Below, piece after piece: positions 1-64,000 of a stretch of 64,000 nucleotides of DNA (its first letter is position 1; each line of letters begins with the position of its first letter). Below the pieces are notes generated by a model. The model searched no databases. It was not told the origin of the DNA and saw only the letters and a list, made by a program, of their open reading frames with translations. The translations under genes were made by a program, and so were the position numbers. The DNA is taken from IMG/VR virus record IMGVR_UViG_3300032265_001591, positions 9,724 through 73,723 of that record; one strand, given 5' to 3'. The stretch is from a virus.

Positions 1-646
1 GCGTAAAAGAGCAAAAACCTTAGGTAAAAGAGCGGCAAACGCATATCTAAAAAGTTTAGAGAGTCAAGGAATAACTAAAGATGATATACATGAAGTTCAT
101 TTGACCAATAAAGGAATAAGCAACGCAATTGGAAGAGAAGTTTCACGTCGCAATAATCCACATGATATAATCATAAAAACTAAAGATGGTAAATTTCACG
201 GAGCTTCATTAAAAGCTAGTGAAGGCACAGTGAGTAATAATGGTCTAAAGACATTTGATGAACATTCAATATTTAATGGTAAACCTACCAATATAAAAGG
301 AGCGTGGGTAGCACAATCAAATGGAAATGCTGCGGCTGAACACCATGCAAATATGTTTAATTCAGCAAATGATAAAGAAAAAAAAGATCACTTGCATTAC
401 TTACTTAAAAGTCATCCTGATGTGCCATATCATTATGTAGTTGCTGATCAAGATAAATCTATATCCATTGAAAACCATCCTGTTATAAAAGCAATAAATA
501 AAGCAACAAAAATAACAGCTGAACGTAGAGGTGCAAATGTTCATTTCTATGATCAAGATGGAAAACACTTAGCTTACGTGGAACATCGTCGTCCAGGTAA
601 AGGAAAATCACCACAAGCAAATGCTAAATTTGGGAGTTTAAAATGA
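1..646 (+). CDS. 5'-truncated putative PD-(D/E)XK-type nuclease, His-rich
   Basis: Frame is open from position 2, so the listed TTG at 101 is not the true start. NPHDIII...HGASLK resembles a PD..(S)xK nuclease motif. Confidence 0.5.
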   Translation, partial: RKRAKTLGKRAANAYLKSLESQGITKDDIHEVHLTNKGISNAIGREVSRRNNPHDIIIKTKDGKFHGASLKASEGTVSNNGLKTFDEHSIFNGKPTNIKGAWVAQSNGNAAAEHHANMFNSANDKEKKDHLHYLLKSHPDVPYHYVVADQDKSISIENHPVIKAINKATKITAERRGANVHFYDQDGKHLAYVEHRRPGKGKSPQANAKFGSLK

Positions 647-1590
647 AATCATTTATTACATTCATCGTTGAATCAATAAGACAAGGATTGCCACATATCA
701 CAAAGATGACTCGTGATCAATTTGACAATTTAACTAAAGATGGTAAAGTTCATTTAAATAAGATTACCGAAAAGACTGATGGCATGACCCATATGATGGG
801 GTATGATGAACATGGGTTTTATACTCAAAGTTCTGGTTCAGGCAATGAGAAAATGAGAAGTCCTCAAGATTTTGTTGATAGAGCAACAAGAAGATCACAA
901 GAAACAGGCAAACCTCTTGATCTTACTGCAGCAAATTCATTTGGTCATATTCATAAGATTCTTCATGCTAACCAAGGCTTACAAGATCATTTAAGATCAC
1001 AGTTTGAAAAAACTGGACAAGAAGTTAAAGTTCGTGGTGAAGCTTTTTATAAACCACTTTCGACTCCATCTGAAACAACTCCAGGTGAAATTAAATTTGT
1101 TGGCACTTCATATGATCCTTCACATATGGGATCAGTTGGTAAATATGTTATTCATTCACAATTACCAGAAAATCATCATGTAGATCTTGAGCATTTCAAA
1201 TCACACTTATCTACACCTGAAATGAATTTTGATGATGATATCATTAAGCATAAGCCTGCGCATCTTGATGTATCTGATGAAGTTAAAGATTATCATGGAT
1301 TAAATCATGAACTTCTTGCTGCAAGAACATCTCCAAAAAATAAAGAAGCTAAAGAAGCAGAGAATGCTAAATTTGATGCCATCAAGCAAAGAGTATCTGA
1401 TAAAGTCGATGCTCATTTCAAATCAGCGGGGTTGACTCCTAAATGGGGAAGTGGTTCAGAAGGATTTGTAGTTCATCCTTCATCTGAAAATCCTGAAGCT
1501 CCTCGATTTAAAAAAACTTCAGATGATTTTAGAGCTTATAAAGCAAATCCTGAAAATGCTGCTAACTTTAAGAAAAGGCAAACGACATGA
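643..1590 (+). CDS. ATP-dependent ligase/capping-enzyme superfamily nucleotidyltransferase (RNA ligase-like) with capsid-targeting N-terminus
   Basis: Motif I TEKTDG, motif III RGEAF, motif IV SEGFVV, motif V RFKKTS. N-terminus MKSFITFIVE. Confidence 0.7.
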   Translation: MKSFITFIVESIRQGLPHITKMTRDQFDNLTKDGKVHLNKITEKTDGMTHMMGYDEHGFYTQSSGSGNEKMRSPQDFVDRATRRSQETGKPLDLTAANSFGHIHKILHANQGLQDHLRSQFEKTGQEVKVRGEAFYKPLSTPSETTPGEIKFVGTSYDPSHMGSVGKYVIHSQLPENHHVDLEHFKSHLSTPEMNFDDDIIKHKPAHLDVSDEVKDYHGLNHELLAARTSPKNKEAKEAENAKFDAIKQRVSDKVDAHFKSAGLTPKWGSGSEGFVVHPSSENPEAPRFKKTSDDFRAYKANPENAANFKKRQTT

Positions 1591-2453
1591 TTAGATTTGT
1601 ACAATTTATTTTAGAAGGTGGTAATATAAAGATCGGCGACGTATCAGCCGCGCCATTTTCTGTTACTGAAAAAAATAGAAGTGAGAGAGTTAAAGACGCT
1701 AAAGATGCTTTAAGTGAATTGCATGATTCATTCCATAAAGAACATGGTGAAGAATTATTTGGTAAAAATAAAAAGGGATTAGCAAGCGGATCTATATTTG
1801 CAGGATCAACGCGACAACTAATGGATCCAAAAATTAGTGATAGCGAATTTGCTAAACATAAATCAACTGTTGGTGACATGGATGTTCAGGTGATGAGAGA
1901 TCATGGTGATAAACTTACATCGCATTTAACACCCGGCAAACGATTTGGTAAATATACTGTAGTTGGAACTAAGAAACATGGTAATGAAATTTCAGCAGTG
2001 ATGAAACACGACAATGGTGAACACCATCAATTTGATTTTGAAAAAGTGCATTATGAAAATGGTGAGCCAACTCCAGCTGAACAATTTCTTCATAGTGCAA
2101 ATTGGGAAGATACAAAGGCAGGAATTAAAGGTGCTCATCATAAGATCCTTTTAAATGCTGCTGGTGGCACTACACATAAGTTTTCAATCTCACACGGTTT
2201 ACGTTCAAGAACTGATGAATCTGATCCGGGCGCACAACATCCAAATGATGTGTCAGCAAGACTGTTTGGCAATAAAGCAGATCATTCAAAAGTTACTTCA
2301 TTCTTAGGAGTGTCTGATTTAATTAAGAATCATATTCCTAAAGAACAACACCAAGCAATCTATGATAAATTTAAAGAAGGTGTTTCACGATTAAAAGTTG
2401 ATAATGAACCTGCGCTTGCACACTTAAGAAAAACATTAGGAGTTCATGACTAA
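1587..2453 (+). CDS. Pol-beta superfamily nucleotidyltransferase with capsid-targeting N-terminus
   Basis: FAGS...GDMDV plus a third Asp in QFDF. N-terminus MIRFVQFILE. Confidence 0.7.
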   Translation: MIRFVQFILEGGNIKIGDVSAAPFSVTEKNRSERVKDAKDALSELHDSFHKEHGEELFGKNKKGLASGSIFAGSTRQLMDPKISDSEFAKHKSTVGDMDVQVMRDHGDKLTSHLTPGKRFGKYTVVGTKKHGNEISAVMKHDNGEHHQFDFEKVHYENGEPTPAEQFLHSANWEDTKAGIKGAHHKILLNAAGGTTHKFSISHGLRSRTDESDPGAQHPNDVSARLFGNKADHSKVTSFLGVSDLIKNHIPKEQHQAIYDKFKEGVSRLKVDNEPALAHLRKTLGVHD

Positions 2454-3061
2454 TGAAGAGCTTAAGGGCATTTATCTACGAACAAGAAGTGCATCATGTG
2501 TCCGTTGTTCCTCTGGTTGGGTTTTCACCTTTATCTCACATGGGGCATGCACATGATTTAGGCGGAACTTTATCCAATTTGCCAGGAAGTAAACATGTTG
2601 GAATATCAGCAAAGTCTGATGTGTTTACTCCAGAAGAAAGAAAAAATGTTTTAAATAGACAATGGGGTTCTAATGTAAAAGCAGAAGTTAGCAATTCTGG
2701 TGGAGCAACAATCGCTAATGCTTTTAATTCAATGCCTAAGACTGGTAAAAAGGTATTACACATTGTCGTTGGTTCAGATCGTCTTGGGTTTGCTGAAGGA
2801 TTAAAGAACAGTCTTGAAGCAGGAAAAATAAAAGAAATGGGTGATAATAATTTTGATGAGATTCATATTCATACTCCTAAAGATGAAGATAGAAGTCATG
2901 GAATGAGTGGAACAAACATGAGACAAGCTGCAACTAATGGCGATATTGAAACGTTCCATAAACATTTAGGAACAATGTTCTCAAGACAAGAAGCTCAAGA
3001 CATGATGAAAAAAACAAAAGAAGCTATTGATTCAGGTAAACTAAAAGTTAAAAGGAAATAA
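2453..3061 (+). CDS. HIGH-superfamily cytidylyl/adenylyltransferase (NadD/CoaD-like fold) with capsid-targeting N-terminus
   Basis: GFSPLSHMGH, VVGSDR and MSGTNMR motifs. N-terminus MKSLRAFIYE. Confidence 0.8.
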   Translation: MKSLRAFIYEQEVHHVSVVPLVGFSPLSHMGHAHDLGGTLSNLPGSKHVGISAKSDVFTPEERKNVLNRQWGSNVKAEVSNSGGATIANAFNSMPKTGKKVLHIVVGSDRLGFAEGLKNSLEAGKIKEMGDNNFDEIHIHTPKDEDRSHGMSGTNMRQAATNGDIETFHKHLGTMFSRQEAQDMMKKTKEAIDSGKLKVKRK

Positions 3062-3065
3062 TATT

Positions 3066-3713
3066 ATGAGTTATGCTACATTAATAAATGTGCGAAATCA
3101 ATTTGTAGATGAATATAGTAATTGGCTTTGGGTTGCTCAAGATTCTGGTGCATGGATAGGGCCTTCTCAAGAGTGGGCTTCACACAAAGCAATAATACAA
3201 AAGTATGTTAAGAAATATGATTGTATAGTTCAAGCCGGTGGAAATCTTGGTCTATATCCAATGCTATATTCAAGATTATTTAAGACAGTATATACATTTG
3301 AACCAGATCCTTTAAATTTTCATTGCTTAGTGAATAACTGCCAATATGATAATATCGTCAAAATTCAAGCTGCATTATCTGATTCTCATGAAATGATGAA
3401 AGTGAATCGTAATGGATTTTCAAATGTTGGTGCATACACCGTAAGTAGAGATAAAACAGCAATTATTCCATCACTTAAACTTGATGATTTTGATTTTGAA
3501 ACTCTTGATGCAATTCACTTAGACATTGAAAACTTTGAAGAACATGCATTACGTGGCGCAATTGAAACAATCAATAAGCATAAACCAGTTCTTCTTTTAG
3601 AAAATGGACATCGTGTTGAAGTCATGACTGAGATACTAAAATTAGGTTATGAAGTTAGAGATAGATCCGGATCAGATACACTTTTTATGCCAATTAAAAA
3701 TATAAATAGATAA
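3066..3713 (+). CDS. FkbM-family SAM-dependent methyltransferase
   Basis: QAGGNLG, YTFEPDP, IHLDIENFE..ALRGA, KPVLLLE motifs. Confidence 0.85.
   Translation: MSYATLINVRNQFVDEYSNWLWVAQDSGAWIGPSQEWASHKAIIQKYVKKYDCIVQAGGNLGLYPMLYSRLFKTVYTFEPDPLNFHCLVNNCQYDNIVKIQAALSDSHEMMKVNRNGFSNVGAYTVSRDKTAIIPSLKLDDFDFETLDAIHLDIENFEEHALRGAIETINKHKPVLLLENGHRVEVMTEILKLGYEVRDRSGSDTLFMPIKNINR
3701..3708 (+). promoter_or_regulatory. T4-type late promoter TATAAATA
   Basis: Exact gp55-dependent consensus just upstream of the ORF at 3736. Confidence 0.75.
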
Positions 3714-3735
3714 AATAACTTTTTGGCTTAATAAA

Positions 3736-4158
3736 ATGCTTAATTTTATAGATTTTCTCGAACAAAATCCTTTAGAAGAAGGAAATATGGCCAGAAAATG
3801 GATTAATAGACTTAAATCTATTATATCTGGTAACACACGTAGACGAAGAATTGGTAGAGAATTCGCTGCATTTGATCAACCTCCAGAAAAATCAGTTGGA
3901 TTAAAGCCAAGACAGCAAAAAACATTTGCTTCAAAGACAAATGCTAGTTTACTTACTCAAGAATTTGAACATAACTCACTAAATGAGGCTTATGATTCAT
4001 TTAATGTTGTAAAAGCAGCCGGTTATGGTACTTTTATGACTGCTAGAGACCTAGGAATTAAAATAAAAGCAGGGGTTGAACAACATCCAACAGTAGAAGA
4101 GGCTATCGAAGAGATCGAAGAGATAGAGGAGAAGAAAAATGATAAACGAATTGATTAA
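3736..4158 (+). CDS. Hypothetical protein, possible internal head protein
   Basis: N-terminus MLNFIDFLEQNPLEE resembles a capsid-targeting sequence; follows a late promoter. Confidence 0.6.
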   Translation: MLNFIDFLEQNPLEEGNMARKWINRLKSIISGNTRRRRIGREFAAFDQPPEKSVGLKPRQQKTFASKTNASLLTQEFEHNSLNEAYDSFNVVKAAGYGTFMTARDLGIKIKAGVEQHPTVEEAIEEIEEIEEKKNDKRID

Positions 4159-4417
4159 AAAGATTATTTCATGGATTAATCCTTCTACAGTTGAACCTGT
4201 AGCGCAAATTGTTGAAGTTGCTCAAGTAGTTGTCCCTGAAGTGGTTCAGGAAGTCGTAGAACCAATCGTTCAAGTTGTTGAACCTGTAGTTGTTAAGCTT
4301 GACGAAGTAAAAGTTGTTGTAGAACCAGTTATTGAAGCTAAAAAAGCAACAAAACCTCGGAAACCAAAACCTGCAAAGGGGCCTAAGCCTAAGCGCAAGT
4401 CAAAAGGAACTATGTAA
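4139..4417 (+). CDS. Low-complexity protein (VVEP repeats, Lys/Pro-rich tail)
   Basis: In operon context; repetitive V/E/P core and basic C-terminus. Confidence 0.6.
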   Translation: MINELIKKIISWINPSTVEPVAQIVEVAQVVVPEVVQEVVEPIVQVVEPVVVKLDEVKVVVEPVIEAKKATKPRKPKPAKGPKPKRKSKGTM

Positions 4418-4795
4418 ATGATTCGCACAATCATTTCTGTATTTTTAATGACGGTTTCTTTAAGTGGTTGTCTTTCTTTATCCATGTTACCTAGAGATCA
4501 TGACCCAGTTCTAGCTGGTGCATATATTGATACACGACTTGAGATAAATAATTTAAAGTGTGAAGCAAAAGATGATTCTTTTGTTCAGATTAGTTGGCAA
4601 TCAGCGTTGTATCATAGTAAATTTCTTAAAGAGTATACTACATTCAGAAATGATCCACAAGTTGAAACGGCAAGTGGAATTAGTGTAAATCTTCAGAAAG
4701 CTTTAGATGCAAAAAATGAAAAAATGTGTAATCATTGGCTAAAATTAACACAATCTAGAATGTCTGCTCTAGAAACAGCTTGGAAGGGTCGATAA
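4418..4795 (+). CDS. Putative lipoprotein
   Basis: Signal peptide with lipobox LSGC. Confidence 0.7.
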   Translation: MIRTIISVFLMTVSLSGCLSLSMLPRDHDPVLAGAYIDTRLEINNLKCEAKDDSFVQISWQSALYHSKFLKEYTTFRNDPQVETASGISVNLQKALDAKNEKMCNHWLKLTQSRMSALETAWKGR

Positions 4796-5037
4796 TGGAA
4801 GAACTTATAAAAGAGATTCTATCTCATAAGAATGAAGATGGTGTTATTGGCGAATTAGCTAATGAACTATATAACATAATTGAAGATCATAAAGCTGGTC
4901 AAATCACAGATGAAGATCTTAAAGAATTATTGACAGAAACTATTAATGCTTTTAAAGCACATGAAAATGCTAATAATGAAGTAATGATTAGATGGGCAGT
5001 TAAGATTGCACAACTTGCAGCAAAGGCAATGATATAA
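4795..5037 (+). CDS. Hypothetical protein
   Basis: TAATG overlap with the upstream stop gives a start at 4795 (MEELIKE). Confidence 0.65.
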   Translation: MEELIKEILSHKNEDGVIGELANELYNIIEDHKAGQITDEDLKELLTETINAFKAHENANNEVMIRWAVKIAQLAAKAMI

Positions 5038-5474
5038 TGAATCTCATAGATGCAGTAAAAGTAGTACTAGCAAATAATTTTGCACTTTATCTAAAGGCTC
5101 ACTATTTTCATTGGAATGTAGAAGGTCCAGATTTTGCACAATTTCATGAATTCTTTGAAAATCTTTATACTGATATCTATAGCTCAATAGATCATTTTGC
5201 AGAAGAAATTAGAGCGTTGGACGCATACGCTCCTGGATCTTTTGAACGTTACGTTGAACTTTCTCAGATCAAAGGTGAAGAAAGAATTTTAACCGCCCCA
5301 GAAATGTTACGTCAGTTGCAAATTGATAATCAGACAATGATTGCTTCTATGAATACTGCTTATAATTTAGCTAATGCAGCAAATGAAATCGGACTTTCAA
5401 ATTTTATTCAAGATAGAACTGACCAACATAAAAAACACGCTTGGATGATCAGATCATTCCTTAAGGGACAATAA
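5037..5474 (+). CDS. dps: Dps family ferritin-like DNA protection protein
   Basis: HYFHWNVEGPDFAQFHEFFE...D..AEEIRAL and KHAWMIRS signatures. Confidence 0.92.
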   Translation: MNLIDAVKVVLANNFALYLKAHYFHWNVEGPDFAQFHEFFENLYTDIYSSIDHFAEEIRALDAYAPGSFERYVELSQIKGEERILTAPEMLRQLQIDNQTMIASMNTAYNLANAANEIGLSNFIQDRTDQHKKHAWMIRSFLKGQ

Positions 5475-6115
5475 TGGATAGGTACAAGTCTTTAGAAAGT
5501 GTAATACGGGATATGCCAAAGACAGTTGCAATGTTAGACAGCGTAGAATGGCGTTATTCTCGTGTTTGTTCTACTATTAGAAAAATGTATGAACAAGCTA
5601 ATCAGATTGAAAAGCATGAAGGTGATCAATTAGCTGTTGGTACTTATATGACAAAAGAATTTGAAGAATCTCCAAAAGCACAACTTCTATTTTCAAGTTT
5701 ACCTAAGGATACCAATCCAGAGCATGCTGAAAAGTGTGCAATTCTTCTTGACAAACTATTTGCTATACAAAAAAATACTAAAGCTTCTGAGAGCGCAACA
5801 AAACAAGAAATAAGTACAGCCGAAGACTTAGTTAAACAGATTAAAATGTTTGCTGATAAAATGAATTTTGGTAATAAAATGAATTTTGTTGATGCCAATC
5901 TTAATGCTATTAAAAAATATGCTGGTGTAGTTCCAGAAATGCCAATTGCAACTACGGATAAAGAAGTTGAGCGTCTTAAGTCAAAGACGCAGCCAACTCC
6001 TCCATCTGAAAGAAACCCAGATCCAAAGAAAGATCTTGATTTAGACTCTAAGCAGTTCTTAATTCGTCGAGATCTTAAAGGTCAAAGAAAAATAAAAATT
6101 ATCGACGGAGATTAA
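5474..6115 (+). CDS. Hypothetical protein
   Basis: Translationally coupled ORF of 213 aa. Confidence 0.7.
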   Translation: MDRYKSLESVIRDMPKTVAMLDSVEWRYSRVCSTIRKMYEQANQIEKHEGDQLAVGTYMTKEFEESPKAQLLFSSLPKDTNPEHAEKCAILLDKLFAIQKNTKASESATKQEISTAEDLVKQIKMFADKMNFGNKMNFVDANLNAIKKYAGVVPEMPIATTDKEVERLKSKTQPTPPSERNPDPKKDLDLDSKQFLIRRDLKGQRKIKIIDGD

Positions 6116-6127
6116 CGGAGAACTAAT

Positions 6128-7312
6128 ATGTCTAACCTAAAAAATACTTATGGCTTTTCACAGAGTCTTTTAGATGCAATTCTAAGCGTTCAAGAAAATG
6201 CTTTAAAAGGAAAGCAATCAAACATTGACGTAGCAGAACCCAAGGGTAAGATTACGGCTGCCGATTTTGCAAAGCTTCGTGCTATGAAAAAAGAAGAAGT
6301 CGAACAGATTGATGAAATTTCAAAAGAAACAAAACAACGGTATTTAGGCACAGCCGTTGGTGATCTTGCCACGCGTGCGTATAAGCATGGATTTAAAACT
6401 GCAGGAGCCTACAAGCGAACCGATAGCGAAATCGCTGCCGCTGAACGTAATATAAAAAATCGTCAAGCGGGTATTCACCGTGCAACTAAAGAAGAAGTCG
6501 ATCTTGATGAAGGTGGAATGCCTAGTTCAGTTATTCGGTCAAAACAAAAATATGCTGCCATGACCAATCAAGAATTTGCTGATCTACATGGACATAAAAC
6601 TGAAGAGCAATTAAGACAAATGGCTTGGTCACATGGTTATGGTAAAATGAGTCCACATTATTGGAATCGAGTTCAAAAAGCTAAAGCAACTCAAATGAAA
6701 GAAGAAGTTGAACAGCTTGAAGAAGCACAAAATTTAATTCCACTTATTTCACAGCTTAAAGCACTACTAAGTTGGCTTGTAAGTTCTGGTGCAATTCGTA
6801 AGTTTGCAAAAGAAGAAGCTGATGTTGTTGGTATGCTTGAACTACTAGAGTATCGTACACCTGGTTCTAAAAATGGTCAGCGTAAAGAAAGAAAATCAAC
6901 TGGCGCAGCGCGTGGTCGTCCTAAGAACTCAGATAGCATGCAATCAAAATCAAATGAAAATGAAGAATTAGACAGTGCTCCTGCATATGATTCAGCTAGT
7001 CGTGATACGAAAGAAGGATTTAGACACGTTTTAACCGATATACAAAATGCAGCAGACAGTTCTACTGGTGGTACAGTTGTACAAGATAAACAAAAACAAA
7101 GACATTTGCCACAAAAAACTGCACAGCAATTACTAAATATTTTTAGAACAGCAAAACCAGCAGTTAATGCTGAACTATCTGGGCATATTTTTGCAAACAG
7201 AGAAATTCCATTGAGATCCCCACATCATATAGCTGCCTATAAAGCAATGAAAGGTGCTGGCGAAATTACTTCACTTCCCAATGGACGCGGTAGACCAGCA
7301 AACGAGCAATAA
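6128..7312 (+). CDS. Putative internal head (prohead core-like) protein with repeated KEEV(E/D)..(I/L)(D/E)E linkers and two AT-hook-like RGRP motifs
   Basis: RBS GGAG; repeats KEEVEQIDE, KEEVDLDE, KEEVEQLEE; ARGRPK and GRGRPA. Confidence 0.6.
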   Translation: MSNLKNTYGFSQSLLDAILSVQENALKGKQSNIDVAEPKGKITAADFAKLRAMKKEEVEQIDEISKETKQRYLGTAVGDLATRAYKHGFKTAGAYKRTDSEIAAAERNIKNRQAGIHRATKEEVDLDEGGMPSSVIRSKQKYAAMTNQEFADLHGHKTEEQLRQMAWSHGYGKMSPHYWNRVQKAKATQMKEEVEQLEEAQNLIPLISQLKALLSWLVSSGAIRKFAKEEADVVGMLELLEYRTPGSKNGQRKERKSTGAARGRPKNSDSMQSKSNENEELDSAPAYDSASRDTKEGFRHVLTDIQNAADSSTGGTVVQDKQKQRHLPQKTAQQLLNIFRTAKPAVNAELSGHIFANREIPLRSPHHIAAYKAMKGAGEITSLPNGRGRPANEQ

Positions 7313-7313
7313 T

Positions 7314-7502
7314 ATGACAATAAATGCTAACATTGTAATCATTGAACCAAAAAAGATAGAGTCTAAATTGGCTCTATCTTTTGAATCCATACGTGAGAGT
7401 GCGGTTAGTAAGTCGTTAAGACAAGAAATGAAAGAACAAAATCAAATAAATACCATTAAAACTTCTAAATACCTAGAAGATCTCACGAATAAAGGAGACT
7501 AA
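7314..7502 (+). CDS. Hypothetical protein
   Basis: ATG at 7314 immediately after the upstream stop. Confidence 0.55.
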   Translation: MTINANIVIIEPKKIESKLALSFESIRESAVSKSLRQEMKEQNQINTIKTSKYLEDLTNKGD

Positions 7503-7504
7503 AA

Positions 7505-8359
7505 ATGTCACAATGGAAAAACACAGATGCCGCCGGCAACTCAGTTCTCTGGGGTGTCACCGGGTTTAAACGAGTAGCTAATTCTGCTAACAGAGATGCT
7601 TTCTTTGGCAACACGACGGTAGATGGTTTAATCACAGGCTTAATCGTTGGTCAATTTGGTGTGGATCCCGCTGAAGCAAAATCTTCGAACGGTACCATCA
7701 ACTCAGTAGTATTCACTTCTCGCGGTTCTGGTTATAGCGCAAATGCTACTATCACCGTTAGCGGTGGTTCTGGTTATACAACTGCAGCTGCAGCAAATGC
7801 ATCTTCAAACTCAATTGGCCGTATTTCTGCTGTTAACTTTACAAATAATGGCGTTAATTATACTTCAGTTCCTACTCTTACAATTTCTGCACCTACTGCA
7901 CAAACTTTCGTAGGAAATGCTACTTCAGTAACAGTTGGCAATACAACAAATACTGGTTGGATTTCACTTGGTACAAATCGCCTATTCTTTGTGAATAATG
8001 ATGTTGTTACTTATCTAGTTGGTGCCAGTAATACAGCTATTGGTGGTCTAACAAATAATGTATCTTATTACGTTACTACTCCTAACAGTTCAATTATACA
8101 ATTGTCTGCTACATCTGGCGGTGCACAGATTAATCTATCATCTGTTACAGCCACAGCTCAAGCTGGTCACTCAATCACCGGTCAAACTGCAACAGCTTCA
8201 GCCGTTCTAAGTTCCGGTCTTCCAATTGCTCACGCTGGTTGGGTAGTACGCAAAGTTGGTACTGGTGGACGTGCTGGACGCGTTCAATATGAAACTCTAG
8301 TAGCAATGGGTTCAATGACGGGTGATGCTTCTGACGATGCAATTCTAAAGGATGCTTAA
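7505..8359 (+). CDS. Virion structural protein
   Basis: RBS AAGGAG; MSQW N-terminus and HAGWV...GRVQYETLVAM C-terminus typical of T4-like structural proteins; N/S/T/G-rich inserts. Confidence 0.75.
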   Translation: MSQWKNTDAAGNSVLWGVTGFKRVANSANRDAFFGNTTVDGLITGLIVGQFGVDPAEAKSSNGTINSVVFTSRGSGYSANATITVSGGSGYTTAAAANASSNSIGRISAVNFTNNGVNYTSVPTLTISAPTAQTFVGNATSVTVGNTTNTGWISLGTNRLFFVNNDVVTYLVGASNTAIGGLTNNVSYYVTTPNSSIIQLSATSGGAQINLSSVTATAQAGHSITGQTATASAVLSSGLPIAHAGWVVRKVGTGGRAGRVQYETLVAMGSMTGDASDDAILKDA

Positions 8360-8363
8360 TTAA

Positions 8364-8648
8364 ATGTCTGATCGTGCTAAGAAAGTTAGTGAACTAACGG
8401 CACTTACTGCGCCTGTCGGAGAAGATTTTTTACTTATCGTAGACGATCCATCCGGTACGCCAATAAGTAAAAAAGTAACTGTTGCTAATCTTTTAGGCAA
8501 CTCATCAGCCAACGTTGTGATTTATAATACTACTCCAGCTAATAGTACTATTACAGTTAAGAAAGGTACTATTATGTTTGATAATAGCTATCTTTATATT
8601 GCTATTGCAAATAATACATTAAAGAGGGTCTCTTTAGGATCATTCTAA
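8364..8648 (+). CDS. Small virion/fibre-associated protein
   Basis: KKVSELTAL...SKKVTVANL head motif and G.I.FD.SYLYI..A.NT.KRV motif. Confidence 0.65.
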   Translation: MSDRAKKVSELTALTAPVGEDFLLIVDDPSGTPISKKVTVANLLGNSSANVVIYNTTPANSTITVKKGTIMFDNSYLYIAIANNTLKRVSLGSF

Positions 8649-8653
8649 AATAA

Positions 8654-9043
8654 ATGAAATGTGAAACCTTGGATAATAGTAATTTCTTATTATATGCTGC
8701 TAAACATTATGATAATCCACAATGTTTTGACACCAAAGAATTTTATGATGATCTCAAAAAGTTTAAGTATCTTAAAAGACTTTTTAATCGCTATAAAGAA
8801 ACTGGTGAATTGAAAGAAAGATTGATAATTAATCATCTACAGATTCTTTATAATCTGTTTGGTATTGATGCAACTACTAGAATGTTATTCTTGGCGCTTA
8901 AGAAACATCGAGAATGCCTTAAACCTTTTTTAATATTATTCAATACAATGCCGGATGTGGTTAAATGTATTGAGGGTAGTGATATTTACGAAAGCGATAT
9001 AGCAATGGATCAAACCATTGTAGAAATACTAAGGAAGATCTAA
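8654..9043 (+). CDS. Conserved T4-like phage hypothetical protein
   Basis: NFLLYAAKHYDNPQC...EF..DLK.FKYLKRL...ERLIINH family motif. Confidence 0.8.
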   Translation: MKCETLDNSNFLLYAAKHYDNPQCFDTKEFYDDLKKFKYLKRLFNRYKETGELKERLIINHLQILYNLFGIDATTRMLFLALKKHRECLKPFLILFNTMPDVVKCIEGSDIYESDIAMDQTIVEILRKI

Positions 9044-9387
9044 TGAAAACACTATCTCAATTTATTTTAGAAACTGTTTCTAAGATTGATCATGATCTCA
9101 GTGAAGAGTATATTGCGGAACGAGGTGAAGATTCTAAAGGATATAGACGTCCTACAGAAAAGGGTGCAGGGCTAACTCGCAAAGGTGTTATGTTTTATCG
9201 TCGTCAAAATCCCGGTTCAACCCTACAAACTGCAGTAACGGGTAAAGTCAAGCCCGGATCTAAAGCAGCAAAGCGTAGGAAATCTTTCTGTGCACGCATG
9301 TCGGGTATGCCTGGTCCTATGAAAGATGAAAAGGGCAGACCAACACGAAAAGCCATGTCTCTTAGAAGATGGAGATGCAGAACATGA
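9043..9387 (+). CDS. Basic hypothetical protein with capsid-targeting N-terminus (DUF6321-like)
   Basis: MKTLSQFILE; RRKSFCARMSG...PTRKAMSLRRWRC. Confidence 0.7.
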   Translation: MKTLSQFILETVSKIDHDLSEEYIAERGEDSKGYRRPTEKGAGLTRKGVMFYRRQNPGSTLQTAVTGKVKPGSKAAKRRKSFCARMSGMPGPMKDEKGRPTRKAMSLRRWRCRT

Positions 9388-10082
9388 TATCTTTTAAAAC
9401 TTTTCTGCAGAGTATTGAAGAATCTGCAGATAAAGGTTTAGCTGCTAAAGTGAAAGCATCTGGTATTTCTATTGGAACTCTTCGTACGGTATATCGACGC
9501 GGTGTTGCAGCATGGAATTCTGGTCATCGTCCAGGTACAACTCCTCAACAATGGGGAATGGCCAGAGTCAACTCATATATTACAAAAGGTAAAGGCACAT
9601 ATCATGGTGCCGATAAAGATCTTCATGAAGTAGATTCTAGATTACATAAAGAACCATATCAAAGAGGTATGAGTCCTTCTATTGCTGCCGCTAGAGTAAG
9701 ACATTGGAAAAAGGCAGACAAATTATCTGATAGAAACCCAAGAGCATATGAACCAGCGCCAGGGGATGCTACTGCAAAAACTAAACTTAGTAAATTTACT
9801 AAAAAATATCATAAACTTTATGGTGAAGAAATTGGTATGCAAGAAGTTTGTTGGAAAGGCTATAAGAAAATTGGTATGAAGAAAAAAAGCAGTAAAATGG
9901 TGCCAAACTGCGTACCTATAAAAGAAGATAGTGAAGGTGTTGCTGCAAATAACATTGGATCAGGCAACATAAAAGGGTTTGATCCAATATTAGGATTCTC
10001 GCCAATGCAGAAAAGAAAAAAACCTAATGTTTCAGTTTTTCTTGCAAAAATAATTAAATCAAAAAAAGATAGTGTAAAATAA
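9384..10082 (+). CDS. Multi-module basic protein (DUF5824-like) with capsid-targeting N-terminus
   Basis: ATGA overlap gives start MISFKTFLQSIEE; VYRRGVAAW..GHRPG..PQQWGMARVNS and CWKGY...VPNCVP modules. Confidence 0.7.
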   Translation: MISFKTFLQSIEESADKGLAAKVKASGISIGTLRTVYRRGVAAWNSGHRPGTTPQQWGMARVNSYITKGKGTYHGADKDLHEVDSRLHKEPYQRGMSPSIAAARVRHWKKADKLSDRNPRAYEPAPGDATAKTKLSKFTKKYHKLYGEEIGMQEVCWKGYKKIGMKKKSSKMVPNCVPIKEDSEGVAANNIGSGNIKGFDPILGFSPMQKRKKPNVSVFLAKIIKSKKDSVK

Positions 10083-10091
10083 GATTTGATT

Positions 10092-10523
10092 ATGCAAATT
10101 AAACTCATTATTTTTATAGCAGTATTGACTTTATTAACCACGGTTATTGGTGGGTCTTATTATTATTATAAAACTTCTCAAGAATTAATAGCAGAACTTA
10201 ATCAAAAGAACGCAACGCTAAACATAACAATTGAAGAACAAAAACGTGCTATAGATTCTATTCAACAGTCTTTACAACAACAAACTGTTATTAGAGAAAA
10301 AATGCAAAAAGAAGTTCAATCTGCAAAAAAAGATATAGATAATTTACAAAATAAATTAAGTTCACATGATTTTAATAAAATTGCATCAAAAAAAATAACA
10401 CTTCTTGAAAAAAAAATTAATATTGCAACTGATGACGTAATAAGATGTTTTGAAATAGCAACAGGAAATAAGGTAAAACAAAATGAAACTAATCATCAGT
10501 GCCCTGATCTTATGCGTCCTTAG
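10092..10523 (+). CDS. Putative i-spanin (Rz-like)
   Basis: N-terminal TM helix followed by a long coiled coil; overlaps the downstream lipoprotein gene. Confidence 0.65.
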   Translation: MQIKLIIFIAVLTLLTTVIGGSYYYYKTSQELIAELNQKNATLNITIEEQKRAIDSIQQSLQQQTVIREKMQKEVQSAKKDIDNLQNKLSSHDFNKIASKKITLLEKKINIATDDVIRCFEIATGNKVKQNETNHQCPDLMRP

Positions 10524-10806
10524 TGGATGTTCAGCTTTTCAAACTAAAGAACCTGTAAAAATATCATGCATTCCTGTTGAAAAACCAAAATTACAAGTAG
10601 ATCTACCTTCTCCAGTAGCGTTGCAGTCAGTAAATTGGTCTCTTTTAATGAATAATAATGTATTATTGATTGCGTTGGATGAGCAAGGATATAAAGCTTT
10701 AAGTTTAAATAATGCTAAAATTCTAAAATATATAAGAGAACAAAATTCACTTATAACAGCTTATAGGAAATACTATGAGTCAGACACCAAATCAGAAAAA
10801 CATTAG
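10483..10806 (+). CDS. Putative o-spanin (Rz1-like lipoprotein)
   Basis: Lipobox LSGC, Pro-rich segment, 41-nt overlap with the i-spanin gene. Confidence 0.7.
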   Translation: MKLIISALILCVLSGCSAFQTKEPVKISCIPVEKPKLQVDLPSPVALQSVNWSLLMNNNVLLIALDEQGYKALSLNNAKILKYIREQNSLITAYRKYYESDTKSEKH

Positions 10807-11167
10807 CATGTTAGACAACGCTCAAGAATTAAAAACGCATGTTGCGCTTTTAGAAAAAGACGTAACGCAAATGACTATGTTTGTTGAAAAACTTGATTCT
10901 GCAATTGAAAAACTAGCAGATGTTTCAGCTTCAATTAAAGAATTACTTGCTGTACATGATCATAAACTTAACCAACAGTCTCAAGTTAATTCAGAGATTT
11001 ATGATATGATTAAACAATTGAAGATTGAAAATCATGCAGAACATTCTCAAACAAAACATGAACTTCAGAATTTAGCAAATCGAATTAATTCTCTTGAAAA
11101 ATGGAAATATAGCGTTGTAGGTGGAGCATTTGTTTTTGGTTCAGTTGTTTCGTATTTGCTAAAATAG
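10775..11167 (+). CDS. Coiled-coil protein with C-terminal TM helix (possible holin-like)
   Basis: Heptad pattern, LEKWKY followed by a hydrophobic C-terminus; adjacent to spanins. Confidence 0.55.
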   Translation: MSQTPNQKNISMLDNAQELKTHVALLEKDVTQMTMFVEKLDSAIEKLADVSASIKELLAVHDHKLNQQSQVNSEIYDMIKQLKIENHAEHSQTKHELQNLANRINSLEKWKYSVVGGAFVFGSVVSYLLK

Positions 11168-11169
11168 TA

Positions 11170-11198
11170 TTTACTTTTTTTCTCTTGATTGGTATAAT
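11170..11198 (+). promoter_or_regulatory. Sigma70-like early/middle promoter for primase-thyX-nrd
   Basis: TTTACT-N17-TATAAT. Confidence 0.65.
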
Positions 11199-11227
11199 CA
11201 ACTAAGTGAAAAAACATAGTATACTGT

Positions 11228-12250
11228 ATGAGTATTTGGATAGATTTGCAATATCTTGGTTTGGTCTCAAACCGTCTAGATAGATTTAAACAGAAAGATA
11301 AAGAAGTATTTAATTGTCGTTGTCCTCTGTGTTTGGATTCACAGAAAAGCAAAACAAAGGCAAGAGGATGGTTTTTCTCTAAATCAAATAAGTTAAGGTA
11401 CTACTGTCATAACTGTGGTGCTTCAATGTTATTTGGTACTTTCCTTAAAACATTTGATGCAATGTTGTATTCTGATTTCTTAAAAGAAACATTTATCGAA
11501 GATAACATTCATAATCCTTTGCCCGAGAAAACTCCTGATATAACGAATTTTGCTCCTCCTAAGTTCATGTCAGGCACTTCGCCTTTAAAGAGTTTGAAAA
11601 AGATTTCATCTTTGCCTGTAGATCATGCCTATAAAAAGTATGTGATGAAGAGAAAGATTCCATCTCATCACCAGTATAGATTATTCTATTGTGATTCATT
11701 TAAGAAATGGGTAAATACTTTTTTACCTGGTAAGTTTGAATCAACTGAAAATGATCATTCAAGATTAATTATTCCATTCATTGATCGTGAAAAGAATTTC
11801 TTTGGTTGTCAGGGCAGGAGTTTATCTTTTACAGGAATTAGATATATAACAATCATACTAGATGAAAACAAACCCAGAGTGTTTGGTCTAGACACATGTG
11901 ATCTTAAGAAAGATACGTATGTGTTTGAAGGACCAATTGATTCGTTGTTCTTTGATAATGCAATCGCCATGTGTGGATCTGATCTGTCTAAGTCCCTTGA
12001 TCTAGATAAGAGTAAAACTACTGTAGTGTTCGATAATGAACCTAGGTCAAAAGAGATCGTAAACAAGATTGATAAGTATATTAATCTGGGGTATAAAGTA
12101 TGCATCTGGCCCTCAAGGATTGAGCAGAAAGATGTGAACGATATGATCTTGGCGGGACGTGATCCCGAAGAACTTAAGATCATAGTTGATAGAAATACAT
12201 TTAGTGGAATAGAAGCTCAATTGCAATTACAAACGTGGAGAAAATGTTGA
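11228..12250 (+). CDS. gp61: DNA primase (T4 gp61-like)
   Basis: Zn ribbon CPLCLD...CHNC; TOPRIM EGPIDSLF, DNEPR, KDVND. Confidence 0.95.
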   Translation: MSIWIDLQYLGLVSNRLDRFKQKDKEVFNCRCPLCLDSQKSKTKARGWFFSKSNKLRYYCHNCGASMLFGTFLKTFDAMLYSDFLKETFIEDNIHNPLPEKTPDITNFAPPKFMSGTSPLKSLKKISSLPVDHAYKKYVMKRKIPSHHQYRLFYCDSFKKWVNTFLPGKFESTENDHSRLIIPFIDREKNFFGCQGRSLSFTGIRYITIILDENKPRVFGLDTCDLKKDTYVFEGPIDSLFFDNAIAMCGSDLSKSLDLDKSKTTVVFDNEPRSKEIVNKIDKYINLGYKVCIWPSRIEQKDVNDMILAGRDPEELKIIVDRNTFSGIEAQLQLQTWRKC

Positions 12251-12969
12251 TGAATAAGCAAGTTAAACTTGTTAATTATACCCGTGCTGATATGGATTTT
12301 ATGATTGACAATGGAAATGTTATCTTAGTAGATGATGTACAAGAAATGATTGCTTTCTGTGCCCGAGTATCAAATCCTAGTAATCAACAAAATAGTTCTA
12401 CTTCTGATAGGTTAATTAAGTACCTGGTAAAACATAAACATTGGTCTCCCTTTGAGATGGCAAGTGCCTGCATCGAGATCAATACGACTCGTGATATTGC
12501 TCGACAGATCTTGAGACATCGTTCTTTTTCTTTTCAAGAATTTAGTCAGCGATATGCAGATCCAACACAGGATCTTGGGTTCGAGTATCGTGAAGCAAGA
12601 CTTCAAGACACTAAGAATCGTCAGAACAGCATTGAAACAGATGATCGTGAATTAAATGCTATTTGGCTTGAGAAGCAACAAGCAGTTATTCGTGCAGCAA
12701 AAGATGCATATGAATTTGCTATTACTCAGGGTATCGCAAAAGAACAAGCACGTGTAGTTCTTCCAGAAGGACTAACTACTTCTAGGATGTATGTAAATGG
12801 AACAATTAGATCTTGGATTCATTACATTGAAGTACGTACAGATCCAAGTACACAAAAAGAACATCGTATCATTGCAGAACAATGCGCACAAGAACTATCT
12901 AAAGTAGTACCAATTATTTCTGAATTTGTATATAATAAGACACCTGTAGGTGAATGGCTAGGCCTCTAA
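12250..12969 (+). CDS. thyX: Flavin-dependent thymidylate synthase
   Basis: RHRSFSFQEFSQRY signature; TGATG overlap places the start at 12250. Confidence 0.97.
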   Translation: MNKQVKLVNYTRADMDFMIDNGNVILVDDVQEMIAFCARVSNPSNQQNSSTSDRLIKYLVKHKHWSPFEMASACIEINTTRDIARQILRHRSFSFQEFSQRYADPTQDLGFEYREARLQDTKNRQNSIETDDRELNAIWLEKQQAVIRAAKDAYEFAITQGIAKEQARVVLPEGLTTSRMYVNGTIRSWIHYIEVRTDPSTQKEHRIIAEQCAQELSKVVPIISEFVYNKTPVGEWLGL

Positions 12970-12987
12970 CACATAACGAGAAGAACT

Positions 12988-14796
12988 ATGACAACAAAAA
13001 CAAATTACATGGGCATCGACATTGATTACTCTCGTGATAATCTATTTGATGACTTAGGTGTTAAGCGGCTCAAAGAATCATATATGCTTGATTATGAGAC
13101 TTCACCACAAGAGAGGTTTGCATATGTTTCTAAAACTTTTGCATCGAATGATGCTCATGCTCAACGGCTGTATGAATATGCTTCTCATCATTGGTTGTCT
13201 TATTCTACTCCCATTCTTAGTTTTGGTCGTTCTGTTCGTGGCCTTCCCATTTCTTGTTTTCTTAATTATATTGAAGATACTGCGGAAGGTTTGGTTAACA
13301 ATCTCTCTGAAACGAGTTGGCTCAGTATGTTTGGCGGTGGTGTGGGGATTGGGTTTGGTATTCGCAGCGCCGGTGATAAGTCTACTGGCGTTATGCCACA
13401 TCTTAAGTTGTACGATGCGTCCAGTTTGGCGTTTAGGCAAGGACGTACTCGGCGTGGTTCTTATGCTGCCTATCTTGATATTAGTCATCCCGATATCATT
13501 AATTTTCTTGAAATGCGAAAGCCTACGGGGGACCAAAACCTCAGAGCATTAAACATGCATCATGGAATTAATATCACTGATGATTTTATGCAAATCATTG
13601 AAAGATGCATGTTAGATTCCGATGTTGATGATTCATGGAATCTAATTGATCCGCATAGCAAAGAAGTTCATGAAACAATTTCTGCAAGGGATCTTTGGCA
13701 ACGAATTCTAGAGACCAGAATGTTGACCGGTGAACCTTATTTGCATTTTATTGATACGAGTAATAAACATCTACCGCCCTGGCAAAAAGATCTAGGTCTT
13801 TCAGTTAAACAATCTAACCTTTGTTCAGAAATTGTTCTTCCTACTGGTAAGAACCGCACGGCAGTTTGTTGTTTGTCTTCAGTAAATTTGGAGTATTACG
13901 ATGAGTGGAAAGATAATGAGTTATTTCTTAAAGACATTGCTGAAATGCTTGATAATGTATTACAGTATTTCATTGATAACGCACCCGACTCTATCGCACG
14001 AGCAAAGTTTTCTGCTTGGTGTGAGCGTTCTATTGGGGTCGGTGCTCTTGGATTTCACGCGTATCTTCAAAGTAAAATGATTCCTTGGGAGTCGTCAATG
14101 GCTGTGGGATTAAATAAGAAAATCTTTAAGCATATTCGTGATAAACTTAATATTGCTAACGTACAACTTGGATTGTTTCGTGGATCTCCTCAAGATGCAT
14201 TTGGTACTGGGTTACGTTTTAGTCATCTAATGGCAATTGCTCCAAATGCTACAAGTTCAATCATCATGGGGAATACTTCTCCCTCTGTGGAACCATATAG
14301 AGCAAATGCATATCGTCAAGATACTTTATCTGGTTCTAGTTTTGTAAAGAATAAGTTTCTTGATAAACTATTATGGGAAAAGGTAGGCAATCACGATCAT
14401 AATGAACAAGAGATGGCAGATATTTGGTCATCTATTATTGCAAATGATGGTTCAGTTCAGCATCTAACAATACTTACTGATTGGGAAAAAGATGTATTTA
14501 AGACATCAATGGAAATTGATCAACGATGGGTAATTCAACATGCAGCGGACCGTCAAGAGCATATAGATCAAGCACAATCATTAAACACATTTTTTCGACC
14601 AGATGTAAATATTAAATATCTTCATGCAGTTCATTTCATGGCTTGGAAACAAGGATTAAAGACTCTTTATTATTGTCGTTCAGAGAAGATTGGAAAAGCA
14701 GATAAAGTTTCTAAGAAGATTCAAAGACAGATCATTCAAGAGATTGATTTAAAACAACTAATAGACGGTGATACCTGTCTAGCTTGCGAAGGGTAA
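12988..14796 (+). CDS. nrdA: Ribonucleotide reductase class I alpha subunit (no ATP cone)
   Basis: ISCF, SNLCSEI, VCCLSS, APNATSS, KTLYY, C-terminal CLACEG. Confidence 0.97.
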   Translation: MTTKTNYMGIDIDYSRDNLFDDLGVKRLKESYMLDYETSPQERFAYVSKTFASNDAHAQRLYEYASHHWLSYSTPILSFGRSVRGLPISCFLNYIEDTAEGLVNNLSETSWLSMFGGGVGIGFGIRSAGDKSTGVMPHLKLYDASSLAFRQGRTRRGSYAAYLDISHPDIINFLEMRKPTGDQNLRALNMHHGINITDDFMQIIERCMLDSDVDDSWNLIDPHSKEVHETISARDLWQRILETRMLTGEPYLHFIDTSNKHLPPWQKDLGLSVKQSNLCSEIVLPTGKNRTAVCCLSSVNLEYYDEWKDNELFLKDIAEMLDNVLQYFIDNAPDSIARAKFSAWCERSIGVGALGFHAYLQSKMIPWESSMAVGLNKKIFKHIRDKLNIANVQLGLFRGSPQDAFGTGLRFSHLMAIAPNATSSIIMGNTSPSVEPYRANAYRQDTLSGSSFVKNKFLDKLLWEKVGNHDHNEQEMADIWSSIIANDGSVQHLTILTDWEKDVFKTSMEIDQRWVIQHAADRQEHIDQAQSLNTFFRPDVNIKYLHAVHFMAWKQGLKTLYYCRSEKIGKADKVSKKIQRQIIQEIDLKQLIDGDTCLACEG

Positions 14797-14797
14797 T

Positions 14798-15769
14798 ATG
14801 ACAAATAAATTAAAACTTACAGACGAGCGTCAATATTTTAAACCGTTCTCTTATCCTTGGGCGTATGAATCGTGGCTTAAGCATGAACAATCTCATTGGA
14901 TTCATACTGAAGTTCCTATGCTTGAGGATGTTAAAGATTGGAAGAAACGTTTAAGTAAAGAAGAACAAACGTTTCTTACAAACATCTTTAGGTTCTTTAC
15001 TCAGGGTGACATCGATGTGGCTGGTGGATATGTCAATAACTATCTACCATATTTTCCACAACCAGAAGTAAGAATGATGCTTTGTGGTTTTGCTGCTCGC
15101 GAAGCTCTTCATGTTGCTGCATATTCTCATCTCATTGAGACTCTTGGAATGCCTGAGACAACATATAATGAATTCATGCAATATGAAGAGATGAAGGCTA
15201 AGCATGATTTCTTTGCTCAGATTGCAGGACAAGATGCTCAGACTATCGCTCAACAGATTGCAGCATTCTCAGCATTTACTGAGGGTATGCAGTTATTCTC
15301 ATCATTCATCATGTTACTTAATTTCCCTCGGCATGGTAAAATGAAGGGTATGGGACAGATCATTACTTGGTCTATCGTTGATGAAACAATGCATGCTGAA
15401 TCAATGATTAAATTGTTCAGAACGTTCATTGAAGAAAATAGAGATATTTGGAATGATGAACTGAAGTCTGAAATTTATAAGATTGCAGAAAAGATGGTAG
15501 AACTTGAAGACAAATTTATTGATCTAGCATTTTCAATTGGACCAATGGAGGGATTAGATGGAGATGGTGTTAAGCGTTATATCAGGTATATTGCTGATCG
15601 TAGGCTTATCTCTCTTGGGCTTAAAGGGATTTTCAAAGTAAAGAAAAACCCATTACCTTGGGTTGAAGAGATGGTCAATGCACCTATTCATACTAACTTC
15701 TTTGAGAATAGAGCTACAGATTATGCTAAGGGTGCGTTGACTGGTTCTTGGGAAAGTGTTTGGGCGTAA
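14798..15769 (+). CDS. nrdB: Ribonucleotide reductase class I beta subunit
   Basis: FFTQGD, EALH..AYS, EGMQLFSSF, DETMH, NFFENRATDY. Confidence 0.97.
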   Translation: MTNKLKLTDERQYFKPFSYPWAYESWLKHEQSHWIHTEVPMLEDVKDWKKRLSKEEQTFLTNIFRFFTQGDIDVAGGYVNNYLPYFPQPEVRMMLCGFAAREALHVAAYSHLIETLGMPETTYNEFMQYEEMKAKHDFFAQIAGQDAQTIAQQIAAFSAFTEGMQLFSSFIMLLNFPRHGKMKGMGQIITWSIVDETMHAESMIKLFRTFIEENRDIWNDELKSEIYKIAEKMVELEDKFIDLAFSIGPMEGLDGDGVKRYIRYIADRRLISLGLKGIFKVKKNPLPWVEEMVNAPIHTNFFENRATDYAKGALTGSWESVWA

Positions 15770-15781
15770 TATTCAATGAAC

Positions 15782-15822
15782 AATAAATATTAGCATCAGG
15801 GTGAATATTATGGTGCTAATAT
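15782..15822 (+). promoter_or_regulatory. Late promoter (AATAAATA) overlapping a hairpin that sequesters the RBS and start codon
   Basis: Arms ATATTAGCATCA (15787-15798) and TGGTGCTAATAT (15811-15822) pair over 12 bp and cover GGTG and the AT of ATG. Confidence 0.7.
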
Positions 15823-16234
15823 GTGGTTTTACGAAGAAAAAGAAATAGATCATGAACTTTCAATTAAATACTACGGCTTTATATATTGCATTGAGCATAT
15901 GCCATCAGGCAAAAAATATATAGGCCGTAAGTATTTCACTAAAGCTGCAACAAAGCAAGTCAAAGGAAAAAGAAAGAAGATCCGTAAAGACTCTGATTGG
16001 AAAGACTATTGGGGATCATCTACAAAACTCCTAGAAGAAATAGAAAAGCTCGGAAAAGAAAACTTTAAAAGAACAATCATACGATTATGTAAGACGCGTG
16101 GTGAATGTAACTATTGGGAAGCTAAGTTACAATTTGAACAAGACGTATTATGCGCAACTATGCAAAATGGTGAACCAGCATACTATAATGAAAATATAAT
16201 GATGAAGTTTACTCGAAGAAATATAGGAAAATAA
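15821..16234 (+). CDS. GIY-YIG family nuclease (single domain)
   Basis: GFIYCIE...KKYIGRK, YWGSS, NYWEAK, YYNENI. Confidence 0.85.
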   Translation: MWFYEEKEIDHELSIKYYGFIYCIEHMPSGKKYIGRKYFTKAATKQVKGKRKKIRKDSDWKDYWGSSTKLLEEIEKLGKENFKRTIIRLCKTRGECNYWEAKLQFEQDVLCATMQNGEPAYYNENIMMKFTRRNIGK

Positions 16235-16235
16235 T

Positions 16236-17120
16236 ATGAAAAGCATATATGAAACACAAAATTTAATGGTAAAACCTGCAAAGCATGGTATGTTTGCTTA
16301 TTACATGGATGATGATCCAATTGGAACGTGTTTATTTTTCTATGGAGAATGGGCTGAACAAGAATTTGAAGTCATTAAACGATTGATTACACCTAATACT
16401 AATTGTATTGACGTTGGATCAAACATTGGTACACATTCTGTTTGGTTATCTAAACAATGCCCTGGTGGCTATGTATTTTCCATAGAACCACAATTTTATA
16501 TCTTCCAGTTATTAAATACTAACATTGTTCTTAATGATTGTTTTAATGTTGTACCAATGAATATTGGTATTGCAAACACTACTGGACAAATGTTAGTGAA
16601 AGTTTCAACTACCGCTGGCGTAGGACACAAACAAAATTATGGTGAGTTCTCTCTTTTAAATCAACCTAATGATCAAGGTGTTCTAATTGACATTAAAAAA
16701 TTGGATGATCTCGAGTACATGGGAAATGAAATTGGGTTTATGAAAGTTGATTGTGAGTTGCTTGAAGCTCAAGTTCTTATGTCAGCGAGCAATATACTAA
16801 AAACTAGTAAACCAAATATGTACATTGAATTTAATTCTGTAAATGGAAATGATGAAGTACTTAGAATCTTAAATGAACATGATTATAATTGCTATTGGCA
16901 TGTATATGAAAAATTTAATGTAGATAATTTCAATAAACATCCAACCAACATTTATCTTGATGCAGATTGCTCTAAGACTGTGTATTACATATCAAAGTAT
17001 TTTGAATCAAATTTGATTGCTATTCATAAAGATAAAGATGAAGGACTGTTTACTGATAAGATCGAGATGGGTGACAACATTGCAAAGTGGCTATTACGGC
17101 ATAAATGGATAACATTATAG
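16236..17120 (+). CDS. FkbM-family methyltransferase
   Basis: IDVGSNIGTH, SIEPQ, MKVDCE, KPNMYIE. Confidence 0.85.
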   Translation: MKSIYETQNLMVKPAKHGMFAYYMDDDPIGTCLFFYGEWAEQEFEVIKRLITPNTNCIDVGSNIGTHSVWLSKQCPGGYVFSIEPQFYIFQLLNTNIVLNDCFNVVPMNIGIANTTGQMLVKVSTTAGVGHKQNYGEFSLLNQPNDQGVLIDIKKLDDLEYMGNEIGFMKVDCELLEAQVLMSASNILKTSKPNMYIEFNSVNGNDEVLRILNEHDYNCYWHVYEKFNVDNFNKHPTNIYLDADCSKTVYYISKYFESNLIAIHKDKDEGLFTDKIEMGDNIAKWLLRHKWITL

Positions 17121-17149
17121 TGTACTTATATGTTAATCTATAGTAGTAT
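17121..17149 (+). promoter_or_regulatory. Sigma70-like promoter of the tRNA cluster
   Basis: TGTACT-N17-TAGTAT. Confidence 0.6.
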
Positions 17150-17160
17150 AGATATGTATT

Positions 17161-17234
17161 CTGCCTATAGCTCAGTTGGATAGAGCACTAGCCTTCTAAG
17201 CTGGTGGTCGGGGGTTCGAATCCCTCTAGGCAGG
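17161..17234 (+). tRNA. tRNA-Arg(UCU), no encoded CCA
   Basis: Acceptor CTGCCTA/TAGGCAG, anticodon loop CT-TCT-AA, TTCGAAT T-loop; followed by CCC. Confidence 0.93.
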
Positions 17235-17265
17235 CCCTTGGAGTCTTAGTCAAGACTCGAACTTT

Positions 17266-17273
17266 TATAAATA
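17266..17273 (+). promoter_or_regulatory. T4-type late promoter TATAAATA for the homing endonuclease
   Basis: Exact consensus followed by RBS AGGAGG. Confidence 0.75.
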
Positions 17274-17289
17274 AGTGTAGGAGGCTTTT

Positions 17290-17925
17290 ATGCACTACAC
17301 AATTTATAAAGTTACAAACAAGATAGATGGCAAGATCTATATTGGATCTCATAAGACCAAAAATCTTGATGACGGCTACATGGGTTCAGGTAAGTATCTT
17401 AAACGAGCAATAGAGAAATACGGTATTGAAAATTTTGAAAAAGAAATACTGTTCGTTTACGACAACCCTGAAGCTATGTATCAAAAAGAAGGCGAAATTG
17501 TTAACGAAGATTTTCTCTCTACAGAAAACACTTACAACTTGAAAGTTGGTGGATTTGGTGGATGGGATTACATAAATCAGAATGACTTAAGTGGCGGAGG
17601 TTGGCGAAAGTCATCATCAGAAAAAAAATCTAAATCTGGTAGATTTGGAGGAATTACAGCATTCAATAAAAAAGTTGGAATCTTTAGTGAAGAGTCAAAA
17701 AATAAATCAAAAAAGACGCTGTTGGAAAAATATCCTAACGGCACCTTTTATGGAAAAACTCATTCCGAAGAAGCCAAAAAGATTATATCGCAACGAAATT
17801 CTATGATGCAATCCGGTGAAAAAAATTCACAATATGGCACGATGTGGATCACTAATGGCATTAAAAATGCAAAAATTAAAAGAAATGACGCTATTCCGGA
17901 TGGGTGGCAAAAAGGAAGAAAATGA
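17290..17925 (+). mobile_element. Free-standing Seg-like GIY-YIG homing endonuclease inside the tRNA cluster
   Basis: YTIYKVTNKIDGKIYIG, YMGSG, YNLKVGG; NUMOD3-like FYGKTHSEEAKKIIS and GEKNSQYGTMWITNG. Confidence 0.9.
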
Positions 17926-17927
17926 AC

Positions 17928-18004
17928 GCGAGTGTAATCCAATCGGTAGAGATAAGGGACTTAAAATCCCTAAAGTGTGGGTTCGAATCCCACCACTCGT
18001 ACCA
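17928..18004 (+). tRNA. tRNA-Leu(UAA) with short variable loop
   Basis: Acceptor GCGAGTG/CACTCGT, anticodon loop CT-TAA-AA, ends ACCA. Confidence 0.9.
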
Positions 18005-18012
18005 AACACAAC

Positions 18013-18088
18013 GCCCACGTAGCTCAGTGGTTAGAGCAGACGGCTTATATCCGTCCGGTCGGTGGTTCAATTCCATCCGTGGGTACCA
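18013..18088 (+). tRNA. tRNA-Ile(UAU)
   Basis: Acceptor GCCCACG/CGTGGGT, anticodon loop CT-TAT-AT, ends ACCA. Confidence 0.9.
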
Positions 18089-18098
18089 AATAAAATAT

Positions 18099-18191
18099 GG
18101 GTGAGTTGATGCTATGGTGTGTGCATCTCCAGACTGTAAATCTGGTCCCTCTGGGTAAACATTGTCAGTTCGACTCTGACCTCACCCACCA
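18099..18191 (+). tRNA. tRNA-Tyr(GUA) with atypical D-arm
   Basis: Acceptor GGGTGAG/CTCACCC, anticodon loop CT-GTA-AA, long variable region, ends ACCA. Confidence 0.85.
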
Positions 18192-18201
18192 TATAAAATG
18201 C

Positions 18202-18276
18202 GGGATTGTGGTGAAATGGTATCACAACGGACTTTTAATCCGTAAATTTTGGGTTCGAGCCCCAACGATCCTACCA
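18202..18276 (+). tRNA. tRNA-Lys(UUU)
   Basis: Acceptor GGGATTG/CGATCCT, anticodon loop CT-TTT-AA, ends ACCA. Confidence 0.9.
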
Positions 18277-18295
18277 AATATATAAGGATTATGGT

Positions 18296-18832
18296 ATGAT
18301 AGAATTTTTAGTGTGTTTATATTGTGCTATAGCAGATCGAGTTCGCGGAGGATTTCCTAGTGACAGATTTTGGAAAATTAAACCTTGGTGGAAACCACCT
18401 TTGCGCTCGTCTATTTGGTATGTTTCTGGTGGTATTCTCTCCGCTAGTATTCTTAATCCACATGATATTAAATCTTTTCTAATCTGTTTGCTTGCATCTA
18501 TTCTTTTTGCTCTAGGTGAACGTCAGAACATGGGTGTAATTGGTTGGTTATATCCTACCAGTAAAAAGCAATTTCAAGGATGGATTCAGCAATTTCGAAT
18601 TGGTGGTTTGTGGGCATTGATTGTCTCGCCTCTTTATTTTCTAGATTCAAACCTTTGGGTTTTAATTCCGGCTTGTTTTTTTGGTCCTGCTTTGGGTGCG
18701 CTATTTGCACGATTCTTATGGGTAAAATTGCCAGATCTTTGTCTTGAGCTTAATGGTCAATGGGCATGGACGGAATTTTATCGTGGATTGTTTATGGCAT
18801 TAATTGCGGTAAGTCTTAAATTATTTTGGTAA
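18296..18832 (+). CDS. Multi-pass membrane protein
   Basis: RBS AAGGA; several hydrophobic helices. Confidence 0.7.
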   Translation: MIEFLVCLYCAIADRVRGGFPSDRFWKIKPWWKPPLRSSIWYVSGGILSASILNPHDIKSFLICLLASILFALGERQNMGVIGWLYPTSKKQFQGWIQQFRIGGLWALIVSPLYFLDSNLWVLIPACFFGPALGALFARFLWVKLPDLCLELNGQWAWTEFYRGLFMALIAVSLKLFW

Positions 18833-18838
18833 TATAAA

Positions 18839-19342
18839 ATGAAAGTTTACATCGGTCCATTTAAGAAAAATTCTGATGAGCGTAAGATTGATGTTCGTAT
18901 CGATAAGCATGATACATGGAACATGGATTCTACTCTCGCATATATTGTTCTTCCTATGCTTAAGCAATTGAAGGCAACTATACATGGGTCTCCTGGAGAT
19001 CTTATTGAGTTTCAACAGACTTCAAATTCAGCTCAATACTCTTTTGACTTCTATGAAGAAGGCGATAAACTTGCTTGGGAAAAGGGACATGAACATTGGC
19101 ACCAAATTCTTGATAAGATGATTTGGTCATTTGAGCAGATAAATACTGATTGGGAAGATCAGTTTCATTCTGGCGTGTTAGACGTTTACTTCGAAGAAGT
19201 TGAAGGAACTGAACATTCTATTATGAAAATTGGTCCTAATGATACGCATAAATTTGATTCTAAAGGTTGTCTTCAGTTTCAAGATCGTATGCAAGAAGGA
19301 TTCGAGTTGTTTGGTAAATATTATAGAAACTTATGGGATTAA
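18839..19342 (+). CDS. Conserved phage hypothetical protein
   Basis: IDKHDTWNMDSTLA..VLPMLKQLK...GFELFGKYY..LWD family motif. Confidence 0.75.
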   Translation: MKVYIGPFKKNSDERKIDVRIDKHDTWNMDSTLAYIVLPMLKQLKATIHGSPGDLIEFQQTSNSAQYSFDFYEEGDKLAWEKGHEHWHQILDKMIWSFEQINTDWEDQFHSGVLDVYFEEVEGTEHSIMKIGPNDTHKFDSKGCLQFQDRMQEGFELFGKYYRNLWD

Positions 19343-19344
19343 AC

Positions 19345-19995
19345 ATGAAAATAAAATTAATTACTTTTCTTACATCACTTCTATGCTTAAATGTATATGC
19401 AACTGAGTGCAATCAGTTCTTTCCTAATGGTAAAGAAATTGTCATTCCCGGAACTACTGCGCTATGTAATAGCTTCTTTGTAGTGCTGTTTGATACTAAA
19501 CATGAAGCTCCTATGGTTTCAGCTGAGATTACACAACCTAAAGATCAGCGTGCTAATCGCACAAATGATTTTCATGGTGATTCGCGGTTAAAGAATGATT
19601 CACCTCTTCCAAGTGATTATGATAATTCTGGATTTGATCGTGGTCACATGACACCTGCTGCTGATGCATCAACTCCAAAGCAAATGAGTGAAACGTTTCT
19701 CATGACAAATATGACTCCACAGGCTCCTAAATTGAATCGGGTTGCATGGAGATTGATGGAAGAAAAAGTTCGTGGAATGGATAGCCAGTATATTGTAACT
19801 GGTGCAATTTATAAGTATCCTGCTAAGACAATTGGTAAGCATAATGTTCCAGTGCCAGTTTCTTACTATAAAGTAGTTTATCTTAAAGATGGTAAGAAAG
19901 TTGCATTTAATGCTACGAATTTAAATGAAGCAGATGTAACTGAGATTTCTTTTGAACATCTACAAGAAATGTTGGAGTATAAACTTCCAAATTGA
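19345..19995 (+). CDS. DNA/RNA non-specific endonuclease (NucA/Serratia-type) with signal peptide
   Basis: FDRGHMTPAAD, TFLMTNMTPQ..LNR..W; N-terminal MKIKLITFLTSLLCLNVYA. Confidence 0.9.
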   Translation: MKIKLITFLTSLLCLNVYATECNQFFPNGKEIVIPGTTALCNSFFVVLFDTKHEAPMVSAEITQPKDQRANRTNDFHGDSRLKNDSPLPSDYDNSGFDRGHMTPAADASTPKQMSETFLMTNMTPQAPKLNRVAWRLMEEKVRGMDSQYIVTGAIYKYPAKTIGKHNVPVPVSYYKVVYLKDGKKVAFNATNLNEADVTEISFEHLQEMLEYKLPN

Positions 19996-20007
19996 TGAGG
20001 TTTTGAT

Positions 20008-20190
20008 ATGAAAAGATTTATAATAAAAGACTCGCCTTCTCATGTGTTTGAAGATGATGTAGATTATTCTATTCCTTCACATTCTGATTTAACACAGGTA
20101 TGCGAAGCGTTTACTTTTTTTCTAAAAGCGTGTGGCTATAATCTCGATGGACAATATGTAACAATTGATTTTCACGATGACTTAAAATGA
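20008..20190 (+). CDS. Hypothetical protein
   Basis: RBS GAGG; F..FLKACGY motif. Confidence 0.65.
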   Translation: MKRFIIKDSPSHVFEDDVDYSIPSHSDLTQVCEAFTFFLKACGYNLDGQYVTIDFHDDLK

Positions 20191-20909
20191 AAACTTATAT
20201 TTTTGATGTAGATGGTGTATTGGCTTTACCCAATCAGCCAATTGAACCTCATTTTATGAGAATGTTTGAACACTGGATGCTTAAGAAAGACGTATATATT
20301 TGCACGAATAACACTTATCAAAACATTATGCCTAGGCTTGGACGTAGGATTATTGATAATTGTCAAGCTGTATTCACCAGTGGTGGTAACTCTATATGGA
20401 AAGAAAATAAAGAACATGTGGTGAGCAATTGGCGGCCATCATATGAATTAATTTCTTTTCTTGAATCTCTTCTAAAGATGTCGGATCTTAAGACAAGATC
20501 TGGACCGAATATTGAATATCGTACAGGAATGATTAGTTTTTCTTTAGTTGGAAAGACAGCATCAGAAGATGAGATTAAGAGATATCAGCAATGGGATAAG
20601 ATTTCAAAAGAAAAGAAAACTTTTGCCGAAAGCATTAAGAAAGCTTTTCCAAATTTAGGCATATGCTTCGGTAGTGATACATCTATTGACATCAGTGAAT
20701 CATGTTACGATAAAGCAAACATTTATAATTTTCTTAAGTTTAAAACAAATGTTACTTCAGTGTATCATTCAGTATATGGTAATAACAAAGACACACAAGA
20801 ACGTATAAAAAACATAACTGAACAAGCTATGTCAATTAATAAAAAAGCAGTATATAATACTATTATTAGCAATAGTCCTGAAGATACACAAAAATATTTG
20901 AGATTGTAA
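20187..20909 (+). CDS. HAD-superfamily hydrolase, eukaryotic phosphomannomutase-like
   Basis: YIFDVDGVL, IEYRTGMISFS, SIDI..DK; motif IV looks degenerate. Confidence 0.75.
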   Translation: MKTYIFDVDGVLALPNQPIEPHFMRMFEHWMLKKDVYICTNNTYQNIMPRLGRRIIDNCQAVFTSGGNSIWKENKEHVVSNWRPSYELISFLESLLKMSDLKTRSGPNIEYRTGMISFSLVGKTASEDEIKRYQQWDKISKEKKTFAESIKKAFPNLGICFGSDTSIDISESCYDKANIYNFLKFKTNVTSVYHSVYGNNKDTQERIKNITEQAMSINKKAVYNTIISNSPEDTQKYLRL

Positions 20910-20911
20910 TT

Positions 20912-21319
20912 ATGATGATATTTATGAATTCTTCTTCCAAAAAGAAGAAAACAAAATTGACTAAAGCAAAACAAAAAGTTCTTGATGACTATAACGCTTG
21001 GAGAAAACAGAATAAATTACCTGCTGTTTCTTCTTTGAATGCTGAAAAGATCTCAAGCTCTTTTCAAGAGTATAAGCCTAAGGTATCACATGCTCGTAGT
21101 ACTTCTCATATCAAATCACTTGAGAGCACTGCACCAGCTGTATGCGCGCGGAACTCTATCATGGATAGAACGTCTCTTGATAAAGAACCTGAACATGTTC
21201 GCGAACAGATCATTGCTAAGAGCAAAAGAATTGCACTGATGTATAACAAAGGTGCATATCAATACATTAGCGATGAAATTGATATCACTACAATTGGAAC
21301 CCGCAATAGAAGAATGTAG
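20912..21319 (+). CDS. Conserved phage hypothetical basic protein
   Basis: C-terminal YNKGAYQYI motif. Confidence 0.7.
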   Translation: MMIFMNSSSKKKKTKLTKAKQKVLDDYNAWRKQNKLPAVSSLNAEKISSSFQEYKPKVSHARSTSHIKSLESTAPAVCARNSIMDRTSLDKEPEHVREQIIAKSKRIALMYNKGAYQYISDEIDITTIGTRNRRM

Positions 21320-21348
21320 TGTACATTATTTCCATATAGTATTACTAT
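21320..21348 (+). promoter_or_regulatory. Sigma70-like early promoter
   Basis: TGTACA-N17-TACTAT. Confidence 0.65.
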
Positions 21349-21408
21349 ATGGTTATGGGTGCTAGTGACCTACACTAAAAATTTGTTAATTATTAATTGG
21401 AGATTATT

Positions 21409-21645
21409 ATGACTAAGACCGAAAAGCTTCTTGATGCATTTAAGAATGGCACTCGACTGACGAGCAAGCAGATTTCTGCACGCTTTGGTCTAAAGAACCC
21501 AACTGCAGCGATCACCGCTCTACGCCAGGAAGGTTATGCTATTCACTTCAATAAGCGTAAGACTATGGCTTCGTACTTCAAGCTTGGTACGCCAAGCCGA
21601 GCAGTAGTTGCTGCTGGGTATAAGGCTCTAGCGCATAACGGCTAA
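21409..21645 (+). CDS. Small winged-HTH DNA-binding protein
   Basis: RBS GGAG; LTSKQISARFGLKNPTAAITALRQEGYAI...LGTPSRAVVAAGY. Confidence 0.75.
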   Translation: MTKTEKLLDAFKNGTRLTSKQISARFGLKNPTAAITALRQEGYAIHFNKRKTMASYFKLGTPSRAVVAAGYKALAHNG

Positions 21646-21658
21646 ACCTTGAATAAGA

Positions 21659-21688
21659 AGAAGGGCCCTTGTGGCCCTTCTCTCTTTT
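21659..21688 (+). terminator. Rho-independent terminator
   Basis: AGAAGGGCC-CTTGT-GGCCCTTCT stem followed by CTCTTTT. Confidence 0.7.
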
Positions 21689-21698
21689 GGAGATTATT

Positions 21699-21953
21699 AT
21701 GATTACTCGTCAAGAACTTTCAGATCTTCTACACAATCACATGATGAAGATTTGCTTTATGAAAAAAGATGAGACTCAGCGTGAAATGCTGTGTACTCTA
21801 CAAAAAGATCTTCTTCCTTTAGTTGAGGAAACCACAGAAGAAGTAACTAACAAACCTATCAATGAAACGTTGATTCCCGTTTGGGATGTGATTAATAATG
21901 GTTGGCGTTCTATCATTATAGATAGAATATACCATTATGAAATTGTGGAGTAA
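21699..21953 (+). CDS. WYL-like/SH3-fold protein (DUF2693-like)
   Basis: F.KKD...REM.CTL...VWD....GWRS motif; RBS GGAG. Confidence 0.75.
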   Translation: MITRQELSDLLHNHMMKICFMKKDETQREMLCTLQKDLLPLVEETTEEVTNKPINETLIPVWDVINNGWRSIIIDRIYHYEIVE

Positions 21954-21956
21954 ATT

Positions 21957-22898
21957 ATGCCTATTGCTATTGATGAATTATCCAAGAATGCTCTTGGTGG
22001 AACCGAGAGAATGAAGTATGCTCTAGCAGAAAAGCTAGATCAGACTATCTTAGATAAATTTCAAATCATTTGTTCCAGGGTTAGAGACATTGATCCTAAG
22101 CTCATCCCTATCTACTGGCTTCATGATCTTCCTGGTGACCCAGAATCAAACCACTTAGCACAAGGTGGTTACACCAAGTTTGAACGTCTTGTATTTGTTT
22201 CTAATTGGCAGATGCAAAACTATCTAAATCACTATAGGATTCCTTGGTATAAATCTTGTGTTATTCAGAACGCAATTGAGCCTATTCCTTTTGTTGAAAA
22301 ATCAAAAGAAAAAATTAAACTCATTTATCATACAACGCCACATCGTGGATTGAACATTGTTGTTCCTGTATTTGCTAAGCTTGCAGAAAAGTACGATAAC
22401 ATTGAATTGGATGTATTCTCATCATTTAAAATTTATGGATGGGAAGAACGTGATGAACCCTTTAAACAATTATTTGACTTCTGTGAAAATCACCCTAAAA
22501 TAAACTATCATGGGTTCCAACCAAATGAAGTGGTGCGAAAAGCTTTACAAGAAGCTCACATCTTTGCTTATCCATCAATTTGGCTTGAGACTTCATGCAT
22601 TGCTCTACTTGAAGCAATGAGCGCTGGTTGCTTATGTGTACATCCTAATTATGGTGCACTCTATGAAACAGCAGCAAACCTTACTTGGATGTATCAATAT
22701 CAAGAAGATCCTAGGGATCATACTAATACATTCTATAATATGCTTGATGTAGCAATTCAAAAAGTTCAAAGTGATAGTGTTCAATTGTCTTTAGAATCAA
22801 CTAAGAACTATGTTGATACTCTTTACAATTGGGACCGCCGAGTTGCTGAATGGAATACTTTACTCACTTCAATCTTAATTAAGAAGAAACTTATCTAA
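21957..22898 (+). CDS. Glycosyltransferase, GT-B fold (GT4-like)
   Basis: GGTE, WLHD, FVSNWQ, TPHRGL, YPSIWLETSCIALLEAMSAG. Confidence 0.9.
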   Translation: MPIAIDELSKNALGGTERMKYALAEKLDQTILDKFQIICSRVRDIDPKLIPIYWLHDLPGDPESNHLAQGGYTKFERLVFVSNWQMQNYLNHYRIPWYKSCVIQNAIEPIPFVEKSKEKIKLIYHTTPHRGLNIVVPVFAKLAEKYDNIELDVFSSFKIYGWEERDEPFKQLFDFCENHPKINYHGFQPNEVVRKALQEAHIFAYPSIWLETSCIALLEAMSAGCLCVHPNYGALYETAANLTWMYQYQEDPRDHTNTFYNMLDVAIQKVQSDSVQLSLESTKNYVDTLYNWDRRVAEWNTLLTSILIKKKLI

Positions 22899-24025
22899 TG
22901 AGCGTTAATAAACTTGCTGATAAATTGATCGCTAAAAAGTTTTGGGGTGACGAACCAATTCATAAAAAAGTAATCACATCTAAAATTGATGATATGCTTT
23001 GCAAAATGTTAAATTGGTACAATATCATGTCTGATGAAAAAGACAAAGATAGATGGCTAATTGAATACATGAAAAATAATGGTTACAGTAAGACTGATAT
23101 TTTAAATATCATGAATCTTAATGCTTTAGGTTCAGTTTGCAAAAATTCAGCAAGTGTTTTGGCGCGGATTGAATCCAATGGTGCTACTTTTGATGGTGAA
23201 ATAAAAGGAATCGTTGCTTCTAAAATTAGACAAGCTTTGTCTTATAATCAAAAAGAAATAAAAGAAGATATTACTAGTGCAAAAGTAGTATCTATCCAAG
23301 ATAGAATCAAAGCATTAGCAGAACCACACATTGTGCATATCGATGAGGAGATTCATTCATGGTATTATGAACGTAAGACTAAAATTGTTTTCTCTTTGTA
23401 TACGTATCTTCAGCGCAATCAGCTTAATGCACAGATCTGTAATCATATCAAAACATTGATTTCTAAGATTCATGATGAACACGCTGAAATGCTGCAAGGT
23501 GAAGATGAACAATTGAATGAAGCATATGCTTACCTTCCTAATACTTCAAAGAAAGCTATTATGAAGCAATTAACTGCTTGTATGGAAGATATTGCTCGAT
23601 TTGTTGGTAATGCTAAAGCTTCTAAACCTAAGAAGCCGCGTAAAAAGAAAGAAGTAACTGCATCTAAACTAATAAATAAACTAAACTATCAGAAAGAGTT
23701 TAATAAACTTAAGATCAAGTCTATTATGCCTGAATCTATTATTGGTAGTCAGCAGTTATGGTTATATAACACTAAGTATGATCAACTGATCATGTTAAAC
23801 GCCATTAGTCCAACCGGATTAAGCGTTAAAGGTTCAACTATTATAGACTTTGATCCAGATGCTTCTATTAAAAAGAAAGTTAGGAAACCAGAAGATACAA
23901 TTCAAAAAGTTCTTAGTGGAGGAAAGCAAGTTCTAATTAAACTCATGTCAACCTTAACTACTAAACCTATTGAAGTTAATGGCCGAATTAATAATGATAC
24001 TATCATCCTTAGAGCCATTAAATAG
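22898..24025 (+). CDS. Conserved T4-like hypothetical protein (NrdC.10-like)
   Basis: C-terminal SI.P..IIG...LWLYNTK...GLSVKGSTI...RKPE...NGRIN..TIIL. Confidence 0.65.
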   Translation: MSVNKLADKLIAKKFWGDEPIHKKVITSKIDDMLCKMLNWYNIMSDEKDKDRWLIEYMKNNGYSKTDILNIMNLNALGSVCKNSASVLARIESNGATFDGEIKGIVASKIRQALSYNQKEIKEDITSAKVVSIQDRIKALAEPHIVHIDEEIHSWYYERKTKIVFSLYTYLQRNQLNAQICNHIKTLISKIHDEHAEMLQGEDEQLNEAYAYLPNTSKKAIMKQLTACMEDIARFVGNAKASKPKKPRKKKEVTASKLINKLNYQKEFNKLKIKSIMPESIIGSQQLWLYNTKYDQLIMLNAISPTGLSVKGSTIIDFDPDASIKKKVRKPEDTIQKVLSGGKQVLIKLMSTLTTKPIEVNGRINNDTIILRAIK

Positions 24026-24033
24026 GAGCGTCT

Positions 24034-24420
24034 ATGTCAGTAATAAAAACAAAAAAAGCATCTGACAATGTCGTAATATTCCCTAAGTCAAAGGCTAATG
24101 TTCCCCCTATGACAATAGAGGAACTTAATGAAAAACTAAAATGTTCTAAGTTAGAAGTAGCAGAACACTTAGCAGAAGAATTAACACATGAAGTTGGAAG
24201 AATCATGTCTGATAATGGGTATATGATTACTCATGTTGCAGATCTTGCGTTCCTTCTTATTACTGTGAAAGCAGTTCTTCTAAGACATGAAAAAATATAT
24301 CATCCAGTTCAAGATTTTATTGATGAGAATATTATCTTAACAGAAGGCGATGAAGACGAAGAAGACGAAGAAGACGAAGAAGACGAAGAAGACGAAGAAA
24401 CAATTGACATTGAAACTTAA
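24034..24420 (+). CDS. Hypothetical protein with acidic repeat tail
   Basis: RBS AGGAG; NVVIFPK N-terminal motif; (EDE)5 tail. Confidence 0.7.
   Translation: MSVIKTKKASDNVVIFPKSKANVPPMTIEELNEKLKCSKLEVAEHLAEELTHEVGRIMSDNGYMITHVADLAFLLITVKAVLLRHEKIYHPVQDFIDENIILTEGDEDEEDEEDEEDEEDEETIDIET
24352..24396 (+). repeat. Tandem repeat (GAAGACGAA)x5
   Basis: Five perfect in-frame 9-bp copies. Confidence 0.95.
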
Positions 24421-24432
24421 ATAATATACTAT
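24404..24432 (+). promoter_or_regulatory. Sigma70-like promoter for rnh
   Basis: TTGACA-N17-TACTAT. Confidence 0.75.
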
Positions 24433-24461
24433 TAGCATACATATACATTTTGGAGTAAACA

Positions 24462-25337
24462 ATGATTATCGTTGACTTGAATCAAGTCATGATTGCAAAT
24501 ATTATGGCGCTTTATGGCCGGCACATTGGCGAAACACCAATTGAATTGGATCTATTCCGATCCGCTACACTTAATACTATCAGATCATTTAATAAGAAAT
24601 TTTCTGGTCAGTTTGGAGAAATGGTCATTGCGGCCGATGGCAGACGTAGTTGGCGTAAAGACGTATTTCCATTCTATAAAGCAAATCGTAAAAAGAGTCG
24701 TGACAAATCTGATGTAGATTGGACTCTTATCTTTAATAATCTTAATACTGTCCGTGAAGAACTTAAAGAGTTCTTTCCTTATCGAGTTATTCACCTAGAT
24801 AGCGCTGAAGCTGATGATGTAATTGGTGTTCTTGTTACAGAACTGTCTAATAGAGTTGGATATAAAAAAGAAAATATCTTAATTCTATCTGGTGATAAAG
24901 ATTTTATTCAGCTTCAAGCATATAATTCTTCTGTTGCAGTCAAGCAATACGATCCCATAAATAAGAAATATATTGATTGTTCTGATGCTAAACAGTTTAT
25001 GAAAGAACATATCCTCAAAGGTGATGTAGGTGATGGTATCCCTAATTTTCTTTCTGCAGATAATAGTTTCGTAGATAATGTTAGACAGAAACCAATTATG
25101 AAGAAAAATCTTAATGAATGGCTTCTTCTTCCAATAGAACAGTTTTGTAACGAAGAGATGCTTAGAAATTTTAAACGAAATGAAACGTTAATTGATTTAA
25201 GTAAAACGCCACAAATTATTCGTGAAAAAATTATTACTGAATATGAACAACAATCAGGAAAAGATAGATCCAAATTGTTTAATTACTTCATCAAGAATAA
25301 ACTGAAAGTGTTGATGGAATCTATTAATGACTTTTAA
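24462..25337 (+). CDS. rnh: T4-type RNase H / 5'-3' flap exonuclease
   Basis: SWRK..FPFYKANRK, EADDVI, SGDKDFIQL, GDVGDGIPN. Confidence 0.95.
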   Translation: MIIVDLNQVMIANIMALYGRHIGETPIELDLFRSATLNTIRSFNKKFSGQFGEMVIAADGRRSWRKDVFPFYKANRKKSRDKSDVDWTLIFNNLNTVREELKEFFPYRVIHLDSAEADDVIGVLVTELSNRVGYKKENILILSGDKDFIQLQAYNSSVAVKQYDPINKKYIDCSDAKQFMKEHILKGDVGDGIPNFLSADNSFVDNVRQKPIMKKNLNEWLLLPIEQFCNEEMLRNFKRNETLIDLSKTPQIIREKIITEYEQQSGKDRSKLFNYFIKNKLKVLMESINDF

Positions 25338-25346
25338 AGGTTAATC

Positions 25347-25787
25347 ATGCATAAATCACTATACCAAATTCTAAAAGAAATCTCTGAGCTTAAGACCAAT
25401 AAAGAAAAAATTGAAGCTCTAAGAACCAATCGATACGCAGAAGCTTTTAAGTGTATATTTCATTATACATATCATTCTCAGATTAAATGGCTTTTACCGG
25501 AAGGTGATGCACCATATAAGCCATGTGAATTTTTAGATGCTGAAGGGCGATTGCTTATTGAACTTAGAAAGCTATATCTTTTTATAGAAGGCGGTAATCC
25601 AAATTTAGTTCAAGCTAGACGAGAATTTCTTTTCATTCAAACATTAGAAAGCGTTTATCCAAAAGATGCTGAACTTTTGATTTCTATGAAAGATAGAAAA
25701 TTACCATTTAAAGGTCTTAATAAGAAGCTTGTTGTGCAGGCTTTTCCAGAACTAGATTTAGGAACACAGGAGGAAGTAGAAGTATAA
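25347..25787 (+). CDS. Conserved T4-like hypothetical protein (DUF6433-like)
   Basis: WLLPEG.APY...RRE.LFIQ.LE...DAELL..MKD..LP motif; downstream of rnh. Confidence 0.75.
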   Translation: MHKSLYQILKEISELKTNKEKIEALRTNRYAEAFKCIFHYTYHSQIKWLLPEGDAPYKPCEFLDAEGRLLIELRKLYLFIEGGNPNLVQARREFLFIQTLESVYPKDAELLISMKDRKLPFKGLNKKLVVQAFPELDLGTQEEVEV

Positions 25788-25788
25788 T

Positions 25789-25959
25789 ATGAGCAAATCA
25801 TATAAAGAACAACGGCGTGATCGTGAGTATGATCCTCTCGAACGTGCTTCTAAACAGAAAAAAATGCCAAAAATTAAGCAAAGAAAAGAAAAATTATTTA
25901 ATAATGCTTTGAGATCAACAAATTTACCAGAATTAATTAAGTATTCTGAGGAAGAATAA
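25789..25959 (+). CDS. Small basic hypothetical protein (56 aa, not in the ORF track)
   Basis: ATG at 25789 (MSKSYKEQRRDREYD...) ends with a TAATG overlap to the next gene and fills the gap exactly. Confidence 0.65.
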   Translation: MSKSYKEQRRDREYDPLERASKQKKMPKIKQRKEKLFNNALRSTNLPELIKYSEEE

Positions 25960-26195
25960 TGCCAACCTATACATTTCGTAATAGTGAGACTGAAGAATTG
26001 TTTGAACAATTTTTTAGTTCGTATGCAAAAAAGGATGAGTTTCTTGTGCAAAATCCACAACTACAACAAGTACTCCAGCCGGTTGCATTTGGAGATTCAA
26101 TACGGATGGGGCTGAGGAAACCCGATGATGCGTTCAGAGATAAACTCAAAGACATTAAACGAGCACATAGACATAGCACAGTCAACACATTCTAA
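25959..26195 (+). CDS. FmdB-like regulatory protein (Cys-less variant)
   Basis: MPTYTF...F...NP.LQQ...KPD..FR..LK.IK pattern. Confidence 0.7.
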   Translation: MPTYTFRNSETEELFEQFFSSYAKKDEFLVQNPQLQQVLQPVAFGDSIRMGLRKPDDAFRDKLKDIKRAHRHSTVNTF

Positions 26196-26922
26196 TAAAT
26201 CTGAAAAGAAAAAAAAGAAAAATCAATACACAAAAGATAATTCATCTTTAACTGTTCAAAAGCAAAGCTTATCTCTTAAACAAATTAAACCAATTACTGA
26301 GAATCAAAATATTGCTTTTTCAGATTGGAAAGAAGGTCAAAATTTACTTCTACATGGATTAGCCGGAACCGGTAAATCGTATATTTCCTTATATCTTGCC
26401 TTAAAAGAACTATTCACCCAAGGTTCATATTATAAACATATTTTAATTGTCAGAAGTGTAGTACCTACTCGCGACATGGGGTTTTTGCCTGGGTCTGTAA
26501 AAGATAAATCAAAAGTATATGAAGCCCCTTATCAAGGAATATGTACTGATTTATTCGGTCGCGCAGATGCTTATGAATTATTAAAAACTAAACATATAAT
26601 AGACTTTACCACAACATCATTTATTCGTGGAAATACTTTTCATGATACTATCGTAATTGTAGATGAAGTTAACAACTTAACATTTCATGAACTTGATTCT
26701 GTCATTACACGATTAGGTGATAATTGTAGAATAATGTTATGTGGTGACTATAGACAATCAGATCTAATCTATCAAAATGATAGAAATGGATTAATTACAT
26801 TTATAGAAGTAATTCGTAAATTGAAAGGATTTTCACATATAGAATTTGGAATAGATGATATTGTTAGATCTGGTTTAGTTAAATCATATATAATTGCAAA
26901 ACATGAACTTGGAATAACCTAA
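26125..26922 (+). CDS. phoH: PhoH-like ATPase
   Basis: GLAGTGKS, RDMGFLPG, SFIRG, VDEVNN, TRLG, GDYRQSD, DIVRSGLV. Confidence 0.95.
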   Translation: MMRSEINSKTLNEHIDIAQSTHSNKSEKKKKKNQYTKDNSSLTVQKQSLSLKQIKPITENQNIAFSDWKEGQNLLLHGLAGTGKSYISLYLALKELFTQGSYYKHILIVRSVVPTRDMGFLPGSVKDKSKVYEAPYQGICTDLFGRADAYELLKTKHIIDFTTTSFIRGNTFHDTIVIVDEVNNLTFHELDSVITRLGDNCRIMLCGDYRQSDLIYQNDRNGLITFIEVIRKLKGFSHIEFGIDDIVRSGLVKSYIIAKHELGIT

Positions 26923-26932
26923 GGACTTTGAC

Positions 26933-27613
26933 TTGTTTAATAATATTCAAATTGAAAGAAAAACTTTCATTCGAGAAGACATTCAATTTACTGAATTAGA
27001 ATCTTTTAATGAAGACGGCAAAAGATTTTACAAGACACCAACTGGTGAAAACTACCCATCAGTAACAACTGTATTGGGTAGTAGTCTTGATAAACGTAAA
27101 TTGTTTGAATGGAGAAAGCGTGTAGGTGAAGCTGAAGCTCAAAAAATATCTACACGAGCTGCAAACAGAGGAACTCTACTGCATTCAATGTGCGAAAAGT
27201 ATATGTTAAATGATGAAACATTTTGTCAAAAGCAAATGCCATTGACTATTGACCTATTTAAGTCTATTCAAAAATACATTGATGCAGTAGAGGTTGTTTA
27301 TGGGAACGAAATTCCTCTATATTCTCATGATCTAAAGACTGCAGGAAGATCTGATGTCTTTTGTCGGATTGGTGGAAAGAATGCAATTCTTGACTTCAAG
27401 ACATCAAGTCGATTAAAGACCGAAGAAGATATCGAGAGTTATTTCTTGCAATGCACCACGTACTCTCTGATGATTCGAGAGTTAAAGCAAATCGAAGTTC
27501 CAAGGATTGTTATTCTTATTGCAGTAGAAAGTGAAAAGCCACAATACTTTATTAAGTCTACGTCTGATTATGAAGAAAAAGTGAGAAGCATATTCTATAA
27601 CTATCATAGGTAG
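26933..27613 (+). CDS. PD-(D/E)XK exonuclease (T4-like exonuclease family)
   Basis: YPSVTTVL, RGTLLH, AGRSD, ILDFKTS, YFLQCTTY. Confidence 0.9.
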   Translation: MFNNIQIERKTFIREDIQFTELESFNEDGKRFYKTPTGENYPSVTTVLGSSLDKRKLFEWRKRVGEAEAQKISTRAANRGTLLHSMCEKYMLNDETFCQKQMPLTIDLFKSIQKYIDAVEVVYGNEIPLYSHDLKTAGRSDVFCRIGGKNAILDFKTSSRLKTEEDIESYFLQCTTYSLMIRELKQIEVPRIVILIAVESEKPQYFIKSTSDYEEKVRSIFYNYHR

Positions 27614-27618
27614 CAACT

Positions 27619-28065
27619 ATGAATATACGTATCTATAAGTGCCCAGATCAAGAATTAAAGAAGCAAATTAAAGATTTATGTATTCTAACTTTAGAAACAT
27701 TAGTTACAAGCAAAAGAGTGCTTGACAATACATCAATTTCAATAAGACTTGATGATGAATTCTTATCTGATAAGAATGCTTGGGGAATGTGCTGGTGGAA
27801 TGATAAGAATGTTAATCCAAGAAAATTTTCAATAATTTTAAGTGAAAATCTTTGTCCAAGAGCATTCAAAAAAACACTCATACATGAATTAATACATATA
27901 AAACAATACTTATTAAATGAAATGAAAGATTTTTCATCTGGTCAAGTGAAATGGAAATCAAAAATCTTTGAAGAATCAGAAGATATTAAAGTAATTTTGA
28001 AATTTCCTTGGGAAAAAGAAGCATACAAATTAAGTGAAAAATTGTACATTAAGCTATGTACCTAA
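27619..28065 (+). CDS. Putative zinc metallopeptidase
   Basis: TLIHELIHIKQY and PWEKEAY (HExxH plus E). Confidence 0.75.
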   Translation: MNIRIYKCPDQELKKQIKDLCILTLETLVTSKRVLDNTSISIRLDDEFLSDKNAWGMCWWNDKNVNPRKFSIILSENLCPRAFKKTLIHELIHIKQYLLNEMKDFSSGQVKWKSKIFEESEDIKVILKFPWEKEAYKLSEKLYIKLCT

Positions 28066-28085
28066 TTTAAAAGATAATATATAAT
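28057..28085 (+). promoter_or_regulatory. Sigma70-like promoter for tRNA-Thr
   Basis: TGTACC-N17-TATAAT. Confidence 0.65.
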
Positions 28086-28095
28086 ACTACAATAC

Positions 28096-28171
28096 GCTGG
28101 CGTAGCTCAGCAGGCAGAGCAGGGGTTTTGTAAACCTCAGGTCGGGAGTTCGATTCTCTCCGCCAGCACCA
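28096..28171 (+). tRNA. tRNA-Thr(UGU)
   Basis: Acceptor GCTGGCG/CGCCAGC, anticodon loop TT-TGT-AA, ends ACCA. Confidence 0.93.
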
Positions 28172-28187
28172 TTTACCCAAGATATAT

Positions 28188-28418
28188 ATGAATATACTTC
28201 AACTAGATCCACTTATTCCTTTAGATACTCCAAAAGGAAAAGGATGGGCCCATTTTATTATAGATAGATCTCAAGAACACCATCTTGAATGGGTAGTCTT
28301 TATAGATAAAACTGGAGAATGTTGGACATTTCAAAATACTGAAGTACGAATCCAACATAACTTTACTATGAATAGAGTATACACTACGTCTAAATCTGCA
28401 GGCGTTAATCATGATTAA
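28188..28418 (+). CDS. Conserved phage hypothetical protein
   Basis: QLDPLIPL.TPKG.G.A...ID...EH.L.WVVF...TGECW motif. Confidence 0.7.
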   Translation: MNILQLDPLIPLDTPKGKGWAHFIIDRSQEHHLEWVVFIDKTGECWTFQNTEVRIQHNFTMNRVYTTSKSAGVNHD

Positions 28419-28472
28419 GCGATTCTTTTAACAGGACAATATTGTCCTCTCCCTTAAATAAGGAGAACACAT

Positions 28473-28976
28473 ATGTTCACAGAAATAATTATGTGCATGA
28501 TTCTAACATGCGCCTCACCTCAACCAGTTATGCCAAATGTAGATGCACTTCAGTCACAAAAAGTAGGGTATAAACCATATACTCAAGTTTTAAACGAAAA
28601 AGATGTAAAATGTTTAACGGATAACATCTACTTCGAAGCAAGAAATGAAAAAGATATAGGTAAAAAAGCTGTTGCACTAGTCACATTAAACAGACTAAAA
28701 GAAGATGATTATCCAAATACAATATGTAAAATTGTTCATCAGAGAGATGGTGGCAACTGCCAGTTTTCTTGGACTTGTTCTAAAGTAAGAATAACCGATC
28801 TTTATACTTATAAGAAATGTCGTTCAATTGCTAAAGATGTTTTAATGAATTATGAAGTAATGCGTGACGTAACTAAAGGCGCAACAAACTTTCATCGAAG
28901 AGATATTCGTCCAACCTGGGCTAAACGTACTAAACGTACAATAATCATTGGGAAACATATATTTTACAAACTATGA
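28473..28976 (+). CDS. Cell wall hydrolase (SleB/Hydrolase_2 family)
   Basis: CLTDNIYFEARNE, VTLNR, CQFSW, TKGATNFH, IGKHIFY; hydrophobic N-terminus. Confidence 0.9.
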   Translation: MFTEIIMCMILTCASPQPVMPNVDALQSQKVGYKPYTQVLNEKDVKCLTDNIYFEARNEKDIGKKAVALVTLNRLKEDDYPNTICKIVHQRDGGNCQFSWTCSKVRITDLYTYKKCRSIAKDVLMNYEVMRDVTKGATNFHRRDIRPTWAKRTKRTIIIGKHIFYKL

Positions 28977-29215
28977 ATACACTAAAAGTAAATTTAGTTA
29001 AACCTATTCACGAATTCATTAAAGAGATAGATGATCTAGTAAAGAAATCAAAGATTGATTATATTGATGCAGTCATCTCCTATTGTGAAAAGAATGGTAT
29101 TGAAATTGAAACAGCAGCATCATTAATTAAAAGCTCAAGTAAGATCAAGGCTAAAATTCAAAATGAAGCGGAAGAAATGAACTATCTTCCACGAAGTGCA
29201 AAGTTGCCTATCTAA
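28973..29215 (+). CDS. gp33: Late transcription coactivator gp33
   Basis: YIDAV..YCE...IEIE...KI..EA..MNYL motif; gp33-59-32 synteny. Confidence 0.88.
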   Translation: MNTLKVNLVKPIHEFIKEIDDLVKKSKIDYIDAVISYCEKNGIEIETAASLIKSSSKIKAKIQNEAEEMNYLPRSAKLPI

Positions 29216-29787
29216 TGGACGCTTTTACTGCTTTTCAAAAATACCTTGCATTGAAGCAACACTTCAATAAAGATGGATATGATTATTTTAAGTATGGTGG
29301 AAAAATAACTGCAAAGATCTCTTCTTTTGAAATGCGCAAGGACAAGTATATGTTCCATAAGCTTTCAAAGAAGAAAGATCTTGAAGGATTTATTCTTTCT
29401 AATATGCTTGAGAATGAAAATATCTGGGTAAGAGATATGTTGACTTCTGAGTCAGATCAGATCTTTACTGAATGGCTTAAACGTCAACAATCTATCTCTT
29501 ACATATTTGAATCAGACATCGCTAAACTAAACGATGATTTGAATGAGAACCTTATCATTAAAGACAATGAGTATCCCTACTTACTCAAACTCTTTATGCG
29601 TAAGGAGATCTGTATCGAGACTCTTATCATTTGCAATGATGTTTTAAACTTCTTTGGTCATTGGAACAAGCACATCACAGACCCAGTAATCTGGCCTGGT
29701 GCTTATAAAAAGTGTATGAAGTATAAGCCATTCATTAAGTATGATAGGGACCGATGTAAGCAAATCTTGAAGCAAAGATTTGTGTAA
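29215..29787 (+). CDS. gp59: Helicase loader gp59
   Basis: YLALKQHF...YDYFKYGGK...RKDKY.F.KL, ETL; synteny. Confidence 0.92.
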   Translation: MDAFTAFQKYLALKQHFNKDGYDYFKYGGKITAKISSFEMRKDKYMFHKLSKKKDLEGFILSNMLENENIWVRDMLTSESDQIFTEWLKRQQSISYIFESDIAKLNDDLNENLIIKDNEYPYLLKLFMRKEICIETLIICNDVLNFFGHWNKHITDPVIWPGAYKKCMKYKPFIKYDRDRCKQILKQRFV

Positions 29788-29816
29788 CTATTATTCTTTA
29801 TGTGGTAGAATAAATA
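29783..29816 (+). promoter_or_regulatory. Overlapping sigma70-like and late promoters for gene 32
   Basis: TGTAAC-N17-TAGAAT with extended TG, overlapping AATAAATA. Confidence 0.55.
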
Positions 29817-29878
29817 GGTCTATACTATGTTTATGTGGACACACTGTAAAAATATATTGTTAATACGGAGAAATACAT

Positions 29879-30775
29879 ATGACTACTTCTTTTGCACAAC
29901 TTAAAAACAATCGTCAGTCACAGTTTGAAAAGCTTGCCAATGACCTAAACAAGCAAGGCAACTTTGAATCCAAGGAAGACAATCGGTTCTGGAAACCTGA
30001 TGTCGACAAGGCTGGCAATGGTTATGCGGTTATTCGATTCCTTCCTGCACCTAAGGGTGAAGATACTCCCTTTGTTCGTATCTGGGATCATGGATTCCAA
30101 GGTCCAGGCGGATGGTATATTGAAAAGTCTTTGACGACTCTAGGTCAAAAGGATCCAATTTCAGAGTATAACACTCAACTTTGGAATACTGGTGTTGATG
30201 AGAACAAAGAAATTGTTCGTAAACAGAAGCGTCGTCTTCACTACATCAGCAACATCCTTGTGGTTAAGGACCCAGCTCATCCAGAAAATGAAGGTAAGGT
30301 CTTTCTATATCAATATGGAAAGAAGATCTTTGACAAACTCAACGATCTAATGAGCCCTCAGTTCCAGGATGAAGAACCAATCAACCCATTTGATATGTGG
30401 GAAGGCGCCAACTTCAAGCTTAAGATTCGTCAGGTTGAAGGCTATCGTAATTACGACAAGTCTGAATTTGATAATCGTGCACCTATCACGGGTGATGATG
30501 ATGAACTTGAAGCCCTATGGCACAAGGAACATTCTTTACAGGCTTTCCTCCAGCCCTCTAACTTTAAGTCCTATGATGAACTAAAGGCTCGTCTGCATAA
30601 GGTTCTTGGTTGGAACAACAATGCTTTTGAAGAACGTCCTCAGATGTCTGCCAGTGCAGAGAGCATGAAGTTTGAAGAGCCCAAGAGCCATAAGGCAACT
30701 CCTTTCAGTGAAAATATCTCTGAGGAAGATGACGATGGTTTGGACTTCTTTAAGAAACTTGCTGAAGAAGACTAA
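29879..30775 (+). CDS. gp32: Single-stranded DNA-binding protein gp32
   Basis: DKAGNGYAVIRFLP, WYIEKSLTT, GKKIFDK, GANFKLKI, NYDKSEF, acidic tail. Confidence 0.97.
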   Translation: MTTSFAQLKNNRQSQFEKLANDLNKQGNFESKEDNRFWKPDVDKAGNGYAVIRFLPAPKGEDTPFVRIWDHGFQGPGGWYIEKSLTTLGQKDPISEYNTQLWNTGVDENKEIVRKQKRRLHYISNILVVKDPAHPENEGKVFLYQYGKKIFDKLNDLMSPQFQDEEPINPFDMWEGANFKLKIRQVEGYRNYDKSEFDNRAPITGDDDELEALWHKEHSLQAFLQPSNFKSYDELKARLHKVLGWNNNAFEERPQMSASAESMKFEEPKSHKATPFSENISEEDDDGLDFFKKLAEED

Positions 30776-30793
30776 GACTTAATAGTCGAATGT

Positions 30794-30819
30794 AATAAGG
30801 GGACTTCGGTCCCCTTATT
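30794..30819. terminator. Bidirectional terminator hairpin with C(UUCG)G loop
   Basis: AATAAGGGGAC-TTCG-GTCCCCTTATT between convergent genes. Confidence 0.9.
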
Positions 30820-30820
30820 C

Positions 30821-31969
30821 TTATGCAAGACTTCTATATTGACGTTTTAATTCATCTGGAGATGGTAAAGAATCTGACACAGTTGTATCAGAACCTGACA
30901 CAGTTTGTTGAGCTATTTGTGTTACAATAGTTTCACGTGTAATGTTATTTGTTACAGTTTTTACATTTGGCTTTTGTTTAGATTCGGCTATTTGCTTAAC
31001 GTTATTATTATTGATTGGTGATTCGCGTATAGGCTCAACTTTTGCTTGAGGATTTTCTATTTCTGAAGCTTTAGCAGTTTGTGTTTGCTGTTGCACTTTG
31101 AGAGCATCAGTATAAGCTTGTCTAAAGCCCTCATTGGTTTGGTTTGTTTCAATTCCACCAGTTAAAGAAGTCCATTGATTTTTTAAAGACTCTTGTATCT
31201 TGGCAAATGTGTTTGCATCAGCTGTTTCCAAATCTTCTTGCAAATTTTGACCAGTATCTTTTAAATACTCTTCTTGAGCTAAATACCATGCGGCTTTATC
31301 TTGATTTTCAGGAGAAAAATCGGTTAAATCAGGATGTTTTTTAACTAATCCTTCCCAAGTAGTCTTTGTAAATTGGTATCTTCCAGCAGCAGTACTAGGT
31401 CCATTATTAGTTCGCATCCCAATAATTCCAGGATGTTTACTAAAATCACTGAATGTGGCTGGAGCTCTTTCATAGCCTTTTTTTCTATTTGCTGCTTTAT
31501 CTTCCTCAGTTAATCCTTGTTCTGATCCCATACCTACTATAACATCATATCTTCCTTGCGATTCTTTCACAGAAATTGCATCTAATAATGATTTACCTTC
31601 AATAGTAACTTCTTTAGATATAGCTATTTGAGTTAATTCTTTGTTATCATTACGTTTTAAATCACGATTGGTGCTTGCTTCAGTATTTCCAGAAAATAAA
31701 CTACCACCAATTCCTGCAGCAGCAAGACCACCACCCAACAATAACTTACTTAATAATGAGGATTCTTCTTTTTCAACACTAGTTTTTTCTGCTATTGCTT
31801 GTGGTCTTTGCTTTCTTTCTTCAAGAATAGCTTCATATTCTTGTTCTCTTTGAATACTTTTTATATTAATAAGCTTAGTCTTAACAGAATCCAATAAATC
31901 TTTTGTAAGATATTGAAGACGACTAAGTTCTGTCTCCAGAGTGTCAATTAAACTTTGTGATATGTTCAT
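30821..31969 (-). CDS. Virion-associated lysozyme-fold protein (lambda R-like muramidase domain), tape-measure/hub-associated
   Basis: LLDAISVKES...STAAGRYQF...TW...DFSPENQDKAA...QWTSL. Confidence 0.8.
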   Translation of the reverse strand: MNISQSLIDTLETELSRLQYLTKDLLDSVKTKLINIKSIQREQEYEAILEERKQRPQAIAEKTSVEKEESSLLSKLLLGGGLAAAGIGGSLFSGNTEASTNRDLKRNDNKELTQIAISKEVTIEGKSLLDAISVKESQGRYDVIVGMGSEQGLTEEDKAANRKKGYERAPATFSDFSKHPGIIGMRTNNGPSTAAGRYQFTKTTWEGLVKKHPDLTDFSPENQDKAAWYLAQEEYLKDTGQNLQEDLETADANTFAKIQESLKNQWTSLTGGIETNQTNEGFRQAYTDALKVQQQTQTAKASEIENPQAKVEPIRESPINNNNVKQIAESKQKPNVKTVTNNITRETIVTQIAQQTVSGSDTTVSDSLPSPDELKRQYRSLA

Positions 31970-33213
31970 TAAAATTTACAATCTAAAGTTTCTGGTAATG
32001 ATCTATCACAACTTGGAACATCACTTACACTCGGTGAAGAAGTTTGTGATTGCGGTGTGGAGGGTGCAGGTTGACTAACTTGTTGTGGTGGTAAATTGAT
32101 ATTATTTACTTCAGGTTTATTGTTGTTTGAAGTTTCTGCACTTTCTTGATTTAATCTTTTACCAACATTACTGTTATCAAATAAGCTTTCAACAGCATAC
32201 TCTCCTGCAGCATATCCACCTACGCCTCCAGCAAATGAACCAACCGGACCAGCCGCAGCAGTCCCAACTAAACCACCAACTGTTCCAAGTGCAAGACCGC
32301 CTGCCATACTTGCTGCTACTCTGAATGGGCTCTCACCTTTATCTAAACGAGTATAAGCTTCAATTGGAAGTAAGAAAGGAGCAACTTTGCTTGCTGCTTT
32401 TCCTATAAATCCTAATCCTTTTGAAACTATTCCACTTCCTGGGATTTTTTGAACTGCACTGCCTACTTTTTGTACATATTTTGGTGATTGAACATTAGGC
32501 ATTGGAAGTTTTTCTAAAGTTTTTCCTGCTACAGCAGCTGTTGCGGCGCCACCTAATTTCTCTGTTGTACTTACATTTGGATTAGTGGTTGATGGCGATT
32601 CTAAAGGTTCAGTTGGTGGTATATTAGTTGAAGTCTCAGCCGGCGTCTCTGGTGAACCTGGAGGGCTTCCTGCCATATTTGTAGGCGGAGTTTGTGGTGT
32701 AGTTGATTCAGGTGGAGGAGTCTCTTCTTTTTTTCCTCCACCAAATACATTACTTAATAAACTTGCGCCGCCAACTCCTGCAGCAATAGATCCTAATAAA
32801 CCTAATCCGCCCGTAGAATCTGTTTGATTAGTGCTTGATATTTTTTCAATAGGATTAGTTGCTGATCTAGATTGTGCCGTCTTAGTTGGAAACAGAGTAT
32901 CAATTACATCTGTAATGACCGAAGAAAGATTCTCTATATTTGTATTAACTGCATCTAGCGTTGATGACATCAGCTCAAAGAAACTTGAATAGTCAGTGTT
33001 ATCTACAGCATTTGAATTCTGTTGTGGTAGCGCTATATCATCACTATTTAAAGGTTGAACTGCTTCAACAGGAACAGCAGCGGTTTGACCCTGAGATCCC
33101 TGAGCTTGTATTTGAGATAACGTTTTAGTTTCATTTACATTATCAGAAATAGCACTTCCTACTATCCCTGAATTGTATACTGATTGTTGAACTTGCTGTT
33201 GTGTTTCGTTCAT
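31969..33213 (-). CDS. Putative tape-measure/hub protein (gp29-like position)
   Basis: Gly/Ala-rich hydrophobic segments, Pro/Thr linker; position downstream of gp26/gp51. Confidence 0.55.
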   Translation of the reverse strand: MNETQQQVQQSVYNSGIVGSAISDNVNETKTLSQIQAQGSQGQTAAVPVEAVQPLNSDDIALPQQNSNAVDNTDYSSFFELMSSTLDAVNTNIENLSSVITDVIDTLFPTKTAQSRSATNPIEKISSTNQTDSTGGLGLLGSIAAGVGGASLLSNVFGGGKKEETPPPESTTPQTPPTNMAGSPPGSPETPAETSTNIPPTEPLESPSTTNPNVSTTEKLGGAATAAVAGKTLEKLPMPNVQSPKYVQKVGSAVQKIPGSGIVSKGLGFIGKAASKVAPFLLPIEAYTRLDKGESPFRVAASMAGGLALGTVGGLVGTAAAGPVGSFAGGVGGYAAGEYAVESLFDNSNVGKRLNQESAETSNNNKPEVNNINLPPQQVSQPAPSTPQSQTSSPSVSDVPSCDRSLPETLDCKF

Positions 33214-33488
33214 TGCTTAGTAGCCCAAGTAGTAAATCCCATGTAAGCACCTACTACTGACGCCATAGCTAAATAGAAAGCACTAAATACGCCATCTAAA
33301 ACTTTGATTCTTTCATTATCAATATAAGGAGTGAGTAAAATAGCAGTAAAAGAAACCATAGCGCCCATAGCCAACCACGCCATTCGACGTCTATTTTTAA
33401 ATCTAGTTTCAGCTACGCTGATTTCTTTATTACTCACTTTTCCATCCCCATCAAGATCAATCTTTTCTTCTAAGACTTCACTCGACAT
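33210..33488 (-). CDS. Small membrane protein with EF-hand-like loop
   Basis: DLDGDGKVSNKE followed by two TM helices. Confidence 0.7.
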   Translation of the reverse strand: MSSEVLEEKIDLDGDGKVSNKEISVAETRFKNRRRMAWLAMGAMVSFTAILLTPYIDNERIKVLDGVFSAFYLAMASVVGAYMGFTTWATKQ

Positions 33489-33498
33489 TTATTGCCCT

Positions 33499-33684
33499 CT
33501 ATTGATTATTGAGTCTTTCTTTTTCTTTTTGTAAAAAGTCTAATAACATATCAACATAAATGTCTCTTTCAAATGGAATCAAGTTTTCAATCTCTGATAT
33601 AGAATATTTGTGGTGCTGAGCCAAAGCGAATATTAACGTAAAGTAATTATTCAGCGTGGTATGACTCAGCGCTACATAAAAAAA
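33499..33684 (-). CDS. gp51: Baseplate hub assembly chaperone gp51 frame; no proper start, predicted -1 frameshift extension of gp26
   Basis: FFYVALSHTTLNNYFTLIFALAQHHKYSISEIENLIPFERDIYVDMLL...; opens at the T TTT TTT heptamer; missing from the ORF track. Confidence 0.8.
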   Translation of the reverse strand, partial: FFYVALSHTTLNNYFTLIFALAQHHKYSISEIENLIPFERDIYVDMLLDFLQKEKERLNNQ

Positions 33685-34367
33685 TCTTTGATTCCTTGTA
33701 TTTCTATTACTCTAGGAGTTCCATTAGAATTGACATATTCAAGCCTATGTAGTAATTTAGGCATTGTATTGAAGAAATGCTGTATCTTCTCAAAAGTAGG
33801 AACATCTAAGTTATCAATGAAATTTTTAGCTTCTTCAAATGAGTACTCATTCATCTTGAATATTTCATTATCATTATATACTTTATCAATACAATTTACA
33901 ATCATCTTATAAAATACATCATCCTGTGAAACCATTTTAATTTGATCAGGAAGATCAATCCCAGGATACTTCATTAGAATTGTATATTGATCATTGATTT
34001 TAATCTTATTCGTATGATTTAAATCATAGATAATGTCAACGTTATCTAGATCAACTTCAAAAGTATAGACCTTATCATCTTCTTTGTCTCTGTACTTGAG
34101 TTCAACTAGGTTATTGACAGACCTAGCTCTTAACTTTAAAAAGATATATTCCAAATCAAAACTGGCAAGTGATGAAATGTTTAGGTCTTCCAAGCAACAG
34201 TTGTTAATGATCTGTGTAATTGCATCTAAAAGATCACTATCATTTCCTTGTTGTGCAAGCAAAAGTATCTTTTCTTCTTTTACAAGAAATGGACGAAACT
34301 TCTTTGTCTTTTTAATAGATGGTATTTCGATATTAAAAATCGGTGTTTGAATCTTAGGTAATTGCAT
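33672..34367 (-). CDS. gp26: Baseplate hub assembly protein gp26
   Basis: LPKI..P, FRPFLVKEEKILL.A, FDLEYIFLKLRARSV, FFNTMPKL, G..DFF. Confidence 0.92.
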   Translation of the reverse strand: MQLPKIQTPIFNIEIPSIKKTKKFRPFLVKEEKILLLAQQGNDSDLLDAITQIINNCCLEDLNISSLASFDLEYIFLKLRARSVNNLVELKYRDKEDDKVYTFEVDLDNVDIIYDLNHTNKIKINDQYTILMKYPGIDLPDQIKMVSQDDVFYKMIVNCIDKVYNDNEIFKMNEYSFEEAKNFIDNLDVPTFEKIQHFFNTMPKLLHRLEYVNSNGTPRVIEIQGIKDFFM

Positions 34368-34380
34368 ATCTCACTCCAAA

Positions 34381-35361
34381 TTAAAAAATACTTCTGGAAT
34401 TACGTCCAATAATATTTACGTTATTATATGTTTGAATTATGTCGGCTATGCTATTAGGAACACCAATAGCTGAAAAGGTAGAATAAATTGAACCAAGTTT
34501 TAAAAGGCTTTGTATGAACTTTAATCCTGGAAGTTGTGCTTTAATCATGTTTGCTGTGTCAAATCTTTCTGATTTCCAGTTCAAAAACGAAAATTGAGAT
34601 ATGACTGACATTAAACTGTTTTGACTCTCTGCGGCCCAAGATAATTCTGCATCACGTAAAGCTACTGGAAAAGCTTTATATAATGTATACTTGTCAATAG
34701 TGCCACCGGCTGTATTATATGTTTCAATTACTACTTCGGTTTGAAATTCTTTCTTATAAGCAACTTCACCCGGTTCCCATAAATACGCCCCATCTACTGA
34801 TTGCTGAGGTGCGGATAAATCATGCGCATTTGAAAATGCTACAATTTTATTCATCCATGTCTCAAAGAAATTTAATACATGCCCTTGACCATCACCTATG
34901 AATCGTAAAAAGATTTCATTAAAAGCAGCACCATATGGAACTTGTTCTTGAAATCCTACACCAAATCTTTTATAATCATTTGTAGTAAAAAGACCAACGC
35001 CAGGTAATGTTGCATCGTGGCATAATAATACTAAATCTTGTTCTTTAAATCGTGAGTCACTTATAAATCTATTGCTATTCTTTATAGTTACGGTGAATAA
35101 GTTTGTCTTTTGAACATTAACCTTTGAAAGAGTTTCTTTTAATTTGCTTATTCTAAATTTGTTTGGATCTACTGGATCATATGGAGGAGGCGTTGGCGTT
35201 GCTCCTCTTTCAAATACAGGTTTTGAATAAGTTGATCTAAATTGCTCAGTGGTTATTTCGCCAGTTCCTGTTTTTGCATCTTCAAAATATAATGCACGTA
35301 ATTGATCTTCTCTTACGGCTTTTTGAGTAGTTGCATCTAAAATTTCATTACCTGTTGCCAT
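34381..35361 (-). CDS. Tail tube-fold baseplate protein (gp54-like tube initiator)
   Basis: LLC..ATLPG, PYG, FFETWMN.I, Y.LYKAFP...L.W; position between gp2 and gp26. Confidence 0.7.
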   Translation of the reverse strand: MATGNEILDATTQKAVREDQLRALYFEDAKTGTGEITTEQFRSTYSKPVFERGATPTPPPYDPVDPNKFRISKLKETLSKVNVQKTNLFTVTIKNSNRFISDSRFKEQDLVLLCHDATLPGVGLFTTNDYKRFGVGFQEQVPYGAAFNEIFLRFIGDGQGHVLNFFETWMNKIVAFSNAHDLSAPQQSVDGAYLWEPGEVAYKKEFQTEVVIETYNTAGGTIDKYTLYKAFPVALRDAELSWAAESQNSLMSVISQFSFLNWKSERFDTANMIKAQLPGLKFIQSLLKLGSIYSTFSAIGVPNSIADIIQTYNNVNIIGRNSRSIF

Positions 35362-35856
35362 TTATCGTATTCCTAATTTCTTTTTGCTTTCGGCCCAGAC
35401 TGCTGTTTTGTTGGACTTTCTAAATGCTTCTATTGGTAGCAATATAGCTTTTTCCCATTCATCAGGATTGATGTACATCATCTTTGATGCTACATGACCA
35501 AATAAGTAATGTTTTATGCACGGCTCAAAGAAACTAGCAGACATTATATTTATGGCTCGTGTAGTATTGTCTTTCTTATTATTATTTAAAGACAAACTGT
35601 TAATTAAACCAGATCTTAAAGCATATGGTAAATAGTGTAAGTTTAATCCATAGAATCCAGTTGTTTCAATTCTAAACGGAAACACCAATGGCAAAGTATC
35701 ATAGTACTTAAGAGTAGCGGCGTGCTTTGGATTATAGCCAAATAAAAACATTTGGCCTACTCCATTTCTAATATTACCCTGCTTCATGCTTCCAGGAGCA
35801 GAGATGCTTTTCAATTCTTCTACTTTATCTTTAAACCAATCAAGAGGAGTTGCCAT
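35362..35856 (-). CDS. gp2: DNA end protector gp2
   Basis: G.MFLF.YNPKH..TL.YYDT.PLV, GLNLHYLP, CIKHYL..HV. Confidence 0.9.
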   Translation of the reverse strand: MATPLDWFKDKVEELKSISAPGSMKQGNIRNGVGQMFLFGYNPKHAATLKYYDTLPLVFPFRIETTGFYGLNLHYLPYALRSGLINSLSLNNNKKDNTTRAINIMSASFFEPCIKHYLFGHVASKMMYINPDEWEKAILLPIEAFRKSNKTAVWAESKKKLGIR

Positions 35857-36296
35857 TAGAGTTTAATCCCAAGTTCTTTTTCTGAAGCTATTAAAAATTT
35901 CCAGCCTTTTGCATTACAATATTTATTTGCGGATTCCCATTTTGCTTGGTTTACACCCCAAGTTTGCACCTCAGTTAAGTACCGCTTGTCTATTTGTTTC
36001 TTGGGAACTGGAGGAATGGTTTGAATATATGGCTTGACTTCAACCACGACGGTTTCAATTATGCCTTCTGTGTTTCTTTTTTTGATCCAGAAATCAGGAA
36101 AATAACGATGAACTTTTCCATCTATAGGAGACTTATAGGGTATAAAGAACTCTTCTGATGCCCACTCCAACACGTTTGGATTCTTATCCAAGTGCGCCAT
36201 TAGCTTTAGTTCGTATAAAGACCGATAAATAATAGTAGTCGGGTTGCCTTTATATTTACTTGGATATTTTGCTTTGAAGTAACCTTTATAGCTCAT
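35856..36296 (-). CDS. gp4: Head completion nuclease gp4
   Basis: KYKGNP..I.YRS, W.SEE..IPY.SP.DG.VHRYFPDF, VEVKP, N.AKW. Confidence 0.95.
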   Translation of the reverse strand: MSYKGYFKAKYPSKYKGNPTTIIYRSLYELKLMAHLDKNPNVLEWASEEFFIPYKSPIDGKVHRYFPDFWIKKRNTEGIIETVVVEVKPYIQTIPPVPKKQIDKRYLTEVQTWGVNQAKWESANKYCNAKGWKFLIASEKELGIKL

Positions 36297-36301
36297 AATC
36301 G

Positions 36302-36309
36302 TATTTATA
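36302..36309 (-). promoter_or_regulatory. T4-type late promoter TATAAATA (minus-strand tail-assembly operon)
   Basis: TATTTATA on the + strand just upstream of the gp4 start. Confidence 0.75.
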
Positions 36310-36320
36310 GGAAAACATAA

Positions 36321-37541
36321 ATGTCAGTAAGTAGTTATACAAATAAAGCGGTTAACGGCGTCATTGGTGGTGTCACTAATGCGGCAGGAAGTCTATTAGA
36401 TGGTGCATCAAAAGCGGTAGGTGGTTTATTTGATGGTGTTTCTGGAGCCGTTGGAGATGTCCTTGGCATATTTACTTCAGCTACAAGTGAGAAACATTGT
36501 ACGATTACGCTAAGTTCTTGTGGAATTGGTGATGGAATTAAAAATGACCAAGTAGATCGATCTGGAATCAACAGATTAAATGAACAAAGACCCAAAGCAA
36601 AAAATATTACTGATGAAATGAATAAATATAAAGATGATAAGTCTTATAAGTTTCAAACATATCCTCCAGATTTAACATATAGCAATTATTTTATACAATT
36701 AGAATTTGGTGAATACGTCAGACCATATTTTGGCGACAATAAACAAGATAGTACTAAATTTAATCCTTCATATAGGGTTGATCTACCGTTGCCACCCCAG
36801 TTAACAGATGCACAAGGGTTAGGTTGGCACACAGCTAACTTTGGAGCAACTGGATTAGCAATGAATGCTGTTCAAAAGATTGGAAATCTTGATTGGCAAA
36901 ATAATCTTAGTGCAAGTTCTTGGACAGGACTTGCAAAAAAACTTGAAAATACTGCGGTAGGAATAGGTGAAGCGGCTTTATATGGATTAGGAACAGCAAT
37001 GCAAAATCCAAACAGCAAAGTTCCAAATAGTGTTCTTGGTGTAGATCTTGCTGCGTCAATAGGAAATTTATTAGGTTATTCAATGAACCCCTTTCCTGGG
37101 GCTTTTTACGTTGGACCAGAGCTTAGAGCATTTCAATTTTCATGGATATTTGTTCCAGAATCACGAGAAGAAATGCTTCTTCTTAAATCTATTATTAAAC
37201 AGATAAGAAAAAGAACACTATCACAACCTGCTGGAGAAATAGGAGCATTCTTAAAATATCCTGAAATATGTAAAATAAAACTTTATCCTGATAAATTAAG
37301 TTCAATGTTTCCAATCAAAGAATGCGCGCTAACAGCAATCAATGTTGACTATGCACCATATGGGTTATCATTTCATAATGATAAAAATCCAACAGCTATT
37401 GGAATTGGACTAGTGTTTGCTGAAATACGACCATTATTTAGAGAAGATATTGATGATACTGGAGAATTTTATGATACTTCTGGAAAAGTCGTTCCAAATG
37501 CAATTAAGCCATTAGATCCTTTGGGAGTATTCACTAAATGA
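36321..37541 (+). CDS. gp48: Baseplate tail tube cap gp48-like
   Basis: LPLP, NP....Y.GPELRAFQFSW.F.P.S..E, YPE, C.LT.INVDY.P, L.F.E. Confidence 0.8.
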   Translation: MSVSSYTNKAVNGVIGGVTNAAGSLLDGASKAVGGLFDGVSGAVGDVLGIFTSATSEKHCTITLSSCGIGDGIKNDQVDRSGINRLNEQRPKAKNITDEMNKYKDDKSYKFQTYPPDLTYSNYFIQLEFGEYVRPYFGDNKQDSTKFNPSYRVDLPLPPQLTDAQGLGWHTANFGATGLAMNAVQKIGNLDWQNNLSASSWTGLAKKLENTAVGIGEAALYGLGTAMQNPNSKVPNSVLGVDLAASIGNLLGYSMNPFPGAFYVGPELRAFQFSWIFVPESREEMLLLKSIIKQIRKRTLSQPAGEIGAFLKYPEICKIKLYPDKLSSMFPIKECALTAINVDYAPYGLSFHNDKNPTAIGIGLVFAEIRPLFREDIDDTGEFYDTSGKVVPNAIKPLDPLGVFTK

Positions 37542-38371
37542 AATATTTTTCAAATCTTCCAATCATATCTTATGCTAATAATCTTGCACGGAATATTTTT
37601 TCACGTGTCAAGATAAGTAATACACCTCAGTATTACCCATATACCATGAATGAAGGACAAAAAATTGAACATATTGCATATGACTATTACCAAGATTCGG
37701 ATGATGTTTGGATATTACATCATATCAATAATGTAGTAGACCCATATTTTGATTATTCTTTAAGTCGAATTGATTTTGATCGTTACATTGAAAAGAAATA
37801 TGGTTCAATATATAAGGCTCAAAGAGACATTGCTTTCTATCATACCCATTATTACAATGATGATTCTACTTTAGATGTATCAGAATATAATTCTCTTACA
37901 CCGAGTTCACGTAAAAAGTATTGGGCTCCAGTCTTGGATTTATATGGTAATCCCTATGAATACGTTAGGTCTAAAGAAGATATTGTGATTTCAACAAATA
38001 AAATAATTAGTGCAAATATTACTTTAACAACTAACACCACTTTCGCTACTGGTGAAAAGATAACTCAAAGCACAAGTGGAGGAACAGCTTTCGTTGCATT
38101 TAGTAATTCATCTATGCTAACAATACAGCATATTACTGGAACTATTAATGCTAATAATATTACTGGTAATGATTCCGGTGCAGTTGCAACTGTTCAAGAT
38201 GTAACGACCATAAGCACTCCAATATCAGAAGATGAGTTTGTATACTTCATACCAATTTCTTATTATGATTATGAATTAGATTTAAACACAAAGAAAAAGA
38301 ATATTAATGTTCTCGATAAAGCTTATACGGATATTGTAAGTTCTCAATTTAGGCAATTGATCAATGACTAA
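37538..38371 (+). CDS. gp53: Baseplate wedge gp53
   Basis: YFSNLP.I.Y, LysM-like IAYDYY.D...WIL..IN..VDP, YDYE..LN..K. Confidence 0.85.
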   Translation: MKYFSNLPIISYANNLARNIFSRVKISNTPQYYPYTMNEGQKIEHIAYDYYQDSDDVWILHHINNVVDPYFDYSLSRIDFDRYIEKKYGSIYKAQRDIAFYHTHYYNDDSTLDVSEYNSLTPSSRKKYWAPVLDLYGNPYEYVRSKEDIVISTNKIISANITLTTNTTFATGEKITQSTSGGTAFVAFSNSSMLTIQHITGTINANNITGNDSGAVATVQDVTTISTPISEDEFVYFIPISYYDYELDLNTKKKNINVLDKAYTDIVSSQFRQLIND

Positions 38372-39620
38372 TAACAATGAATTGAATTATGACATATTAA
38401 TAACTGCAATTAATATCATATCTTATGATGGAAAAACTAAACAGAGTATAATCTCTCAAGTCTCCAGTATTGACATTTATGAATCAATATTCAATGCGCT
38501 CGTAAGCTGCGATGTTGAAATAATTGACCAGATCAATATCATTGAAACATTTCCTTTATTGAGACAAAAAGTATATCTTGAGATGGAATACTCTACTCCT
38601 AAACTTGAAGGCAGTGTGAAAAGAAGATTTATTGTAAATGAGATTGGATTGCGTACATATGACAATCAACTTAAAACTTCTAAATATGTTTTACAGTGCT
38701 TAAGCGAAGAAGTTATTCAACATTCAAACCAAGTTGTGACAGAAGCAATTACTGGAGAAGAGATCTCTAAAGCAATTCCTCGATTCGTAAAAACATATTT
38801 AAACTCTAATAAAAAAGTATCAGTAGATAATACTAAAGGCACTCAGTCTATTCAAGTTCTAAATCTCAAACCGTTAAAAGCAATAGATTTCTTAAGAAAG
38901 AAAGCAATATCTAAATCATATGTATCCAATACTTTTCTTTTCTTTGAGAACGTACATGGGTTTCATTTTGTGACGCTTGAATGGTTAATAAGCAATATCA
39001 AAGGTCCGGCCGATGCTAAGTTTTTTCTTAAATTAGGTGATGATCCATCAGTTGCAAGATTTAGAAACATATTAGGTTATCAGGGAATAGTGCAAGATAA
39101 CGCTACAGATATTATTGCATCAGGTGGTTTACATACAGTTCATAAACGTTTAGATATTGCAACTGGTGTAGTAACTGAGTTTGTGACTAAACCAAACATT
39201 GAAGCATTCCTTAGAGGCGCTGGAGTCAATATTTCTCCTCATCTTTCTACGTTCATTACTGATAACAGCAAACAGCCTGCAATCACAGTGTTTACAGTAT
39301 GGGATTCTACTCAAGGTGAAACGTTCTCATATGAACAACCTTTAAGAGATTTTTATATTAATTTATGCACAAGTAATATAACGAGAATACACGTGTATGG
39401 TGATGCAGCATTGACATGTGGAGACACAGTTGATCTACAGTTGCCAGTAGCAAGTAGTGATGTAGAAGATATGAAAAAAGTTAACTATAGCAAATACATG
39501 TCTGGGAAATTTCTAATTTCAAAAATTAGACATATGATAAGCGTTCAAGGAAATGCTTCATTTTCATATCGTATGTCTTTAGAGTTAATACGACCAGCAT
39601 ATGGAGAAACTATACTATGA
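38364..39620 (+). CDS. Baseplate hub protein (gp27-like)
   Basis: IYESI, FLFFEN..GFHFVTLE, GD..L..GD, SGKFLISKIRH; position before gp5. Confidence 0.75.
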   Translation: MTNNNELNYDILITAINIISYDGKTKQSIISQVSSIDIYESIFNALVSCDVEIIDQINIIETFPLLRQKVYLEMEYSTPKLEGSVKRRFIVNEIGLRTYDNQLKTSKYVLQCLSEEVIQHSNQVVTEAITGEEISKAIPRFVKTYLNSNKKVSVDNTKGTQSIQVLNLKPLKAIDFLRKKAISKSYVSNTFLFFENVHGFHFVTLEWLISNIKGPADAKFFLKLGDDPSVARFRNILGYQGIVQDNATDIIASGGLHTVHKRLDIATGVVTEFVTKPNIEAFLRGAGVNISPHLSTFITDNSKQPAITVFTVWDSTQGETFSYEQPLRDFYINLCTSNITRIHVYGDAALTCGDTVDLQLPVASSDVEDMKKVNYSKYMSGKFLISKIRHMISVQGNASFSYRMSLELIRPAYGETIL

Positions 39621-40348
39621 ATAGTTTAAATGATTTAGGAGGAGACGGACTTCTTCGGTGGTTCATAGGTACAGTAGAAGACATCAATGATCCTTTAAAA
39701 TTAGGCAGAGCTAAAGTAAGAATTCCTGCATTACAAGATGGAATCTATACTGAAAACTTAATCTGGGCTCGTCCAATTAGTCCAGTGCAAAGCGCAAGCT
39801 ATTATGGGATTGGAATCTCACCTAATGGTCTTCTCAATGGATCACAAGTCTTTGGTTTCTTTTTAACAGGAACTGAAGGAAATATTCCAATGATAATTGG
39901 ATCAATTTCTAAACACAATAACAATGATCCAAATTTAAGTGATGTGAATGCTCTTGCTAGAGAAGTAAATGACATACCAAAAACACAAATTGATTATGAA
40001 AGTTCTGCTAACCCTGGCGTAACATTCAAAGAACCAAAACCAACATACGCTGCTAAGTACCCTTATAATCATGTAATGAGAACTATATCTGGGCACACTG
40101 TTGAATTTGATGATACGCCTGGTGCAAATAGAATTCACATTTATCATTCATCTGGAACATACATTGAGATTTCCGCAGATGGCAGTCAGGCTACTCATAT
40201 TAAAGGTAACAATACAAACGTTACTCTTAAAGATGAAAAAGTCTTTGTTGAAGGTAAGTCAACCATCATCGTAAAGGGAGAAGCAGAAATCTATTCAGAT
40301 ACTAAGATAACACTTCAAGCTCCTGAAGTAAGTATAAACGGAGGTTGA
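39617..40348 (+). CDS. gp5: Baseplate central spike gp5 (short; OB fold plus short beta-helix, no lysozyme)
   Basis: WFIG.VED.NDPLKLGRAKVR, YPYNHV.RT.SGH..EFDDTPG..RIH.YH.SG. Confidence 0.9.
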   Translation: MNSLNDLGGDGLLRWFIGTVEDINDPLKLGRAKVRIPALQDGIYTENLIWARPISPVQSASYYGIGISPNGLLNGSQVFGFFLTGTEGNIPMIIGSISKHNNNDPNLSDVNALAREVNDIPKTQIDYESSANPGVTFKEPKPTYAAKYPYNHVMRTISGHTVEFDDTPGANRIHIYHSSGTYIEISADGSQATHIKGNNTNVTLKDEKVFVEGKSTIIVKGEAEIYSDTKITLQAPEVSINGG

Positions 40349-40349
40349 T

Positions 40350-41441
40350 ATGGTTATCGTATGTATGAATGGACCATTTGGTGGATTTGATTCTTTATAC
40401 AATCAAATCAAAGACAGTTTAACGCATCCTCCTTTGTTTTCAAGAATTGTAGTTCCAGACATCATTGGAACCCTCCAAGAAAAGATGTTCTCGACGGTTG
40501 AAGATATTGTTGATGCTGCAGGTAATTTAGTTGAAAGAACTAGATCTTATATCAGCATCGTTAACATGGAAGTTTGTCATTTACTATCACATTTAAATGA
40601 TATGTCTTTTTTTGATCTAATCATTAAAGGCGTTAAAAAGATACTTGATTTTGTTGGGCTTAGTAATCTTTTTCGTTCATTCTTTCCAAAGATTTTAGGA
40701 TTAGGAATATCCATTTACGATATTATTGTTGGCGGAATATCTCCTAAAGAAATCTACAAAGCAATACGAGAAGCAATTGACAATGGTTTAGATGTTCTTT
40801 GGAGTTTTGTTCCAAAACCATTTTATATTGATTTAAATCTTCCTGACATTTCTTTACCTAATATTTTTCAAATGATTATGAAACAATATAAGGACATTAT
40901 TTTAAAGCCAATCATGGATTTGGTAGGTATACTTACTGACTTTTTAGATAGCATATCTTTAGGCTTATTTAGTTTTACTCTTCCTCAAGTTCCATCTATT
41001 GGTGAAATAGTCAATAAGCTTTATGAAAAAATTAAAGTGTTTGCAATTGCTAAGGCTATTGATTTAAAAGATATGGTCATGGGAGGATTTAATGAGGTAA
41101 TGTCTCTTGCTAGAAAAATGATGAATTTTGGAATGAAAATTTCTGATCTACTAAATGGATTATCTTTTGGCAGTCTTACGGGATGGCTATTTAAAGCAAT
41201 AGACAATATGTTTAATACAGTGAAAATGATGAGTGTTGAATTGCTGATGCAAGTTAATAATATGATTGATTCAATTTACAATTTTCTGTATAAGACAATA
41301 TGGGATTTTATTACAAGTTTACCCGTGATCGGTGATATAATTAAAGCTATATTTTCTCCAATATGTATTCCAATTCCAACTGTTCAAGATGCGGTAAATG
41401 AAGCAACGAGTGTGGTTGCTTCTGCTATTCCGCGGGTATAA
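40350..41441 (+). CDS. Hypothetical hydrophobic helical protein between gp5 and gp25
   Basis: RBS GGAGG; Ile/Leu/Phe-rich amphipathic repeats. Confidence 0.7.
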   Translation: MVIVCMNGPFGGFDSLYNQIKDSLTHPPLFSRIVVPDIIGTLQEKMFSTVEDIVDAAGNLVERTRSYISIVNMEVCHLLSHLNDMSFFDLIIKGVKKILDFVGLSNLFRSFFPKILGLGISIYDIIVGGISPKEIYKAIREAIDNGLDVLWSFVPKPFYIDLNLPDISLPNIFQMIMKQYKDIILKPIMDLVGILTDFLDSISLGLFSFTLPQVPSIGEIVNKLYEKIKVFAIAKAIDLKDMVMGGFNEVMSLARKMMNFGMKISDLLNGLSFGSLTGWLFKAIDNMFNTVKMMSVELLMQVNNMIDSIYNFLYKTIWDFITSLPVIGDIIKAIFSPICIPIPTVQDAVNEATSVVASAIPRV

Positions 41442-41444
41442 ATA
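41437..41444 (+). promoter_or_regulatory. T4-type late promoter TATAAATA
   Basis: Exact consensus upstream of gp25. Confidence 0.75.
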
Positions 41445-41462
41445 GGAATAAAAAGAACTACT

Positions 41463-41888
41463 ATGGATATAACTTTTTCAGATAGAAAAACTACAGTACT
41501 TCCAAAAACTGAATACTTCAGTGACTTTCTCGTCAATTTGGATGCCCATCCAGATAACATGCAATTGGTAAAAAACATCAATGAAAAGGCTGTAATTAGA
41601 TCTATTAGGAATCTTTTATTTACAAATAAATATGAAAGACTATTTCAACCAGACATTGGTTGTGAGATAAACAAGATACTTTTTGAACCACTCACTCCAG
41701 CATCAGTATCTGCTTTAAAGACGGTAATTGAAAATACTATTCAAAGATATGAACCAAGAGCTGGACTTTTAGAAGTAATAGTAACTCCATATATAGAACA
41801 AAATTTATTAGTAGTTACTATTAAGTTTTTCATCTCAAATAGTCAGCAGCCTGTATCTTTCACCGTTCAACTATCAAGAGTTCGATAA
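41463..41888 (+). CDS. gp25: Baseplate wedge gp25
   Basis: AVIRSIRNLL.T...ER.FQP.IG..I..LFEP...YEPR. Confidence 0.92.
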   Translation: MDITFSDRKTTVLPKTEYFSDFLVNLDAHPDNMQLVKNINEKAVIRSIRNLLFTNKYERLFQPDIGCEINKILFEPLTPASVSALKTVIENTIQRYEPRAGLLEVIVTPYIEQNLLVVTIKFFISNSQQPVSFTVQLSRVR

Positions 41889-43678
41889 TGGCAAATAACA
41901 GTATAAATTTAGTCAATCTTGACTTTGCTTCATTCAAAACTCAGTTAAAAACATATCTTAAATCACAAGATATTTTTAAAGATTATGATTTTGAAGGAAG
42001 TAATATGTCCGTTCTATTGGACATACTTTCATATAATACTTATACGAACTCATTCTATTTGAACATGATTGGTAATGAAATGTTTATGGATACTGCTGTA
42101 TTACGTGACAGCGTAGTCTCTCATGCTAAGATGTTGAATTATGTTCCAAGATCTTTTAAGTCAGCTCGTGCCATCGTTGATCTTACAGTTTATGGTGGAA
42201 ACACATCAGTTACTTCAATCATTGCACCAAAGGGCACCTCGTTCACTTCTAGGGTTGGTTCTAATAACTTCGTATTTGTCACTGATCAGAATCTAATTCT
42301 TACCGGAACCGATGGAACATACTCAGCTGAAAATGTAGACATTTACGAAGGTGATTACGTTAGTGAAAGTTTTGTTGTCAATTATGCAAATACTACTCAA
42401 CGATACATTTTAAATAGCACTAATATTGATACGGATTCAATTACCATTGCTTCTATTGAAGATAATGGTGGTAATACTATCCATTATACACTAGCAACAT
42501 CATTACTTGATAAGACTAGCAATTCGCAAATATATTTTGTTCAAGCTGCACAAAATGAAAAATATGAAGTTTTATTTGGTGATGGAATTAGTGGTAGAAA
42601 ACCAAAAGATAATGCTGTTGTCTTATGTGAATATCGTGTAACAAATGGTGAAATTCCTAATGGTGCATTTAAATTTATATCTGACGGCGCTATTGGCGGA
42701 CTATCAAACGTTCAAGTTGGCACAATTGCTGCCGCAATAGGTGGTTCAGTTAATGAATCAATTGAATCTGTTAAATTTAATGCTCCACGTTATTTTACGG
42801 CTCAGGAAAGAGCAATCACTACTGAAGATTATGAAAATCTTTTGAAAATTAATTTTCCAGAAGTTCTTGCTGTATCAGCTTATGGCGGTCAAGATGTAGA
42901 TCCTCCACAATATGGTCGGGTGTTTGTTGCTGTTGATATTGATCAAGTTGATGGCTTACCTGCAAGTAAGCGTGATGAGTATTATAGTTTCTTAAAGACA
43001 AGATGCCCGGTATCTATTGAACCAATTATCATTGAGCCTGAAATGACATTTGTTTATATTTCAAGTCTTGTTCGTTACAATATTAACACTACAGATTTGT
43101 CAGCTGGTGATATTAAATCATTTGTCTTATCAGCCATTAGCACTTATTCTACTACTTATCTAAATGATTTTAATAAAACATTAAGATATAGTCAATTAGT
43201 CACTACTATTGATAATGCAAATGAAAACATTGTTGGTAATGAAACGGACATTGAAGCAGTTAAGAAGATTCGCCCACAATTGAATAGTAATACTCCTATT
43301 GTATTAGATTTTAATTTTGCTTTAGAGAGTGGTGTTACTTCTGGTAAATTGCGGCATAATAATAGAAGTACTAGTCCAGTATTTTCTAGTAGTTTTGATT
43401 TTCAAAATCGTGTCGCTAGATTACAAGATGATGGTTTAGGTAGTCTTAATATAGTAAAAGCAGATAGTACTTCAATTGAGAAATTAGCTCCGGCTGGAAC
43501 CGTCGACTATACAACTGGAAGATTGAATATTACAGGATTAAATATTCAATCATATTATGGTTCAAGCATTAAAATTTATGTTAGACCTCTACTTAAAGAT
43601 ATATTCTCAACTAAGAATTCAATATTGCAAATAGTTGCAGACGATGTTGAAATTGCAATTGAACAGGTTCGTATATAA
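41888..43678 (+). CDS. gp6: Baseplate wedge gp6
   Basis: LDF..K..LK, DYDFEGS....LLD.L.YNT, FGDG..G, ESIESVKFNAP...Q.RAIT..DY. Confidence 0.95.
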   Translation: MANNSINLVNLDFASFKTQLKTYLKSQDIFKDYDFEGSNMSVLLDILSYNTYTNSFYLNMIGNEMFMDTAVLRDSVVSHAKMLNYVPRSFKSARAIVDLTVYGGNTSVTSIIAPKGTSFTSRVGSNNFVFVTDQNLILTGTDGTYSAENVDIYEGDYVSESFVVNYANTTQRYILNSTNIDTDSITIASIEDNGGNTIHYTLATSLLDKTSNSQIYFVQAAQNEKYEVLFGDGISGRKPKDNAVVLCEYRVTNGEIPNGAFKFISDGAIGGLSNVQVGTIAAAIGGSVNESIESVKFNAPRYFTAQERAITTEDYENLLKINFPEVLAVSAYGGQDVDPPQYGRVFVAVDIDQVDGLPASKRDEYYSFLKTRCPVSIEPIIIEPEMTFVYISSLVRYNINTTDLSAGDIKSFVLSAISTYSTTYLNDFNKTLRYSQLVTTIDNANENIVGNETDIEAVKKIRPQLNSNTPIVLDFNFALESGVTSGKLRHNNRSTSPVFSSSFDFQNRVARLQDDGLGSLNIVKADSTSIEKLAPAGTVDYTTGRLNITGLNIQSYYGSSIKIYVRPLLKDIFSTKNSILQIVADDVEIAIEQVRI

Positions 43679-46600
43679 TGAAAGATATTGAAAAAAATAT
43701 ATCGACATTAATCCAGTCACAATTTCCTTCTTTCTATAATGAAGAAGGAGAGATGTTCATTGCTTTTGTTAAAGCGTACTATGAATGGTTAGAAGAAAAC
43801 GGAAATACTCTATATCATTCTCGCCGTCTTTTAGAATATAGTGATGTTGATAGAACTTTAGATACTTTCATAAAGCAATTTAAAGAACAATATTTAAAGA
43901 ATATTGTATTCACTACTGATTCAAATAAACAACTTTTTATTAAGCACGCATTAGAATTCTATAAGTCTAAAGGATCTCAAAGATCTATAGACCTATTTTT
44001 TAGACTAGTCTATGGTATTCCTGCAGAAGTTTATGTTCCAGCAGATGACATCTTTAGGTTATCTGCTAGTGAATACACAACTCCGTATTATCTTGAAGTC
44101 ACTCGTCAACCTAATAATATCAATTTTGTAGGAAGCCAAATTACAGGAGCTCTTTCTGGCGCTACGGCTTTCGTTGAAAAATTAATTAGAAAAAGAATTA
44201 ATTCTCAAAACATTGATGTTTTTTTCATATCAAACATCAATAAAGATTTTCAAGTTCATGAACCAATTTCTTATTCTAACAATTTTAGTGATTCACCTAG
44301 AATCATTGGATCACTTTCTAGGTTTGAAGTAATTGCAGGTGGTTCAGGATTTGCTGTAGGAGACATCGTTGATATTGATTCAACTACTACAGGAGCTCAA
44401 GCAAAAGGTCGAGTAACAGAAGTTGATAATGTTACAGGCGTTGTTGAATTTGCATTAGTCGATGGCGGATGGGGATTTTCTACTAATGCTCAAGTCATTG
44501 TGTCTGAGAGAGTATTAGTTGTTAATAATGTGATTATGGCAAATACCTCTGTTCCAAACACATACTTGCTATTTGAGAAAGTTACACAACCATTAGCAAA
44601 TATCATATTCACAACGATAACGGGTGCGTTTGCTCCAAAAGATGTATTTCAAAAATATCATTCAAATGGTTCGCTTGCAGCAAATGGAAGAATTTTAGCA
44701 GTCACTCAAAATACTGTAACTAAAACTGGTGAGTTGTTAGTCAATACGAACAGAGGAAATGTTGAACTTGGAACAAGCACGCTTTACATATCTGGAAATG
44801 CTACGTATGCTACTGCTACAAGCATTACTGATAAGACAGCAACCGCAAATGTTATGGGTGTTTCTAGCAATATAGTTTTATATTGCTATGATTCACATGG
44901 TTCATTTAAAATAAATGATGAAGTTTATCAAGGAAATTCAACTGTTGAATGGGCAAATGGCATAGTCTATAATGCAATAGGAACATCAGCAAATCTAACA
45001 TTAACAATATCTAATGTCAATGGGATATTCCGACCATCCGTTGCAAATATATACGCAAGAGCTTCCATTTCTACATATGCACAAGTAAATTCATTTTCTA
45101 CAGCCATTGGGGTTTACGATGTAGATAATGCATTTTCTAAACTTGAATCAAATTATATTAGAGCTCAAACTCCATCTGGGTTTGTAGTTGTTTCTACTGG
45201 TGGTGCTGGATTTGTTAATGCTCAAGCATTAACTTTGATTGGTGGTACTTCAACTATTAGCACGGCTACTGCCACAGCTACTACAAATGCTACTGGTGGA
45301 TTAACAAGAGTAACCATTACATCAGGATTATCTAATTACATAGATAATGAAACTCTCACAATTCAAAGTGGAACATCATCTACAAATGCTACTGGTGTCA
45401 TCAATATTATTCCTGGCTCATCAACTATAGCAAATATCGAACTTGTTAGTGAAGGTTCTCTAGCCGGATTCTCAGTTGGCGGTTTATCACATGAAGAAAC
45501 TGTAGTAGTTAATCAAGATTTAATTTCTTCAAACAATGCAGCAAACGTATATTTTACAAATACTGCATTTATCTTAGATGGTACTGGTTCTGGCATTTCT
45601 TCAAATGGTTATGGGTTTATTAAATTTCCAGTTGGAAACATAAATTCTATTATTCTTGACTGTTTAGATATTTCAAGCAAAGTAGTTGGTACTATTACTG
45701 CAATTACTGGTATTAGTAAGGGCACAAACTATACGCTTGATCCATTTGTTGCAGTAGTTGAACCTGCAATTGTTGCACAGGGTGCAAATGATTATATCTT
45801 TACAGTTATGAACGCAACAGGAAACTTTGCTAATGGTGAATTAATTCAACAAAGTAGAAACATTGCAAATGTTAACATATTAACAGTATCAAGTGCTACG
45901 AGTGGTAATGTAGATATACTCACTGTTACTGATGCAACCGCTCCTTTCACTCTTGGAGAAATAATTTATCAATCAAATGGCACTGCAAATATTGGTTATG
46001 GTACTTTGCAAACTTCTGTCATTACTTCTAATGCTGGAACGATGACCATCAGGCCAGTATCAAATGGGTTTTCAAATGGTGTTTATAAAATAAAAGGTGC
46101 AACTTCAGGTGCAAATGCGACTGTAACATTAGTAAGTTATAACTTCTTCCAGGTAAATGAACAAATTCAACAATATGCCAATAGCACGACAGTTGTTGCT
46201 AATGCAATTGTTCAAAGTGTTTCTATAAACCCAACAACACGAGTTGGATCAATTACAATTAATTCTGTTTCTTCTAATTTTCAAGTGTCTTCGAATAGTT
46301 CAAATGGTTTGATTAGAGGAACTTTAACCGTTGCAAACGCTATTGTTGACACCGTGAATACTGCTAACATAACCGTCAACACGCAAGCCCTTATTCACGG
46401 TGTTGTAAATGATTCAACACTATATGTTAAACGGTTAAGCCTTGCAAATTTCTTTGAAGTCACAACTAATAGTATGGTTATTGGTTTATCTTCAGGTGTT
46501 TCTGCTAACTTAGTAGCATTTGATTATGATGATACAAAGTCAGGAATCAATGCAAACGTTACTGCTAATTCAACTATCGCCAATGGTCACGTAGTTTCAC

Positions 46601-48102
46601 TTGACTTAGCTGATTCTGGCTTTGGATATGCAAATGGTGATGTTTTAGATTTTATCTCACAAGATGGTTCACTACTTGGAACAGCTAAGTTAATTCTTGA
46701 AAAGCAAGGAAAAGGTGAAGGATATTTTAGAAATCAAAAAGGCTTCTTGAGTCAAAATTCAAACTTATTTGATGGTCAATTCTATCAAGAATATTCTTAT
46801 CAGATTATTTCTAGACTACCATTTGAAAAATATTCAGACATGTTTAAGAAAGTTTTACATGTAGCAGGTACTGAAGTATTTGGTAAAGTACTACTCGAAG
46901 AAATTAATGAGTTACCAATAGAGATTGCTAATGTAAATCTAACGACAGCTAATGTGGTATTTAAAAATGTAGCAAATACTGAAGAGATTATTCCTAATCT
47001 TTTTGTGTATCAAACAAATGGTTCAGTCAACACTGCAACTGGTTATGCTAAAGATTATCCGTCTGCTGAATTAGTATTAAGCAATACTACAGTTTCATAT
47101 GAAGTAGGAGCAACAGTATATCAGTCTAATACACAAGTAAATGCTGCATCTGGTTATTTGCAATATAAGAGTTCAAACGCAACTCACACAACTCTATACT
47201 TATCAAATACTAGAGGAACTTTTGCAAATACTTCAAATATTGAATCAATCATTCAACGTAAGATAGTAGTTAATCCTTTAGTTGATATTATTACGAAGAA
47301 TGTATCTTTACCAAGCAATACTACTCAATCGTTTGTCTCTGGTGAAAGAGTGTATCAGGGTTCAGTTGGATCAGAAACATTTATTGGAACAGTTATTGCA
47401 TCTAATTCATCATTGATTAGAGTATCAACTACTTCAGGTTCAATTACTAACAATGCAACAATTTTAAGTTCTAATTCATCTACTACTGCAATCGCTAATG
47501 GTGTTACATCAACAACTTTCTCAACATCACAAACAGCATATCAGCAAGTAAAGACATTATTCTTGAGTAATGTTTCTAATTCTTTCTCAAATGGTGAATC
47601 AGTTTATCAATATAAACTTAATTCAAGCGTATCTGCTAATGTTTATAATGTAAATACTGCAATAGGTAAAGTCGTATCAGTCAATTCAACCGCAATTCAA
47701 GTGGTTAATATCTTTGGTAATTTTGCTAATACTAGACAAGTATTTGGTTCTACTTCCAATTCATATGGTGTAATAAATTCGATAGTTTCTCAAAATTCAG
47801 CAACAGGAAACGTAGTGCTTTCAAATACTACAACATTAATTGTAAAAGACGTTGTTGGATCATTCGTGTCTAACCAACAAATTCTTGGGGCAAACAGTGT
47901 AGCTAATGCTACATCAATAACATCAAATACTCAAATTATTCGTGAAAGCAATATTGCATCAGTAATAAATATACTAGTAATCTCAAATACGCAAGGCACT
48001 TTCAGTGCTAATTCGACTTCCAATGGTGTAGTAGTATTGTATTCTAATAATACAACTGCCGCAACCGCTAATTTAACCGCAGTAAAGATAGAATCATTGT
48101 AA
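43678..48102 (+). CDS. gp7: Baseplate wedge initiator gp7-like, with large beta-rich insertions
   Basis: FIAFVKAYYEWLE, FYKSKGS..S..LFFRL.YG, FYQEYSY, LHVAGT..FG. Confidence 0.8.
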   Translation: MKDIEKNISTLIQSQFPSFYNEEGEMFIAFVKAYYEWLEENGNTLYHSRRLLEYSDVDRTLDTFIKQFKEQYLKNIVFTTDSNKQLFIKHALEFYKSKGSQRSIDLFFRLVYGIPAEVYVPADDIFRLSASEYTTPYYLEVTRQPNNINFVGSQITGALSGATAFVEKLIRKRINSQNIDVFFISNINKDFQVHEPISYSNNFSDSPRIIGSLSRFEVIAGGSGFAVGDIVDIDSTTTGAQAKGRVTEVDNVTGVVEFALVDGGWGFSTNAQVIVSERVLVVNNVIMANTSVPNTYLLFEKVTQPLANIIFTTITGAFAPKDVFQKYHSNGSLAANGRILAVTQNTVTKTGELLVNTNRGNVELGTSTLYISGNATYATATSITDKTATANVMGVSSNIVLYCYDSHGSFKINDEVYQGNSTVEWANGIVYNAIGTSANLTLTISNVNGIFRPSVANIYARASISTYAQVNSFSTAIGVYDVDNAFSKLESNYIRAQTPSGFVVVSTGGAGFVNAQALTLIGGTSTISTATATATTNATGGLTRVTITSGLSNYIDNETLTIQSGTSSTNATGVINIIPGSSTIANIELVSEGSLAGFSVGGLSHEETVVVNQDLISSNNAANVYFTNTAFILDGTGSGISSNGYGFIKFPVGNINSIILDCLDISSKVVGTITAITGISKGTNYTLDPFVAVVEPAIVAQGANDYIFTVMNATGNFANGELIQQSRNIANVNILTVSSATSGNVDILTVTDATAPFTLGEIIYQSNGTANIGYGTLQTSVITSNAGTMTIRPVSNGFSNGVYKIKGATSGANATVTLVSYNFFQVNEQIQQYANSTTVVANAIVQSVSINPTTRVGSITINSVSSNFQVSSNSSNGLIRGTLTVANAIVDTVNTANITVNTQALIHGVVNDSTLYVKRLSLANFFEVTTNSMVIGLSSGVSANLVAFDYDDTKSGINANVTANSTIANGHVVSLDLADSGFGYANGDVLDFISQDGSLLGTAKLILEKQGKGEGYFRNQKGFLSQNSNLFDGQFYQEYSYQIISRLPFEKYSDMFKKVLHVAGTEVFGKVLLEEINELPIEIANVNLTTANVVFKNVANTEEIIPNLFVYQTNGSVNTATGYAKDYPSAELVLSNTTVSYEVGATVYQSNTQVNAASGYLQYKSSNATHTTLYLSNTRGTFANTSNIESIIQRKIVVNPLVDIITKNVSLPSNTTQSFVSGERVYQGSVGSETFIGTVIASNSSLIRVSTTSGSITNNATILSSNSSTTAIANGVTSTTFSTSQTAYQQVKTLFLSNVSNSFSNGESVYQYKLNSSVSANVYNVNTAIGKVVSVNSTAIQVVNIFGNFANTRQVFGSTSNSYGVINSIVSQNSATGNVVLSNTTTLIVKDVVGSFVSNQQILGANSVANATSITSNTQIIRESNIASVINILVISNTQGTFSANSTSNGVVVLYSNNTTAATANLTAVKIESL

Positions 48103-48103
48103 A

Positions 48104-51100
48104 ATGGCAGCAAATACACATAAACTTGTCACAAATAATTTTAAAAACTATTCGGTTAATCAGTTTATTGAATCATTAACTGAACCCGCAAATACTATTT
48201 TTTATGCGTTTGCCGGTAAACATACTGAATATACTGGTGGTGATTCTAATGTTGCGTATCCAAATAATAGCACTCAATCATTGAGTATTGATGCTTATAG
48301 ACAGATGGTATTTGGAAAACAAATTACCGGTAATGATGTTAAAGTTATGATTCCACGGTATGATTGGACAGCCGGGACAGTGTACACACAATACAGCGAT
48401 CAAGATGGTGAATTATTTGGAAAGATGTTTTATACAATATCGCGTGCTGGAAGCAATTATTACGTATTTAAATGCTTGTTTAATAACAATGGTGCGTCAT
48501 CTACAATTAGACCTGATTATAATGAAACTGCAGCAGATGATATTATCTATGAAACTTCAGATGGATATCAGTGGAAATATCTTTTTACAATTACTAAAGA
48601 TGTATTTGATAAATTTGCAACAACTAGTTACATACCAGTAGTAGAAGATACTAATGTCACTGCAAATGCAATATTTGGTGCAATTGATGTTATTACAGTT
48701 TCAAGTAATGGTGCCGGATATAATAATTTTTATAGCGGGCAATTTAAAACTGAAGACGTTGCTGTAAATGGTAATAATTTAGTATATAACGTAGGATCTG
48801 ATGCTTCTCCTGCAAATAATCAATATTATAGTTGTATCATTAAGATCACTGAAGGAAAAGGAAAAGGCGGTTACAGAAAAGTAAATGGTTATCGGGTTTC
48901 AGGAAATACTAAACAGATCATAGTCAATAGTGCATTTACTACTACGCCAGATGCAACTTCTACTTATGAAATTTCTCCTTTAGTTTTAATCACTGGTGAT
49001 GGAAAACAAACTACCGAAGCTGAAGCACGAGCACTGGTCAATACTGCAGCAAGCAATTCAATCTATAAAGTTGAAGTATTAAATAGAGGCGCCGGATATT
49101 ACTTTGCTTTTGCAAATGTTCAAGTTTCAAATGTTATCTCTATTTCTAATTCTGCTAATCTGTCGGTTGTTATACCTCCACGGGGTGGTCACGGCGCAAA
49201 TGTTCAAGCCGAACTTGGAGGTTCCAGAGCAGGAATTAGTGTTTCATTTGCAAATGGTGAATCTAATACTATTCTTACTGAAAACGATTATAGAGTAATC
49301 GGTATCATTAAAGATCCTGCATTCTCAAACGTTGGATTAACTGTTGGAAATATTTCTGGTACATTTACAGCAAATGAAAAGCTTTATCAAGTAAGACCAA
49401 TTAAAATAGACGGAATGGTTACGATTAGTAATATAAGTAATACTATTACTTCAAATAGTATTAATCTTCAAGACACGTTTAAAGTAAATGACTATGTTTA
49501 CATTGCAGATCTTAAAGGTTCAGAAGTAACTAACATTCTTGTTTCTCAAGGCGGAAGTGGTTACGTTACTGGTGAAAGCTTAACTTTCACAGGTGGCGGT
49601 GGTTCAAACGCAGTAGCATATGCTGTAACTGTAAATGGAGCAATCACGGAAGTAAGATTCAATAGCATCACTAATCTTACATTCTTCTCAGGTGGATCAG
49701 GATTCAGAAATAATCAATCTTTGGGAATTACGGGTCAAACTTCCGGAAATTCTTCAGCTATTGGGTTTGCCACAACAAATGCTACTGGTGGACTTACAAG
49801 CATTACTCTTACTTCCGGAGGAAAAGGGTATACGAATAATGAAACAGTAACTGTTCGAGGCCAAGCAAGTTACGTAAATGGAACTGTTCTATTTTCTAAT
49901 ACTACAGCTCAAACTTTCTTTGGTAACACAACTTCTGTTTTAATAGGTAATTCTACAACTAATGGATTTATTGGTCTTGGCACAAACCAAACGAGATTTG
50001 TTAACAATGATATTGTAACATATATTGCAAACAGTGGAAACACAGTTTTGGGTGGATTAACTAATAATACTTCTTATTTTGTAATTACAACAAATGCTAC
50101 TCATATTCAATTAACAGCAACAAATAGTGGTGCTGCTATTAATTTAACATCAGTTCCTACATCAATACAAACACATTCTCTTACACCACTTAGTGCATCA
50201 TTAACTAATGCAGTATACACGGCTACAGTTCCTAATGGAGGTGCTGGGTTTACAAATAACCAAACAGTAAACATCAAAGGTGTAAATTCTGTAGTGAATG
50301 TTGCAACTGGATTAGCTACAACAAATGTAACTGGTGGATTAACTTCTGTGACTATTGTTGAAAATGGATTTTGTTATGTAGAAAATGAATCAGTTCAAAT
50401 TAGTAGTTCAACTTCAAGTTCTAATGCTTCAGGTACAGTTGACACCGCAAATGGCGTTATACGTTCAGCTATTTTGAGTTCTTCGGGATATGATTATTCA
50501 TCAGCGCCATCAGTTGGAGTAACCACGACGGGTGGATCTGGTGCAAGTTTATCTGCAGTAGTTAATACAACTCCTGTTTCTTTACGAAGAATGTTAGCAA
50601 AAATTGGTTCAATTGCAAACACAACGTCTATAAGTTTAATGTCAAATGGGTTGTTTACAGATTCAACTGCTACAATCTTCTTAGCAAATGTTGGTGCATC
50701 TGGAACGATTGATACGTTTGATGTTGACTTAATTCAAGTTCAGAATAGTGTAGGTTTCTTTACTGTTAACTCGTTTGTAATTGGTAACACATCTCTTGCA
50801 ACTGCAAACATTAATTCTATTCAGATTAGTAGCGCAACTAAGCCTTATACTACTTTTCTTCAAGCTAAGAGATATGAAGGATCTATTGCAATCAGTGGAA
50901 CTTATGTAGAAGACGAAAAAGTAATTCAAGGTACTGCTGGTGCATTCCTTGCTAATGCATATCTGCATACTGCTAATACTTTAAACAATACGATTTATGT
51001 AACAGAAGAGCAAGGAAACTTTTTAATAGCTAATACTATTACTGGTGCTAATAGCGGTGCTACATTAACTATAAATAAGATTTACAAAGGCGACTTGGTT

Positions 51101-51196
51101 CCTTGGTCTGGCGATGTAGTATACATTCAAAACATGGACCCAATTGCACGTTCAGCTGAACAAACAGAGACAATAAAGATCATCTTGGAGCTCTAA
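48104..51196 (+). CDS. gp8: Baseplate wedge gp8-like, with insertions
   Basis: IPRYDWT.GT.Y, VFKCL.NN, DGY.WKYLF, PP.GGHG, SGDV.Y..N..PI.R..EQTE.IKI.LE. Confidence 0.85.
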   Translation: MAANTHKLVTNNFKNYSVNQFIESLTEPANTIFYAFAGKHTEYTGGDSNVAYPNNSTQSLSIDAYRQMVFGKQITGNDVKVMIPRYDWTAGTVYTQYSDQDGELFGKMFYTISRAGSNYYVFKCLFNNNGASSTIRPDYNETAADDIIYETSDGYQWKYLFTITKDVFDKFATTSYIPVVEDTNVTANAIFGAIDVITVSSNGAGYNNFYSGQFKTEDVAVNGNNLVYNVGSDASPANNQYYSCIIKITEGKGKGGYRKVNGYRVSGNTKQIIVNSAFTTTPDATSTYEISPLVLITGDGKQTTEAEARALVNTAASNSIYKVEVLNRGAGYYFAFANVQVSNVISISNSANLSVVIPPRGGHGANVQAELGGSRAGISVSFANGESNTILTENDYRVIGIIKDPAFSNVGLTVGNISGTFTANEKLYQVRPIKIDGMVTISNISNTITSNSINLQDTFKVNDYVYIADLKGSEVTNILVSQGGSGYVTGESLTFTGGGGSNAVAYAVTVNGAITEVRFNSITNLTFFSGGSGFRNNQSLGITGQTSGNSSAIGFATTNATGGLTSITLTSGGKGYTNNETVTVRGQASYVNGTVLFSNTTAQTFFGNTTSVLIGNSTTNGFIGLGTNQTRFVNNDIVTYIANSGNTVLGGLTNNTSYFVITTNATHIQLTATNSGAAINLTSVPTSIQTHSLTPLSASLTNAVYTATVPNGGAGFTNNQTVNIKGVNSVVNVATGLATTNVTGGLTSVTIVENGFCYVENESVQISSSTSSSNASGTVDTANGVIRSAILSSSGYDYSSAPSVGVTTTGGSGASLSAVVNTTPVSLRRMLAKIGSIANTTSISLMSNGLFTDSTATIFLANVGASGTIDTFDVDLIQVQNSVGFFTVNSFVIGNTSLATANINSIQISSATKPYTTFLQAKRYEGSIAISGTYVEDEKVIQGTAGAFLANAYLHTANTLNNTIYVTEEQGNFLIANTITGANSGATLTINKIYKGDLVPWSGDVVYIQNMDPIARSAEQTETIKIILEL

Positions 51197-54100
51197 ATGC
51201 CTATTAAGACAAACCTTGAATCACCACCATATTTTGATGACTATGATGGTAATAATGACTACTATAAGGTACTTTTTAAGCCTGGAGTTCCTGTTCAGGT
51301 TAGAGAACTTAATCAGCTTCAAACCATGCTTCAGTCACAGATTGAACGGTTTGGCGATAATATCTTTAAGCGCGGAACAATAATTGATGGTTGTGGTTTT
51401 ACTTTTCATGACAATATTCCATATATTAAAATCAAAGATAGTGAAGCCAATACCGGAGCTCCAGTAAACGTTGCAGGTTATCCTGGTCTATATGCACGGA
51501 ATGAAACCACAAACGTTCATGCGTATGTTATTGCATCCAACACTGGGTTCGAAACGCAAGCTCCCGATTTAAATACTCTATACTTAAAGTATATAAACAG
51601 TGGTACTGCCGGTGAAGCATCATTTTCTTCAAATGACCAAATTATAATCTATAATAAAGAAGAATCAGTTTATGAAGTTGGTATTGATAATGGAAGCACA
51701 GGATTTTCAAATACAGATTCAGTATTATTTTTAAGTTCCATAACAGTACAGAATTCTTCTTCAGGAAAGACATTCTCAAATAGTTCAGGACTTCTTTCTA
51801 CATTTTCTGCTGGCCAAACAATTATTGGATCTACTTCTGGTGCTCAAGCTGTAGTTGTAGAAGCAAATACTACAGCAAATGCTGAAGCAATTGTTCTCAA
51901 AATAAGACCAGTTTATACAGACCTAACCGCAAACCCAGCAAATACTGCAAAGTGGACTTTTGCTTCTGAAGAAAATATTACAGTAACTACTGGCCCAACA
52001 AATGCACGATTAATTAATAAAATTGGTTCAGGCGCAACTGGTTCACTCGTCACAGATGGTGCAGGTAAGCTTATAACACTTACCGTTACTTCTGGTGGCC
52101 AAGGATATTATGTTCCTCCTTTTGCTACTATTATTTCTACTGGAGGCACTCCAAGCGCTCTTTCTTTAGAATCAAGAAATTATTTTGCTAAAGTTATTGT
52201 TGCAACTGTAGACTCTTCTGTAGGAACCGGATATGGTTTCTCTATTAGTAATGGCGTAATATATCAATTAGGTTATTTTTCAAGAGTTGCAAATCAGTTT
52301 ACCATTGTTGAAAAGTATTCAAATACACCTGACGCAAAAGTAGTTGGGTTTGATACCACAGAAATTATTAAGAACAGCAATCAAGATCAGTCTCTTCTTG
52401 ATAATGCTTTAGGAACATTTAATTATACAGCACCAGGCGCAGATCGTCTTGAACTAGTTCCTACTCTTGTAGTTCTTGATAAAACTGATGCTGATGCAAA
52501 CAATGACTTCTTCTCTATTGTTGAATTTTCTGAAGGTAAACCCTTTAAACAGAATAGAGTAACACAGTATAAAGCAATTGAAGATGAACTTGCTAAAAGA
52601 ACATACGAAGAAAGTGGTGATTATGTTCTTGATCCTTTCTTGGTTTCTACTCTTTCTGATGAAAATTTTGAATGGACTGATGCTGGTACTTCAAACGAAG
52701 CAAACAATTTTGATATAATCATTGATCCAGGCAAGGCATATATTAGTGGTTATCGCGTAGAGACGATGGGTAACTACAGAGCAACTCTTGATAAATCTGT
52801 TGACACCGAAATTGCATTGAATAGATCTGCTGGTGTAAATTATGAAAACTTTATTCACGTTAAGAACGTTGCAGGAGTATTCTTATTCTCAACAGGTGAC
52901 GTAGTTTCTTTACGCGATACTGCTAAAACATTCTTAACGACTGGATCAAACTACGGCATTGCACCAACTGCTGCTGGTTCTGAAATTGGTTCTGCAAGAA
53001 TTAGGTCAATGATATATGAATCAGGAATTCCTGGTTCAAATCAAGCAATATATCGGTTATACCTATTTGATATTTCAATGAACACTGGCAAGAACTTTAA
53101 AGATGTTCGCTCATTGTTCTATGATGGTGCAACTTATGATGGTGTAGCTGATGTTATTTTAGACACAACTTCATTAGGCACAAGCATTGCATCTCTTCAA
53201 GGAACAGCTAATGATATATTAGTTTTCCGAGTTGGTGAAAAAGCAGTTAAATCTGTCAACAACATTTCATATACGTATAGAACAATTAATCAAACTGCGC
53301 TAACTGCAAACGCAGCTGGTAAGATTACAATAACAGTTACTGGTAATGAAACATTCCCTTATCTTGGTACGCTCAATTCAAATGAAAAAGAAGACATTAT
53401 TGTAATTCCCCTTGCCAATATTGCTGCTGCAGCTGCTATCACCGGAACTATTTCAGTCAATACTACAACGACAAATGTAGTTGGAACTGGAACAAGTTTT
53501 ACTACTCAATTTGAAGCTGGTGATTATATTAAAATTTCTGCAAACTCTACTGGTGGATTTGATCATAGAAGAATCACAAGCATTACGAATGGTACATTTT
53601 TAACTATTGATTCTTATGCTTCTTTTACAAATGCTGTTTCGACCGCCACGTTTGCTTTCCCTGCTTTTATTCCTGTTCCTCTTTCAACAAGAACTGGGCG
53701 TGTTGCAAACGTTGATATCGCTCAACAAACAATGATCATTGATTTAAACCAGACATTGAGCGGCGCAAATAACGTTGCTGTTGCATATAATGTAAAAGTA
53801 ACTAATGCTACTCCAATTGCTAAGCAAGCTCAAAGAAATCTATTTGTTCGTATAGACTGCTCCAATAATACGGGTAACACTTCTGGTCCTTGGACTCTAG
53901 GCGTACCAGATGTATTCAGACTGAGAAAAGTTTATAAGGGAACAACAAATACATTCACATCTGCTACATCCGGAATAGAAGATGTTACAAGAAACTTTGT
54001 GATTGATCATAATCAAGATGAGAACGTATATAACCAAAGCTATCTTTACATTAAGCCTGGTACCAATCAGACTTTGGTGGGTGGTGATAGACTATTAGTT

Positions 54101-55636
54101 CAATTTGATTGTTTCTCCAACAATTTATCAAATACGCTATTCAGTATTGGTTCATATACTGAAAATGATACTAAACTATTAGCTAATCTTACTATAAGCG
54201 TTAACAGATTAGAAATTCCTCAGATGATTACTTCTAGAGGACAGAATGTAGATTTAATTGAATACTTTGATTTTAGACCTCTTTCTGTAAACACTGCAGT
54301 TTTGTCCACAACTGAAGCTTCTGCTACAATTCATCCAGCAGAACCAGCAAGAACTGCAAAATTTGGCAATACGCGTGATCCTGTTAATGATCAAAAATTC
54401 CCTGTGCCTGATAGTGATATCACATTTGATGCAGAATATTATGTTGGAAGAAAAGATCTCGTAATCATTGGATCTAATGGTGATTTCAATGTAATCAAGG
54501 GAAAACCTGGTCTTACTCCAGTTGCACCAAAAACTCCAAGCGATAGTTTAGTTATTGAACTGCTTAATATTGCACCATATCCTTCATTGCCCCAAAACTT
54601 GTCTGCTAATGCTTTAGCTTTCATTGATACTAAAGTCATTAATCATACTAATTTGAATGAAAGAAAGAAACTTTATTCAATTACAAAAGAAGCTCAACTT
54701 AATCCTACCAAGTATAGTCAAACACCTGGCTTTACAATGAGAGACATTAAGAGCCTTCAGGATAGAGTTGAAGCATTGGAATATTATTCAACACTATCTT
54801 TAGTTGAAGATACTGTTAAAAATGAAGTAATTCCAAGCAGTGCAAATACTCAAGTTAGTCGGTTTAAGTTTGGTTATTTTATTGATAACTTTACTTCTCT
54901 AAATTATGCAGATATTAATGATCCAGAATTTAATGCTGGATATAATGCAGAAAGAAATAGATTAGTACCTGCAAATGAACAAATAAATCTTCCTTTTAAG
55001 ATTTATTCTGGTGAAGCAATAAATCAAAGCTTATATGGCAAGACGTTGATGTTACCATTTGAAAGCGTTTCTGTTGTAAGTCAATTGCAAGCAACTGGTG
55101 TTCCAAATGTTGGTTCAGCTCTTCCATTGACATATAACAAAGGCAAATTCTATACCAAGATTCCTGCCACGTTTACGCCAAAAGCTGTTGTTCCACCAAT
55201 TTATCAAACTTTGTTTTCAGGATTAAACTTATTTGGTTTAAACCCATTATCTTTGCCACCAAAACCAACTACTCCAGTTAGAACAACCATTAGCCAAACA
55301 TTCCAGTTTATTGTAAACGGTTTAAGACCTTCTACTCGGTTCTATTTTTTCTTTGATGGAAAAGATAATAGTTCAAAGTGTAAACCTATTGGCGGAAAAA
55401 TTGGCGATCCAATAAAATCAGATAAGTATGGTATTGCTAATTTTCAATTCTTTTTATCTACTGTCCCATCAGACTTAGTTTCAAAAGAGTTAAATACAAG
55501 AAAGATAACAGAATCACAAGCAGTTGGCCAAACATTATCCACTAGCAAAACTCTACAAATGAAAGAAAGTTCTTCTACTGGTACGATAGTAGCTGAAGGT
55601 GTATTACCAGTAAAAGTAACATTTACAAATAGTTAA
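51197..55636 (+). CDS. Large virion protein, DUF4815/VrlC-like N-terminal part
   Basis: PYFDDY, VLFKPG.PVQ.RELNQLQT, APGADR, LAKRTYEESGDY, DFRP, RFK.G...DNF. Confidence 0.85.
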   Translation: MPIKTNLESPPYFDDYDGNNDYYKVLFKPGVPVQVRELNQLQTMLQSQIERFGDNIFKRGTIIDGCGFTFHDNIPYIKIKDSEANTGAPVNVAGYPGLYARNETTNVHAYVIASNTGFETQAPDLNTLYLKYINSGTAGEASFSSNDQIIIYNKEESVYEVGIDNGSTGFSNTDSVLFLSSITVQNSSSGKTFSNSSGLLSTFSAGQTIIGSTSGAQAVVVEANTTANAEAIVLKIRPVYTDLTANPANTAKWTFASEENITVTTGPTNARLINKIGSGATGSLVTDGAGKLITLTVTSGGQGYYVPPFATIISTGGTPSALSLESRNYFAKVIVATVDSSVGTGYGFSISNGVIYQLGYFSRVANQFTIVEKYSNTPDAKVVGFDTTEIIKNSNQDQSLLDNALGTFNYTAPGADRLELVPTLVVLDKTDADANNDFFSIVEFSEGKPFKQNRVTQYKAIEDELAKRTYEESGDYVLDPFLVSTLSDENFEWTDAGTSNEANNFDIIIDPGKAYISGYRVETMGNYRATLDKSVDTEIALNRSAGVNYENFIHVKNVAGVFLFSTGDVVSLRDTAKTFLTTGSNYGIAPTAAGSEIGSARIRSMIYESGIPGSNQAIYRLYLFDISMNTGKNFKDVRSLFYDGATYDGVADVILDTTSLGTSIASLQGTANDILVFRVGEKAVKSVNNISYTYRTINQTALTANAAGKITITVTGNETFPYLGTLNSNEKEDIIVIPLANIAAAAAITGTISVNTTTTNVVGTGTSFTTQFEAGDYIKISANSTGGFDHRRITSITNGTFLTIDSYASFTNAVSTATFAFPAFIPVPLSTRTGRVANVDIAQQTMIIDLNQTLSGANNVAVAYNVKVTNATPIAKQAQRNLFVRIDCSNNTGNTSGPWTLGVPDVFRLRKVYKGTTNTFTSATSGIEDVTRNFVIDHNQDENVYNQSYLYIKPGTNQTLVGGDRLLVQFDCFSNNLSNTLFSIGSYTENDTKLLANLTISVNRLEIPQMITSRGQNVDLIEYFDFRPLSVNTAVLSTTEASATIHPAEPARTAKFGNTRDPVNDQKFPVPDSDITFDAEYYVGRKDLVIIGSNGDFNVIKGKPGLTPVAPKTPSDSLVIELLNIAPYPSLPQNLSANALAFIDTKVINHTNLNERKKLYSITKEAQLNPTKYSQTPGFTMRDIKSLQDRVEALEYYSTLSLVEDTVKNEVIPSSANTQVSRFKFGYFIDNFTSLNYADINDPEFNAGYNAERNRLVPANEQINLPFKIYSGEAINQSLYGKTLMLPFESVSVVSQLQATGVPNVGSALPLTYNKGKFYTKIPATFTPKAVVPPIYQTLFSGLNLFGLNPLSLPPKPTTPVRTTISQTFQFIVNGLRPSTRFYFFFDGKDNSSKCKPIGGKIGDPIKSDKYGIANFQFFLSTVPSDLVSKELNTRKITESQAVGQTLSTSKTLQMKESSSTGTIVAEGVLPVKVTFTNS

Positions 55637-55647
55637 AGGTATTTTAA

Positions 55648-58600
55648 ATGGCAAAGTACGATGCAATTCAAACTTTTTTTGTTCCTAGAGATCGCGTAAA
55701 TGGATCACCATATTGCTTTTTAACTGGCATTGATTTATACTTCAAAGCTAAACCAGATGCATTGAAGTCTATTTCTGGTATACTTAATCCTGGTGTTTCA
55801 GTTTATCTTTGCCCCGTAGAAGGAAACCATGAACCAAAGCCAGACAATATCTTAACTGATTCGCTAGTTCGTTTATCATATGACGAGATTCCAATTCTTC
55901 AATATCAAGTAGTTCAAAAAGATGTGATTGATACTGAAACTCTTCAATCATATGCATATAGTCCATTATACACTGATGCTAAATTTAAAATAGTTGTTCC
56001 AAAAGATAGTTTATTAACTATCGATCCACAATATTTTGATTTTGCTCCAATTGATTCTACTGCCACATTATTCTTTAATGCAAAAGGATCAGATAACAAA
56101 GGTGGAAATTATAATGTTTCCAGTTCAACGAAGGGTAACTTTATTCAAGCATCATCAGCTACTTACCCTGGTATTTCTAAATTATCATCAACTGAAAAAC
56201 AATCAGTTGGGCCTAAAATGTATCTTGATTCCGCTGAAGCTGGCCGTGGCGCTATAGCCTTACCAGATTGGTCATATGGAAGAGGAACGAATGAAATTAA
56301 AGGTGTTGGTAAATTTACGTGGAATCACAAGAAAACTGATTCCGGAAGATATACAATTCAACTCGGCGCAGGAAAAGGTTGTAGTGTAGTATGCATACTT
56401 AGATATGCTAGTGCAATTAAAACCAATAGCGCTCTTTCTGGTTCTATAAAAGTTCCAGGTATTTCTTCTGGCTCTAAAGTATTTGGTAATGCTGCAAAGG
56501 TTTTGTTTGATACTCCAGTAATCGTTAAGACAGATACTCTATATGGTATTGTTGTAGATTATGAAGATAATGGATACCAACTATGGACCAATAAACAAGG
56601 TGAAAGATTAATTGGTACGATTGGCCAATCAGGTTCTAACCTATCACCGGGTGCAAGTGGTAAAGGCGATGGCAAATATTTTGATTATACAAATGATCAG
56701 TTGAGAGCAATAAATGATCAAGATTTAATGTTTGAAGTTTTTGCTGCTAAGTTCAAAGCTAATACAGCAGATGTAGAAATTACTCATCGTGATTATGAAT
56801 TTATTACTGTTGGAAGTTATTCTTTGACAGGAAACAGCGCATATCCAGGTGAATTTGTGTATCAAGATTATGGTAACACAGTTGCAAACGTAACACATGG
56901 ATTTACTGGTTCAGGTTTCTTTAAACAAGGTACAGTGAATGTTGATACACGAATTGGAACTGAATCCGCTTCTTATTCAGCTCTTATAGGAACAAACACA
57001 GTATTCACTCAAGACTTTGGTATTGGTGATTATATAGTTGTTACAGATTTAACCAGAAGTAACACTGATATTCGTCAAGTTTCCTATATTGCAAATAACA
57101 CATATTTGACTACGGATCAACCATTAACATTTGCAAATACCACAGCCTTTGTAAAGAAGACTGCTATTGCTAAAGTATTTGATGCCGACTACGGTACAAA
57201 TAATATGATTCTTTTTGACACGAATGCTAACAGTTCAGTTAAGTTTCAAAGTTCTGGTATTAGATATGTGACAGTTACTGCAGGAGGAAGTTCTTACACT
57301 AACACCGATATCCTTCGTGTGTATAGTGGTGGATCTACTCTCAATGCAACTGCCGCAGTAGTAACAAATTCTGCAGGTGGAATTGTTGCTCTTAGGTTCT
57401 CAAATGTTGGTGCTGGGTTTGCTTCTGCTCCAAGTTTCATTGTATCTAATTCAACTGTATTGACATCCAACTCTTCAGCCGGATCCGGTGCAACATTTAC
57501 TGCTAATATTGATGGGTCATATATCTTTGGTGAAACATCTCTCTATTCAGCTAACCTAATTTCTGTTGATAATAGGCCAATCAGCGTCTTTGATCCAGAT
57601 ATAAAATTAAATAGAGAATCTATTGATACAGAATTAACCATTCAGCATAACTTTGCATATTCAAATGGTGGAAATTATTATGTAAATACATCATATTTAA
57701 CTACCACTTCTGATGGTAATAACTACATTACGAAATATAGTGGATTGATGATGTCTAGATCTAATGAAGTCAGTTCCCCAACTTATCTTTATAACTCAGA
57801 CAAATCTTCAGTAATGAAAGTACATTTGAATGCTAAGAAGCCATATGCAGCTTCTAGTGGCGGGTTATATGTTTCACCAATTCTTCATACTGACATGTTA
57901 AACGTGTTTACTTATCAATATGACGTTAACAGTGATTATACAAATGAAACTACTCGTTCTGGTAGTGCTCATTCTAAGTATGTAAGTAATAAAATTTCTT
58001 TTGCAAATAACAAATTTGCTGAAGATATTCGAGTATTCATGACTGCATATAAGCCATCTGGAACAGACATTAAAGTTTATGCAAAAATTTATCATACCGC
58101 TGATGGTGAAGCTTATACTAACAAGAGTTGGAGTGCTTTAGAACTGATTGATGGTTCTGGTCTTCAGAGTAGCAAAACGAATTCAAATGATGTTATTGCA
58201 TTAACGTATGGATTTCCAAAATATCCAGAAGTACTTTCTACTTTAACTGGCACAGTAACAGTTGGATCTGGTAGTGCTACTATTACAGGCGTCGGAACTT
58301 CTTTATCAACTGATCTTGCTAATAATGATTTAATAAGAATCTATGATCCATTACAATCTAATACTAACTACTTTGTAGCAATTGCAACTTCAATTGCAAA
58401 TACAACATCAATGACTATAAATAGTACAACAACCAATAGTAGTGTAATTGGATCAGGATTTAAGATTGATAGGCTTAAATATAAGACTGCAGCTTTTACT
58501 AACCCACAAAATTATAATATCGTAAGATATTATGCTTCTACGAACGTAGAACTCGATGGGTATAATGTGATGGCAGTCAAGATAGTATTATTATCAAATA

Positions 58601-58656
58601 ACATTAACTTGGTCCCTGAAGTTGAAGATATAAGAGTCATTGGTGTATCAGCATAA
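55648..58656 (+). CDS. Large virion protein, DUF4815/VrlC-like C-terminal part
   Basis: AIQTFFV...FLTGIDLYFK.KP, DL.F..F.AKF, SKYVS..I, AVKIVL.S....VP.V.DIR.I. Confidence 0.75.
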   Translation: MAKYDAIQTFFVPRDRVNGSPYCFLTGIDLYFKAKPDALKSISGILNPGVSVYLCPVEGNHEPKPDNILTDSLVRLSYDEIPILQYQVVQKDVIDTETLQSYAYSPLYTDAKFKIVVPKDSLLTIDPQYFDFAPIDSTATLFFNAKGSDNKGGNYNVSSSTKGNFIQASSATYPGISKLSSTEKQSVGPKMYLDSAEAGRGAIALPDWSYGRGTNEIKGVGKFTWNHKKTDSGRYTIQLGAGKGCSVVCILRYASAIKTNSALSGSIKVPGISSGSKVFGNAAKVLFDTPVIVKTDTLYGIVVDYEDNGYQLWTNKQGERLIGTIGQSGSNLSPGASGKGDGKYFDYTNDQLRAINDQDLMFEVFAAKFKANTADVEITHRDYEFITVGSYSLTGNSAYPGEFVYQDYGNTVANVTHGFTGSGFFKQGTVNVDTRIGTESASYSALIGTNTVFTQDFGIGDYIVVTDLTRSNTDIRQVSYIANNTYLTTDQPLTFANTTAFVKKTAIAKVFDADYGTNNMILFDTNANSSVKFQSSGIRYVTVTAGGSSYTNTDILRVYSGGSTLNATAAVVTNSAGGIVALRFSNVGAGFASAPSFIVSNSTVLTSNSSAGSGATFTANIDGSYIFGETSLYSANLISVDNRPISVFDPDIKLNRESIDTELTIQHNFAYSNGGNYYVNTSYLTTTSDGNNYITKYSGLMMSRSNEVSSPTYLYNSDKSSVMKVHLNAKKPYAASSGGLYVSPILHTDMLNVFTYQYDVNSDYTNETTRSGSAHSKYVSNKISFANNKFAEDIRVFMTAYKPSGTDIKVYAKIYHTADGEAYTNKSWSALELIDGSGLQSSKTNSNDVIALTYGFPKYPEVLSTLTGTVTVGSGSATITGVGTSLSTDLANNDLIRIYDPLQSNTNYFVAIATSIANTTSMTINSTTTNSSVIGSGFKIDRLKYKTAAFTNPQNYNIVRYYASTNVELDGYNVMAVKIVLLSNNINLVPEVEDIRVIGVSA

Positions 58657-58865
58657 TGTTAGTTAAAATTGATAATCAGTTTGCACGAGATACGTCAACT
58701 ATGGCTATTATAAATACTGATAGTTCTTACTATGATACAATTGTTGCAAATCGTCAACAATCAAGCACCATAAAAGAAGTACAACTACAAGTTGAAAGTT
58801 TAAAGAATGATTTCAATGAAATTAAACACATGCTTCTTCAGATAATAGGAAATAAGAATGTCTAG
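58656..58865 (+). CDS. Conserved small phage protein
   Basis: RD..T.AIINTD...LK.D..EIK.ML..I motif. Confidence 0.75.
   Translation: MLVKIDNQFARDTSTMAIINTDSSYYDTIVANRQQSSTIKEVQLQVESLKNDFNEIKHMLLQIIGNKNV
58709..58716 (+). promoter_or_regulatory. T4-type late promoter TATAAATA upstream of the fibre genes
   Basis: Exact consensus inside the small ORF. Confidence 0.5.
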
Positions 58866-61629
58866 AAGTGTATCTAATGTAAATATAAGTACAGATTCAT
58901 TCTTAACATGGATCACACAAACTAATAAACTTCTAGAAGCTTTAAGAACCGATGTTATTACGGTTTCTACATCTATTACTGGTGGTAATGCAACATTAGC
59001 TAATACAACGGGTAATGCACAGCTTATTGGTATCTTTGGCGCTAACACGGTTGTAGCGACTAATGGTTTGCGCGGCGGTAATGCAACAGCTACTAATGAT
59101 CTCAACATTCTTTCAAACACTTCAGTAACCGGTGATTTTCTAAAAGTTGGTGCAAATGTACAGTTAAATGCTATTAGTGTTTCTGTTGGCAACTCAACTA
59201 TAAATTTAGTTGCAATACAAAATCTTCTTAAGATTTCTAATTCAACATCAACTGCAAATTTATCACCACTTGATTTAACAATTGGTTCTGCTGTAGTAAA
59301 TGCAACTGTTCTTACAATTGGAACAGGTAATTTTTCTACTGGTGCTAATGTAGGTGCCAATGTTAATTTTACAACTTCAAGCATTCAAGTTGTAAATTCA
59401 ATTTCAAACGTCGTGGTTAATTCAGGATTAGTAAAAGCATCTAATTCAACATCTACTGCTAATCTTACACCATCAGATCTTACAATAGGTAGTGCAATTG
59501 TAAACTCTACTATTCTTACAATTGGAACAGGTAATTTTTCTACTGGTGCTAATGTAGGTGCCAATGTTAATTTTACAACTTCAAGCATTCAAGTTGTAAA
59601 TTCAATCTCAAATGTTGTTGTTAATTCTGGATTAGTAAAAGCATCTAATTCAACATCAACAGCTAATCTTACTCCTAAAGAATTAACGATTGGTGCCACT
59701 GTTGTAAATTCTTCTTTAGTCACTGTCACTGGTGTAAATACAAGTTATGCTAATGTAACTGGACAAGTTAATACAGCAACATTATATGTTGCTACAAGCG
59801 CAAACGTAGGAACTGCTTTTACTGCTAATGCATCATTAGTAAATGCTATAGCGCTTAATGTAGTTAATCAGACAAATACAGCAACTCTTTATGTTACAAC
59901 TTCAGCCAATATAGGAACTGCTTTTACTGCTAATGCATCATTAGTAAATGCTATAGCTCTTAATGTAGTTAATCAGACAAATACAGCAACGTTATTTGCT
60001 ACTACGTCTGCTAATGTTGGTGGTAATGTCCAAATGACGGTTTCGCAGTATGGTATTACCGGTTCAGCCACTGTTCCAACGATGGCATTAACTACATCAT
60101 CATTGACGATTGGCAATAGTACTATCACCGGTGCTCCATCAATTAACTTAGCAAATAGCATAGGCAATACTACAGTTAATGCTATTGCTATTGGATCTAG
60201 TTGGGGATTAAGTTCTAATTCAACGGGACTATATCATTCTGGTGTAGTTAATGCTTTTAGTCATACTTCTGGTTCTGGATTTATTGCTAATTCAACTGCT
60301 ATTGTTGGTACAGGATATGCTAATGTAACGACGAGTGTTAACACAGCATTATACACGGTTGGTTCTAATTTCATAGCAAATGCAACAGCTTTAGTCCATA
60401 CTGGATTTGCTAATGTAACGACAAGTGTTAATTCAGCAGCATTAACTGTAGGCGCCAATTTTATAGCGAATGCAACAGCATTAGTCCATACTGGATTTGC
60501 TAATGTAACGACAAGCGTTAATACCGCATTATTCACTGTTGGAACAACATTTACCGCTAATGCTACATTAGTTAATGCTACGGCCATTAACGTTGTGAAT
60601 CAGATTAATACTGCTTCTCTATTTGCTAGTTCAAACGTTAGTACTGTTAACGTACTTGCTACATTAGTTACTTCTAACGTATCTGCTGGTTACGCTAATG
60701 TAACTGGTCAAGTTAACACCACAACACTATATGCAGGAACATCTGCAAATGTTGGTGGTAACGTTCAGATAACCGTGTCTCAATATGGCATCACAGGTAA
60801 TGCAACCACTGTTCCAACAATGTCTCTTACTGCATCATCTTTGACGATTGGTAATAGCACTATTACTGGTGCACCTCAGATTAATATTGCCAATAATCTT
60901 GGAAATACGATTGTTAACACTACATCAGTAAGCACAACTACTGTATATGCTAACACCACTGGTATTCATACGGGTAATGTATCAGCTACTGTTATAAATG
61001 CAAGTGCTAACGTAAATGCACCATTGGTATTTGCTAATGTTAGTGGTACATATGCTAACATTACGGGCCAGGTTAATACTACAACGTTCTTTGCTGCTAC
61101 ATCAGCTAATGTAGGAGCAAATGTACAGTTAACTACTTCACAGCTGTTTATTGGTAATTCAACAGCAAACGTATTATCAAACTCAACAATTGTTACAATA
61201 GCTAATTCTACTGGTATTGCAAATCTTCAACCTGCATTGCTAACAATTGGCGGATCGGTTGTTAATACTACTTATGTAGCAGCAAATAATTTAGTAATTA
61301 ACACAGATTGTGAGATGCGAGTATCGTCAAATACTCTTAATGCAAATATTACTTCTGCTCAAGTATTTTTTACATTTGCTACTTCTTTCTCATCTGCAAA
61401 AATTACGGCTCAAGTAAAACGCTCGGGTAATGTTCAAACTTCTGATATGATCATTGCGCATGATGGAACAGATGCATTTATTTCTGTATATGGTACTGTT
61501 ATAGCTCCTTCAACTTCATCTGATCTTGGTGATTTTAGTGTTGGCGTAAATGCTGGTAACGTTGAATTGAAATATCAACAAACAGCTGCTAGTTCTGTTA
61601 TTAAAGTAATCGCTCACCTAATAAAGTAA
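58858..61629 (+). CDS. Tail fibre-like protein with internal repeats
   Basis: TDSF.TW...TN N-terminus; N/A/T/S/V beta-repeats; C-terminal HDGT...YG domain. Confidence 0.8.
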   Translation: MSRSVSNVNISTDSFLTWITQTNKLLEALRTDVITVSTSITGGNATLANTTGNAQLIGIFGANTVVATNGLRGGNATATNDLNILSNTSVTGDFLKVGANVQLNAISVSVGNSTINLVAIQNLLKISNSTSTANLSPLDLTIGSAVVNATVLTIGTGNFSTGANVGANVNFTTSSIQVVNSISNVVVNSGLVKASNSTSTANLTPSDLTIGSAIVNSTILTIGTGNFSTGANVGANVNFTTSSIQVVNSISNVVVNSGLVKASNSTSTANLTPKELTIGATVVNSSLVTVTGVNTSYANVTGQVNTATLYVATSANVGTAFTANASLVNAIALNVVNQTNTATLYVTTSANIGTAFTANASLVNAIALNVVNQTNTATLFATTSANVGGNVQMTVSQYGITGSATVPTMALTTSSLTIGNSTITGAPSINLANSIGNTTVNAIAIGSSWGLSSNSTGLYHSGVVNAFSHTSGSGFIANSTAIVGTGYANVTTSVNTALYTVGSNFIANATALVHTGFANVTTSVNSAALTVGANFIANATALVHTGFANVTTSVNTALFTVGTTFTANATLVNATAINVVNQINTASLFASSNVSTVNVLATLVTSNVSAGYANVTGQVNTTTLYAGTSANVGGNVQITVSQYGITGNATTVPTMSLTASSLTIGNSTITGAPQINIANNLGNTIVNTTSVSTTTVYANTTGIHTGNVSATVINASANVNAPLVFANVSGTYANITGQVNTTTFFAATSANVGANVQLTTSQLFIGNSTANVLSNSTIVTIANSTGIANLQPALLTIGGSVVNTTYVAANNLVINTDCEMRVSSNTLNANITSAQVFFTFATSFSSAKITAQVKRSGNVQTSDMIIAHDGTDAFISVYGTVIAPSTSSDLGDFSVGVNAGNVELKYQQTAASSVIKVIAHLIK
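59236..59710 (+). repeat. 204-bp (68-aa) tandem duplication, about 2.3 copies
   Basis: About 94 nt identical at 59309-59402 and 59513-59606. Confidence 0.9.
59770..60020 (+). repeat. 105-bp (35-aa) tandem repeat
   Basis: NTATLYV.TSAN.GTAFTANASLVNAIALNVVNQT twice plus a partial copy. Confidence 0.85.
60280..60570 (+). repeat. 90-bp (30-aa) tandem repeat x3
   Basis: FIANATALVHTGFANVTTSVN..L.TVG.. Confidence 0.85.
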
Positions 61630-61640
61630 AGTAAAGCAAA

Positions 61641-62549
61641 ATGGCATCAGCAAATAGTAGATTTAAAACAGAGAATGGACTTTACGTAACCGGTGGTAAT
61701 GCTGAGTTTACTCAGATAGTTACAGTAGGAGGTAATTGCACAGTAAGCGGTGATTTGTTATTTGTCGGTGGCAACCTTACAGTTCAAGGCACTCAAGTAT
61801 TTCAAGGTGGTCAAATTTATGTAAGCAACATCACTGCCAGCATGGCTGGTCTAGGTATTGGTAACACCACTTATGCCTTTGATGTTTATTCCGCTAATCT
61901 TTTTGTTAACACTGCAGTACTACCACTAAACAACACTATTCCATTAGGAAACACTACACGAAGATTTGTAACTTATTCAAACACGCTTGATGTTTCTACG
62001 ACTGCATTGATTTCTGGTAACGTCACTATTTCTGGAACATCACACACTATTGCGGGTAATGTAAACATTGACTCTGGTACGTTGTTTATTGATGGAACAA
62101 ACAACCGGGTTGGTATAAACAATACTGCTCCAACTACAGGCGTAAATTTACAAGTAACTGGTAATGCTAACGTTTCTGCTAATTTGGTTACTTCTTTAGT
62201 AGTGGTTAATAATGCTATTTTTGCATCCAATAGTAAATCTGTTACTTCTACTGCTCAAGTACTAGTTGATGATTTCCCATTAGTTCTATCAAACTGTGTT
62301 AAATATCTTGTGTTTACAAGAAATACAGGAAACACTGTTGTTCATACATTAGAACTAATGGCAATTCATGATGGCACTAATGTACTTTTATCTCAATATG
62401 GTGAAGTTTTTAATACTTCACTTGGTTCATTTGATGTAAACATTAACGTTGCAAACGTTGAATTGAAGTTTACAGCAACTGCAAGCGGAGCAGCACCAAA
62501 CGTAACACATCCGTATACAGTTAAAGTATTAAGAACACAAATTACATAA
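61641..62549 (+). CDS. Tail fibre-like protein
   Basis: F.T.NGL N-terminus, NNRVGINNTAP, C-terminal HDGT...YG domain shared with the upstream fibre. Confidence 0.75.
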   Translation: MASANSRFKTENGLYVTGGNAEFTQIVTVGGNCTVSGDLLFVGGNLTVQGTQVFQGGQIYVSNITASMAGLGIGNTTYAFDVYSANLFVNTAVLPLNNTIPLGNTTRRFVTYSNTLDVSTTALISGNVTISGTSHTIAGNVNIDSGTLFIDGTNNRVGINNTAPTTGVNLQVTGNANVSANLVTSLVVVNNAIFASNSKSVTSTAQVLVDDFPLVLSNCVKYLVFTRNTGNTVVHTLELMAIHDGTNVLLSQYGEVFNTSLGSFDVNINVANVELKFTATASGAAPNVTHPYTVKVLRTQIT

Positions 62550-62571
62550 GCATTAGAGGAGAGGGAATCTA

Positions 62572-64000
62572 ATGGCAATTTCTAAAGATTTCGTTGTTAA
62601 GAACGGTCTACAGGTTGGTTCTAGTTTACAAGTCAACTCTACTGCTACATTTTCAAACGATGTAACTATTTCTGGCAACTTAATTGTTTCTGGAACAACT
62701 ACGTACGTTAATACTGCAACTTTAAACATTGCAGATAATATTGTTACACTAAACGCTGACGTATCTGGTGCAACAGCTCCTACTGAAAATGCAGGATTAG
62801 AAATTAATCGTGGTAGTTCAGCAAACGTTCAATTGCGTTGGAATGAAACAACTCACTCATGGGAACAGTCCAATGCTGGATTGAGTGTTTATTATAAACT
62901 CTTAGCGAACAACGATATTCTGGATAGTCTTGTAAGTACTAGCATAACTGTTGCAGCTTCAGCTAATTCAGTAAAAGCAGCATATGATACTGCAATATCA
63001 CAAGGATCAACTGCATATAGTAATGCAACTACATATGCATCAAACGCAACTAATATTTCATCTGGTACTTTAAACACTGCACGCTTACCAGCTCAAGTCA
63101 ATGTAAGTGCTAATCTTAACATTGGCGCTTTTGGTACAACGAATGGTGTGAATATTCAAAACACAGCAATCATTGTTGGTAACTCAACAGCCAATGCAAC
63201 AGTTGCTTATAATTTATTACAGGCTTCTAATGCTACAAGCACTGCTAATCTTTCTCCTGTTGATCTTAAGATAGGTAGCGCTATAGTTAACTCAACTGTG
63301 TTAACTATAACCACAGTGAATGCAACCACAGTGAATGCAAACACGTCTGGTATTCATACTGGTAACGTATCAGCTACTGTTATAAATGCTAGTGCGAATG
63401 TTAATGCTCCTTTAGTATTTGCCAATGTTACTGGTACATATGCTAATATCACTGGTCAAGTCAATACTGCAACGTTCTATGCTGCCACAAGCGCAAATGT
63501 TGGTGGTAATGTTCAAATTACGGTATCTCAGTATGGTATTACTGGTAACGTTACTACCGCACCAACAATGTCATTGACTGGTTCAGCTTTAACGATTGGT
63601 AACAGTTCGATCACAGGCGCACCTTCAATTAACTTAGCAAATAGTACCGGTAATACTACGGTTAATGTAACTTCTATTGGATCCAGCTGGGGTCTAATTT
63701 CAAATGCATCTGGTGTGTATCATAGTGGTGTAGTTAATGCTGCATCGCATACTACTACTACGACTGTATCTAATACAACTGGATTCTTTCCAACAACGAA
63801 TGCTATAGCATTAGGAAATAGCATAGGACTTTGGGTAATTTCAGCAAACAGCTTAGGCGCCAATAGTATCACTGTAACTGGTGGTAATCTTAACGCTGCT
63901 ACCGTTTATGCTACTGGATTAGTTAACGCTGCAAACTTTACGACAACTGGTACTGTTAATACTGCCACGGTTTATGCTACTGGTCTTGTTAATGCTGCTA
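62572..64000 (+). CDS. Tail fibre-like protein, 3'-truncated (not in the ORF track)
   Basis: RBS GAGGAGAGGG; MAISKDFVVKNGL; frame open to the window end; shares modules with 58858-61629. Confidence 0.85.
   Translation, partial: MAISKDFVVKNGLQVGSSLQVNSTATFSNDVTISGNLIVSGTTTYVNTATLNIADNIVTLNADVSGATAPTENAGLEINRGSSANVQLRWNETTHSWEQSNAGLSVYYKLLANNDILDSLVSTSITVAASANSVKAAYDTAISQGSTAYSNATTYASNATNISSGTLNTARLPAQVNVSANLNIGAFGTTNGVNIQNTAIIVGNSTANATVAYNLLQASNATSTANLSPVDLKIGSAIVNSTVLTITTVNATTVNANTSGIHTGNVSATVINASANVNAPLVFANVTGTYANITGQVNTATFYAATSANVGGNVQITVSQYGITGNVTTAPTMSLTGSALTIGNSSITGAPSINLANSTGNTTVNVTSIGSSWGLISNASGVYHSGVVNAASHTTTTTVSNTTGFFPTTNAIALGNSIGLWVISANSLGANSITVTGGNLNAATVYATGLVNAANFTTTGTVNTATVYATGLVNAA

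Follow-up and report, generated by a model that had tools for sequence, protein, structure and literature searches.

Gene organisation of the locus

The window analysed here, 64,000 nucleotides of the IMG/VR virus record IMGVR_UViG_3300032265_001591 (positions 9,724 to 73,723), includes homologues of T4 gp2, gp4, gp5, gp6 and gp25, and opens with five closely packed ORFs (Table 1). All five were confirmed on the + strand at the coordinates given in an earlier note made from the sequence alone, as was its description of the first four as overlapping: ORF1/ORF2 and ORF2/ORF3 meet in ATGA junctions and ORF3/ORF4 in TAATG, with a gap of 4 nt ahead of ORF5. ORF1 is truncated at the window start. 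The full gene, which begins at contig position 9242, 481 nt upstream of the window, encodes 375 aa and also starts with a leader peptide, so that the leader is found on four adjacent genes rather than three.

Table 1. Features of the leader-bearing locus and its surroundings (window coordinates)
Feature	Position	Strand	Description
ORF1, 3' part	1..646	+	possible restriction-endonuclease-like nuclease; leader MLSFVQYILE in full form
ORF2	643..1590	+	315 aa; RNA-ligase-like covalent nucleotidyltransferase; leader MKSFITFIVE, then conserved mature start SIRQGLPH
ORF2 leader	643..672	+	10 codons; predicted peptide for capsid targeting and cleavage
ORF3	1587..2453	+	288 aa; minimal polymerase-X-like Pol-beta-superfamily nucleotidyltransferase; leader MIRFVQFILE, then conserved mature start GGN
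ORF4	2453..3061	+	202 aa; HIGH-type (cytidylyltransferase-like) nucleotidyltransferase; own leader MKSLRAFIYE
ORF5	3066..3713	+	FkbM-family methyltransferase; adjoins the leader-bearing set, not a member
T4-type late promoter box	3701..3708	+	TATAAATA, exact; 35 nt upstream of ORF6
ORF6	3736..4158	+	140-aa charged protein; 15-aa leader-like start MLNFIDFLEQNPLEE; candidate internal protein
DUF6321 protein	9043..9387	+	114 aa; leader MKTLSQFILE; PF19846 1e-20
DUF5824 protein	9384..10082	+	232 aa; leader MISFKTFLQSIEE; PF19141 3e-20

The start of the DUF5824 gene, taken straight from the sequence, overlaps the upstream stop codon as ATGA, and its product matches the C-terminus of phrog_3041 'cytidyltransferase'. 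A family match was sought for ORF6 and none was found. ORF5 matches Pfam PF05050 (7.8e-9, above the cut-off) and phrog_8156 (6e-40). The note had counted it as part of the cassette, but it shows no leader, fusion or conserved synteny, and none of 11 related loci has a homologue.

A T4-type leader on unrelated proteins

An N-terminal M-x-x-F-x-x-F/Y-I/L-x-E peptide occurs on seven genes within about 10 kb, and of the 174 ORF starts 5 show its strict form, where chance would give 0.06 (Poisson P about 7e-9). The three leaders first noticed, those of ORF2, ORF3 and ORF4, had been quoted correctly; the set is larger, however, and takes in ORF1 plus at least three further proteins. The conserved positions of the leader, 4, 7, 8 and 10, coincide with those mapped experimentally in the T4 IPIII capsid-targeting sequence (CTS), in which residues 4 and 7 serve targeting and 8 and 10 processing, and they also fit the gp21 cleavage rule, L/I-X-E (PMC9026906). 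The likeness to T4 that had been suspected extends to all four mapped residues, and the sequence evidence supports the view that these leaders act in the way T4-type signals for capsid targeting and cleavage do.

As a module, the leader can be separated from the proteins that carry it. Hundreds of homologues have it, and among the matches listed it is present in nearly all homologues of ORF2 and all those of ORF3; in these listed proteins it varies in sequence and length, at times in tandem copies, whereas the mature starts behind it are invariant. The ORF3 homologues of Vibrio Va1 and Xanthomonas X1 are leaderless and begin MGGN. Residues 1-10 are disordered in both AlphaFold models, of ORF2 and of ORF3 (pLDDT <50).

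Predicted enzymes

Pfam and PDB sequence-profile searches returned no match for ORF1, ORF2 or ORF3, and structural matches of the cassette enzymes are moderate (Z 8.5-10). The proposal of three enzymes with three different folds is nonetheless supported, by structure matches for ORF2 and ORF3 and by motifs and families for ORF4, and the catalytic motifs of ORF1-ORF4, whose loss in homologues would have told against the proposal, are conserved in family alignments.

ORF2 resembles an ATP-dependent RNA ligase, with Z about 10. Its AF2 model (pLDDT 92.3) matches NgrRnl (Z 9.7-10.1), REL1 (9.2), T4 Rnl2 (8.8) and Rnl1 (8.2-8.7), against 7.3 or lower for DNA ligases (Foldseek, VIA); K44, D46, G47, E133, E273, G274 and K290 are invariant in the family alignment, and distant relatives match Pfam RNA_ligase.

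ORF3 was correctly placed in the Pol-beta superfamily, and its architecture can be specified further: in its AF2 model (pLDDT 94.1) it resembles a minimal family-X polymerase, with Z about 9. Structurally it is nearest to Pol beta (Z 9.0 over 179 aligned aa), Pol mu, Pol lambda, Tth PolX, TdT and ASFV PolX, the last aligning over 168 of its 176 aa. The remaining Pol-beta-fold nucleotidyltransferases align over just 95-125 aa, the lead of the PolX enzymes being mainly one of aligned length and not of Z. The GS...DxD...D residues G73, S74, D97, D99 and D150 are invariant in the family alignment, and neither ORF3 nor its 73 relatives match PF10127 or any other Pfam model. The Glu before GGN may be conserved in part for the sake of the enzyme and not of cleavage.

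ORF4 matches PHROG cytidyltransferase families (4e-15 and 1.4e-10), its nearest Atlas clusters bear PF01467, and its family consensus conserves HxGH (HMGH) and SGTxMR. In its viral relatives the domain is joined to a P-loop kinase, a layout that cofactor-making enzymes typically have as well; ORF4 has no evident part in a repair scheme. ORF1 is possibly a restriction-endonuclease-like nuclease, with E119, PHD216 (D216) and S230-L-K232 invariant in its family alignment (A4) and weak Atlas leads to RE_HaeIII (0.89) and MspI (0.87).

Fusions in relatives

The note had named a lack of co-occurrence elsewhere as grounds for rejection; many relatives have the enzymes together and fused, which supports, at the level of sequence, a functional link among them. 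ORF3 and ORF4 are normally a single protein with a conserved V/I-x-E linker, most ORF4 homologues being the C-terminal half of such a fusion, and where the present phage splits the two, ORF4 has acquired its own leader. Other fusions join ORF1-ORF2 (P0278), ORF2-ORF4-ORF3 (P0252), ORF2-ORF3-ORF4 with an extra domain (L008) and ORF2-ORF3-ORF4-DUF5824-DUF6321 (P0256). These polyproteins reach 1214 aa, the length of P0256, and have a leader-like peptide at every domain junction; junctions preceding the PolX-like domain all end (I/L/V)-x-E|GGN.

Evidence bearing on packaging

A gp21-type protease (PF03420) is encoded on two related contigs, in one case directly downstream of a small leader-bearing ORF, and no prohead protease was found on the present phage's own contig, which is only about 44% complete. 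In four relatives an exact copy of the late promoter box of Table 1 precedes the cassette by 34-66 nt; upstream of ORF1 in the present phage there is only AATAAATA, with one mismatch. The cassette protein families are almost free of Cys. The cytidylyltransferase genes of cyanophages S-CREM2 and Syn19 start with the same leader pattern, the sole PF01467 gene of S-CREM2 beginning MKNFSSFLTE, and a cytidylyltransferase (ORF154), a HIGH-type enzyme like ORF4, was detected by mass spectrometry in purified virions of S-CREM2, a cultured phage (PMC10665884). This protein is too distant to match an ORF3-4 profile, and the available part of the proteome paper does not mention a targeting leader (PMC10665884).

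A candidate packaged repair kit

We consider it reasonably probable (about 0.6) that ORF1-ORF4, together with three or more neighbouring genes, encode head-packaged, protease-processed and injected fill-and-seal repair enzymes of an uncultured T4-like phage. The presence of a T4 head-loading tag on an RNA-ligase-like enzyme, a small polymerase-X-like enzyme, a third nucleotidyltransferase and several other proteins suggests that the kit is probably injected with the genome. We infer packaging, cleavage and injection in the present phage, as we do the enzyme activities and their substrate. The T4-type leaders, three folds and functional linkage of the note's interpretation stand, whereas its inclusion of FkbM, its extent of cargo and its view of the fold combination as lacking a characterised precedent do not.

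Each cargo protein would be made late and bind the prohead core through its roughly 10-residue N-terminal capsid-targeting sequence. A gp21-type prohead protease would then cleave after the (I/L/V)-x-Glu that closes each leader and, in relatives with a single polyprotein, at domain junctions too; the mature enzymes would remain in the DNA-filled head and reach the cell together with the genome. The core cargo would comprise the Pol-X-like nucleotide-adding enzyme (ORF3) and the RNA-ligase-like sealing enzyme (ORF2), with the HIGH-type nucleotidyltransferase (ORF4), the possible nuclease (ORF1) and the DUF5824 and DUF6321 proteins as accessories. Together these proteins would most likely fill and seal nucleic-acid breaks ahead of any phage gene expression. 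The substrate may be either DNA or RNA: nicks or gaps left in the phage's own DNA by environmental damage, or host tRNAs cleaved by defence nucleases. If this reading is true, the phage brings a ready-made fill-and-seal kit for broken DNA or RNA alongside its genome.

Alternative readings

Were the leader unrelated to head targeting, ORF1-ORF4 would be ordinary cytoplasmic enzymes, such as RNA-repair proteins of the T4 Pnk/Rnl style that are synthesised once infection has begun, and the common N-terminus could be, for example, a docking helix for a shared partner or a translation-initiation feature. We give this little credence, as the leader agrees with the T4 CTS determinants at each of the four mapped positions, is found both on unrelated folds and between the domains of polyproteins, in every case closing (I/L/V)-x-E, and appears anew on ORF4 exactly at the split of a fusion; late promoters ahead of the cassette, the gp21 protease of relatives and the avoidance of Cys also argue against it. 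In its favour are the absence of the protease from the present contig, packaging being a prediction; the leaderless homologues in X1 and Va1, which indicate that the enzymes can function without a leader; and the caution of the S-CREM2 proteome authors that non-structural proteins, where abundant, may be carried through purification along with the virions (PMC10665884).

About equally improbable, in our view, is a packaged cargo devoted to nucleotide cofactors or to signal counter-defence, with ORF4 as an NMNAT-like NAD-making enzyme and the other nucleotidyltransferases making or destroying nucleotide signals or nucleotidylating host proteins. The HIGH superfamily does include NMNAT, the kinase fusions of ORF4's viral structural neighbours recall NadR-type NAD salvage, the virion cytidylyltransferase is treated as an NMNAT homologue in the cyanophage literature (PMC10665884), and cGAS-like and protein-AMPylating Pol-beta-fold enzymes score Z 5-7.6 against ORF3. 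However, all nearest folds of ORF2 are polynucleotide ligases, template-dependent family-X polymerases alone align along the full length of ORF3, and a ligase with a Pol-beta nucleotidyltransferase is an established nucleic-acid repair pairing. The NAD and nucleotide-signal roles suggested in the note found no specific support; the cassette and its fusions showed neither Nampt, Nudix nor another NAD-salvage partner.

Least probable of all is that the enzymes work on the genome of the phage, in the head or at its ends, rather than on damage, adding and sealing terminal nucleotides or modifying ends against host exonucleases or restriction: although the template-independent terminal transferase, a family-X member, scores Z 8.0 against ORF3, ORF1 may be a DNA nuclease and the proteins would lie next to packaged DNA, the phage already encodes a gp2-type protector of DNA ends, a filled head has no ATP or NTP supply, and terminal-protein-like or DNA-modification genes are not linked in fusions.

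Relation to known systems

The closest parallel to the proposed packaging is provided by T4 IPI, IPII, IPIII and Alt, which share with the cassette a leader of roughly 10 residues, hydrophobic at positions 4 and 7 and with I/L-x-Glu at 8-10, as the sole feature common to otherwise unrelated proteins, as well as a gp21-type protease (here in T4-like relatives) and late promoters before the genes. T4 cargo, however, consists of small basic inhibitors or an ADP-ribosyltransferase, whereas that of the cassette comprises predicted nucleic-acid enzymes of 23-42 kDa, which relatives, unlike T4, string into polyproteins with leader-like junctions. Such arrays of many unrelated enzymatic domains in shuffled order recall the polyvalent proteins of phages and conjugative elements described by Iyer et al. 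(2017), likewise predicted to enter the cell with the DNA as infection begins; these are MuF- or portal-linked with their own peptidase domains, whereas release here would need a prohead protease and T4-type leaders (PMC5512222). In the available part of that survey, no RNA ligase was found to accompany the 2H phosphoesterase domains that polyvalent proteins carry (PMC5512222).

The combination of folds, which the note regarded as having no characterised precedent, has at least partial ones. RNA ligase with an associated Pol-beta nucleotidyltransferase (RlaP, PF10127) is a described RNA-repair pairing (PMC12776372, PMC7824862); as in the cassette, the genes of an RNA-ligase-clade enzyme and of a Pol-beta-superfamily enzyme are coupled, and the latter enzyme could restore missing nucleotides ahead of sealing. 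Unlike RlaP, ORF3 does not match PF10127 and is closest in architecture to family-X DNA polymerases, and no kinase/phosphatase end-healing domain of the T4 Pnk/Rnl kind was found in the present phage. RlaP and T4 Pnk/Rnl systems are moreover made after infection rather than packaged. A nuclease, PolX and ligase form a base-excision-repair set packaged in the African swine fever virus (ASFV) virion (PMC12172490). ASFV is a eukaryotic virus whose packaging mechanism is not homologous, it seals with a DNA ligase whereas the nearer kin of ORF2 are RNA ligases, and ORF1 is not a homologue of its AP endonuclease; as proposed for the cassette, however, a minimal Pol X, ligase and nuclease in the particle allow viral DNA to be repaired before replication.

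A proposed head-loaded enzyme set

Abundant aquatic T4-like phages may load into their heads a complete fill-and-seal repair machine. Next to a polymerase-X-like (PolX-like) and an RNA-ligase-like enzyme it would contain accessory domains of nucleotidyltransferase and nuclease type, and it would be delivered either as leader-tagged proteins or in the form of a single polyprotein that the prohead protease cleaves. On this reading, to which we assign a probability of about 0.4, the set would be the first phage system for nucleic-acid repair to be delivered by the virion; with it the phage could mend its own genome after damage by sunlight or oxidation, or host tRNAs cleaved by defence nucleases, before phage translation. 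Known T4 head cargo comprises small inhibitors and one ADP-ribosyltransferase; if the reading is true, the T4-type loading system also carries a multi-enzyme nucleic-acid repair set, a new class of head cargo. Neither the loading system nor any of the enzyme folds is new in itself; literature searches found no ligase, PolX-like or HIGH enzyme tagged with a capsid-targeting sequence (CTS), nor polyprotein forms of these.

The source contig (IMG/VR; 73.7 kb, of which the window covers bases 9724–73723; ~44% complete by CheckV) belongs to a T4-like phage. The window encodes homologues of gp2 (DNA end protector), gp4 (head closure), gp5 (hub-lysozyme), gp25 and gp6 (baseplate wedge), together with a gp48-like tube cap, a primase and NrdAB. 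A DNA search found no cultured phage similar in DNA, and DNA and tblastn searches found no relatives of ORF1 or ORF2 among cultured phages. The earlier note described a cassette of five overlapping or closely packed ORFs, and the ORFs and their overlaps are as it stated. The window holds only the 3' part of ORF1; in full the gene encodes 375 residues from a start 481 nt upstream of the window, and its N-terminus, MLSFVQYILE, is a leader. ORF5, which the note counted within the cassette, is a genuine FkbM methyltransferase (PF05050, 36.3 bits; gathering cut-off 22.7), but it lacks a leader, occurs in no fusion and is missing, with no synteny, from all related loci, and we therefore exclude it from the set.

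Coordinates of the features discussed. Positions without a prefix are in the window; L002 is the phage's own contig and L004, L005, L006 and L008 are loci of relatives.
Feature	Position	Strand	Remarks
ORF1 (3' part)	1–646	+	
ORF2	643–1590	+	
ORF3	1587–2453	+	
Start of ORF3	1587–1625	+	
ORF4	2453–3061	+	
ORF5	3066–3713	+	
ORF6	3736–4158	+	
Dps/ferritin-like gene	5037–5474		PF00210, 2e-23
Gene for charged protein	6128–7312		394 aa; EEVEQ(I/L)(D/E)E repeats; no family match
DUF6321 gene	9043–9387	+	114 aa
DUF5824 gene	9384–10082	+	
Homing-endonuclease-like gene	17290–17925		phrog_314, 1e-46
Block upstream of the window	L002:1–5000		GC-rich, many small ORFs
Second cytidylyltransferase-like gene	L002:5562–6224		no leader; FDLFHAGH motif
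Gene row of Xanthomonas phage X1 (cultured)	L004:4022–7371		
Gene pair of Vibrio phage Va1 (cultured)	L005:3998–7926		
Lysine-rich protein of a relative	L006:9483–11735		750 aa
Extra domain of a polyprotein	L008:8407–8946		179 aa

A predicted leader of the T4 targeting type

The whole contig was scanned for the strict leader pattern M-x-x-[FLIVMY]-x-x-[FYW]-[ILV]-x-E, which occurs at 5 of 174 ORF starts against 0.06 expected from amino-acid composition (P ~7e-9). These five are ORF1–ORF4 and the DUF6321 gene. Looser leaders begin ORF6 (15 residues) and the DUF5824 gene, whose start overlaps the preceding stop as ATGA, and all seven leader genes lie inside ~10 kb. The note had placed the leader on ORF2–ORF4, which stands, but its list was incomplete, as ORF1 and three nearby genes carry one too.

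The T4 leader reads MKTYQEFIAE. All five strict leaders here have F or L at position 4 and F or Y at position 7, as do those of homologues; ORF1–ORF4 and the DUF6321 protein have I-x-E at positions 8–10, and the conserved positions are exactly 4, 7, 8 and 10. The first ten residues of T4 IPIII are enough for loading into the prohead core, and the leader is the sole feature common to T-even internal proteins (PMC9026906, PMC3012670). Residues 4 and 7 of the T4 CTS serve mainly in targeting and residues 8 and 10 in processing (PMC9026906), with gp21 cleaving after L/I-X-Glu (PMC9026906, PMC3012670). Both the targeting and the processing positions of the IPIII CTS therefore coincide with those conserved here.

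Independent observations of several kinds mark the leader out as a module separable from the proteins behind it. Among the matches listed, it precedes nearly all of at least 120 ORF2 homologues and all of at least 120 ORF3 homologues; it varies in sequence and length, sometimes in tandem copies, and the mature starts that follow (SIRQGLPH in ORF2, GGN in ORF3) are almost invariant. Leaderless ORF3 homologues in phages Va1 and X1 start MGGN, and the leader of the homologue in Campylobacter phage CP220 ends in FILE directly before GGN. In the AlphaFold models of ORF2 and ORF3, residues 1–10 have pLDDT <50 against 92–94 overall. The mature PolX-like N-terminus would be Gly-Gly-Asn by either route, leader cleavage or removal of Met from MGGN, and this conserved free alpha-amino end may be functionally important.

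ORF1–ORF4 contain no cysteine in 1180 residues, and across their families cysteine makes up 0–0.02% of residues against 0.63% in other genes, a near-absence that fits proteins persisting outside cells. Histidine reaches 5.9–7.7% in ORF1–ORF4 against 1.3% in the other large genes of the window, and 7–9% across the families (alignments A1, A2 and A4).

Enzyme assignments

Pfam gave no match for ORF1, ORF2, ORF3 or 13 ORF1 relatives, and PDB sequences gave no meaningful match to ORF1–ORF4 in single-sequence or profile searches. The families comprise 194–250 sequence clusters, almost none with a Pfam match, and homologues are found on contigs of 130–214 kb.

The model of ORF2 (pLDDT 92.3) has the predicted fold of an adenylyltransferase domain. 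Its motif I lysine (KxDG) and motifs III, IV and V are invariant in 88 sequences (K44, D46, G47, E133, E273, G274 and K290). When the model was compared exhaustively with 48,161 representative chains, covalent nucleotidyltransferases filled the top 36 places and RNA ligases ranks 1–7. The Z-scores, which are moderate, are 9.7–10.1 for the Naegleria ligase NgrRnl (186–187 residues aligned, rmsd 3.5–3.6), 9.2 for trypanosome REL1, 8.8 for T4 Rnl2, 8.3 for Trl1 and 8.2–8.7 for T4 Rnl1, against at most 7.3 for DNA ligases and ~5–5.7 for capping enzymes. The Pfam families unmatched by ORF2 include PF09414 and PF09511; among its distant relatives, one matches PF09414 (3.9e-7) and one PF09511 (8.5e-5).

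The ORF3 model (pLDDT 94.1) has a GS motif and three catalytic carboxylates, with G73, S74, D97, D99 and D150 invariant. Its top structures, in both Foldseek and exhaustive lists, are Pol beta, mu and lambda, Thermus PolX, TdT and African swine fever virus (ASFV) PolX, and viral PolX models are among its matches in BFVD. Family-X enzymes align over 164–185 residues across model residues 2–240 with moderate Z-scores of 8.0–9.0; Pol beta gives 9.0, with its residues 98–334 aligned to model residues 2–239, and ASFV PolX aligns over 168 of 176 residues. Terminal uridylyltransferases, poly(A) polymerases and cGAS-like enzymes match only a core of 95–125 residues (Z 5–7.9), and the lead of Pol beta over TUT7 (7.9) is below 1.5. 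On these matches, a family-X palm bordered by thumb and fingers subdomains may be present. The 8-kDa dRP-lyase domain is absent, only the leader lying N-terminal of the polymerase core; ASFV PolX likewise does without it. Because ORF3 lacks this domain and none of 74 sequences in its family matches Pfam, we term it PolX-like in architecture and not a member of the family.

ORF4 carries SHMGH (HxGH) and MSGTxMR (ISxTxxR-type) motifs. It has no Pfam match, but PHROG cytidyltransferase families match it at 4e-15, PF01467 occurs in 41–76% of the members of its nearest Atlas clusters, and among its viral Atlas neighbours fusions to P-loop kinases, NTP_transf_2 or DUF5824 are frequent. An NAD-salvage reading is weakened, as the cassette and the fusions showed no partner genes. 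In ORF1, a candidate PD-(D/E)xK nuclease of the restriction-endonuclease-like fold for which Pfam and PDB profile searches gave nothing, E119, D216 (PHD), S230 and K232 (SxK) are invariant in alignment A4, and the Atlas leads to restriction enzymes are weak (all <0.9).

The earlier note had called ORF2 a ligase-superfamily enzyme, ORF3 a pol-beta nucleotidyltransferase and ORF4 a HIGH nucleotidyltransferase, and had counted non-conserved catalytic residues as a refutation. These residues are invariant in ORF2 and ORF3, and the ORF4 motifs are also in the family consensus. Modelled fold and motifs agree with the call for ORF2, and motifs and PHROG matches bear out that for ORF4; for ORF3 the fold and the GS..DxD..D signature hold, and its predicted architecture is more specifically PolX-like.

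X1 carries a leaderless row of genes for a PolX-like protein, a 335-aa protein of unknown type, a KLDG ligase-like protein (profile E 7.6e-5) and a cytidylyltransferase. In Va1, a leaderless PolX-like gene is followed 1.3 kb downstream by a 491-aa protein that, by motif reading, consists of a KTDG ligase-like and a HIGH-like half and is missed by the ORF2 profile.

Fusions, predicted processing and virions

A fusion survey, as the note had suggested, found homologues of ORF1–ORF4 joined in relatives. Among the matches listed, most homologues of ORF3 and ORF4 form a single protein of ~490 residues with a conserved V/I-x-E in the linker, and the split form seen here is in the minority: ORF3 ends at that V/I-x-E point and ORF4 begins with a fresh leader. 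Locus L008 has a verified open frame of 981 residues comprising ORF2-ORF3-ORF4 and an extra domain, with leader-like junctions; that domain follows the junction FQDFILTE at the end of the polyprotein, neither Pfam nor PHROG matches it, and the window contains no homologue. One protein of 1214 residues (P0256) reads ORF2-ORF3-ORF4-DUF5824-DUF6321, five of the phage's leader proteins in a single chain, and others read ORF2-ORF4-ORF3 (P0252), ORF1-ORF2 (P0278), ORF2-ORF4 (P0255) and ORF2-ORF3 (P0257). Every junction ahead of the PolX-like domain is (I/L/V)-x-E directly before GGN, and several retain the full F-x-x-F-I/L-x-E.

Domains shuffled in this way, with cleavage-type junctions kept, are the picture expected of independent cargo modules in a polyprotein that a protease processes. 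In effect they are natural tests of the T4 targeting signal, since the split of a fusion goes with a new leader and shuffled domains keep their junctions. The fusions resemble the 'polyvalent proteins' predicted to be injected with phage DNA (PMC5512222), although release here would rely on the prohead protease.

No gp21-type prohead protease was found on the phage's own, partial contig, but two related cassette-bearing contigs encode one (PF03420, 8e-39 and 2.5e-28). In one of the two, a leader-bearing ORF of 91 codons immediately precedes the protease gene, the site at which T4 encodes its small core proteins. The putative late-promoter box TATAAATA, of which the whole contig has only seven on the + strand, occurs exactly upstream of ORF6 and, in four relatives (L010, L011, L013 and L016), 34–66 nt upstream of the ORF2 homologue. 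ORF1 of the phage itself has no exact box and a one-mismatch AATAAATA at -38.

Published virion data touch on the same enzyme class. The cytidylyltransferase ORF154 was detected by mass spectrometry in virions of cyanophage S-CREM2, and the authors describe such enzymes as frequent in cyanophage virion proteomes and caution about co-purification (PMC10665884); the available text makes no link to a targeting leader. The sole PF01467 gene in the S-CREM2 genome starts MKNFSSFLTE, and the Syn19 homologue starts MKKFSAFLNE. Head loading could account for these puzzling detections. Direct homology of the S-CREM2 enzyme to ORF4 is not supported, as the ORF3–ORF4 profile misses it and the two have no more in common than the Pfam family and the leader.

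Proposed function

As the core pair, ORF3 would add nucleotides and ORF2 would then seal the break; what ORF4 does in such a scheme is not accounted for by the repair reading. In phages and bacteria, RNA ligases come with a Pol-beta nucleotidyltransferase, RlaP, which puts back one or two nucleotides at the 3' ends of damaged RNA ahead of ligation (PMC12776372, PMC7824862). RlaP membership of ORF3 itself is not supported: PF10127 matches neither ORF3 (E up to 0.1) nor 74 relatives (E up to 0.05), and all that the two share is their association with a ligase. The ASFV particle contains a minimal Pol X together with a ligase and an AP endonuclease, for repair of viral DNA before replication (PMC12172490).

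ORF2 points towards an RNA substrate, or towards nicks with a ribonucleotide 3' end, and the architecture of ORF3, the possible nuclease and the location beside the packaged genome point towards DNA. Within the repair reading, we think it about as likely that the enzymes mend RNA as that they mend the DNA of the phage itself. Packaging is logical for either, because a phage with a damaged genome, or in a host whose translation is shut down, cannot express its own repair genes, and pre-made enzymes sidestep the problem.

Other observations on the contig

A Dps/ferritin-like gene lies in the same region as the cassette, and in one relative such a domain forms the C-terminus of a lysine-rich protein with repeated EEVEQIDE motifs. 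As these repeats are compatible with I-x-E cleavage sites, the Dps/ferritin-like protein of that relative may also be head cargo. The charged protein with such repeats in the window is a candidate prohead-core or internal protein that a protease may cut at several sites.

The homing-endonuclease-like gene sits amid nucleotide-metabolism genes. The second cytidylyltransferase-like gene, 3 kb upstream of the cassette, encodes a product of the glycerol-3-phosphate cytidylyltransferase type. Further upstream, the block at the start of the contig is very unlike the AT-rich core in composition, and the near-identical starts of its products, M(N/E)KG(I/M)(N/D)M, indicate a repeated promoter/RBS cassette.

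Follow-up and report, generated by a model that had tools for sequence, protein, structure and literature searches.

A predicted -1 frameshift fusing gp26 to gp51 in an uncultured T4-like phage, with a slippery heptamer conserved among relatives and a clade-specific downstream stem

Tail assembly chaperone genes have a conserved -1 frameshift, known from lambda gpG/gpGT (Levin 1993; Xu, Hendrix & Duda 2004; see PMC5009743), and a 2016 NAR review described G-T frameshifting as conserved among long-tailed phages 'except T4' (PMC5009743). For T4-like phages, gp26 and gp51 are reported to have been identified as the tail assembly chaperones in a later publication (Vladimirov, Gautam & Davidson, Virology 2022;566:9-15, PMID 34826709). 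This publication is cited in a passage of the PRFect paper (PMC10885494) on T4-like phages that have both a short and a longer, fused chaperone gene, and in a passage of another paper (PMC12846349) on poly-T sequences as -1 frameshift signals in the 'TAC-N genes of T4-like phages'. As far as these passages go, the principle of a gp26/gp51 frameshift appears to have already been published for T4-like phages in 2022. In T4 itself genes 26 and 51 are adjacent and divergently transcribed, in agreement with an earlier reading of the present locus (hereafter the original prediction), which had described them as separate genes. A further -1 frameshift, that of E. coli dnaX, uses the heptamer A_AAA_AAG together with an upstream Shine-Dalgarno sequence and a downstream stem-loop.

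The locus considered here lies in a 64,000-nt stretch of DNA (IMGVR_UViG_3300032265_001591:9724-73723), referred to below as the window, which comes from an uncultured T4-like phage whose record comprises 73.7 kb and is 44% complete. The window constitutes a tail and baseplate module of the T4 type, in which the minus strand carries, besides the features collected in Table 1, a gp4-like head closure gene, a gp2-like end protector gene and a 382-aa lysin-like ORF, and the plus strand carries genes for gp48, gp53, a tail protein, gp5, gp25 and gp6 and a 1474-aa ORF. From this sequence alone the original prediction had proposed a -1 frameshift of the lambda G/GT type that fuses gp26 to gp51, and the proposal is supported by the conservation of the heptamer, the downstream stem, the distribution of start codons, the predicted fold and the composition of T4 gp51. 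All of the minus-strand coordinates that it gave check out.

Table 1. Features of the predicted frameshift locus and its neighbouring genes, with coordinates counted from the first nucleotide of the window
Feature	Coordinates	Strand	Remarks
Tube-fold gene, 326 aa, gp54-like	34381..35361	-	PF23849 Phage_TTP_2, 1.2e-6; phrog_45, 2.3e-19
gp26 / TAC-N ORF (predicted short product)	33672..34367	-	231 aa; TAG stop at 33674..33672
Shine-Dalgarno-like AAGGAA	33692..33697	-	8-13 nt upstream of the heptamer
Slippery heptamer T_TTT_TTT	33678..33684	-	last T of GAT, then TTT TTT; X_XXY_YYZ phase
-1 extension, gp51-like C-terminal ('T') part	33499..33684	-	61 codons and a stop at 33501..33499
Stem 5' arm, GCUGAGUCA	33662..33670	-	begins 7 nt past the heptamer; 9-bp long-range stem
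Stem 3' arm, UGGCUCAGC	33615..33623	-	pairs with 33670..33662
Inner hairpin in the 38-nt loop	33626..33655	-	GC-GAAUA (33655..33648) with UAUUC-GC (33632..33626)
92-aa ORF	33210..33488	-	phrog_27150, 1.6e-8; weak EF-hand_5 match
Tape-measure-like ORF, 414 aa, candidate gp29 equivalent	31969..33213	-	weak phrog_794 match, 2.7e-5

The gene order approximates that of lambda, in which the frameshifted gene likewise adjoins tube and tape-measure genes, and the order tube-fold gene, gp26, gp51, tape-measure-like gene had been part of the original prediction. This order stands on the upstream side, where the tube-fold gene immediately precedes gp26; its product is annotated in relatives as a tail tube initiator or a tail tube and is not clearly the major tube protein. 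On the downstream side the order has to be amended, since the match of the candidate tape measure is weak and the 92-aa ORF, which encodes an EF-hand-like loop and hydrophobic segments, separates it from the chaperone gene, in contrast with lambda. A small ORF is found at the same position in phages Mosig, phiM7 and HTVC008M, and the HTVC008M gene that occupies the position of the 414-aa ORF is annotated as a putative tail tape measure.

The gp26 ORF begins with an ATG preceded by a GGAG Shine-Dalgarno sequence and gives a full-length match to PF12322 T4_baseplate (1.8e-52, profile positions 3-218 of 219), together with a match to phrog_150 (baseplate hub, 1e-58). Its 3' end reads GAT TTT TTT ATG TAG, with the heptamer ending one codon before the stop, and both the position of the heptamer and its zero-frame phase are as originally described. 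From the heptamer onwards 61 codons of the -1 frame are open and encode typical gp51 sequence, again in line with the original description; upstream, a TAG that lies ten codons from the first TTT and is separated from it by nine sense codons closes this frame. The -1 peptide matches phrog_634 (baseplate hub assembly catalyst, gp51) over residues 2-61 (5.7e-24). It has a second match at the C-terminal end of phrog_150, indicating that this profile contains naturally fused members. A tblastn search with the extension returned matches in 549 phage records (E <= 1e-3), and among the relatives the peptide is conserved from its first residue (FFxxxLSHxxLxNY...QHHKYS...IP[FW]ER[DE]IY). The predicted long product would have 289 aa, made up of gp26 residues 1-230 followed by 59 residues.

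Comparison with T4 bears on the meaning of these two products. In T4 gp51 (249 aa), residues 1-201 match PF12322 (3.9e-52), residues 3-248 match phrog_150 and residues 147-246 match phrog_634 (1.2e-23); the -1 peptide of the window aligns to residues 224-249 of this protein, with an E value of 0.002 in direct BLASTP. Because the PF12322 domain and the phrog_634 extension are joined in this one protein, T4 gp51 is an in-frame equivalent of the predicted fusion. T4 gp26 (208 aa; PF12322, 8.8e-64) has the same domain without the extension and thus corresponds to the short form. The window and T4 therefore have in common the PF12322 domain, the gp51-type C-terminal sequence (phrog_634) and the logic of a short and a long protein, but T4 encodes the two separately, whereas here there would be one gene and recoding. 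T4 has two PF12322 genes, but Mosig, HTVC008M, S-ShM2 and phiM7, whose genomes are complete, have one each, and the window's own incomplete record likewise contains one PF12322 match. Because complete relatives have a single PF12322 gene, a gp51-type long protein would be available to heptamer-bearing phages only via recoding.

Structural modelling was carried out with gp26 and the 61-residue extension folded as two separate parts. The AlphaFold model of gp26 has a pLDDT of 87.8, and that of the extension, predicted to consist of three helices, a pLDDT of 74.5. When the gp26 model was compared with 48,161 representative chains using VIA-align, the three best matches, all aligned to residues 1-93 of the model, were an uncharacterised Bacillus protein (3fgx, Z 8.3), the tail assembly chaperone of HK97 (2ob9, Z 7.2, 84 aligned residues, rmsd 4.1) and YqbN (3klu, Z 6.9); 5ir0 (Z 5.1) came next, with unrelated structures appearing from Z 4.2. 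Z values of 7-8 are in the range that the tool calls middling. A Foldseek search of the gp26 model against the PDB gave no significant match, and the HK97 chaperone ranked 32nd (E 1.3). Because the top VIA-align matches are coherent, the N-terminal domain of gp26 can be assigned, with moderate support from this comparison of models, a putative chaperone-type fold.

The conservation of the heptamer was assessed in three sets of relatives: 17 IMG/VR loci found with the window's gp26, 80 more found with a gp26 alignment, and ten annotated phages, namely S-WAM1, S-ShM2, the Pelagibacter phages Mosig and HTVC008M, Sinorhizobium phiM7, Rhizobium RHph_I34, Pseudomonas Astolliot, Vibrio D481 and nt-1, and Ochrobactrum ORM_20. 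The gp26 3' end is covered in 106 loci, which encode 99 distinct -1 peptides. An in-phase T_TTT_TTN (N being T, C, A or G) is present in 106/106 loci, 0-8 codons upstream of the gp26 stop, and gp51 homology lies in the -1 frame in all of them, starting at the heptamer. The heptamer and the frame relation at T4-like gp26-gp51 junctions, the conservation of which had been suggested as a check, are thus invariant, and the variable frame offsets that the original prediction had named as evidence against itself were found in none of these loci, although the relatives range from cyanophages to KVP40-like vibriophages. Runs of seven T are not enriched in the window (35, against 80 expected from shuffles), and it is because of the in-phase heptamer in every one of the related loci, and not because of the T7 run alone, that the signal exceeds chance.

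Variation around the run is also informative. The codon that precedes it is GAT in 60 loci, AGT in 24, AAT in 11, TCT and ACT in five each and GCT in one, so that six codons for five amino acids all have T as their third base (106/106), a constraint at the level of the nucleotides. The second codon of the heptamer encodes Phe in some loci and Leu in others (TTT, TTC, TTA, TTG), with the T run unchanged. The conserved Phe-Phe, which is present in both frames, also fixes the phase of the run, and because of this the conservation of phase alone is no proof of ribosomal slippage.

The original prediction also described a 9-bp stem beginning 7 nt downstream of the heptamer and enclosing a further GC-GAAUA/UAUUC-GC stem, and the RNA folds exactly in this way. 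In the 85 nt from the heptamer, the 9-bp stem is present in both the MFE and the centroid fold, at -20 kcal/mol as against -10.2 +/- 2.2 for shuffled sequences (z = -4.41), and none of the 200 shuffles folded as well. In a gapless alignment of 98 distinct junctions, at least eight of the nine pairs are retained in 39 of the 56 T7 (U7) sequences but in only 2 of the 38 TTTTTTC sequences. The mean of the U7 clade is 7.77 of nine pairs, compared with 7.07 when the 3' arms are shuffled among the sequences (maximum 7.3 in 1000), 2.0-3.3 in slid registers and 4.79 under synonymous resampling (maximum 5.23); for the window itself, synonymous resampling based on the phage's own codon usage gives the observed nine of nine pairs a P of about 1e-4. 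Covariation had been proposed as a further check, and both compensatory changes and codon-level constraint are found in the window's clade. The compensatory changes include CTG>TTG with CAG>CAA, both of which are synonymous, AGT>TGT with GCT>GCA, and CAT>TAT with TTG>TTA, and the arms are built from codons that are rare in the window's genes (Leu CTG, 10 of 648 Leu codons or 1.5%; Ala GCG, 24 of 484). These comparisons provide good evidence that the stem is under selection in the U7 clade.

The stem is nevertheless specific to this clade, since RNAalifold found no consensus structure over all 98 junctions and the stem is so rarely retained with TTTTTTC. The inner hairpin is weakly conserved, with 55.8% of cells paired across all 98 relatives. 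A local hairpin in a fixed register (columns 21-27 with 39-45) was considered for the TTTTTTC clades and rejected, as its score of 3.79 of 7 pairs hardly exceeded the 3.40 of shuffled sequences, and no common structure could be defined for these UUUUUUC clades. The window's clade thus differs from them in having U7 as its heptamer, together with the long-range stem made of rare codons.

Upstream of the heptamer, the duplex of AAGGAA with the anti-Shine-Dalgarno sequence has a predicted energy of -5.4 kcal/mol. Among 96 distinct loci the mean at this position is -4.7, versus -0.94 in control windows, and energies of -5 kcal/mol or below occur in 55% of the loci, versus 6% of the control windows; the element overlaps conserved [E/K]-G codons. 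By analogy with dnaX, it is possible that AAGGAA acts as an upstream stimulator, a role that is confounded by those same codons.

The site as a whole resembles that of dnaX in having a Shine-Dalgarno-like element upstream (subject to the confounding Gly codons), a slippery heptamer, and a stem approximately 7 nt downstream; a stable structure 5-9 nt past the heptamer, as is typical of dnaX-type sites, is present here as the 9-bp stem with its 7-nt spacer. It differs from dnaX in its heptamer and the tRNAs involved, in that its stem closes a 38-nt loop, and in that the shifted product would be longer, not shorter. To lambda gpG/gpGT the locus is similar in that a -1 shift on an X_XXY_YYZ heptamer, placed towards the 3' end of the first ORF, would yield a short and a long product, in the approximate gene arrangement described above, and in the match of the N-domain model to chaperone folds. 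This likeness is one of arrangement and modelled fold, and there are clear differences: the window's protein is about twice as long as its lambda counterpart and carries an additional C-terminal domain, the slippery site reads U_UUU_UUU instead of G_GGA_AAG, and a downstream stem is present in the window.

Our preferred reading, to which we assign a probability of roughly 0.78, is that ribosomes slip in tandem by -1 on U_UUU_UUU, with help from the downstream stem, and so produce a gp26-gp51 fusion. The gp26 gene would then be a tail assembly chaperone gene that is decoded in two ways. Most ribosomes would stop at the TAG and release the short form, the counterpart of T4 gp26 and of lambda gpG, while a minority would slip back by one base in tandem, with two tRNA-Phe re-pairing from UUU UUU to UUU UUU, and would read 59 further codons in the -1 frame to give the long form, which corresponds to T4 gp51 and lambda gpGT. 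The long-range stem probably stimulates this slippage and the Shine-Dalgarno-like element possibly does so as well. We infer the ribosomal nature of the event, and with it the mechanism, the efficiency of slippage and the ratio of the products. By analogy with lambda G/GT, the N part of the protein may bind the tape measure and the helical extension may recruit tube or hub proteins. For the family as a whole we tentatively propose, at somewhat less than even odds, that the U_UUU_UUN site is fixed while the stimulators are clade-specific, the U7 clade having the rare-codon 9-bp stem with its 38-nt loop and possibly the Shine-Dalgarno-like element, and most UUUUUUC clades having no such stem.

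The same fusion could be obtained by transcriptional slippage, if RNA polymerase added an extra U on the T7 run in some of the transcripts; a homopolymer run of 6-7 T is present in every relative, and the insertion of one U would yield an identical product. In about 40% of the relatives, however, C, A or G takes the seventh position, and the remaining run of six T is short for slippage by bacterial RNA polymerase. Such a process would also not predict stimulators of the ribosomal type such as a downstream stem at canonical spacing, with rare codons and compensatory changes, and the Shine-Dalgarno-like element upstream is likewise unexpected. As poly-T is moreover cited as a -1 frameshift signal in the relevant passage of PMC12846349, we consider the transcriptional explanation unlikely. 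An explanation by sequencing artefact or gene decay, in which a homopolymer error split a single ORF or the gene is a pseudogene, is barely credible. Homopolymer runs are indeed error-prone, and one natural in-frame fusion is known, P0122 (287 aa), the sole longer natural fusion of the 61-aa peptide found, but it arose through loss of the heptamer region and not through a one-base change. The T7 junction is identical in six independent metagenome assemblies (94-99% identity), the -1 offset is common to all 106 relatives, and the best 120 of 7,900 gp26 homologues are every one 231-236 aa long, from which it follows that the frame break is maintained in independent assemblies. Because of the shared junction and these uniform lengths, a homopolymer error in the reads, an objection raised along with the original prediction, is ruled out.

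It is also conceivable that gp51 exists as a small protein in its own right, translated from a start near the gp26 stop or through termination and reinitiation there, possibly at TTG 33624 or a non-canonical codon, and that the T run is kept only through the Asp-Phe-Phe end of gp26. Database records do annotate a separate small gp51 gene, and the Vibrio phages, S-ShM2 and RHph_I34 have a -1-frame ATG 3-5 codons past the heptamer, with TAATG overlaps in the Vibrio phages, so that coupled initiation is possible in these phages; in the window itself, the ORF listing includes a TTG-initiated ORF of 41 aa. The product of the latter would, however, miss the conserved first 20 residues (FFxxxLSHxxLxNY), which make up the first third of the domain. 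The -1 frame of the window contains no ATG, GTG or TTG before codon 21 (the TTG at 33624), confirming the original claim that none of these codons precedes the conserved gp51 region, and neither of the two places at which that account had allowed for independent initiation, CTG 33669 and TTG 33624, has a Shine-Dalgarno sequence (anti-Shine-Dalgarno energies of -0.9 and +1.2). All 24 of the 24 neighbouring ORFs begin with ATG, most of them with a Shine-Dalgarno sequence (duplex energies of -2 to -10 kcal/mol). Among the relatives the position of the first start codon in the -1 frame drifts from 3 to 31 codons past the heptamer, and one locus has none at all. The invariable T before the run across five amino acids, and the constancy of the run despite the change between Phe and Leu in the second heptamer codon, argue against conservation through the protein sequence, and the functional T4 gp51 includes a gp26-like domain. 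Separate initiation is therefore, in our view, highly improbable as the source of gp51 here.

With slippage of the ribosome as the preferred reading, the window is a well-supported, unannotated example of a known principle, and only the combination of U7 with a clade-specific long-range stem is possibly new. Because the principle appears to have been published already, the value of the present analysis is confirmatory and annotational. No frameshift is annotated in any of the ten phage records inspected, which either lack gp51 or give it as a tiny CDS of its own; in these records the long form, which would be the functional equivalent of the essential T4 gp51, is accordingly left out or wrongly entered as a tiny separate 'baseplate hub assembly catalyst' gene. 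The signal also removes the exception made for T4 in the review of tail-chaperone frameshifting (PMC5009743): T4 proper has swapped recoding for two paralogous genes, and most of its relatives retain the frameshift. If the turnover of stimulators proposed here is true, and is not already contained in the 2022 paper, the family would constitute a natural series in which the stimulators change at a fixed slip site.

Among related junctions between gp26 (the chaperone gene) and gp51 (L001-L108), a Shine-Dalgarno-like purine motif was found 4-17 nt upstream of the heptamer, the predicted -1 frameshift site, and is strongly enriched there (55% of the relatives versus 6% of control windows). The motif coincides with conserved [E/K]-G codons and is strongest (mean -6.15 kcal/mol) in those clades whose heptamer is TTTTTTC. 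Across the whole window T7 runs are depleted: dinucleotide shuffles predict 80 ± 12 and 35 are present, which is consistent with a general avoidance of slippery homopolymers away from the programmed site.

The 61-aa gp51-like query retrieved a single natural in-frame gp26-gp51 fusion, P0122 (ENA contig, 287 aa), which lacks the residues around the heptamer (about G-x-x-D-F-F-Y-V), so that its gp26 and gp51 parts abut. In four relatives, namely L002, L023 and the Vibrio phages D481 and nt-1 (L025 and L027), an in-phase T_TTT_TTC/G is kept and a -1-frame ATG lies 3-5 codons past it, overlapping the gp26 stop as TAATG in the two Vibrio phages; these four might produce free small gp51 by coupled initiation in addition to the fusion.

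Features of the window outside the frameshift site
Feature	Position	Strand	Remarks
Shine-Dalgarno-like purine motif	33692-33697	-	position equivalent in L001-L108
92-aa ORF	33210-33488	-	between chaperone and tape-measure-like gene; phrog_27150 match
382-aa ORF	30821-31969	-	endolysin and metallo-endopeptidase PHROG matches
gp5-like hub protein, 243 aa	39617-40348	+	
363-aa ORF	40350-41441	+	between gp5 and gp25; weak tape-measure PHROG matches (4e-6)

The 92-aa ORF encodes an EF-hand-like loop (DLDGDGKVS) and hydrophobic segments, and a small ORF occupies the equivalent position in Mosig, phiM7 and HTVC008M. Since the 363-aa ORF also weakly matches tape-measure PHROGs, the window has two tape-measure-like candidates. 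Immediately 3' of the 414-aa candidate lies the 382-aa ORF, the two overlapping by ATGA at 31969. The short length of the gp5-like protein suggests that it lacks a lysozyme domain and, taken together with the matches of the 382-aa ORF, this means that cell-wall-degrading activity in this phage may be located beside the tape measure and not in gp5.
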